Source: a virus | Taxonomy: Duplodnaviria; Caudoviricetes | Virus record (IMG/VR): IMGVR_UViG_3300030708_001462 | Location: 1-33,975 of that record | Strand: one strand, 5' to 3' | DNA: 33,975 nucleotides | In this document: one piece after another, positions 1-33,975 of the stretch | How the letters are laid out: every line of letters starts with the position of its first letter | Position numbering within the stretch: position 1 is the stretch's first letter | Translations under genes and position numbers: made by a program | Notes under the pieces: model-generated | What the model was told of the DNA's origin: nothing | The model's database searches: none | What the model saw: only the letters and a program-made list of their open reading frames with translations

Positions 1-60
1 GGACGATTATATCCGCTGCACAATGTGGAGCACCCCACCTCAGACGCAGGTGGTTTGCAG
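1..60. repeat. Left copy of 60-bp terminal direct repeat (circular assembly overlap)
   Basis: 1-60 is identical to 33916-33975 except C39 vs G33954. Two reading frames run through the junction. Confidence 0.95.
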
Positions 61-465
61 TCGCTTACCCAAGCACCATTGGATACTACGTGCGGAACGA
101 ACGTGCGTTTGCCGACACCATGCCACAGGGATTACAAAAACAATCCATTGACACCAAGTCGACAAACAGGCAAGCACAGCCGCTGCCTAAACACAGCAGT
201 GGGAGAGATGCTTCTACCAACACCACTTGCGACAGTGAACAACAACCCACACACACCGGCCGCATGGAACAGGGATGGAGACCCCAGCGTTCAATATGCG
301 AAGGCGTTCGGAATAACCAAAGAGGAGGCTATTGGGCAACGTTTCCAACTCAATCCCCCGTTTGTAGAAGAGATGATGGGATTCCCAATCGGGTACACCG
401 TCTTAAAGCCCTTGGAAACGCAGTCGTCCCACAGTGTGCAGAGTGGGTCGGACAACAAATCTTAA
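1..465 (+). CDS. Methyltransferase beta polypeptide in overlapping +1 frame, C-terminal part (continues from 33748)
   Basis: Has LPTPCHRDYK and LLPTP repeats and the motif IX-like LNPPFVEEMMGFPIGYT, which the alpha frame lacks. The joined ORF is about 210 aa. Confidence 0.75.
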   Translation, partial: GRLYPLHNVEHPTSDAGGLQSLTQAPLDTTCGTNVRLPTPCHRDYKNNPLTPSRQTGKHSRCLNTAVGEMLLPTPLATVNNNPHTPAAWNRDGDPSVQYAKAFGITKEEAIGQRFQLNPPFVEEMMGFPIGYTVLKPLETQSSHSVQSGSDNKS

Positions 466-506
466 AATCAGGACTATTGGAGGCAGTATGTTCGCAGCGC
501 AACTAA
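3..506 (+). CDS. C5 DNA cytosine methyltransferase, alpha polypeptide, C-terminal part (continues from 33489 across the junction)
   Basis: Frame 3 reads GAPHLRRRWFAV (motif VIII) and ends with RLKALGNAVVPQCAEWVG (motif X). It is in frame with 33489..33975; the joined protein is about 310 aa. Confidence 0.9.
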   Translation, partial: TIISAAQCGAPHLRRRWFAVAYPSTIGYYVRNERAFADTMPQGLQKQSIDTKSTNRQAQPLPKHSSGRDASTNTTCDSEQQPTHTGRMEQGWRPQRSICEGVRNNQRGGYWATFPTQSPVCRRDDGIPNRVHRLKALGNAVVPQCAEWVGQQILKSGLLEAVCSQRN

Positions 507-703
507 AAGAAACTTTATCAACTGTTAACAAATCTGAACTAGCACGTGCTATTGGATGTCACCGTGATACCATCGCCAAGTGGTTGTCAGGCAAGCAAGT
601 ACCGAACGTTAAGTATCTGATGCGCCTATGTGTCTACTTGTACCCTGAAGAGTGGGAGCGTGCCTTTTTACACTTTGGTGTGTTGATAGAGGCGGAAAAA
701 TGA
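488..703 (+). CDS. XRE/Cro-type helix-turn-helix regulator
   Basis: NKSELARAIGCHRDTIAKWLSGKQVP is a typical HTH. GGAGG precedes ATG 488. Confidence 0.85.
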   Translation: MFAAQLKETLSTVNKSELARAIGCHRDTIAKWLSGKQVPNVKYLMRLCVYLYPEEWERAFLHFGVLIEAEK

Positions 704-711
704 GTTATAGT
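683..711 (+). promoter_or_regulatory. sigma70-type promoter for the candidate small RNA
   Basis: TTGATA (683-688), 17-nt spacer, TATAGT (706-711). Confidence 0.65.
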
Positions 712-716
712 ATCCT

Positions 717-766
717 ACATGCTCCTGGCATGGTAGGTTTGGGTAGGTTTGGTCGCCTACCCTTTT
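717..766 (+). ncRNA. Candidate trans-acting small RNA (about 50 nt)
   Basis: Lies between a promoter and an intrinsic terminator. It has a 5' hairpin CATGC-TCCTG-GCATG and the seed TGGTAGGTTT, complementary to AACCTACC leaders elsewhere in the genome. Confidence 0.55.
741..766 (+). terminator. Intrinsic terminator
   Basis: GGGTAGG, 8-nt loop, CCTACCC, followed by TTTTCTGTT. Confidence 0.65.
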
Positions 767-784
767 CTGTTAGTGGTGGTGGTG

Positions 785-1081
785 ATGATTAAGGGATTCG
801 GTATCTGGCTCAATAAAGCAATGCACCGAAACTCAATCAGTACAACCTACATGGCTGATCGGGCAGGACTACATGTAAACACCATTAACAAGTACCTATC
901 TGGAGCGTATGAGCCACGCATGAGCAACCTCATTGTACTTGTCACTGTCATTGCCAACAAAGAGGAGCGCAGCCCTACACAACTAATGTTTGAGGCTATC
1001 ACATCATTAGATGAAATGAAGATGGTAGAGGCCAGGTGGCGTAAAAAAATCAAAAGGAGTTCAGAGGCTGGCCGGCCCTGA
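785..1081 (+). CDS. XRE-type helix-turn-helix regulator
   Basis: STTYMADRAGLHVNTINKYLSGAYEPRMSNL HTH pattern. Start placed at ATG 785. Confidence 0.85.
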   Translation: MIKGFGIWLNKAMHRNSISTTYMADRAGLHVNTINKYLSGAYEPRMSNLIVLVTVIANKEERSPTQLMFEAITSLDEMKMVEARWRKKIKRSSEAGRP

Positions 1082-1086
1082 ACTCC
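1044..1086 (-). terminator. Intrinsic terminator ending the late (minus-strand) block
   Basis: GGAGTTCAG (1056-1064) pairs with CTGAACTCC (1078-1086) and is followed on the minus strand by TTTTGATTTTTTT. It sits where the two transcription blocks converge. Confidence 0.7.
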
Positions 1087-1110
1087 AGTAGTGATTGGTG
1101 TTGTGTAAAC

Positions 1111-1287
1111 TTAACGTTGCTCTTCTCTTGTGTCAACGATTTCCTTTAGAACCTTGAACAACAGTTCAATGAGGTCTTCTGCCAACTCTTGGCGCTCTTC
1201 TTTGGTTAACCCACCACGACTATGCATAACAAGTTTTTTAATAAACAACACAAGTTCTGGTGTAAGTGCAAGTAAATCTTCGTTCAT
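1111..1287 (-). CDS. Small hypothetical protein (58 aa), not in ORF track
   Basis: MNEDLLALTPELVLFIKKLVMHSRGGLTKEERQELAEDLIELLFKVLKEIVDTREEQR. ATGA overlap with the upstream stop. Confidence 0.7.
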   Translation of the reverse strand: MNEDLLALTPELVLFIKKLVMHSRGGLTKEERQELAEDLIELLFKVLKEIVDTREEQR

Positions 1288-1637
1288 TTCTTTTTCCTTC
1301 TAACTGGGGTGACTCTTTTACCACGACCAACACTGCTTTTTTGTGCAACCTTGGAGCGATATTGGCTTTTGCTCATCTCTGAGCGTGTCCGTGGTGTTTT
1401 ACTACTAACACGTTTGGAGGGTCTGCAATAGGGTGTACCTTTTCTTTTTGAGCCACAGGGTTTGCCTGACTGGTCCTTCCACTTTTCCTTACCCCATCGT
1501 TTAAGAGATGCGCCCTTAGATGTCTTGCGTACCTGACCTTTCTTCTTGCGACACTTGGCAATCGCCTGTGATGCACGGGCTGATGGGAAAACTTTGTATC
1601 GGCTCTTGACCGAATGATAGCATGCGTCTTTACTCAT
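1284..1637 (-). CDS. Very basic phage protein (resembles DUF5872-type proteins)
   Basis: DACYHSVKSRYKVFPSARAS..KCRKK, LKRWGKEKW and YCRPSKRVSSKTP motifs recalled from aquatic phages; K/R-rich. Family name is from memory. Confidence 0.7.
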   Translation of the reverse strand: MSKDACYHSVKSRYKVFPSARASQAIAKCRKKKGQVRKTSKGASLKRWGKEKWKDQSGKPCGSKRKGTPYCRPSKRVSSKTPRTRSEMSKSQYRSKVAQKSSVGRGKRVTPVRRKKK

Positions 1638-1664
1638 ACGTATAAGTATACCTGAAGATGCAAG

Positions 1665-1949
1665 TTAACGCATGGATTTTTTACCACGACATTTCCATTT
1701 CTTGCGTGATAAGTTGTTGGGACTGTTGGGGTCGTTACGTTTCTTTGCTGACAGTCGCTTCTTAATCCCTGCACTGCGTGCGCAATAGGAATTTCCCTTC
1801 TTTGTCCCTGGTTGTATACGATCCGTGCCACTCTTCGACTTGCCTGCCTGCCCATAACTGACCTTTCTAGTGCGACCAGTCTTCTTATTTTTGACAACTT
1901 TGACAAATCGTTTACCACGTGCTGGAGTCCGTTTCTTTCTAGTTGGCAT
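1665..1949 (-). CDS. Very basic phage protein (resembles DUF6321-type proteins)
   Basis: SYCARSAGI..NDPNSPNNLSRKKWKC motif; K/R-rich. Family name is from memory. Confidence 0.7.
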   Translation of the reverse strand: MPTRKKRTPARGKRFVKVVKNKKTGRTRKVSYGQAGKSKSGTDRIQPGTKKGNSYCARSAGIKKRLSAKKRNDPNSPNNLSRKKWKCRGKKSMR

Positions 1950-2265
1950 TGTCCACCCTAATCAATGATGCTTTAATCTCACTAATCATTGTACTCAATG
2001 TTGTAACACTCTGCTCTAATAATGACATTCTTTTATCTAGGTCTGTCATCTCCTGCACAATAGTCTCTCTCATTGCCTCTTCTTTTTGCTGCATACCCTC
2101 AATGACAGTGTCATACCTGGCACGCAGTTCTGTCTCTTTTTGTTCTGCCTTTTCTTCACGTTCATCGGCACGACGTTGGAGGTCCTTGTTCTGAGTGTAC
2201 AGGAATACTGCAAACGCAACGTTTGCCCCACCACTCATCAACAGTTGCAAAACTTCGCCTTCCAT
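1939..2265 (-). CDS. Holin-like membrane protein (one TM segment plus coiled coil)
   Basis: GGAGG precedes ATG 2265. The hydrophobic N-terminus LLMSGGANVAFAVFLY is followed by a charged coiled coil. Confidence 0.55.
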   Translation of the reverse strand: MEGEVLQLLMSGGANVAFAVFLYTQNKDLQRRADEREEKAEQKETELRARYDTVIEGMQQKEEAMRETIVQEMTDLDKRMSLLEQSVTTLSTMISEIKASLIRVDNAN

Positions 2266-2283
2266 ATAACCTCCAATGGGAAA

Positions 2284-2307
2284 TGGAGTGCCCCGAAAGG
2301 CACTCCA
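2284..2307 (-). terminator. Stable hairpin after the fibre gene (terminator or processing/stability site)
   Basis: TGGAGTGCC / GGCACTCCA 9-bp stem with a weak U tract. Confidence 0.5.
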
Positions 2308-2321
2308 AACAATCAAACAAC

Positions 2322-3923
2322 TTACAATGAGAAGTACATTACAGTAATTTGGTCGCCTGAGTTGGGGGCCGCACCAAAAGTCACACGTAATACGCCGCCA
2401 CTTCCGCCAGTCGCAGACAATGTGTACTGGTCTTGTCCTGAAGGTGAAGACTCAACAAGACCCATCGCCAAACCGTTTCGGAATACGATAGCACCACCAA
2501 GCATGGTAGCGTCAGCAGCAGAGCCTGCGTCAAACGTTGTGGCAGAACCGTCACCAGCAGACAATGTTTCGTACGATGCCATGAAGTTCAACTTGGCAGC
2601 AGTCACATTTGCATCGGCAATCTTTACTGTCGTTACAGCATTTGATGCTAGGCGAGCAGAGTCTACTGCAGCGTCAGCAATCTTTGCTGCAGTCACAGCA
2701 TCATCAGCAATCTTAGCAGTCTCTACTGCATTTGAAGCAATCTTGGCTGCAGATACAGCATTTGAAGCCAACTGAGTTGCAGTGATACCACCAGAAGCAA
2801 CACTAAGACCACCTGCACCAAGAGCCAACGTACCACCGTCAAGAGATACAATGAGAGAGCCACTAGAGTTCTCAACACCGTTGCCCAAGGTGAGTTTGTC
2901 TGCGGTAATAGACCCCGCAAGTTTTGCAGTGGTCACAGCAGAGTCAGCAATCTTACCTGAAGTTATAGCATTGTCTGCAATCTTACCGCTTGTTACGGAT
3001 GAGTCTTGAAGGGCGGCTGTAGCAACAGAAGCGTCCGCTAACTTTGCTGCAGTTACAGCATCGTCTGCAATCATTAGTGTAGAGATACCACCAGTGGCAA
3101 CTTTAAGTCCGTTAGAACCTGTGGACAAACTTGAACCATCCAGGTTGATACTAGCACTTACAGCAGCAGAACCGTTGTATGTAGCACTTAGACTCAAACC
3201 ACCTGTTGCAGACGCTGTCAAACCATTTAAACTTGAACCAAGAGCAACACCACTAATAGTAGAGTTAGAAAGTTTAGAGTTCGAAATAGACCCGGCCAAC
3301 ATAGCATCGGTGATACCAGCGGCTTTTACACGCAAAGCGTCTGATGAAATCTCAATAGAAGAATCATCTACTTCAACGTCAAGTTGGTCACCAGTTTTAC
3401 TTAATGCTGCTCCAGCAGTAATGTTAGAAGCACCTGTGTACTGACTGAAAGTAAGGTCATTTGTACCAACAACATCAGCACCTTTGTTTGATGTACAAAC
3501 AAATCCCATCTCTCCATTGACAGTACCCTGCTCAATAAACATTGACGCACCAGCAGCATTACTACCAGTTGCCATGTCTGTTGAACGTGCCCAGGCATCA
3601 GCACTACAAATGTAGATACCGTTAGCCGACGACGAACTTTGGTTCTTGACCAAAACTCTGTCTCCAGCAGAAACCGATACACCGTCAATCGTTTGTGTTC
3701 CTGAGAGTGTAATGTTTGCTGTCGTAGCAACCTTACATGAATCTTTGGGGTCAAGACCTGCAGCAACTGAGTCTACGTAACCACGTGTAGCCAGGGCTTG
3801 TGTGTTTGTATCAGAACCAGTGTAACGTACCTGACCTGAGAATGAATAGTTGGACGACCCATCCAGTTTGGTTTGGTCAATCGCATTGTTTTTGATTTGT
3901 TCCTTGGAAACTTGAACTGCCAT
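2322..3923 (-). CDS. Fibre-like virion protein with 10-aa repeats
   Basis: Has a KDSCKVATTANITLSGTQTIDGV..GDRVLVKNQ..NGIY fibre domain and many (A/S)VTxAKIADx repeats; Gly/Ala/Ser-rich. Confidence 0.75.
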   Translation of the reverse strand: MAVQVSKEQIKNNAIDQTKLDGSSNYSFSGQVRYTGSDTNTQALATRGYVDSVAAGLDPKDSCKVATTANITLSGTQTIDGVSVSAGDRVLVKNQSSSSANGIYICSADAWARSTDMATGSNAAGASMFIEQGTVNGEMGFVCTSNKGADVVGTNDLTFSQYTGASNITAGAALSKTGDQLDVEVDDSSIEISSDALRVKAAGITDAMLAGSISNSKLSNSTISGVALGSSLNGLTASATGGLSLSATYNGSAAVSASINLDGSSLSTGSNGLKVATGGISTLMIADDAVTAAKLADASVATAALQDSSVTSGKIADNAITSGKIADSAVTTAKLAGSITADKLTLGNGVENSSGSLIVSLDGGTLALGAGGLSVASGGITATQLASNAVSAAKIASNAVETAKIADDAVTAAKIADAAVDSARLASNAVTTVKIADANVTAAKLNFMASYETLSAGDGSATTFDAGSAADATMLGGAIVFRNGLAMGLVESSPSGQDQYTLSATGGSGGVLRVTFGAAPNSGDQITVMYFSL

Positions 3924-3932
3924 GATAGACTC

Positions 3933-4190
3933 CTATCTAAGTATATATATCACCACAAGTGAGTCATCACTTGCCGGTGTGAACGATGTTGTAAAATTTG
4001 TAACAGACAACTCTCCAATGTCCGTAAACAGTTGGAGGAGTCCATTCCAATATACCTGCAAACTACCTGATTTGTAGTCACTGCTTACTGTGAAACTTTG
4101 GGTAGTACCGTCCGTCTGCGCACTAATGTCTTCATACTCCAGATTGACTTCACCAGCACCAGCCGTTTCAAATGGACTGGCAACTGGCAT
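3933..4190 (-). CDS. Small virion beta-domain protein related to the fibre C-terminus
   Basis: DGTTQSF..VYWNGLLQ..F..TPASDDSLVVIY parallels DGSATTF..VFRNGLAM..FGAAPNSGDQITVMY in 2322..3923. Confidence 0.65.
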   Translation of the reverse strand: MPVASPFETAGAGEVNLEYEDISAQTDGTTQSFTVSSDYKSGSLQVYWNGLLQLFTDIGELSVTNFTTSFTPASDDSLVVIYILR

Positions 4191-4612
4191 TATTCACTCC
4201 AAACAATCTGCGAATAGTCAATCGTAATGTTGCCCGAACCATTGATTTTAAAGAACAGGTATACATCTGCATTGTCAAAATAGGATTGTACTGGGAGTTT
4301 AAACTCATATGCGGCACTACCTGTGGTGGTTGTAGTTACACCTAATGCAATAGTACCTGCTGTATCAGGAAACCATACGTGGTCACCAGCAGCATCCCAA
4401 GTTCCCTTTACTGTAAGACTAGTATTGCTACCGCCTAAACCTGTACAACGCACTATGATTGATTCAATGCGCCCAAGAAACTTACCCGATGTGTCAATCT
4501 GTTCTGGCACTACAAGTGTATGTTTGTGATATTTAGTAGCGTCAAAGTTTTGGGCTACAGTTGCTACATTTGTATCATTGATACTTGGATGGTCGTTGTG
4601 TCTAATGTTCAT
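4190..4612 (-). CDS. Putative virion structural protein
   Basis: Beta-rich 140-aa ORF, translationally coupled on both sides within the structural block. Confidence 0.6.
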   Translation of the reverse strand: MNIRHNDHPSINDTNVATVAQNFDATKYHKHTLVVPEQIDTSGKFLGRIESIIVRCTGLGGSNTSLTVKGTWDAAGDHVWFPDTAGTIALGVTTTTTGSAAYEFKLPVQSYFDNADVYLFFKINGSGNITIDYSQIVWSE

Positions 4613-7600
4613 CGTTCCTCCGATGGGTTGTCTTTTGGTTTAACACGTCTAAGTATAGCACCTTTACCAAGGTCCACCTCTAGGTTTTCTCTCTTGCGGA
4701 GTTCTGAGTTGATTCGCTGTAAGTTTAACAGTTGTTGATCAACTATACTTTTCTGTCGTGCAGGCGTCAAGACACCTGTCAATGCAAGCATACGTTGAAG
4801 TGGAGTTAGCCCTTCATAAGGTGTACCTTGGGGGTTTAGCGCTCTTGAATAATCAGTAAAACCAACCATCATTCCAATAAATCCAATGCCATCTTCAAAT
4901 GCTGCATACTGTTTTTGCTGTGCTTCATTTAGTGGATAGATGTACCCATTCACATTTCCAACTGCATCATGTCCAACAAACTTTGGTTCAATAGTTCCAA
5001 ATCCTGGCATCAAAGAAAATGCGTCTGCAATGGCTTGTGGATCATCATTGTATGCTCCAATTGCATTGATAAACTCTGGTTTGATTTTTTTACTCTTATA
5101 CTTTTCTTCTTTTGTCCCAATAACCATCCCTACTGTTGGAGATAGTAGTTTTCTTGACCGTTCTTGAATGACTGGTAGTGGGCCTTTAGCAAGTATATCA
5201 GTATAAAACATAACGGCTTCAAGAGCAGGAATAGATGGGGACATTAGTAGTTGCCTGTTGTTAGCAAGCCCTTGTTGCTGTCCATAAATCATACGTGTCT
5301 GCGTATACTCTGGCATGTACATTTCATATGGGTATCGCTTTCCATCATTTATGTCAGCAAAAACTGCGTTCATGTCACGCTTTGATTTGTAGATTCGAAC
5401 ATATCTGTTCAACATAGTAGGATTTAATAACGCCCTAGAAAAAGCCGCAATGTTTTGACGTTGAAAGTTCCAAAACACTGTGACCTTCATTACATTTTTA
5501 CGTTCAAAGTCGTACAAATTATTGTAGTCAAACAATGAAACACGTGCCATACCAGTTGCTTCTTCAACTGAACTACCATTTTTGATAGCATCTATAAATA
5601 TTGATGCACGCCACATCATGTCAGTGTGCGTACCAATCTGATTCATAAACTCAATACCACTGTACATATTGTCTATAGCCCACTTACCATACCCAACACC
5701 AGGCTTCTCATATGCTTTGAGGTATCGCATAAGTGACCCATCATTAAACATACTTTTGATAAAGTTGTACTCAGACTTAACACCACTGCGCTCAATCAGT
5801 TCAAACACCTCACGATTGGTAAACGTTAATCCATCAGAACTACGAACCACAACATCATCAGCACCCTTTGCACCTATACGACCACCGTTGCGCACCACAT
5901 TGAATCCTGGTATTGGATTACTAAATCTACCAAGCGTTTGAAATGTCAAGTATGGGGCAGTTAAAAAGTTCATTCCATGAAATCTTGTTCGTGCAGCAAG
6001 TATTCCAAAGTAGAAAATAGGCGTCATAATGTCCATAAACTTCATAACAAAATCAAATGAGCCTGGTTCATTTTGTATAATCTTTTTAAGGTTTTGTTGT
6101 GCCCCTGTGATACCTTGACTTACGTACAGATTTTTAATGTCATCGTAAGAGTCACCAAGAAGTAGGCGACCAAACTTTTCATTGTTTGGTCCAAACATTT
6201 TTGACATTACATCATCTACTTCTGTTAGTGTTGGTGCTGATGTAATGTCAAGGTTTTTGTTTCTCATGATTACTTCTGAATAATCAATGGACTGTCTTGC
6301 CACCTTGTCTATATCTTCAGGAGTAAACACTTCTCCACGAATCAGCGTTTGCAACGTTGAAAAATCAGGGTCAGCCTGTGAGTAGTTTCTAATGTACCAT
6401 TCTAAGGCTTCGCTGACATCTTTGCCTGCCATGTTGATTTGAAAGTTCTCTCTAATGCTAAGTTCATAGTCCCTTAACTGTGTATCTAAATCCTCTTTTA
6501 ATCTAGCATTGTCTGCTTTTAATGCTTCTTGTTCAATGGTTCTGTTTTTAGTTCTACGTGCACGAAGTTGTTTTCTAGTTTGCTCTGCGTCTTTTACATA
6601 TTTACGTTCAAGTTCACGTATCTTTTTGTCACGTTGAGCCCTAAGCACAGTTGCTTCATCACTTCTTCTGCCAGCCTTTTCTATAAGTTTGTTGGCACGT
6701 TGTCGTACATTACTTATGGCTCTTTTTTCTTTCAACTCTCTGTCGTCTTTTAAGCGTTGATTTGCTCTATCGTAGATGTCGTCATGTTTTTGTTTTATGG
6801 CTTCTAACTGCCCAGGTAGTTCGTCATCTAGTTTCTTTTTGGTCGCTTTGACATTTTCTTGCATTGGTTGCATTTCTTCTTTAACAATACGATTGAAATC
6901 AACTTCAATACTCTTGTGTACATCAAGTGTATCTATATCTACCATGTCATTAAGTTTTTTAAGTACTTGCTGAAACTGTGCGTCTTTTACTACACCCTCA
7001 ACGTTCTGAAGTAAAACTTTATACACATCTGTGTTGCGCCAAACAAACGGTAAAGTGTCTCTAATTACTTGCTCAAACAACTCTTGGTCTATTTGAACAT
7101 CAGGTAAAACATTCTGAACGTTTAGTTGTGTTAGTTCTTTATCCACTACATCAGTTAGATAGCGATGATTGATTCGATTTCCTTCTGCATGAAAGTATCC
7201 ACCAACAGTTATTTCTTCCATTAAGTTTTCCAACTCTACATTGGAAACCGTTTTTAATGTTTGATACCCTTGGTCAGGGTCAACCAAACGCACACGTATT
7301 ACCTGGTCAGTTGCTGGGTCAAACCCTAAGATATATGGGTCAGTCTGCAATAGTTCATCTAGTTCATTTACATATTCTTGAAAATACTCCCACATGCGTC
7401 TAGGATTTGCAACAGAACGTTTAGCCAGTTGCTGTATTTCTTCTTCAATAAGTGGTCGTGCAGCAGAAGTCCATATGTTAGAGTTTAATACAGTTGTTAC
7501 ACCTGTAATCTCATCAACAGCACTTGCTGCCATCTTTGTTTGTTTGTCATAAAAACATCGATTAAGCATCCACATTAAAGTGTTTGCCATCTCTTGTTGT

Positions 7601-10600
7601 TGAACATCAACACCACTACCAACTTGACGTTGACCAACTATCAATGAACCAAGTGCTTCAGACTTGCTCATGGGCTTTTCTGGGTCAGTTACGTACTTTG
7701 CGCGCTTTTCTTGACCACCCTTGACAAGTTCTTTGAAGTCACGACTTAATTTTTGATCTAACTGCGCTATTTCTTTTTGCACCTCTTCAAGCATACGTGT
7801 TTTTTGAAATGTATCCACTTGAGTCGTCAACGGAGTTTGTGTTTCCTTCTGTATCTTTTTCATTTTAAATACAGAACTCAAACTATCTTTGACTTCCATA
7901 ATCTTATCTATGGCTTGTGCAAAGAATCCATTTCTAAAGTCTTGTCTAGCACTTGAACCGGCTGGCTCTAATAACTTCTTTTGTTGTGTTGGAGGTAACT
8001 TGTTTATCTCCTCTGTAGTAAACACATCTCTTCTACCTATAGCAACATCATCACGATTTTTCATAACCAATTCATTTAGGTCAGACTCAAAAATGCGATT
8101 GTTGTCTATTTGCTGCATTAAGTAGTTTCTATAGGTTACAGGTGCATCAAGTTCTTGCACTGCTATTTTTAAATGCATTTTATCTTGTGATGACAAACCA
8201 TCCAGGTTGTATGATGTTTCTACCTTGCCTTGTTTTGCTACCAAGTCATCTCCATACAAGTTGTAAGAAGCAAACTCTGCTGGTTTGATTTGTTGTGATT
8301 GCAACATGCCTCTTACTTTACGTATACTTTTGGCAAGTTCAGTACGTGACGCCATTGCAATCAAATCTGTACGTGCCTTGGGAGTGCCAAAAGTATTTCG
8401 TGTAATACTTACAATGTTTTCTAAGTCACCTATTTTTGGGCTTACAGTGAAAAACATACCACGACCCATTACAGTCGTAAGTATACGCTTTGCATTGTGT
8501 ATTTGTTCTAAAAATACTTTTACATCTGGTTGTTTTCCAGCACGATTGTAGATGTCCTCCAAGTACTTGTAGTCTACTTTTTTCTTTGTAGCCCTGTGCT
8601 TTTTGATTGCTTTTTCTAAACTTCCTAACTGAGCAGCATCGTCAAGTATTAAAGACATTTCATCGTATTGTTCTAGCATCTTTGGTATCTGTTTGTTTTT
8701 CTTCATTTGTGCAAAGAACAACTCATCCGCTACTTCTACATCTCCACCTGATTCTATATATGCTTTGTGATACAGTGTGTCTTCTACGCCTTTTATGTCA
8801 ACTTCATCAACACCATCAACCCGACCTTTTAAAACTTCCCTTGCTTCTAAGTTGCGTGCCATATCGTCAGACATATACAAACGCACGTCTCCAAGAAGTA
8901 CGTTGTCAAGTTTTTTGGCAACCTTTGGAGCAACGACCCTTTGGGTTAGGCCTATAAAGTTAGCATCGTCAAGTATTTCTTTTGTTGCAGTTCGCTCTAG
9001 CGCCTTTAATCCTTCTACCGCAGATTTATAGTTGTCCGCATTGTAGACAGCCTTCTGTGCTTGGTACATTTTAATACCTGCTTTAGAGCCTTTGATTGCA
9101 CCTGTAAGCACAGCCATGTCGGGTGATAGAAAGTCTGCTGTCAAACCAAAAGCCTGCATACCTAGTTTGGTTGCCCCATCAATATTTAGACCATCGGCTA
9201 GAGCCGTGTTAAAATCTAGATGACCTCTGTTTCGGGCAACTGAATCTACCATTTCACCAAGTAGACTGTCTGGTTCAAACTCTACCACTTCATCTGTAAA
9301 TGGTATGTCTAATGCCATACGCTCTGTATACAACGGGGCATTTTTTCTACGTTCCTTCATACGTATACGAGTTGCCATTTCAGGATCATAGTACGACTCA
9401 CCTTCTGGCAACTCTGGCAACACACCTACCGCTTCAAGTGCTTCTGCACCTGCACCCATAAACTTTGCCACCTCTTGTTCTGCAGCCCTTTGAGTAGCCG
9501 TTGCAAATGCATTGAAAGGTGAAAACGCTACACGAACATAATGACCAAATGGAGTCTCCGCAGTCCCACCAAGCGCAGTACGGACCTCCATATTCCCAAC
9601 TTCTTTAAACTTATCTAGATTCTCTAGGACACGCTTCTTTTGGTCAGGGTCTTGAAACCATTGCCCAACACCAAGATTTGTAATCGCTTCAACCTTTGCC
9701 ATTGCCCTGGCTTCATGTGGTTGTACAACATAATCAGGTGAGTTTATGCGAATAGGTGATAACCCAAACATTGTAGCATTGTACTGTTCCCGTATAGAAT
9801 CATCTATTTCTGGACTGTAAATAATTGCTGCTGTTGGACTTGATATAATATGGTCCAATACAGGTTGACTTATTGCCCTTTTTATACCATCCACTTCATA
9901 ATAAAACATGCGTGGTGCAGAGCGCATCTTTTTTTCAAAGTTTCGATCTACGTATAAATCTACTTTGTCTCTGTTAAGTTTTTTAAAGTATGCAAGTTGT
10001 GCTCTAGTATAGTCGGGTATCTGTCCAGGTATAACTTGTCTTGAATACGCATTGATATATGGAGTGGAGGTTAACCCTTTCATTTCGGAGTCTATTTCCT
10101 CTTCGGTCAATGTGGGTATTTTTCCTGTTAATATATTTGTGTATTGTTGCAGTGCTTCTTTATAGAGTTCTACATCATCTTTTCTTGGTGCTCCAACACC
10201 CTCAAATGCAAGGTTTTCAATACGCAACTGCTCATACAAAGCCCTAAATGCTTGTACTTGTTCGGGTATTTCCTGTGGTGTAAATAACGGTTTGCCATCA
10301 GGTGTTTGCAGTTCTGTCAACTTTTGTGGCAATTGCTGTTCTATTGTTTTTATTACATTTACTAAGGTTTGTCCTTTACGACCAGTCACATCCTGCTGTC
10401 GTTTTAGTGCTGTTGTTCCTTTTAAAGGAGGTGCTCCTTTTGTAATTGATTGAATCGGTGGAGCATCATCTGGCTCTAAACCTGTACGCTCAACTTTACT
10501 ACCATGCTTGGCGACCTGACCGCTACCAAGTATCGTGTATATTTCATCCAGTTTGGCTTGTCGCAACTCTTCTGAACGTTCAAGTCTTGCACTTGTCTCT

Positions 10601-10731
10601 ATCGTTACTTCAAGTGTTTTGACCAGTTGGTCATAGACTTCTTCGGGCAGTTCAGCAAGTTCTTCTGAACTTGGAGGATTTATTATTCCAAACTTTTCAA
10701 AGTCTTTATCGGTTATATCTGTTCGTGCCAT
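4609..10731 (-). CDS. Large internal virion / DNA ejection protein (2040 aa)
   Basis: Size, position after the tail genes, a central coiled coil, and C-terminal LFDYNNLYDFERK..FWNFQRQN pattern resembling large podovirus internal proteins. Confidence 0.65.
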   Translation of the reverse strand: MARTDITDKDFEKFGIINPPSSEELAELPEEVYDQLVKTLEVTIETSARLERSEELRQAKLDEIYTILGSGQVAKHGSKVERTGLEPDDAPPIQSITKGAPPLKGTTALKRQQDVTGRKGQTLVNVIKTIEQQLPQKLTELQTPDGKPLFTPQEIPEQVQAFRALYEQLRIENLAFEGVGAPRKDDVELYKEALQQYTNILTGKIPTLTEEEIDSEMKGLTSTPYINAYSRQVIPGQIPDYTRAQLAYFKKLNRDKVDLYVDRNFEKKMRSAPRMFYYEVDGIKRAISQPVLDHIISSPTAAIIYSPEIDDSIREQYNATMFGLSPIRINSPDYVVQPHEARAMAKVEAITNLGVGQWFQDPDQKKRVLENLDKFKEVGNMEVRTALGGTAETPFGHYVRVAFSPFNAFATATQRAAEQEVAKFMGAGAEALEAVGVLPELPEGESYYDPEMATRIRMKERRKNAPLYTERMALDIPFTDEVVEFEPDSLLGEMVDSVARNRGHLDFNTALADGLNIDGATKLGMQAFGLTADFLSPDMAVLTGAIKGSKAGIKMYQAQKAVYNADNYKSAVEGLKALERTATKEILDDANFIGLTQRVVAPKVAKKLDNVLLGDVRLYMSDDMARNLEAREVLKGRVDGVDEVDIKGVEDTLYHKAYIESGGDVEVADELFFAQMKKNKQIPKMLEQYDEMSLILDDAAQLGSLEKAIKKHRATKKKVDYKYLEDIYNRAGKQPDVKVFLEQIHNAKRILTTVMGRGMFFTVSPKIGDLENIVSITRNTFGTPKARTDLIAMASRTELAKSIRKVRGMLQSQQIKPAEFASYNLYGDDLVAKQGKVETSYNLDGLSSQDKMHLKIAVQELDAPVTYRNYLMQQIDNNRIFESDLNELVMKNRDDVAIGRRDVFTTEEINKLPPTQQKKLLEPAGSSARQDFRNGFFAQAIDKIMEVKDSLSSVFKMKKIQKETQTPLTTQVDTFQKTRMLEEVQKEIAQLDQKLSRDFKELVKGGQEKRAKYVTDPEKPMSKSEALGSLIVGQRQVGSGVDVQQQEMANTLMWMLNRCFYDKQTKMAASAVDEITGVTTVLNSNIWTSAARPLIEEEIQQLAKRSVANPRRMWEYFQEYVNELDELLQTDPYILGFDPATDQVIRVRLVDPDQGYQTLKTVSNVELENLMEEITVGGYFHAEGNRINHRYLTDVVDKELTQLNVQNVLPDVQIDQELFEQVIRDTLPFVWRNTDVYKVLLQNVEGVVKDAQFQQVLKKLNDMVDIDTLDVHKSIEVDFNRIVKEEMQPMQENVKATKKKLDDELPGQLEAIKQKHDDIYDRANQRLKDDRELKEKRAISNVRQRANKLIEKAGRRSDEATVLRAQRDKKIRELERKYVKDAEQTRKQLRARRTKNRTIEQEALKADNARLKEDLDTQLRDYELSIRENFQINMAGKDVSEALEWYIRNYSQADPDFSTLQTLIRGEVFTPEDIDKVARQSIDYSEVIMRNKNLDITSAPTLTEVDDVMSKMFGPNNEKFGRLLLGDSYDDIKNLYVSQGITGAQQNLKKIIQNEPGSFDFVMKFMDIMTPIFYFGILAARTRFHGMNFLTAPYLTFQTLGRFSNPIPGFNVVRNGGRIGAKGADDVVVRSSDGLTFTNREVFELIERSGVKSEYNFIKSMFNDGSLMRYLKAYEKPGVGYGKWAIDNMYSGIEFMNQIGTHTDMMWRASIFIDAIKNGSSVEEATGMARVSLFDYNNLYDFERKNVMKVTVFWNFQRQNIAAFSRALLNPTMLNRYVRIYKSKRDMNAVFADINDGKRYPYEMYMPEYTQTRMIYGQQQGLANNRQLLMSPSIPALEAVMFYTDILAKGPLPVIQERSRKLLSPTVGMVIGTKEEKYKSKKIKPEFINAIGAYNDDPQAIADAFSLMPGFGTIEPKFVGHDAVGNVNGYIYPLNEAQQKQYAAFEDGIGFIGMMVGFTDYSRALNPQGTPYEGLTPLQRMLALTGVLTPARQKSIVDQQLLNLQRINSELRKRENLEVDLGKGAILRRVKPKDNPSEER

Positions 10732-12612
10732 TTACTTACCAAAGTTATTGTAATCATCCATAACGGCAATGTATTGAAGTTCTAAAAACTCCAATGCTTT
10801 CTTGCGGTTACGCCCAGTCAAATTAGAAGTAAGTTCCTTTTGTGCTGATTTGTACAGTTGGTCAATCTCTTCTATTTTCATGTCACTTGATACAGGAAAT
10901 AGCGACATAACCAACTGTGCATCCTTCTCAGACAACCCACGGACAGTTTTAGCAAGTGCCATGTAATCCTTTGGATTCTTGTCCATTATACGTTCAACCT
11001 TTTTTTGTTTACGGTATTCTTTAGGGTTCATGGTCTTTTGCAGTTCAGTTAAAATCTGTACCTTTGCTTTGTTGTATTCGGGACTGGTAGGCCCCATTTG
11101 TTTACTTGCATCAATAATCAGTTCAAGGGCTCTGCGTTGCTTTTGTGCTGATGTTCCAAACTTAACGTCATCAAACTGCGCTGCATAACCAACTTGTGGT
11201 GCTTCAGGCTCTAACTCTAAAATCATTTGTTCCACAAATCGTTCGCCTTGATATGGAGTCGGCATAGTTTCTGGTCTAAAACCACCAAACTTTGCTGGGC
11301 CAAAATCACTTGGCAACGCTTCCATAAACTGTGCCGACCTGGCTGGTGGCTGTCTTATGTCTGCAATGTCATCGGTAAATGTTTCTTCCGTTAGGTTTTC
11401 TACTGTAGATGGCTGAAACTCAAAGTCCATACCCAACGCTTCCATTTCTTCTTGTCTTGGTGCTGGTTGTTGCTGCATCATAGGTTGTGTGTCAGCACCA
11501 CCAACCATCATTGGTTCATCACGCACACCATATTGTTGCATTGCATCTAAGTTCTCAAATGCTTGTGTGGCTTCTTGTGGCTCTGTGAAAGATTCTTCTA
11601 CCATTGGTTGAACAGCGGGTGCTGGTTGTGGCTCACGACGGAATCTATCACGTAATCTTTGTCTTGGTTGCTCAGGAAACGACTCTCCGTACACCCGACG
11701 CATTTCGTCGATGCCATTAAAGGTAGGTCGCTCCTCAAACTCCAATGCATCCATTTCGGCTTGCAGTTTACGCATACGTTCTTGTCTGCGTTCAATCTCA
11801 GGGTCATAGCCTGTAAACTCTGGAAGGTCTTCTAGTGTTTTAGCAGCAGGTATTACTGCTCCACCACCACCACCACTACCTGTACTAGTGCGAATGGTTC
11901 TCTTTGCTGCCTTCTCTAACAATGCAGGTCGTGCAGTGACCGTTGCTTTACGATAAGCGTCTAATTTGTCTTGTGCTAGTTTCTGTGTACTTTGAGACTG
12001 TTCAATGTTTTTTTTAAGCCTGTCAATGGCTTGCTGTATAGTCTGCAAATCAGAAATCTGTGTACCTGACAACAAATCCGGTGCAACCTCTGCCAATGTT
12101 TGACCTTTCTTTTGTGCTTCTACAAGTTTTTGACGGTCAGCACGTGCAAGTTGCTGTGTCCTTAAAGCCCTATCTGTAATAGATTGCAAATCTTTTAAGT
12201 ATTGCTCTTGAGTCGGTATGGTTCTAGTTTCACTTGTACCACCACCACCACCACCAGGTGCTCTAGTTGGCTTGTACTCTGGCGACCGTGCCTTGATACG
12301 TTGGTTTTCAACTTCACGTGCTTCATTCACAGTAATTTGTTTGATACGAAGGTCTTCAATAGCCTTACGCTCTGCTTGAATCTGACTCTGTAGATTCTGT
12401 CGCAGTTGTTCTTGTCGTTGTTGTCGGTCTTGAAATGACAGTTGCTCTTGCTCCATTTGGCGCAATGCTTCTCTTTGAGCCTCTTTAATCAACATGTACT
12501 TTTGTTGAGTTACCAAGTCAGCCCATGACTGTCCACTGGTTGTCTTACGTGGGTCACGACCACTACCAGTGATGACATATACCCCTTGTCCACCTACTTG
12601 TTGAATCGCCAT
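10732..12612 (-). CDS. Putative internal virion / ejection protein (626 aa)
   Basis: Q/E-rich coiled coils with poly-Gly linkers; middle gene of the three-gene ejection-type cluster. Confidence 0.55.
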   Translation of the reverse strand: MAIQQVGGQGVYVITGSGRDPRKTTSGQSWADLVTQQKYMLIKEAQREALRQMEQEQLSFQDRQQRQEQLRQNLQSQIQAERKAIEDLRIKQITVNEAREVENQRIKARSPEYKPTRAPGGGGGGTSETRTIPTQEQYLKDLQSITDRALRTQQLARADRQKLVEAQKKGQTLAEVAPDLLSGTQISDLQTIQQAIDRLKKNIEQSQSTQKLAQDKLDAYRKATVTARPALLEKAAKRTIRTSTGSGGGGGAVIPAAKTLEDLPEFTGYDPEIERRQERMRKLQAEMDALEFEERPTFNGIDEMRRVYGESFPEQPRQRLRDRFRREPQPAPAVQPMVEESFTEPQEATQAFENLDAMQQYGVRDEPMMVGGADTQPMMQQQPAPRQEEMEALGMDFEFQPSTVENLTEETFTDDIADIRQPPARSAQFMEALPSDFGPAKFGGFRPETMPTPYQGERFVEQMILELEPEAPQVGYAAQFDDVKFGTSAQKQRRALELIIDASKQMGPTSPEYNKAKVQILTELQKTMNPKEYRKQKKVERIMDKNPKDYMALAKTVRGLSEKDAQLVMSLFPVSSDMKIEEIDQLYKSAQKELTSNLTGRNRKKALEFLELQYIAVMDDYNNFGK

Positions 12613-12613
12613 C

Positions 12614-13465
12614 TTACTTTCCTCCCATCAACATTTGTATCGCCTGCAATGCCTTTGCCGCATCCTCTTGTCTAGCAGTGTCTGTTGCGTACATCGATGT
12701 CGGTGCTACACCTTTTGATGTAATAATAAGTTGCGCTTCTTCAGGCGTTAAGTTGTATTGTGAACTTAGTATTTCTTCTTGTTCAGCAGGAGGTTTGGTT
12801 GCAATAGCCGTTGCCAATGCCTTACCTACTTCACCGGCTTGTGCATCTCTCATAGCCTGTTGTGTTTGTTGTTGACCCAACTGACCCAACAAACGCTCCA
12901 TACCCAACTGACCAACATATGTTTCAGCAGCAGACTGGAATGGGGCTGTCAACCCTTCTGCCCTGGCTCTGCGATATTGAGCCTGTGCCGCTTCAAGGTC
13001 TTTTATCTCTTGTTCTTGTTGTGCTTTCCGTGTTAAGTCCATGCCTAGTATTTGAGATGCCAAATCCGCTTCTAGACGCTGTCTACTTTCATCCTGCATC
13101 TGTTGACCTAGCAACGCCATTTGTGGCTGCGCTGTGGGCTGTGTAAGCCTTGCACGTTCTGCTTGTGCATATTGTTGAGCCTGTTGACGTGCGGCACGCA
13201 TTTGTGATTCAATCTGAGCGCGCTCTTGCTCTGTTAAACCAAGCGCACCCATCTCTTGTTTACGCTGCATCTCACGTAGTCTTTTTCTTTGGTCACGCTC
13301 ATACTTGCTTGGAATGATGTCTGGCAACGCACCAACAGCAGTTCCTGCTCCACTTAACAACGCACTTTGACCTAATGTATTCGCACCCAAAGCCGCTCCA
13401 CCTTTTGCCGCTGCGGCTTTCAATGCCATCAAACCTGCTGTTGTACCTACTGTTCCGATTGCCAT
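12614..13465 (-). CDS. Putative small ejection protein (283 aa)
   Basis: Gly/Ala-rich hydrophobic N-terminus followed by a Q-rich helical region, as in podovirus pilot/ejection proteins. Confidence 0.6.
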   Translation of the reverse strand: MAIGTVGTTAGLMALKAAAAKGGAALGANTLGQSALLSGAGTAVGALPDIIPSKYERDQRKRLREMQRKQEMGALGLTEQERAQIESQMRAARQQAQQYAQAERARLTQPTAQPQMALLGQQMQDESRQRLEADLASQILGMDLTRKAQQEQEIKDLEAAQAQYRRARAEGLTAPFQSAAETYVGQLGMERLLGQLGQQQTQQAMRDAQAGEVGKALATAIATKPPAEQEEILSSQYNLTPEEAQLIITSKGVAPTSMYATDTARQEDAAKALQAIQMLMGGK

Positions 13466-13472
13466 AGTTCAC

Positions 13473-14189
13473 CTACACATGAAATGTTTCTATTGTAAAA
13501 GACTGACAGTTAATCTGCCCCTTCTCAACTTTGGCATTAACTGCCACTGAGAACTTATATCTGCCTGCGTTCAATGTTAGCATACGAGTCATCATTATGC
13601 TTCGATGACCTGCCTCTTCACCTTCTTCTCCTGCGTCTATTGGAGGTAGCGGTGCACTTGATCCCGCTGTATCAAACTCAAATACATACGCCCTAGTTCC
13701 GTCAAGACGGGTTATCAATCCATCCTTTTCATATTGAAGTACAAACTTATTGTCCCAAAGGTTTTGCCCTGGTGCTTTGGTAACAGTGCTGTTTGTATTA
13801 GCAAATGCTTTGGCATAGAATGTAATCATAATCTTTGTATTGTTCTTTAAAATGACTACTTCTGCACCAGTGTTGTTTAATGACTGAAAGTCTTGGACCG
13901 TAGGGCTGACTTGATTACTGCTCTTAGTGGTCGATGTGAACCAAGTAAATGCTTGTGGTAGTCGTATTTTCGATACACCCTGAAGAGTCTTAGAAACAAA
14001 GTCACCAGTTTGTACAGAAGTAATAAGACGAGGGGTAGCAATACTCTCTCCAACAAAGGTATCCACAGATACGTCAGCAGCAATGATTTCTTGGTTGACA
14101 TATTCCCTCAATGCATCTTCATTGGATGCGTGGTTGGTGGCTGATAAGACAGATCCATTTGCGTATGTATACGGTTTGGTAAATGCCAT
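13473..14189 (-). CDS. Putative tail/virion protein
   Basis: N-terminal FTKPYTYANGSVLSA..N attachment-like motif; beta-rich; coupled to neighbours. Confidence 0.55.
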   Translation of the reverse strand: MAFTKPYTYANGSVLSATNHASNEDALREYVNQEIIAADVSVDTFVGESIATPRLITSVQTGDFVSKTLQGVSKIRLPQAFTWFTSTTKSSNQVSPTVQDFQSLNNTGAEVVILKNNTKIMITFYAKAFANTNSTVTKAPGQNLWDNKFVLQYEKDGLITRLDGTRAYVFEFDTAGSSAPLPPIDAGEEGEEAGHRSIMMTRMLTLNAGRYKFSVAVNAKVEKGQINCQSFTIETFHV

Positions 14190-14857
14190 TAGTTCTCCAC
14201 TACAATAACTTGTATGTGATTGTGCTGAATGTTAACTGTATTGGATGCATACCCTACACATGCTTGAAGTTCAATCGAATCAATGACGTTGTTTGGTGCA
14301 AGTGTAGCCAATCCACTAAAACTAAAGTTACGGTTGTATATTTTGCCTGCTGTAGATGTAGTTTGATTTGTCAAGGCTGCTTTACCAGTAAAACTATATG
14401 TGCAATTTGCCACGTCAACAGTGGTTGTGCTTCCACCAGTGGTTACGCTCATTAGCAGCCTAAAAGCAAAAGTGTTGTATTCAATTTGTGCATAAGTCCC
14501 TTGACCATCTCCAGCACCTGACAGTACCGATTCTGCTATTAAACCACTTGCATGTACCCTTACTACAACATGCCCATGTGTTGCATAGTTTGGAAGAACC
14601 TTGCTTGGAGTACCCGCAACATTTTCTATGGTTGCAAAGGTGGTACTACTGGTCGACCAGTTTGCACTTGCATCGTAATCAAATGTGTACAAACTTGTAA
14701 TGCTATTAGAACCACTAAAATGCTCTCTTTGTGCCCACTCTGTGTCCAAGTTAACATCTTTTATTGTATCACTAGCAACACTATCATAGACAGCATTTAG
14801 TTGTGGTGCGGTGGGTGCTTGACCTTCTCCAAAGTATTGATTTGTTATTCTTCCCAT
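14189..14857 (-). CDS. Putative tail/virion protein
   Basis: N-terminal YFGEGQAPTAPQLNAVY motif; Ser/Thr-rich beta protein in the tail block. Confidence 0.55.
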   Translation of the reverse strand: MGRITNQYFGEGQAPTAPQLNAVYDSVASDTIKDVNLDTEWAQREHFSGSNSITSLYTFDYDASANWSTSSTTFATIENVAGTPSKVLPNYATHGHVVVRVHASGLIAESVLSGAGDGQGTYAQIEYNTFAFRLLMSVTTGGSTTTVDVANCTYSFTGKAALTNQTTSTAGKIYNRNFSFSGLATLAPNNVIDSIELQACVGYASNTVNIQHNHIQVIVVEN

Positions 14858-14859
14858 CT

Positions 14860-15579
14860 TTACCTCTTAGTATTGCATGCCCATATGGATGCACCGTATA
14901 TTTCCATTCTTGACATTATTGTATCTACAGTAACTGTATCCGGTGGAGTATTGTTTGCTTGCCATTTAAGTTCCAATCTCACAGGCTGACTTCCAACAAA
15001 CAGTTTAAATGGCACAGATAAATTAGACAACCTTGGATACACTCTGCCTGTTTCAGCAATCAATACATCATTGCAAAATAAACCCCATCGACTCCACCAC
15101 TGTTCACCACGAATCTGATTAGAACCGGCTGTTATTTCCAAAACATCAAAACCATGACGGAAGTTTATATCAAAGCACCCATTGAGTGTACCACTGTGAG
15201 CGTCAAACTCTAACACCAAATCATTAAAAACAGCGTCTATATCACCCAAATTATTCCATCCACTTGACCAACTGTTATTTTGCAGGTCAAAATTAAAAAG
15301 TGGCTTGTGAACACTTACACCAAGTTCATACGTGTTCCATCTGCGAACAAAGTGGTAGTCTTGTGTTTGACCCTCATGTTTAAAACCAAAGACATTGGCG
15401 GTGCTTTGCGATGTTAGTGTTGATGGTGTTAATTTAAATTTATCTACAGTAGCCACTGGAAAGTTCTGACCATCCAGTTTACCATTGTACTCACCTACGA
15501 CCATACGTGTATTGTCGTTGATGTTCTCAGGTTTTACCTGGTCAAGGTTTTTTTGTCCTACCTGTGTAAATACTTTCAT
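14860..15579 (-). CDS. Putative tail/virion protein
   Basis: 239-aa ORF directly after the nozzle gene with ATGA coupling. Confidence 0.55.
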   Translation of the reverse strand: MKVFTQVGQKNLDQVKPENINDNTRMVVGEYNGKLDGQNFPVATVDKFKLTPSTLTSQSTANVFGFKHEGQTQDYHFVRRWNTYELGVSVHKPLFNFDLQNNSWSSGWNNLGDIDAVFNDLVLEFDAHSGTLNGCFDINFRHGFDVLEITAGSNQIRGEQWWSRWGLFCNDVLIAETGRVYPRLSNLSVPFKLFVGSQPVRLELKWQANNTPPDTVTVDTIMSRMEIYGASIWACNTKR

Positions 15580-17756
15580 CGTGACACCTTTGTAGACTGG
15601 TTAAGTGCTGGCATCGCAACTGAGTCTGACAGAATGTTAAACGACAGTAAGTGCCACTGTTGAGAGTTTGTAGTTCGTACACCAAACTTAAACTGGTCAC
15701 ACAGTTCTGTATTGACATCGTATCGCAATGTAATCAATCTTCCTTCTGCAATCTTACTAGAGTTCACTGTAAATGGAACTTTGGTTACTGACAAATCAGC
15801 AGGACCAAACACAGCATCTTCCTTGATGGTATACACCGTTTCACTCTTTGCTTGCTTCTGAGTAGATGTTGTGCTTTCGGTATACGAATAATCAATGCCA
15901 TAAAAGAAGTCAAACCCATTGTCTCCATATGACATGATGCGAAGTTCAACACTAAAGTATCGCACCTTGACACTGTTTTCATTTGAGTTGTACCAAGCAC
16001 TCTCCCACTGATGACCGTTGTGCGCTGTATCTGTAATGGCAAAGGTAACATTGTCACCATACGCACTGATTTGACACCCTTGGCCCCAAGTAGAACTTGA
16101 ACTCATAACCTGTAGTGGACCAAACTTCTTGGTGGTAGCATCTAACGCTGGTGTCCAGTTTGGGTCATTGCCCAATAAAAAGTATCCATTTACTGTTGTG
16201 GTCATAGCCGACCAATAACTATTAGATGGAGTTTCTAGGTCAGTACGAATAGACCACATTGGGTTTTGAGGGGTCAAATGCAAAACAAACCCAAAATCAG
16301 GAGTTGTAGAATCGTCTGTTGGTAGATGCATCCATACTTCTTTTTCCCGATAGGAGTATGCTGCGATTGCTTTATGCATCATTGAACGATTAACTCTACG
16401 CAACAGTTTATCGATGGGTTTGCTAATCTTTTGCATGCTTATCGACGCACCACCGTTTAAGCCACCAGAGAGCATCCACACGCCTTGTTCGTTGATAAAC
16501 ACAACACCTAACTGTGGTATAACTACAACTGCTTTGCTGGCTACTGTGCCAAGCGTGTTAGTGATGGTGCTGATGTTATAACTATCTGTATCAAAACTTA
16601 TTATATTTATAGCCGTTTCACGGAATACAATTAAATTATTATAAAAGGCTACCAGTTGTGTAATGTCTCCACCAGTTTGGTTGCCCAAATCAAAGTATGC
16701 CAATGCTCCAAACTGCTCAAATATACCCTTGTCAGAATAAATGATACGGCTGCCTGCTGCTAGCCACAATCGATTGTCCCATACCTCACCAAACTTCCAG
16801 TCTGTAGTTATCGGTGTACTTGCTATAAAAGAAGGGGCTTGGTCTACCAAGAATCTATCAGGCATAGCATCTATGTAGAATCGACTTGAGTTTTCGTCTA
16901 GTTGTGACACAAAGTAGTACAGTTCACCGTTGGTTGCTATCTCTTTGGTTCGATAGATTCGTCTTGCCACTACACCGTCTTGACCTATTGGCAAGTCAAG
17001 CGCAACACCATACCGTTTGTTTTGCGCATTTGGAATCGACCATGACACACTTTGTGCAGCACTTAATGGAGACTCTGCACCCAAGTCAGAAATCATAGTC
17101 ATTTTGTAGTTGTACGTGTACTGTACATTTTCCGTTACATCGCCCAAACCATACTGAGAAACTTTATTGTAAGCAACAGCAGCACCACCACTTAATACTT
17201 GATTGTTTTGATACTCAGTGGCTACGTCTAACGGGTCACAACTTGGAGTCTGTAATACAAAACCAAAATCTCTATAAACTTGGTCACCACTAAACAGTAT
17301 TGCACGGTCTCTACCGTTGATAATCAAAAGATGTTGTCCTAGGTTTACAAACTGACTACCAACATCTCCCAACTTAGGTATGTATCTGTCACTGTCTATT
17401 GTTACCAAGTCATTTTCATAGAAAGTACCTGTATACGTTGCACCCTGTCCTTTGTTACCAATGGCGTAGTACAGTCGACCAGACTGCTCAATGAATGTAT
17501 ATATGTCATTTGTGCCTTGTCTTTTCCATTGATAGACAGCATCAACTTTGTCAGTAAAGTACTTTTGTACAATGGCACTTGTAACAGTCCAAGATGCAGG
17601 CGCATGCCACCATGACTCAAACCCAACATTTGCTTTCCAACCGCCTTCAGAAACGTATCTGCAGTTGTTTACAGTGTTAGCGTCCCCAATATCAGGCATC
17701 AATACTTGACTAATACCTTTACATGGTACAAAACGTTTGAACCGTTGTGGCTTCAT
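15576..17756 (-). CDS. Tail nozzle / tubular protein B-like (beta-propeller)
   Basis: 726 aa with WDNRLW..IIYSD, GGDITQLVAFYNNLIVFRE and GVVFINEQGVW..KISKPI blade motifs; follows the adaptor gene. Confidence 0.75.
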   Translation of the reverse strand: MKPQRFKRFVPCKGISQVLMPDIGDANTVNNCRYVSEGGWKANVGFESWWHAPASWTVTSAIVQKYFTDKVDAVYQWKRQGTNDIYTFIEQSGRLYYAIGNKGQGATYTGTFYENDLVTIDSDRYIPKLGDVGSQFVNLGQHLLIINGRDRAILFSGDQVYRDFGFVLQTPSCDPLDVATEYQNNQVLSGGAAVAYNKVSQYGLGDVTENVQYTYNYKMTMISDLGAESPLSAAQSVSWSIPNAQNKRYGVALDLPIGQDGVVARRIYRTKEIATNGELYYFVSQLDENSSRFYIDAMPDRFLVDQAPSFIASTPITTDWKFGEVWDNRLWLAAGSRIIYSDKGIFEQFGALAYFDLGNQTGGDITQLVAFYNNLIVFRETAINIISFDTDSYNISTITNTLGTVASKAVVVIPQLGVVFINEQGVWMLSGGLNGGASISMQKISKPIDKLLRRVNRSMMHKAIAAYSYREKEVWMHLPTDDSTTPDFGFVLHLTPQNPMWSIRTDLETPSNSYWSAMTTTVNGYFLLGNDPNWTPALDATTKKFGPLQVMSSSSTWGQGCQISAYGDNVTFAITDTAHNGHQWESAWYNSNENSVKVRYFSVELRIMSYGDNGFDFFYGIDYSYTESTTSTQKQAKSETVYTIKEDAVFGPADLSVTKVPFTVNSSKIAEGRLITLRYDVNTELCDQFKFGVRTTNSQQWHLLSFNILSDSVAMPALNQSTKVSR

Positions 17757-19264
17757 GAAAGTCTCCTAAGGGTAGTACCATCGTATGTTGGCCTTCCATA
17801 TGCCATATGGAATCGTCCACGCACCACACGTTGGTCAATCTTGTCAACGTACCTTTTTGCTAGGTTGTTGATTTCCTTCATGTATTTCTTTTCATACGTT
17901 GCCGCTAGACCTTGTTGCCCCAACTTTAAGTAAATGTCTTCCAATGCTTTGTATACAATCAGTTGATGGAACTCATATGGCATTTGTGGTACATCGGTAG
18001 ACAACAATAGGTCCTTTGGCTTTACCATAAATCGCATTACCATTTCACGTACGTAGTCATGGTACACTTCAATAGTATCCCCAACCTTCTTTTGAGGCAC
18101 TTCAAAGTCATATCCAACTGGTCGTGGATACGGTCTTATTTGCTGATGGTTACCATCAATCTCAATGTAACGTGGACTACCATTGTCAAGTTGATTTAAC
18201 TTTACAATATTGACGAAAGAGTTAATGTCTGTAACTACAATGGGTCGAAGGTAATCAGGGTCGTTACGTGTACCAGATGTTGTACTTGTACCATTGACTA
18301 CGTACAACCAACATGGCAATCCTTTGCGTTCACCTGTATTTTGGTCAAAGTTTTTGTTCCAACAAACTACCTTACGATAGCCTTCCCATTGAGTAGGTTC
18401 TTGGTCTTTGTTGTTGTAGGTGTCTGCTGAAATCTCTAGGTCATCCCATCCAGTAAACACTAGTTTTAAGGTCTTGTTGTTTTCAGTAACTTTGTAGATA
18501 GTTGGTTCAGAGAGTGCGCCAACCTTACCATCTTTAACAAATGCCCAGGCAAACTCATAGTATTTGTTTGATTGAAACTCACCTGTTGGACTACCAACCT
18601 CCGAAATGGTCAGTTGCTCTGCTGGTGCAATATGTTGTGTGGGACTGGTAATATATGCCTCTGCGTAGGATTGTGTGTAATCCACTCTTAAATCTAAGTC
18701 CTCTTCTCTTCTGGGTAGGATGGCTGTACTTTTGCCGTATGGGTTCTGTGATCCACTGACGCTTACGTAGGGGTAGTCCCTGTGTCCCAAATATAGTAGT
18801 TCTAAACAGTTTTCAGGTAGGTCATACCACCGTTTCTTAATCTTCCACCCTTTGTTTGTGGCACTGCTTGTGCCTTCAAATGGTCTGTCTAACAATATGG
18901 TTTTCATGTTCACCAGTTTGTTTATGGTGTATTCCATATTGTCTATTTCCATTGGCTGACCTTCCCACACATCCATGTCATGCAGTCTGTCAATGTCATG
19001 ACTTAATACAACTTGACGTTCACCCTTGGTAACAGTTGCTGTTATGTTGGCCCCAGAACTGTTTTCTGTATCTGTACTAGTTGTAATGTCTGTGTGCAAT
19101 CGCATAGTGCTGAGTTCTGTACTGAAGTTCCAACGCTTCATCGTCCAAATACAATAGTACGCATCATTCAACAGTTCATCCAACTGGTCATTAAACTGCG
19201 CTAGTTCTGGACTGTAGTCTGTAATGTTCTTAACTTTCTGTCTCAATGCTTTTAAATTTGCCAT
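17753..19264 (-). CDS. Head-tail adaptor / tubular protein A-like, with insertions
   Basis: Helical N-terminus (LLNDAYY..RWNF), YDLPENC, IRPYPRP and C-terminal DVPQMPYEFHQLIVYKAL. Confidence 0.65.
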   Translation of the reverse strand: MANLKALRQKVKNITDYSPELAQFNDQLDELLNDAYYCIWTMKRWNFSTELSTMRLHTDITTSTDTENSSGANITATVTKGERQVVLSHDIDRLHDMDVWEGQPMEIDNMEYTINKLVNMKTILLDRPFEGTSSATNKGWKIKKRWYDLPENCLELLYLGHRDYPYVSVSGSQNPYGKSTAILPRREEDLDLRVDYTQSYAEAYITSPTQHIAPAEQLTISEVGSPTGEFQSNKYYEFAWAFVKDGKVGALSEPTIYKVTENNKTLKLVFTGWDDLEISADTYNNKDQEPTQWEGYRKVVCWNKNFDQNTGERKGLPCWLYVVNGTSTTSGTRNDPDYLRPIVVTDINSFVNIVKLNQLDNGSPRYIEIDGNHQQIRPYPRPVGYDFEVPQKKVGDTIEVYHDYVREMVMRFMVKPKDLLLSTDVPQMPYEFHQLIVYKALEDIYLKLGQQGLAATYEKKYMKEINNLAKRYVDKIDQRVVRGRFHMAYGRPTYDGTTLRRLS

Positions 19265-19277
19265 AGGTCACCATACG

Positions 19278-19307
19278 AAAAAAGGGATGGGCGTTGGCCC
19301 ACCCCTT
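19278..19307 (-). terminator. Intrinsic terminator after the capsid/cement genes
   Basis: Minus strand reads AAGGGGTGGGC-CAAC-GCCCATCCC-TTTTTT. Confidence 0.8.
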
Positions 19308-19328
19308 CGGCTTGATAGAAAATCTAAC

Positions 19329-19805
19329 TTAGAACTGCTTGATAACAAACACGATTGCTTTCCCACCTGCTTCAGCAGCACCTGCCACTGCAAGGATAGG
19401 GTCTTCAAAAGTGTTTTGGTATGGTTCTAAAATACCTACAGTGCTGTAGATACTTAAACGGTCACCAACAGCAGTACCGGCTTTAACTTTTGCTTCAGCC
19501 ATACCACCAATACATACATCAACTGTATCTCCTGCAGCAGCAGCAGCACTAATAGCAACACCGATTCCACAACGCTTTGCGTTTGTACCAGTATCGGCTT
19601 TCATTACAAAGATAGCCTTGTCACCATTGTTGGCTTTAGCCAAGTCCAAAGACAATGCGTCACCAACTGCAATGGCTTCTGAAGCAATAAAGGTTTCGAT
19701 TTGACGACGATTCATCGCTTCGATTCCAACTGCAACTGTACCACCAGATGGCAATGCGTTGTATTGAGAAGTTTCCAAGTATTGGATAATGTTTTGTGTA
19801 GCCAT
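19329..19805 (-). CDS. Capsid cement / decoration protein
   Basis: ASEAIAVGD..GIGVAISAAAAAGDTVDVCIGG pattern; immediately after the major capsid gene. Confidence 0.7.
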   Translation of the reverse strand: MATQNIIQYLETSQYNALPSGGTVAVGIEAMNRRQIETFIASEAIAVGDALSLDLAKANNGDKAIFVMKADTGTNAKRCGIGVAISAAAAAGDTVDVCIGGMAEAKVKAGTAVGDRLSIYSTVGILEPYQNTFEDPILAVAGAAEAGGKAIVFVIKQF

Positions 19806-19816
19806 GATATACCCCC

Positions 19817-20839
19817 TTAGTAAGTGTCGCCGTCAAACAGAACACCACAAGAACCAAGGTGGTCTGCAATCAATTGCATTTTAACATACAATTGGGCAGC
19901 CCGTGCAGTAGTTCCAGAAATGTGCTCAAATGGTGAAACGGCAAAGTCAGCATCTTTGTGCATGCACAACTTAACACCGTCAAAGTTTAGGAAGTAACCA
20001 GACAATGGAGCAGCACCAGTTGATGCATTGTAGGTAAAGCCAAGTTCAAGGTCTTGCTCAACTACTGCACCACCAAAGGCAAGTTGCATACGTCCACCAT
20101 CAAGGGTCTTTTCGTTAATGTATCGTTCTTGTTGGAACAAAGCACGACGGTAGTTTGCCATTGCCGCTTCAGACAAAAGCACACATTGAATTTCACCCAT
20201 GTGAGTTACAGTGTTTGCCTGGATTGCCATTTGTTGCATACCAAGGATACCGTTTGTACCAAAAGCACCACCAACGTCAGCCAACTGATTTAACCAACCG
20301 TTAACTGGATACGTCTGCTTAGAGATACCACCAACAGTGTTACCTGCAGCCGCTTGTTGAGTCTTAGTTTCTGCTTCCAAGAATCCACCTGCAACATCAC
20401 CGTTCAAAGTGTTTACAGTGGTCAAAACAGTAGAGTTACCACGAAGCAACTGCTTGTTCAACTCACGTCGGAGCATACCCATTACTGAGCGCATACGGGC
20501 TTCAACAATCTTTACGATTGCTTTTTCGCCTTTGTTTTCCAACTCTTCTTTCTTAGTGATTACGATTGGAGCAGTAAAGTCAGCCCACTCATAAATAGCA
20601 GGTTGCAATACGTCTTTAACGGCAAGGTTTACCGCTTCGTATCCTGTAGGAAGGTTGGTGATTTGAGAGTGTTCAGCGATTGAGAGGGGACGTTGGATTT
20701 TAATACCACCATCTTCATACTCAATACCGCCAAAGCGTTTTGCATTGTCAAGGAATGCAACCTTTTGAAATAGTTCGTCAACTTCGCCATCACGGATGGA
20801 ATACAAGGTCGACGATAGCAAATCATTCGAAATAGCCAT
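19817..20839 (-). CDS. Major capsid protein
   Basis: 340 aa between scaffold and cement genes, with its own promoter and a downstream terminator. EDGGIKIQRPL..YEWADFTAPIVIT..ELENKGE pattern fits an HK97-fold capsid protein. Confidence 0.85.
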   Translation of the reverse strand: MAISNDLLSSTLYSIRDGEVDELFQKVAFLDNAKRFGGIEYEDGGIKIQRPLSIAEHSQITNLPTGYEAVNLAVKDVLQPAIYEWADFTAPIVITKKEELENKGEKAIVKIVEARMRSVMGMLRRELNKQLLRGNSTVLTTVNTLNGDVAGGFLEAETKTQQAAAGNTVGGISKQTYPVNGWLNQLADVGGAFGTNGILGMQQMAIQANTVTHMGEIQCVLLSEAAMANYRRALFQQERYINEKTLDGGRMQLAFGGAVVEQDLELGFTYNASTGAAPLSGYFLNFDGVKLCMHKDADFAVSPFEHISGTTARAAQLYVKMQLIADHLGSCGVLFDGDTY

Positions 20840-20938
20840 TGTTTTACCTATAATGTTTAGTTTTTGTCGTTTTGCCTAAACCGTATTCCAGTGGAATGGT
20901 TGCTGTCTGAGTGCTCAAAGAGTTCGTTCAACATAGGC

Positions 20939-20967
20939 ATTTTAAATTGAAAATCTTGCATTGTCAA
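20939..20967 (-). promoter_or_regulatory. sigma70-type promoter for the major capsid gene
   Basis: Minus strand TTGACA, 17-nt spacer, TAAAAT. Confidence 0.75.
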
Positions 20968-20969
20968 CC

Positions 20970-21395
20970 CTATGCAAGTAACCCAGCCTTAAACTGCTGC
21001 AACATTGCATACAAATAGTTACCTGGGCATTCGGTTGCGCCGAAGTCCCTGTGTCCGTATACATTGTGTCTGTCCAGGTTGTATTCCTCCATAAGTATTT
21101 TAACTTTGCCCCACAGCGATTCCATTTGTGCGGTGCTAGGTGCTTCAGAAGATGTGTTGCCAGTCACACAGATGCCAATCGAACCACGGTTGTGATTCTT
21201 ACAGTGAGCACCTGTTTTGTTAATGTGTCTGCCTGCTACAACTTCTCCATTTCCAAGCACAATAAAGTGATACCCAATGTCAGACCAACCATTGCCATTG
21301 ACATGCCAATCATAAATCTGCTCCTTGGTTGTACTTTTTGGTGAAGCACTGTGATGTATTATGATTTTACTTACATTGCGTTTACCCTTGGGCAT
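20970..21395 (-). CDS. N-acetylmuramoyl-L-alanine amidase (T7 lysozyme / Amidase_2 type endolysin)
   Basis: IIIHHSA, GWSDIGYHF, GAHC, SIGIC and YGHRDFGATECPG zinc-amidase motifs. Confidence 0.92.
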   Translation of the reverse strand: MPKGKRNVSKIIIHHSASPKSTTKEQIYDWHVNGNGWSDIGYHFIVLGNGEVVAGRHINKTGAHCKNHNRGSIGICVTGNTSSEAPSTAQMESLWGKVKILMEEYNLDRHNVYGHRDFGATECPGNYLYAMLQQFKAGLLA

Positions 21396-21403
21396 AACAA
21401 CTC

Positions 21404-22255
21404 CTACTTCTTAGCCTGCTGTGACTTGTGATATTGGTAGGCCTCCCATGCGCTACGAAACTTAGGCGTACCGCTTGGAGATACAGACTTACCACCAGAT
21501 GTCTTGCGCAATGTCTCACGTCTAGATGACTTTTGTTTGGCTACCTGTTCACGTTCTGCTTTGAGTTTAGTTGCATCTACCTTTGCTTTTACAATGTAAA
21601 ACGCATCCTCAAGTCGAAGTTCGGGTCGCTCCTGTAACATCTGAGCCACAGGCAAGCGATAATCATCGTCCATTAGTTCTGGGTTTTCAGTCTTAAACTG
21701 CTCCAGTTGCATACGACGTTGCTTCATTTGCATCTCTTCTTGGGCCGGCTTCATCATTTCCTGCAGCATCTTTGCGGCTTGACGTTTTATTTCAGCCTGC
21801 ATCCCTTCCGTAGTATAGATGTCATACTCTTCTTCGTTCGCCAACTCTTCTTCGGCACGCTTAAGGAATGGGTTGTTGATTGCATGGTCTTGTTGTCGTT
21901 GCAGTTCCATTCGTTCTGCCTCAAGCGCTTTTCGCATTTCAGCAATCTCTTGTGTCTTACGAGTATATGATGAGCGTATATTAGCAACATGTTTTCTCAC
22001 GTCTTCTGGTATGTGCTGCATCCATTCATGGAGTGGCTTCATACCCTTGTGGTTAGCATCTTCTGTAAACTCTTCGTAGTCTTCTTCGTTGATTCCAAGT
22101 AGTTCCTCAATGGTCATGAGTTCTACATCTTCTTCACCACCATCAGCACTAACATCGTCTGTTTCAACGACCTCTTCAGTTTCGGTTGCTTCTGATTCTA
22201 CTGTTTCGGTAGGCTCTGCGGTTTCGACAGTCTCAGTTGAGGTATTGTCTTGCAT
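21404..22255 (-). CDS. Capsid scaffolding protein
   Basis: Acidic N-terminus, SYTRKTQEIAE motif, coiled coil and basic C-terminus; upstream of the major capsid gene. Confidence 0.8.
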   Translation of the reverse strand: MQDNTSTETVETAEPTETVESEATETEEVVETDDVSADGGEEDVELMTIEELLGINEEDYEEFTEDANHKGMKPLHEWMQHIPEDVRKHVANIRSSYTRKTQEIAEMRKALEAERMELQRQQDHAINNPFLKRAEEELANEEEYDIYTTEGMQAEIKRQAAKMLQEMMKPAQEEMQMKQRRMQLEQFKTENPELMDDDYRLPVAQMLQERPELRLEDAFYIVKAKVDATKLKAEREQVAKQKSSRRETLRKTSGGKSVSPSGTPKFRSAWEAYQYHKSQQAKK

Positions 22256-22257
22256 GG

Positions 22258-22413
22258 TTATCTCCTTTTGTATCCGCCCTTTTTAGGCATGGTTTTTTTA
22301 CGCTTTGCTGCTTTGGGTTTTGCCATCTTTGAAGCCTTGGCGGCTTTTGCTTTTTTGGCTGCGGCTTTACCCTTTGCTGTATATGGAAACTTCTTTCCGT
22401 TCACTTTTGGCAT
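22258..22413 (-). CDS. Small Lys/Ala-rich protein (51 aa), not in ORF track
   Basis: MPKVNGKKFPYTAKGKAAAKKAKAAKASKMAKPKAAKRKKTMPKKGGYKRR; TAATG coupling. Confidence 0.75.
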   Translation of the reverse strand: MPKVNGKKFPYTAKGKAAAKKAKAAKASKMAKPKAAKRKKTMPKKGGYKRR

Positions 22414-22577
22414 TACTTCCCCCTTTTGGAATGGCAACTACATCCTTTCTTCTTTTTCTTGGATGCAGCCTGGTTTGCTTTTATTGCTCTGAGTCGTTTG
22501 GTTGCGGCTTTCTTTGTCTTAGATTTACCCTTGACATTGTCGATTTTGTATCCGCCTTTGGTTTTGCGTATTGGCAT
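22413..22577 (-). CDS. Small basic protein (54 aa), not in ORF track
   Basis: MPIRKTKGGYKIDNVKGKSKTKKAATKRLRAIKANQAASKKKKKGCSCHSKRGK; TAATG coupling at both ends. Confidence 0.75.
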   Translation of the reverse strand: MPIRKTKGGYKIDNVKGKSKTKKAATKRLRAIKANQAASKKKKKGCSCHSKRGK

Positions 22578-23068
22578 TACATTCTCTCCATAAACAAGGC
22601 ATCTACATCTTGTGGTGGCATGTCTTCGGTTGTGATTTCGTCTTCGACCATACCTTCTTCAGTCTCTTCCTCTTCAGTAGGTTGTGACCGTAGGTATCTG
22701 TCATACTGCTTGTCCGATGCTAGTTTATTGATTTTACCAGCAAGCACCATCAAGTTGGCATCATCACTAATGTTTTCAAAGTCAAATGCAAACTCATCGT
22801 CTACAATGCCCTGCTCTACGGCATCGTCAGTTGCCCCTTGAAACATTGCCAACACACGTACAAAGTCTGTTGGAAACTCTGTAATGTTACCATCAAACTC
22901 TGGATAGTCAGGCGTCTGACCAAACTTTGGCAACAAACGATTGGTTGCTTTAACAAGATTGTTGAGCGCTTTTGCACTGAATCGACCACGTGGGGCCATT
23001 TGTGCAAACGCCACTTCTTCTTCTTGTTCTGCTGCGCCGATTTCAGCGTCTAACATTTCTTCATTCAC
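22577..23068 (-). CDS. Acidic hypothetical protein in the head module
   Basis: Open frame 22577..23155; likely GTG start at 23068 after a GGGGAAG RBS. Confidence 0.65.
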   Translation of the reverse strand: MNEEMLDAEIGAAEQEEEVAFAQMAPRGRFSAKALNNLVKATNRLLPKFGQTPDYPEFDGNITEFPTDFVRVLAMFQGATDDAVEQGIVDDEFAFDFENISDDANLMVLAGKINKLASDKQYDRYLRSQPTEEEETEEGMVEDEITTEDMPPQDVDALFMERM

Positions 23069-23549
23069 TCTTCCCCCAAGTTTCATCCAGTTTACCGCTA
23101 ACCGCATCCCGTGCAGGAAACGCTTCCACCACGGCTTCTTCTTTTGTTTTACCACTTTTCAAAGCCTCCGTGTAGGTTTCTATTGTTTTATCTTGTGCTG
23201 TAACACGTCGTTTCTGTGTTTCTACTGCTGTATCCCAACGGTCTTTGGGTAGGTCAGCCTCACACACAAACCCTCTACTTTCCATAATCTTTTGCTCAGT
23301 GTGCCTGTTGGCTACGTGCTTACCCAGGGCTTTAGAAAAATACCCGTTTACCCCATGCTTACCCGTACCAGACCAACTACTGTGTGTACCTGGTGCTCTC
23401 AATACCCGATACAAATCACCACCACATCCCTGCTCATACGTATCAGCACCACATACCTGTGGGATGTTGTCATTTTCATAGTCACTAAAAAATATAAGTT
23501 CTTCATGTACCTTGGAACACACTTGACATTGGTAGGTATACATTGGCAT
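23061..23549 (-). CDS. FmdB-like zinc-ribbon protein
   Basis: MPMYTYQCQVC..C..GCGG motif; follows the portal gene. Confidence 0.7.
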   Translation of the reverse strand: MPMYTYQCQVCSKVHEELIFFSDYENDNIPQVCGADTYEQGCGGDLYRVLRAPGTHSSWSGTGKHGVNGYFSKALGKHVANRHTEQKIMESRGFVCEADLPKDRWDTAVETQKRRVTAQDKTIETYTEALKSGKTKEEAVVEAFPARDAVSGKLDETWGKSE

Positions 23550-25189
23550 TATTGTCTCTGGGTATTAAGCATTTGAGCAAGTTGAGCAGATGGTAGTTCA
23601 CCTTGCGCACCTATCTCACCAGGTGTGGTCTGCATCTCCTCCGGTGCAGGACCTCCCATCCCTTGTGGTGGTGCTGGTGGTGCAGGAGGTACTTCCATAA
23701 ATGATTCAGGTAAATCATAAATGCGTATCAGTTCCTCTTTAATCTTTTCAGCAGGTACACCCAATGAAGTAAGCACAGGCAACAGTTGGACAAGGTTGTT
23801 ACGCTTTAATGCCTCAGACAGTGGCGTACTACTTTGGTCAAGTGCCACAATCTTAAACTTCGCATCCAAATCCTGTACCGTGATCACCTTGGGTAACCCA
23901 TCTACTTCAATCACCGCTTGGTCTTTGTCCTCAGCAAGCAAAGACACAATGCGCAAGTAAGAAAGCGCAATCAGTTCAATCGCATTGTCACGCTCTCTTG
24001 CCAACTTACCAATCTCTGATGCAGAGTATTGAGCAAGGGCAGTCACCTCAGTAGCCGTTGCCTTAGTCGCTTCCCCCCGACTAAACGGCGCTAAGATGCT
24101 GCCACGGTTTATATCCTGCTCAATATAGCCAAGGTATCTATCAAAGTTACCCGACAATGGTTCTACACCTACGGCACGAATAATCCCATCCAATACAGGT
24201 TCGTCAACTGCAATCATTGCACCGTCAACACCTGCGGTAATCTTTGCCAAAGCCTCTTCATCCAACGAACCTTCTTTGTACAAATACTGTCTAGAATCCC
24301 TTCTAACACTGTTTGCCCAATATGTACGTAGTATGTTCTTCTCATAAAACTGGTCATATACCCGGCTTACCGCCGATAACCCACACATTGGCTTTTCAGG
24401 TTTACGTGCATAATACAATGGACAAATGGGACTCATTGGCCTGTCATCATACGTACGTACAGGTATCTCACTCTTCTCCAATAGTTCACCACCATCTTTG
24501 TAGTTCGGACTCCAAAAGTACAGTTTGTCATACGCCAGGTCATAAAACTCCACTATCTGTACGTACAGGTAATCATCTGGTAAGTCTTCACTTACACCCG
24601 TGTACTTTTCCTGCGGGGTAAAGTAATCCACCTTCGGTATCGGTGTAAACTTCTTTGCACCAAACCGCTCTCTTACTTCTGGCATTGGTAAGTAGTACAC
24701 ATGTGCCATAAACCTCTGCTCATCCCATGCACAAGCATCCATATCCACAATCACTTCCCAGCACGGAATCGCACGGATGGATACCTTCTCAAGCATATCC
24801 GTGCTATCCGTAGGGGATAGTTTGAGGAATGAAGCGGGATAAATAAGGGCAAGTCTTGATGCAATCTCTAACTGCTCACGCTTGTCAAACAAAAAACGAT
24901 TGACAACAGCCTGGGCCATCTTCGCATTCCCTTCTATGATTGATGCATCCTTTGCAACAACCACAGCAGGATTGCGAGAAAACAAACTAGCAATAAAGCC
25001 TTCAACGTAACTGAAGCAGTCGGCGGTTTCCACTCTGACCATTGTATCGTCCATGTACTCTGACTGCCAAAAACGGTTCTCATAGACATCTCTATACCTC
25101 TTCATCTCAGCACGTTGGTCATCCCAAAAATGGTTGTGCTCATCAAGCACCGTACGTATCAACGCTACTGTCTCTTTATTGGTTCTCAT
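23549..25189 (-). CDS. Portal protein
   Basis: About 546 aa downstream of terL, with the KATATEV motif and a Pro/Gln-rich C-terminal tail typical of podovirus portals. Start placed at ATG 25189. Confidence 0.85.
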   Translation of the reverse strand: MRTNKETVALIRTVLDEHNHFWDDQRAEMKRYRDVYENRFWQSEYMDDTMVRVETADCFSYVEGFIASLFSRNPAVVVAKDASIIEGNAKMAQAVVNRFLFDKREQLEIASRLALIYPASFLKLSPTDSTDMLEKVSIRAIPCWEVIVDMDACAWDEQRFMAHVYYLPMPEVRERFGAKKFTPIPKVDYFTPQEKYTGVSEDLPDDYLYVQIVEFYDLAYDKLYFWSPNYKDGGELLEKSEIPVRTYDDRPMSPICPLYYARKPEKPMCGLSAVSRVYDQFYEKNILRTYWANSVRRDSRQYLYKEGSLDEEALAKITAGVDGAMIAVDEPVLDGIIRAVGVEPLSGNFDRYLGYIEQDINRGSILAPFSRGEATKATATEVTALAQYSASEIGKLARERDNAIELIALSYLRIVSLLAEDKDQAVIEVDGLPKVITVQDLDAKFKIVALDQSSTPLSEALKRNNLVQLLPVLTSLGVPAEKIKEELIRIYDLPESFMEVPPAPPAPPQGMGGPAPEEMQTTPGEIGAQGELPSAQLAQMLNTQRQ

Positions 25190-25424
25190 TGCTCTTCTCC
25201 GTAACAACAACACCACTACTATACACTACTACACTACCATCTGCATTCATTACTTCAAGTTCCTTGTACAGACTCTTGTACCGCTTAACTAATCTCTTAG
25301 GTAAATGCAGCGTAAATGACTGGTCACCTATCTTATATGTCAACCGCACTATCTCCGCCCATCCATGACAGTCACACGGGTCACACCCACATATCCCACA
25401 TATCGCCAACGGCTTCCCATCCAT
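25176..25424 (-). CDS. Small Cys-rich hypothetical protein
   Basis: CGICGCDPCDCH motif; coupled to the terL stop. Confidence 0.6.
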   Translation of the reverse strand: MDGKPLAICGICGCDPCDCHGWAEIVRLTYKIGDQSFTLHLPKRLVKRYKSLYKELEVMNADGSVVVYSSGVVVTEKSNENQ

Positions 25425-26941
25425 TAGTATCTCCTATGCAAATGCGGACTTACACCACTTGTTTGTAACTGCCTATCCGCCTTCTGACTTATAATCCATT
25501 CAGGCAAAAATGCACTCTGCTTTATCTTAACACTATTCAAACACCAATACGCCAATGCCATCGCCATTGCACTGTCACAGTGACTCTCTACATCCTCTCC
25601 AAACCTCAATATACCCTTTTCGTCTACTGTAATACTACGCAACTCCGTCATCGTTACATTGTCTATCAACCGTATACTACCCGTCTGTATACCCTTCTTC
25701 AAGTTCTCAAACAACAACGGCTTACTTCTACTTGTCGTCAGAAAGTCCTTTCCAGTATGCGCATCCTTCCAAAACCTATGAAACCCCTGGTGCACTAACT
25801 CTTGTATTGTAGCCAAACCATAGTTGTTACTCTCTACCAATGTCAATGCATTGTTATATGTCACACTCATATCATAAATGTAATCTGCTAGTTGTATAGG
25901 ACTTACTGTATTAGACCTATAGATACAGACAGGCTGTAAGGTCATTCTACTTACACAAAACACTACAGCATAATCCCTACCTACACCACCACTAACATCT
26001 ACCCCTATCGCATATGTATCGTCTGCATTTGGCTCTTCAAATGTTACCCACTCTGTAGGATTCACTGTTACCACATCTACATGCTCAAAATCATCATACG
26101 TAAAATATGTATTCCCACTTATACGATATGCCTCATCCAGGGTCATTGGATACTCTCTTACAAACTTCTCCCAGCCTAGTTTACTTATCTTCTCCCTTCT
26201 CCAAGCAAACTGTCCCAACGTAAGTCCAAAGTCCTCCTGTAACTTCGTCTCCTCATCTGTCAGTGTAATCGGTATGTCCTCCATACAATACTCTGCATGA
26301 CTAAACCATGGAAAGAATAAATAGTTCCAATCCGCCTCTCCTATTTGACACTTGTGTATCTCCTTCCATAATGCATCGTTATAATAGTTCGCTGTACTTT
26401 CTATGACTAACTGTCCATCATTCAAAGCACTAATAGCAGTAGCCTTAAGTTCTTCAGGATTCTCCGCAAATGCATATTCCGATATGTGCAACATGCTACA
26501 CGTCTGAGACCTTAATCCACCCGCTTGAGTAGCCGCCGCCGCTATAATACGCCCTCCACCCTTAAATGCTAGTTCAGTTGTATTGTCTGTCTCTAGTTCT
26601 CTTTTCAGTCCCTCCGGTAAGTACTGATAAAACCTTTTGTGTATATGTAGTAAGTGCTTAGAACTGGCTATCTTATACGACAGTATTATTAGTGTTAGTG
26701 GTGTTGTTGCTGTATAGGCCTTCCAAAACATGTACGCACATACCACCGTAGAACTACCTATTTGTCTAGGCTTAAGGACTAATGTATCTCTACCCTGTTC
26801 TAATGCATTGATTATCTCTATCTGTTCAGCATTCAATACAAGGGGTACAACACGACCAGATTTATCAACTATCTTAAGACGTTGGATAAACTGGAAAGGG
26901 TCATTGAATACCCGTGCTATCTGTTGTTGTATAGACTCCAT
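25424..26941 (-). CDS. terL: Terminase large subunit
   Basis: LKPRQIGSST (Walker A), LHISEYAF (Walker B), IESTA, IGVDVSGGVGRDY and HCDSAMAMALA nuclease motifs. Confidence 0.95.
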   Translation of the reverse strand: MESIQQQIARVFNDPFQFIQRLKIVDKSGRVVPLVLNAEQIEIINALEQGRDTLVLKPRQIGSSTVVCAYMFWKAYTATTPLTLIILSYKIASSKHLLHIHKRFYQYLPEGLKRELETDNTTELAFKGGGRIIAAAATQAGGLRSQTCSMLHISEYAFAENPEELKATAISALNDGQLVIESTANYYNDALWKEIHKCQIGEADWNYLFFPWFSHAEYCMEDIPITLTDEETKLQEDFGLTLGQFAWRREKISKLGWEKFVREYPMTLDEAYRISGNTYFTYDDFEHVDVVTVNPTEWVTFEEPNADDTYAIGVDVSGGVGRDYAVVFCVSRMTLQPVCIYRSNTVSPIQLADYIYDMSVTYNNALTLVESNNYGLATIQELVHQGFHRFWKDAHTGKDFLTTSRSKPLLFENLKKGIQTGSIRLIDNVTMTELRSITVDEKGILRFGEDVESHCDSAMAMALAYWCLNSVKIKQSAFLPEWIISQKADRQLQTSGVSPHLHRRY

Positions 26942-26961
26942 AAAAGGCCTCTAGGTAGGTT

Positions 26962-26996
26962 AAAAAGGTGGTGCACTATGTCCCAATACACCACCT
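26962..26996 (-). terminator. Terminator-like hairpin immediately upstream of the terL RBS
   Basis: Minus strand reads AGGTGGTGTATTG-GGACA-TAGTGCACCACCT-TTTT. Confidence 0.55.
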
Positions 26997-27308
26997 CAGA
27001 ACATTCATATCGCAAGAACAAAGCGCCTTATACAAGATGTATTGAATAACACGCCTATACAAACAATACAGTAAAATACAAATGTATGCAAGGTTAAAAG
27101 ATGATAGCCACAAAAGCCCTATACCGGTTGACCTGTTATCTGGTATAGATTTACGGGGGTGTACATACTGTAACACAAAGGGATTTGTGTTCAATCGTAT
27201 GTAACCCACTCCAATCCATACTGGCGATAACATAGACCAAAAACAAATCGGATACAGTTCTTTGACATTGTTAAAATATTTAGAAGTAGCAGCCAACTAC
27301 CCACAGCC

Positions 27309-27512
27309 AACCCGCCTAACGATAAGTTTCGTTTGTTTCGTTTTGCGCTGTTCGGAGGTTTGGCGAAACACAATCTGGTTTCGGTGTTTCACCTTGCGCG
27401 TCCCGTGGGTTTGGCGAAACATGATTCTGTTGCGGTGTTGCGCTGTGAGTGATTCGGGGACTTGGCGAAACATCATTTCTGTTTTGGCGTTTCGGTTTCG
27501 TCTTGTTTCGAT
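27309..27512. repeat. Degenerate 51-bp tandem repeat (three units plus a partial one)
   Basis: TTGGCGAAACA at 27360, 27411 and 27462, each followed by a GTT(T/G)CGG/TGTTTC-like segment. Confidence 0.8.
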
Positions 27513-27781
27513 GTGTCAAGCCATGAAACAACCGACGCAATGTCTGTTTCGGCGGGGGCCTTCAATACGCTGTCCACCTCCCTCTGATGAAGTAGACTGA
27601 CAAACCGCGACAAGTCAGTACCGCTGAATGTTTCGGTTTTTCCTGTGGTCTTTATCTCATGCTGTGAAAGTTGGATGTAAGCCCAAAGTAACCCGGTTAT
27701 AGATTCAGCACGGATACATTTAGCGATTTGGTTATGTGGCTTATTTAGTTGGTTTCGTTTTGTGTTGTTTTGTTTCGTCAT
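27473..27781 (-). CDS. Hypothetical protein, candidate terminase small subunit
   Basis: 102-aa helical ORF, the nearest credible gene upstream of terL. Function is inferred from position only. Confidence 0.45.
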   Translation of the reverse strand: MTKQNNTKRNQLNKPHNQIAKCIRAESITGLLWAYIQLSQHEIKTTGKTETFSGTDLSRFVSLLHQREVDSVLKAPAETDIASVVSWLDTSKQDETETPKQK

Positions 27782-27842
27782 GTGTCACTTTCCCGTGGGT
27801 ATGATTGTTTTGTTTTCGTTTCGGTTCTATATCATTATACAC

Positions 27843-27875
27843 AAAAAACCAACACACTTTGACATGTGTTGGTTT
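27843..27875 (-). terminator. Intrinsic terminator of the leftward Gp88-like operon
   Basis: AAACCAACACA / TGTGTTGGTTT 11-bp stem with a T run on the minus strand. Confidence 0.65.
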
Positions 27876-27902
27876 CGTTTTGTTGTTGTTGTTGGGTCTG
27901 AG

Positions 27903-27968
27903 TTAACACTTAACACATTGTAAAAGTATCAAAACAAAAATCCAAAACTGTAATGTTTTACTATTCAT
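27903..27968 (-). CDS. Possible 21-aa hydrophobic peptide
   Basis: MNSKTLQFWIFVLILLQCVKC; ATGA overlap with the preceding ORF and an AAGGTGG RBS. Confidence 0.35.
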   Translation of the reverse strand: MNSKTLQFWIFVLILLQCVKC

Positions 27969-28072
27969 GTTAACCACCTTACAATCATAGGCATATACGC
28001 AACACAGAAAAGAAACATACACACAAAGACCATGAAGATAATAGCCAAATCCAAATTACTATCTTGATTCAT
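27965..28072 (-). CDS. 35-aa single-TM peptide
   Basis: MNQDSNLDLAIIFMVFVCMFLFCVAYMPMIVRWLT; strong AGGAGGT RBS. Confidence 0.6.
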   Translation of the reverse strand: MNQDSNLDLAIIFMVFVCMFLFCVAYMPMIVRWLT

Positions 28073-28083
28073 TATACACCTCC

Positions 28084-28269
28084 TTAACCGGCTAACATCT
28101 TATTATTAATCAAATTGGCCACCTCAGAAGGAGACATGTAAGTATACACAATCGGGCCTGTGACCACAAAAATACAAGTATACTTGTTAGAGATGTGCCT
28201 CTCTACCTTATACACTTTATGAACATTTATCCATACAATATTGTTAGACGTGTTAACTATCTCAATCAT
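28084..28269 (-). CDS. Small protein with FlbD-like pattern
   Basis: MIEIVNTSNNIVWINVHKVYKVE..TCIFVVTG..SPSEVANLI; GGAGGT RBS and ATGA coupling. Confidence 0.6.
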   Translation of the reverse strand: MIEIVNTSNNIVWINVHKVYKVERHISNKYTCIFVVTGPIVYTYMSPSEVANLINNKMLAG

Positions 28270-29108
28270 CTTGACACCTCCAAACACAAAGCCACAACAG
28301 ATTCATATGACTGGATAAAATCGTCATTTATCTTTTTATCCTTGGCGGTGGCCCGTTTACCTTGTAGTAGTACATACTTGTGTGAATCCAAAGCACGGAT
28401 ATCATGTTGATCACCATCACAAAAAACACCGGGGTAATCATTCAACAACTTGACTTTATCCTTTTTGGTTACAACGATAGCCACACGATCAAATGACGGG
28501 TCTATCTTTTTGGTTGTCTCACTGTATGAGTATGTGAGGTGATAGTTTGACCACGGATTACTAACAACGGGGTATTTTGTATAGTCATAGAAACCGGCCA
28601 GCCCATTGAAGTCCTTGACAATCAAATCCATGTTCAACACCTTGTAAAATGGTAGGTCTGAAGTACCATTGAGACGACAATATAATTCCTTATCATCGAT
28701 AGAGGCCTTGAAGGATTGGAGATACAACGCACGTAGCATATCAATCAAGTATCTCTCAGTATGGTGATACAATGCCAACATACGCAATTCCATTGTTGAC
28801 TGATGGAACATGCCTAACTGACCCGTGAAGGCGATACAGCCCTCCGCACATTTACCCGCAAACTTACAAGTATTAATCCCTGTTACTGTAGTAGCCGGTG
28901 CAAGGTATAGACCCGTTACACCATACTGTTCCACGCCTTCGACTTTATTCCATTTGACGGAACTAGAGAGCACGGCGCGGGCCTTACCAGTTGATGACAT
29001 AGTGTAATGCTCATATGGTTTAGGGTCTGAGACGGTTGTTTTTGTATCGGTCATTGACAGTTTGAACGCCGGTATATTTTCGACGATAATGTATTTTTTA
29101 AAATCCAT
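28266..29108 (-). CDS. Gp88-like phage protein with three-Cys cluster (possible Fe-S / radical-SAM-like)
   Basis: LYLAPA..NTCKFAGKCAEGC, RLNGTSD, FYDYTK, NYHLTYSYSE and DGDQHDIR motifs. Family name is from memory. Confidence 0.65.
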   Translation of the reverse strand: MDFKKYIIVENIPAFKLSMTDTKTTVSDPKPYEHYTMSSTGKARAVLSSSVKWNKVEGVEQYGVTGLYLAPATTVTGINTCKFAGKCAEGCIAFTGQLGMFHQSTMELRMLALYHHTERYLIDMLRALYLQSFKASIDDKELYCRLNGTSDLPFYKVLNMDLIVKDFNGLAGFYDYTKYPVVSNPWSNYHLTYSYSETTKKIDPSFDRVAIVVTKKDKVKLLNDYPGVFCDGDQHDIRALDSHKYVLLQGKRATAKDKKINDDFIQSYESVVALCLEVSR

Positions 29109-29163
29109 GATATTCCTCTAGGATGGTAGGTTGATTGCATGAATACATTGTATCCATAGTATT

Positions 29164-29191
29164 ATTATATAGATTTATTTCTACATGTCAA
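29164..29191 (-). promoter_or_regulatory. Leftward sigma70 promoter with operator-like box
   Basis: Minus strand TTGACA, 16-nt spacer, TATAAT. The spacer contains TAGATTTATTTCTA (29170-29183). Confidence 0.75.
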
Positions 29192-29400
29192 GGCAAAAAA
29201 TCATTTTGATGTAAAAAAATACAAATGTAATTCCACATGCTACAACGTCGATAGCAGCGGGCCCGCAAAAAATACCCGTGTGCATTGAATCCGCTACTCA
29301 TCCGATAGTATGGGAGGCATAGCCGATATGGGCTGGGTTCAGAGGTCATGGAGGGGGGTGGTGGTGGCCCGAACACCCCGTGAGCATGGGGGTTGTGTCC

Positions 29401-29429
29401 TACATTGGAGCGTGTTTACATTGGAGCGT
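29401..29429. repeat. 13-bp direct repeat
   Basis: TACATTGGAGCGT at 29401 and 29417. Confidence 0.8.
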
Positions 29430-29486
29430 TTTAGTGTATATGGTAGTGCTGTTGTTGGTCTATAGAAAAGTTTTTTATCTTTTTTC

Positions 29487-29515
29487 TTGACACTCTAGAT
29501 TTATTTCTATATACT
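29487..29515 (+). promoter_or_regulatory. Rightward early sigma70 promoter with operator-like box
   Basis: TTGACA, 17-nt spacer, TATACT, with a T-rich upstream element. The spacer contains TAGATTTATTTCTA (29496-29509). Confidence 0.85.
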
Positions 29516-29568
29516 GTATACAGATGGTTCAACTATCTACAAACCTATCAACCAATATGGAGTAAACC

Positions 29569-29838
29569 ATGACTATCTACGTGATTACCTATTTATACAG
29601 ACGCAACTACGGTGACCCCAGTTGTCAAGTATTCACCAACCTACACGAAGCCCAAGCATTTGCACTGGAGTTGCTACAAGAACTCAACGTAACTGATGAG
29701 GAGATTGCAGATGCAGAGCGTGGTTGTAATGGTCCGCTTTGGGACCGTGACCACTGGTGGCTGTACACCTCATCTAGACGCGAAGAGGACATCTACGTAT
29801 CATTTGAAACTAGAACCATCAACCTACCAACGGAGTAA
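29569..29838 (+). CDS. Early hypothetical protein
   Basis: GGAGTAAACC-ATG leader; first gene after the promoter. Confidence 0.8.
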   Translation: MTIYVITYLYRRNYGDPSCQVFTNLHEAQAFALELLQELNVTDEEIADAERGCNGPLWDRDHWWLYTSSRREEDIYVSFETRTINLPTE

Positions 29839-29841
29839 ACC

Positions 29842-30081
29842 ATGTACTACACCATACACTCTGACAAACTCAACTGCAATGTAGAATTTGACCTCGATGA
29901 AGGTGGCTATCTGTGGGTACGCATTGGCAACCAACCACGTCGACAAGCATGTTCATTCGCAGATCCGGAAAGTATCTGCATCTACATGTCATTTAGTAGA
30001 TATACCACTGAAGATGAGCGTGAACGTCAATTTCATTCGGAGTGCGACCGCTGGTATCGCTACTTCATCAAAAACCAATAA
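29842..30081 (+). CDS. Early hypothetical protein, paralog of 30359..30607
   Basis: GGAGTAAACC-ATG leader; shares MYYTxHS, DEGGYL, QAC and CDRWYR blocks. Confidence 0.85.
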   Translation: MYYTIHSDKLNCNVEFDLDEGGYLWVRIGNQPRRQACSFADPESICIYMSFSRYTTEDERERQFHSECDRWYRYFIKNQ

Positions 30082-30100
30082 CCTACCTCAGGAGTAGACC

Positions 30101-30355
30101 ATGCACACATACAGATACGACTTTTCCTATTACATGCACCACTCTGATGAGTACGACACCATTGCCAACTACATTTGGGAGATGGGGCGTGATGAACTTG
30201 AGTTCCAAGCAATCTATAATCACGAATGGAGTTTCGGTGAACTCAAATATAGAGCAGATGTAATCATTCATGACATTTGGGTCATCGACTATTCTACCAA
30301 AGACGGTGAGTTAAACGCACTCATTGAAGTAACCTACGAAATCACAAAGAGGTAA
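30101..30355 (+). CDS. Early acidic hypothetical protein
   Basis: GGAGTAGACC-ATG leader. Confidence 0.8.
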   Translation: MHTYRYDFSYYMHHSDEYDTIANYIWEMGRDELEFQAIYNHEWSFGELKYRADVIIHDIWVIDYSTKDGELNALIEVTYEITKR

Positions 30356-30358
30356 ACC

Positions 30359-30607
30359 ATGTACTACACTAAACACTCACGCAAACTCAGATGCGATGTA
30401 ACATTCTTTGTACCCGATGAAGGCGGCTATCTCTATGTGGAGATTGGAGACCGGCCACGTCAACAGGCATGTGATGGAGGCTATACAACTGGAGCGACTA
30501 TCTATGTTTTGTACATGCATGCCAGTGCTGGCAGTTTCAGACGTTATTTTCAACAAGTGTGCGACCGCTGGTATCGCTCATTCATCAAAGACCACACCGG
30601 TTACTAA
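30359..30607 (+). CDS. Early hypothetical protein, paralog of 29842..30081
   Basis: GAGGTAAACC-ATG leader; same conserved blocks. Confidence 0.85.
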   Translation: MYYTKHSRKLRCDVTFFVPDEGGYLYVEIGDRPRQQACDGGYTTGATIYVLYMHASAGSFRRYFQQVCDRWYRSFIKDHTGY

Positions 30608-30617
30608 GGAGTAAACC

Positions 30618-30785
30618 ATGAACAAGATTGTACTTGTAACATACGAAAGCGGAATGATTCGCTGGTTTCCGTATTCTATCGAAACCCTTGAAACACTGTC
30701 ATGCGAATGTCAGTGGATTGAGGACATTCAGATCATAGAGTGTGGAAATGACAACACCCAAATCATCATCACCAAAACAATATAG
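30618..30785 (+). CDS. Early hypothetical protein (55 aa), not in ORF track
   Basis: GGAGTAAACC-ATG leader; MNKIVLVTYESGMIRWFPYSIETLETLSCECQWIEDIQIIECGNDNTQIIITKTI. Confidence 0.7.
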   Translation: MNKIVLVTYESGMIRWFPYSIETLETLSCECQWIEDIQIIECGNDNTQIIITKTI

Positions 30786-30794
30786 AGGCCTATC

Positions 30795-31232
30795 ATGAAC
30801 AACAACCAACCAACCAACGGAGCACACCAAATGAGTGTATTCAAAAAACTACTTGACGTTCACGTATTCATTTCCAACAACCCCAACGACAAGACGATGC
30901 CACTGTATTTCAATCCACAGAATGGCAACGGCTACTACTACACTGAGATTGACAACAACGGTGAGACATGGAACTACTGTCCGGTCTGTGCATTGGATTG
31001 TCTCTCTATCATTGACAGCCCGTATGAGTGCCATGAGGTATCAGATGATAGCCAGTCTGTATGTTGTGACAACTGCCCACAGGTCATTGAGACAGGGAGC
31101 GTCAATGAGTATTACCAGCACGCAGGCACGTTCAGAATCCCATGTGATGGTTCTATGAAGGTGTTCCTAGATGTGATGTGTTGTTGGACGTACGATGTTA
31201 CCACAGTTGAGTATCTGGTAGGTGAGCAATGA
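30795..31232 (+). CDS. Cys-rich, probably zinc-binding hypothetical protein
   Basis: CPVC and CDNC pairs. An alternative start is ATG 30831, after GGAG. Confidence 0.7.
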   Translation: MNNNQPTNGAHQMSVFKKLLDVHVFISNNPNDKTMPLYFNPQNGNGYYYTEIDNNGETWNYCPVCALDCLSIIDSPYECHEVSDDSQSVCCDNCPQVIETGSVNEYYQHAGTFRIPCDGSMKVFLDVMCCWTYDVTTVEYLVGEQ

Positions 31233-31975
31233 TTCTATTGACACTGATTCAATCCAAGCAAAAGACTCTGGTTAACCTATCGACAATGCTCTACACTGCA
31301 CCAAACAAGTTGGGCACGGAGATTGTATTCAAGGATGGCGGAAGGGTCGCTGTCACCGAAGATGCAGAAGAGATTCTCAGACTGCATCAAGTTTGGCATG
31401 GTTCTTGCACTAATATATTAGTATCTAATAGTACTAATATAGCAGAACCAAAAGAAACTACCCCTATTACCACCAACACTAAAAGTACTAAAAATATTAG
31501 TGCTGGTGTTGTTGGGGATGGTAATGTTCTCTTAATCAACAACATGCCTATCCCTGTTGACCCATCTACCAAACCACAACTGTTCGACTACTGCAAAACC
31601 AATGAACCACTGCTAAACTTGCTTGGCTATTGGATGAAACTCTACGAAGAGCAAGGGCGGCAACTGACTATGGTCAGTGCACTCGATTTGGGTACGCTGT
31701 CCAAAGTGGTTAGAACTGGAGCGATTGAGAAGGCTATGGCTGTATTCGACTGGGTATTCAAGGCTGACCACTACCGTGCCAACTATCTACGTGGCAAAGG
31801 CATGGTCAATCCTGCCGTGGTGGTGTCCACAAAGACGCTGGACAAAAACTATGCGTACTCACAGGAGCAACCCTTGCCACCATTGCCAAAGAGCGTTCAG
31901 AAGCGTTCTACGGCTATCAGTCCAGACGACTTCGACGACAACGGCAACTTCATTGTTGGAGGTAACAATGGCTAA
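31229..31975 (+). CDS. Putative replication initiator / replisome organizer
   Basis: Two domains joined by an N/T/K-rich linker whose DNA is an AT-rich repeat cluster; directly upstream of a loader-like gene. Function is inferred. Confidence 0.45.
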   Translation: MILLTLIQSKQKTLVNLSTMLYTAPNKLGTEIVFKDGGRVAVTEDAEEILRLHQVWHGSCTNILVSNSTNIAEPKETTPITTNTKSTKNISAGVVGDGNVLLINNMPIPVDPSTKPQLFDYCKTNEPLLNLLGYWMKLYEEQGRQLTMVSALDLGTLSKVVRTGAIEKAMAVFDWVFKADHYRANYLRGKGMVNPAVVVSTKTLDKNYAYSQEQPLPPLPKSVQKRSTAISPDDFDDNGNFIVGGNNG

Positions 31976-32702
31976 TGCACACATGGTAAACATTGCACTA
32001 GATATGTTTGCAGCGACGTTCAACAAAAAAGAGGAATGGAAGGCTCAGGTGTACCCAGTGTGGGACGCAGGTCTGGAGCGGGTTAAGGACGTTCACCTTC
32101 ACAAGGCCGTGCTCAACGTATGCATGAAGAAACACCAGTACCCTCCAACTCTAGGACATGTCCTAGAGGAGGTCAGGGAGGTGATTCGTGAACTAGGCGG
32201 TACTGGTATGGAACTCAAGGAGTACAAGTTTTGCGATGACTGCGTGCAGCGTGAAGGCATCCGTGAGATTAGTGCGCACTTCATAATCCTGGCTGACAAA
32301 CGATTCAAGGTGCACCGGTGTGTAGCCAGATGCACCTGTGCTGGAGCGACCTCCAAGTACCCTCAGATGGGAGATTGGAATAGTCTGTACGTCAAGATGC
32401 AGCACGACGCCCGTATCACACTCAAGGTCTGGCACATGACTGATGGCAAACTGCCTGTGCTGACCATGAAACAACGTGAGCCACACCACTACGAACGTAT
32501 GCTGCGGGTTCAAAAGGAGCGTGCGCTCCAAGGCAAACCTAACCCATACATGGATGTGGCAAAAACTATGATTGACGGAAGGTACGTTCCGCCCGACGTA
32601 AACCCAATGCCGATGCCAGCAACCATTGACAAACCTACGACAATACACTACAATACTTTTCATGCAGAGACAGACATCGACCCCGATGACTGCATCTGGT
32701 AA
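31968..32702 (+). CDS. Putative helicase loader/inhibitor-like replication protein with Cys motifs
   Basis: GGAGG before ATG 31968. W..GL..V....LHKAV......YPPTLGHV pattern, then CDDC and RCTC. Confidence 0.5.
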   Translation: MANAHMVNIALDMFAATFNKKEEWKAQVYPVWDAGLERVKDVHLHKAVLNVCMKKHQYPPTLGHVLEEVREVIRELGGTGMELKEYKFCDDCVQREGIREISAHFIILADKRFKVHRCVARCTCAGATSKYPQMGDWNSLYVKMQHDARITLKVWHMTDGKLPVLTMKQREPHHYERMLRVQKERALQGKPNPYMDVAKTMIDGRYVPPDVNPMPMPATIDKPTTIHYNTFHAETDIDPDDCIW

Positions 32703-32730
32703 CCTACCACCAACAACACTGGAGTACACC

Positions 32731-33216
32731 ATGTTCTTTCTAGAACAACTACAACACGTCATTGATAAAGTCAAGGACAACGCAACCAAAGCAACCCTTC
32801 AGAAGGCGCACACCATCTTGGTCGCCATCGATGCACTGCACCCAATCAACGATATGATTGAGGAGTGGTACAGTGAGCAGACGCCCAAGACTGGAACACC
32901 GTACGCTGAACAGTGGCGCAAGTTGCAACAACAAATGGATTCCTACCGCAACGAACTGGAGCGCCTTGGATGGCTACACTGTCCCGAAACCACCCCGCCG
33001 AACTTCAATGGGGAGCGTGGTTGGATGCACCCGTTCTACTGTCAGCGTGGACACCACCACATCCTGTACATCTCAAACGATGTCAATGACATTGCATACC
33101 TGGATGTGACACTGTATCAGGACAACGAAATGAAGTACCATGAGAACACATCCGTAGGCGGTCTTATGGACTGGATGGATGGAGCGTTAGGAGAGAACCA
33201 TGCCGACCATGACTGA
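32731..33216 (+). CDS. Hypothetical protein
   Basis: GGAGTACACC-ATG leader at 32721-32733. Confidence 0.75.
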   Translation: MFFLEQLQHVIDKVKDNATKATLQKAHTILVAIDALHPINDMIEEWYSEQTPKTGTPYAEQWRKLQQQMDSYRNELERLGWLHCPETTPPNFNGERGWMHPFYCQRGHHHILYISNDVNDIAYLDVTLYQDNEMKYHENTSVGGLMDWMDGALGENHADHD

Positions 33217-33502
33217 AACCATTGAAGAGATTGTGGAACTGTGGAGACTCAAAGGTTTGTTCGATGACGACCGTGTGGAGAACGTTCAGAAAGAACTGAA
33301 AACCAACATGCTGCCTGATGGTAGCATGGTTGGTCACACACCACGATGGACCTGTGTGATTGATACAAACGGATACACATGCTCTTGCCCAGACCATCAA
33401 TACCGTGGCAGCAAATGCAAGCACCTTGGCGCTTTGGCAAAGTCGATCAAGGATAGTTGGGACAAGGAGTTTCCAAAGGAGGATGGCAATGAAGATGGGT
33501 AG
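33200..33502 (+). CDS. SWIM zinc-finger protein
   Basis: YTCSCPDHQYRGSKCKH matches the CxC-xn-CxH SWIM signature. Confidence 0.85.
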   Translation: MPTMTETIEEIVELWRLKGLFDDDRVENVQKELKTNMLPDGSMVGHTPRWTCVIDTNGYTCSCPDHQYRGSKCKHLGALAKSIKDSWDKEFPKEDGNEDG

Positions 33503-33975
33503 CCTGTTCAGCGGCATCGGAGGCCTGGAACTTGGTCTAGAGCGTGCCATACCTGGGCTGCAAACTGTGTGGCAGGTAGAGAAAGAACCGTTCTGCCGTT
33601 CTATTCTGGAGCGACATTGGCCAAATACAAAACGATACAACGACGTGCGTACGATAGGCGCACACAACCTAGAACCAGTAGATGTGATATGCGCAGGGTT
33701 TCCGTGCCAGTCTATCTCAGTTGCTGGTCTGAAGAGAGGATTAGAAGATGAGCAAAAGTCTGGTCTTTGGTGGCAAGTACACCGCATTGTTAGCGACTTT
33801 CAACAGAATGGATACCGACAGCCCATCCTGGTGTTGGAAAATGTCGCAAACATCATTCGATTGGGCGGCCCCGATGTTGTTGGATCACTTGCCGCAATCG
33901 GGTATGACGTTGAGTGGACGATTATATCCGCTGCACAATGTGGAGCACCCCACGTCAGACGCAGGTGGTTTGCAG
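33489..33975 (+). CDS. C5 DNA cytosine methyltransferase, alpha polypeptide, N-terminal part (continues at 61..506)
   Basis: MKMGSLFSGIGG (motif I), AGFPCQ (IV), VLENV (VI) and GAPHVRRRWF (VIII); GGAGG RBS. Confidence 0.92.
   Translation, partial: MKMGSLFSGIGGLELGLERAIPGLQTVWQVEKEPFCRSILERHWPNTKRYNDVRTIGAHNLEPVDVICAGFPCQSISVAGLKRGLEDEQKSGLWWQVHRIVSDFQQNGYRQPILVLENVANIIRLGGPDVVGSLAAIGYDVEWTIISAAQCGAPHVRRRWFA
33748..33975 (+). CDS. Methyltransferase beta polypeptide, N-terminal part (continues at 61..465)
   Basis: ATG 33748 is preceded by GAGAGGA. The frame MSKSLVFGG..WCWKMSQTSF..LPQSGMTLSGRLYPL is open and joins the 25..465 ORF. Confidence 0.65.
   Translation, partial: MSKSLVFGGKYTALLATFNRMDTDSPSWCWKMSQTSFDWAAPMLLDHLPQSGMTLSGRLYPLHNVEHPTSDAGGLQ
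33916..33975. repeat. Right copy of 60-bp terminal direct repeat
   Basis: Matches 1-60 with one mismatch. Confidence 0.95.

Follow-up and report, generated by a model that had tools for sequence, protein, structure and literature searches.

What might be the role of a short promoter-to-terminator unit lodged between two helix-turn-helix (HTH) genes of a marine phage, and how does it relate to the complementary tags found in front of several genes of the same genome? The window considered here, i.e., the whole analysed stretch of 33,975 nucleotides, is a complete 34-kb phage record (IMGVR_UViG_3300030708_001462) with ends overlapping by 60 nt. Genes identified in the window were terL, those for the major head protein, an amidase, a GP88-family protein, a C5 methylase and a SWIM protein, and two XRE-type HTH genes. 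Sequencing runs matching positions 400-1400 were mostly marine metagenomes (among the 24 runs listed, none of which was an RNA data set). Judging by terL, the closest cultured phage showed 28.7% identity, none exceeding 29%, and terL relatives were absent from the GTDB genomes searched. Neither a tyrosine integrase nor a resolvase was found in any of five complete genomes, so that a role in dormancy, as suggested in an earlier, sequence-only reading of this DNA, or in lysogenic immunity is not supported.

The same reading had placed a promoter, about 50 nt of sequence and an intrinsic terminator between the two HTH genes, and all of these elements were indeed present (Table 1). The site TTGATA-17-TATAGT at 683-711 is the sole promoter-like site in positions 1-3000 of the window. 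A promoter-like site (scores 7-12) was found upstream of the unit in all 19 sources examined, lying in differing reading frames of HTH1. In the predicted fold of 717-766, a hairpin at the 5' end is joined to the terminator by an open linker of 8 nt, GUAGGUUU; the folding energy is -20.4 kcal/mol (z -2.7; none of 200 shuffles was as stable). The RNA structure envisaged initially needs correction in two respects: CUCCU lies just partly in the hairpin loop, and the seed begins with a UG that is paired in the predicted fold. Variants of the anti-Shine-Dalgarno (anti-SD) module, CUCCG and CUUCG, remain pairable with GGAG by G:U. An own promoter and an intrinsic terminator, which are hallmarks of trans-acting base-pairing sRNAs, are both present in the unit as sequence features; at the same time, 683-766 closes the early operon at its 3' end and serves HTH2 as 5' leader. 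The G/T-rich TGGTGGTGGTG stretch at 767-781, between the terminator and the HTH2 start, is kept in close and most distant relatives and is probably the RBS of HTH2. On the opposite strand, a strong hairpin with a U-rich tail at ~1055-1085 (z -4.5) would stop late transcription just before HTH2.

Table 1. Coordinates of the unit, the flanking HTH genes and the leader tags in the window
Feature	Position	Strand	Basis or remark
HTH1, XRE/Cro-type HTH protein, 71 aa	488..703	+	Pfam HTH_3 above cut-off; PHROG repressor matches; 3' end contains the -35 box
Predicted sigma70-type promoter TTGATA-17-TATAGT	683..711	+	Sequence scan
Predicted ~50-nt small RNA	717..766	+	5' end placed by promoter spacing; folding and conservation
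Putative anti-SD module AUGCUCCU	719..726	+	Predicted pairing with GGAGUA/GGAGCA of tagged leaders; cofold structures
Seed GCAUGGUAGGUU, complementary to leader tag	728..739	+	12 consecutive invariant columns in 18 sequences
Intrinsic terminator hairpin (741-762) and U tract	741..766	+	Stem 100% paired; 4/8 pairs changed on both sides
HTH2, XRE-type HTH protein, 99 aa	782..1081	+	Pfam/PHROG matches; G/T-rich RBS kept directly 3' of the terminator
Tag	26954..26961	-	Before terL (26941); variable among relatives
10-nt tag	29123..29132	-	Before GP88-family gene (29108); leftward promoter 29191-29164
Tag AAACCTATCA, one G:U	29541..29550	+	Before ORF 29569, first gene after promoter 29487-29515
Tag	29821..29829	+	Before ORF 29842
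Tag	30080..30087	+	Before ORF 30101; strongest predicted duplex, -15.5 kcal/mol
Near tag AACCTACG	30331..30338	+	Before ORF 30359
Tag AGGCCTATCATG between SD and AUG of ORF 30795	30786..30797	+	12-bp predicted duplex including G:U pairs
Near tag AACCAACC	30808..30815	+	Before in-frame ATG at 30831
Tag	32701..32709	+	Before ORF 32731, first gene after promoter 32626-32654

The octamer AACCTACC occurs in seven exact copies in the window, against 0.81 expected, and none of 100 shuffles reached seven. Two of these copies are complements inside the promoter-terminator unit. When both strands were counted, the five copies outside the locus turned out, as had been claimed, to lie in the sense orientation upstream of an RBS: all five are followed by GGAG/GAGG and ATG, compared with a background of 1.3% of positions. 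Besides, a motif-blind scan returned AACCTACC as the most leader-enriched 8-mer (p ~5e-9 before correction for 65,536 8-mers). The near matches reported before 29569, 30359 and 30831 were found as well, and two additions can be made to them. First, the AGGCCTATCATG site at 30786-30797 had escaped the earlier reading; relatives carry GGAGCCTACCATG there. Second, there is a third strong promoter, at 32626-32654, with the tagged gene 32731 under its control, so that the first gene after each of the three strong promoters (29487 and 32626 on the plus strand, 29191 on the minus strand) carries a tag. Of the first genes of the two early operons, both proposed as targets in the earlier reading, the rightward one has a near match alone. 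Tags are 8-9 nt long and usually located 2-19 nt upstream of the SD; the one before the GP88-family gene is on the strand opposite to the unit and could be reached in trans only.

Related phages show how far this pattern extends. Among 407 unique leader windows from class A relatives (defined below), the exact form CCTACCATG was found in 10 and a G:U form in 6, with one tag in the antisense orientation; most of the G:U-compatible variants belong to leaders that are orthologous to one another and thus cannot be counted as independent. As for terL, its status as a core target is not supported, just 13 of 31 related terL leaders carrying the tag (AACCTACC in 7, CCTACC in 13 of these 31 close relatives). 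Two further candidates were rejected. A near-tag in the spacer of the 32626 promoter, considered as an operator, is kept in just two of the five class A genomes showing this promoter; a leftward mini-ORF from a reversed leader has an SD-ATG spacing of 1 nt and a frame that is not conserved.

We collected 23 HTH2 loci, 22 of which had upstream sequence; all 22 of these close loci retained the promoter, the 5' hairpin region, the seed and the terminator. The seed CATGGTAGGTT was invariant in these 22 loci and in a further 30 of 30 close metagenome loci (out of 56 metagenome loci, 19 were left out as duplicates or truncated and 37 were used, 30 of them close). In an alignment of 18 distinct sequences, the seed shows 12 invariant columns in a row, whereas in HTH2 just 2 of 14 four-fold sites and 1 of 17 two-fold sites do not vary; constraint on the seed far exceeds that at synonymous sites of HTH2. 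Pairing in the terminator is likewise maintained, with a covariation score of 0.259 versus 0.102 in shuffles (0 of 500 as high). The 5' hairpin is 94% paired, showing one-sided changes only and no double-sided ones. Overall, the unit is a real, conserved element. An exact 22-mer scan of viral contigs gave no matches, and a 15-letter pattern matched at least 80 loci, 28 beside HTH2 and 52 without terminator context, the latter being taken as chance matches.

Relatives in which HTH2 is 34-54% identical have a promoter-short RNA-terminator unit at the same place. In these distant relatives the unit is kept, and the seed is switched (TGGTTGTT) together with the leader tag (AACAACCA). Two classes can be told apart: class A, with the seed UGGUAGGUU and the leader tag AACCTACCA, and class B, with the seed UGGUUGUU and the leader tag AACAACCA. 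The check for covariation of seed and leader motif thus had a positive outcome, both changing together between lineages. A class A covariance model strongly matched only the window and one relative (G001) and is thus unable to pick up class B units. AACAACCA was returned by the motif-blind scan as the top leader 8-mer in the class B genomes G006 and G007. Conversely, AACCTACC was found in leaders of none of the five B genomes, and AACAACCA in a single leader across 10 A sources. Leaders with an 8-nt perfect complement formed a block-diagonal pattern: for A units, each of six A genomes had 3-8 of them and each of five B genomes 0-3; for B units, the numbers were 0-8 in B genomes and 0-2 in A genomes. 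Mean best-five cofold energies of A units were -12.3 against A leaders and -7.4 against B leaders, those of B units being -9.1 and -7.0. The leader copies counted in this comparison were all in the sense orientation, 35 in class A and 20 in class B. The seed itself shifts among the 5' end, the linker and the terminator loop, staying mostly unpaired throughout.

Complementarity of the unit to its own leaders exceeded that of shuffles in 15 of 19 sources and was not significant in G001 (p 0.12), G002, G003 and G004. The conserved, accessible seed complementary to several translation-start regions is accordingly a trait of the unit except in G002-G004, where the unit as such is kept. In a genome-wide window scan, the unit ranked joint first in the window genome and outside the top five in G001-G005 (5 of 9 genomes). 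The class B seed is of low complexity (G/U), and other G/U-rich genome windows equal or beat the unit in leader matches. Class A forms one clade in the terL tree (support 100/97) and in a portal-like tree, so the seed switch counts as one event; with some two or three changes in the loops added, independent co-changes are few, about 3-4 in all. In G003 and G004, the leaders consist of long (AAC)n stretches, to which the short unit of 38 nt shows no detectable match, a possible loss of the tag-RNA system.

Comparison of the units also points to a second module. In class A, 32 of 35 tagged leaders use GGAG, and CUCC or CUUC is found near the 5' end of all 10 units. In G005, G007, G013 and G015, 14 of 17 tagged leaders have GAGGA, with UCCUC in the terminator loop of their units. 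Three loop types exist in class B, and each is the best or tied-best match to the SD and spacer of its own genome (mean match length 6.0-9.0 nt; the longest, 13 nt, in G007). As far as can be read from these alignments, the putative anti-SD module tracks the SD and spacer of each lineage.

When interaction energies of 717-766 were calculated across leaders with correction for accessibility, the tagged leaders held the top 8 of 28 ranks. In cofolding, 8 of the top 10 leaders were tagged, and 2 of 150 shuffles performed as well; the 5' arm lies over GGAG and the terminator stays intact in five of the seven structures printed. The G006 unit showed no binding in cofolding, its seed being located in a loop, which cofolding cannot model. 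Tagged leaders are largely unstructured and C/A-rich. Leftward genes are tagged in 8 of 11 genomes, so that action in trans by a diffusible RNA would be needed. Since a change of the tag from one phage lineage to another is matched by a change of its mirror, the unit likely encodes a small RNA, which would lower translation of the tagged genes together. More specifically, we consider it probable that the unit encodes a two-module, trans-acting sRNA of ~50 nt, predicted to repress early translation through the AACCTACCA tag and the adjoining SD. Its likely targets, predicted from complementarity, would be leaders of about eight early genes and, in some lineages, of terL. The initial idea of one trans-acting RNA for many leaders gains from the constraint on the seed, the covariation of the stem and the lineage-matched change of seed and anti-SD, and has to be trimmed with respect to terL.

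Such evidence allows us to propose the following scenario. The host sigma70 polymerase would transcribe the unit from phage entry on; most transcripts would end at 766, and some would read through into HTH2, which would be made from this read-through. The open linker of the RNA would nucleate on the unstructured C/A-rich leader, after which the weak 5' hairpin might open and UGCUCC might cover GGAG, blocking loading of the 30S subunit. Pairing would also mask a C/A-rich enhancer in a GcvB-like manner. As the RNA must build up, it would act with delay, and could serve as a delayed brake or a genome-copy counter on the early genes of a non-integrating phage. Repression (the sign of the effect) and its delay seem to be the most likely output.

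Several other interpretations deserve attention. Instead of giving rise to a free sRNA, the unit could be a cis-acting mRNA element, in which the 3' end of the early operon pairs back with its own leaders (icaR-like) or which works as a leader or attenuator of HTH2. The stretch from 29569 to the unit was found to lack a plus-strand terminator, and the unit could accordingly be where rightward early mRNAs end; in the read-through RNA, the 5' arm can pair with the HTH2 RBS, if weakly (z -1.6), and the unit persists in G003 and G004 despite the lack of leader matches. Against a cis element stand the promoter-like site of its own in 19 of 19 sources and the tagged genes on the opposite strand, observed in most genomes (see above), which are beyond its reach. 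We therefore regard a purely cis-acting element as unlikely.

The unit is flanked by two HTH genes, and one might suppose that HTH1 or HTH2 binds an asymmetric double-stranded DNA site, represses its own promoter and stalls polymerase at the tagged starts. Stoperators of phage L5 are asymmetric and oriented with transcription (PMC9283540), and a DNA site likewise predicts co-change of the locus and the leader copies, so covariation alone cannot decide between RNA and DNA. This trait of Cluster A stoperators, asymmetric sites along transcription, fits the leader copies but not the locus copy: the latter is antisense to its own transcript, whereas leader copies are sense-only, and the leftward terminator-like hairpin at the end of HTH2 would stop late transcripts before they reach it. 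The HTH recognition helices do not track the motif either. G001 has a different HTH2 helix and the same motif, another locus (L119) has near-identical HTH1 and HTH2 helices and another motif, and class B members share the seed while their HTH1 helices are unlike. In addition, a DNA site leaves unexplained both the separate anti-SD module in hairpin loops and the shifting of the seed among different parts of the unit. The variant of this idea raised in the sequence-only reading, an operator made of direct repeats, fails, since the second GGTAGGTTT copy is peculiar to the window genome (1 of 18 aligned sequences) and lost in relatives. Cluster A stoperators are, moreover, 13-bp sites bound by a two-domain repressor of ~183 aa, while here the motif is 8-9 nt and HTH1 and HTH2 have 71 and 99 aa, with a single HTH match each. 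Overall, operator function appears quite improbable to us.

It is also conceivable that the RNA pairs with the tags yet activates or processes the messages, e.g., by guiding a nuclease or a translation factor to them. Phage sRNAs can activate, as exemplified by IsrK (PMC4825925) and by PreS, which activates dnaN (bioRxiv 10.1101/2024.10.31.621285), and the order of promoter, short RNA, terminator and read-through gene resembles the isrK architecture. The predicted duplexes, however, extend over the SD or the stretch from SD to AUG, and leaders with so little structure offer hardly anything for an activating RNA to unmask; we give this possibility very little weight. Finally, the notion that the tags are mere C/A-rich translation enhancers, with a complement arising by chance or as a terminator-region relic, may be set aside as hardly credible: ACA motifs do enhance translation (PMC3879156), G/U-rich stretches easily match such leaders, and G003 and G004 combine (AAC)n leaders with a non-matching unit, but 12 invariant unpaired or weakly paired bases, a matched T/A class switch and loop-to-SD matching are not expected from a terminator alone.

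If the preferred reading, a trans-acting sRNA, is adopted, the unit can be compared with known RNAs. P4 CI and P1/P7 C4 RNAs are processed from the operon they control. Searched against Rfam, the window gave no matches at gathering score and the 600-900 region just two chance-level hits, with the GcvB and C4/P4 CI models unmatched. GcvB of enteric bacteria pairs with C/A-rich elements immediately upstream of the SD in several mRNAs (PMC3879156), and the phage unit resembles it in that one RNA would address several C/A-rich sites just 5' of the SD at variable spacing (PMC3879156). Unlike GcvB, the unit is ~50 nt long and phage-encoded, with predicted targets among the phage's own genes, a second anti-SD module and no sequence relation; its targets, furthermore, appear tagged to match the RNA. 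The unit shares with P4 CI and P1/P7 C4 the predicted action of a phage RNA in trans through short complementarity at more than one site (PMC4825925, PMC8201110). These RNAs act on one immunity operon, CI causing premature termination (PMC4825925, PMC8201110), whereas the unit has its own terminator, its predicted targets fall into three transcription units on both strands, and the phage is without integrase. Rather than flanking the RNA in its own operon, the tags stand before distant genes on both strands.

As in IsrK of Gifsy-1, one promoter would give both a short RNA that stops at the terminator and a longer, read-through mRNA encoding a regulator further downstream (PMC4825925); IsrK activates its own long isoform, while the predicted targets here are many distant leaders (PMC4825925). 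VpdS of VP882 and PreS of lambda are, likewise, multi-target phage-encoded sRNAs with a seed (PMC12197685; bioRxiv 10.1101/2024.10.31.621285). They are Hfq-dependent and largely act on host mRNAs, and the accessible portions of these sources describe no shared tag in phage leaders (PMC12197685; bioRxiv 10.1101/2024.10.31.621285); nor is a shared-tag self regulon described in the available parts of the phage sRNA review PMC12197685. Our own literature search, with most subscription journals outside its range, found no report on an RNA of this phage family or on the anti-SAS RNA discussed below.

A further analogy is offered by the start-associated sequences (SAS) of Cluster K mycobacteriophages. 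SAS are asymmetric repeats at the starts of non-structural genes, present in one orientation, with a role reported as unknown (PMC3203893, PMC11373665); four K1 phages have one reverse copy (PMC3203893). The marine phage tag shares these traits: it marks the starts of non-structural genes, has the same orientation at each of them and is present in reverse at one place elsewhere, as in Cluster K and Cluster EF Microbacterium phages (PMC3203893, PMC11373665, PMC7302621). SAS differ in being 13 bp long and including the SD, whereas the marine tag is 8-9 nt, separate from the SD and unrelated in sequence and phage group; the marine mirror comes with a promoter and a terminator of its own, that of K1 phages being part of a multi-hairpin stretch. 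In Anaya (L276:29795-29965, near the right genome end), we found one reverse SAS copy against 15 sense copies in the right half examined, and this reverse copy forms the 10-nt loop of a long hairpin in a non-coding gap. The anti-SAS hairpin stretch is matched by 135 mycobacteriophage records, some of which annotate a small hypothetical ORF over it. Among eight aligned phages, the loop core is identical in seven and variant in Amohnition, and 8 of 49 consensus pairs of the stretch change on both sides. No Rfam match to it was found at gathering score, and the right halves of Pixie and TM4 contained no anti-SAS copy within two mismatches. In Adephagia, the hairpin lies between genes 92 and 93, the gap in which late transcription appears to initiate (PMC11373665). 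We treat the anti-SAS hairpin as an analogy, not a proof, for the mechanism in the marine phage.

Keeping SAS in mind, it is tempting to suppose that phages write lineage-specific address tags into early leaders and silence the whole set with a mirror RNA, which would create RNA-coded exclusion groups among these non-integrating marine phages and explain SAS too; we hold this to be possible, if somewhat doubtful. With tag and RNA drifting in step, a resident phage would use its RNA to silence early genes of incoming kin and not those of other lineages. If the scenario is true, a 50-nt RNA and the leader tags that co-evolved with it let the phage control a whole regulon of its own after transcription, no protein regulator being involved. 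This would be a compact timer or exclusion device, as well as a ready-made orthogonal tag/RNA pair with at least two specificities. SAS have been unexplained since 2011, and the address-tag logic would, if true, account for those of Cluster K. Their role would be open to direct experiment with cultured K1 phages, which grow on M. smegmatis and have the mirror in the loop of a conserved hairpin.

Finally, we would like to comment on several further elements of this phage family. Immediately 5' of the terL RBS, at 26962-26997 on the minus strand, lies a hairpin that resembles a terminator, its conserved loop reading GGGAC and its stem being followed by a U run. It is present in 18 of 31 related terL leaders, with stems that vary yet stay paired, and might serve as a signal for antitermination, protein binding or packaging. 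In the gap between terL and the GP88-family gene, which is poor in genes, there are three tandem 51-nt repeats, 65-71% alike, at 27334-27486, as well as T/G-rich repeats and a two-way hairpin at 27845-27876; the gap could represent an origin or an end region. The two divergent early promoters share, in their spacers, an identical 14-bp quasi-palindrome (29170-29183 and 29496-29509), which is present in G008 too and absent from the G009 and G011 promoters shown; it is a candidate HTH operator. One 87-kb metagenome contig (L189-L191) with three HTH2 matches ~31 kb apart is probably a concatenated assembly. The small early genes 29842-30081 and 30359-30607 look like paralogues by eye, their N- and C-termini being alike, and early gene cassettes are reshuffled among relatives, with tagged leaders nonetheless kept.
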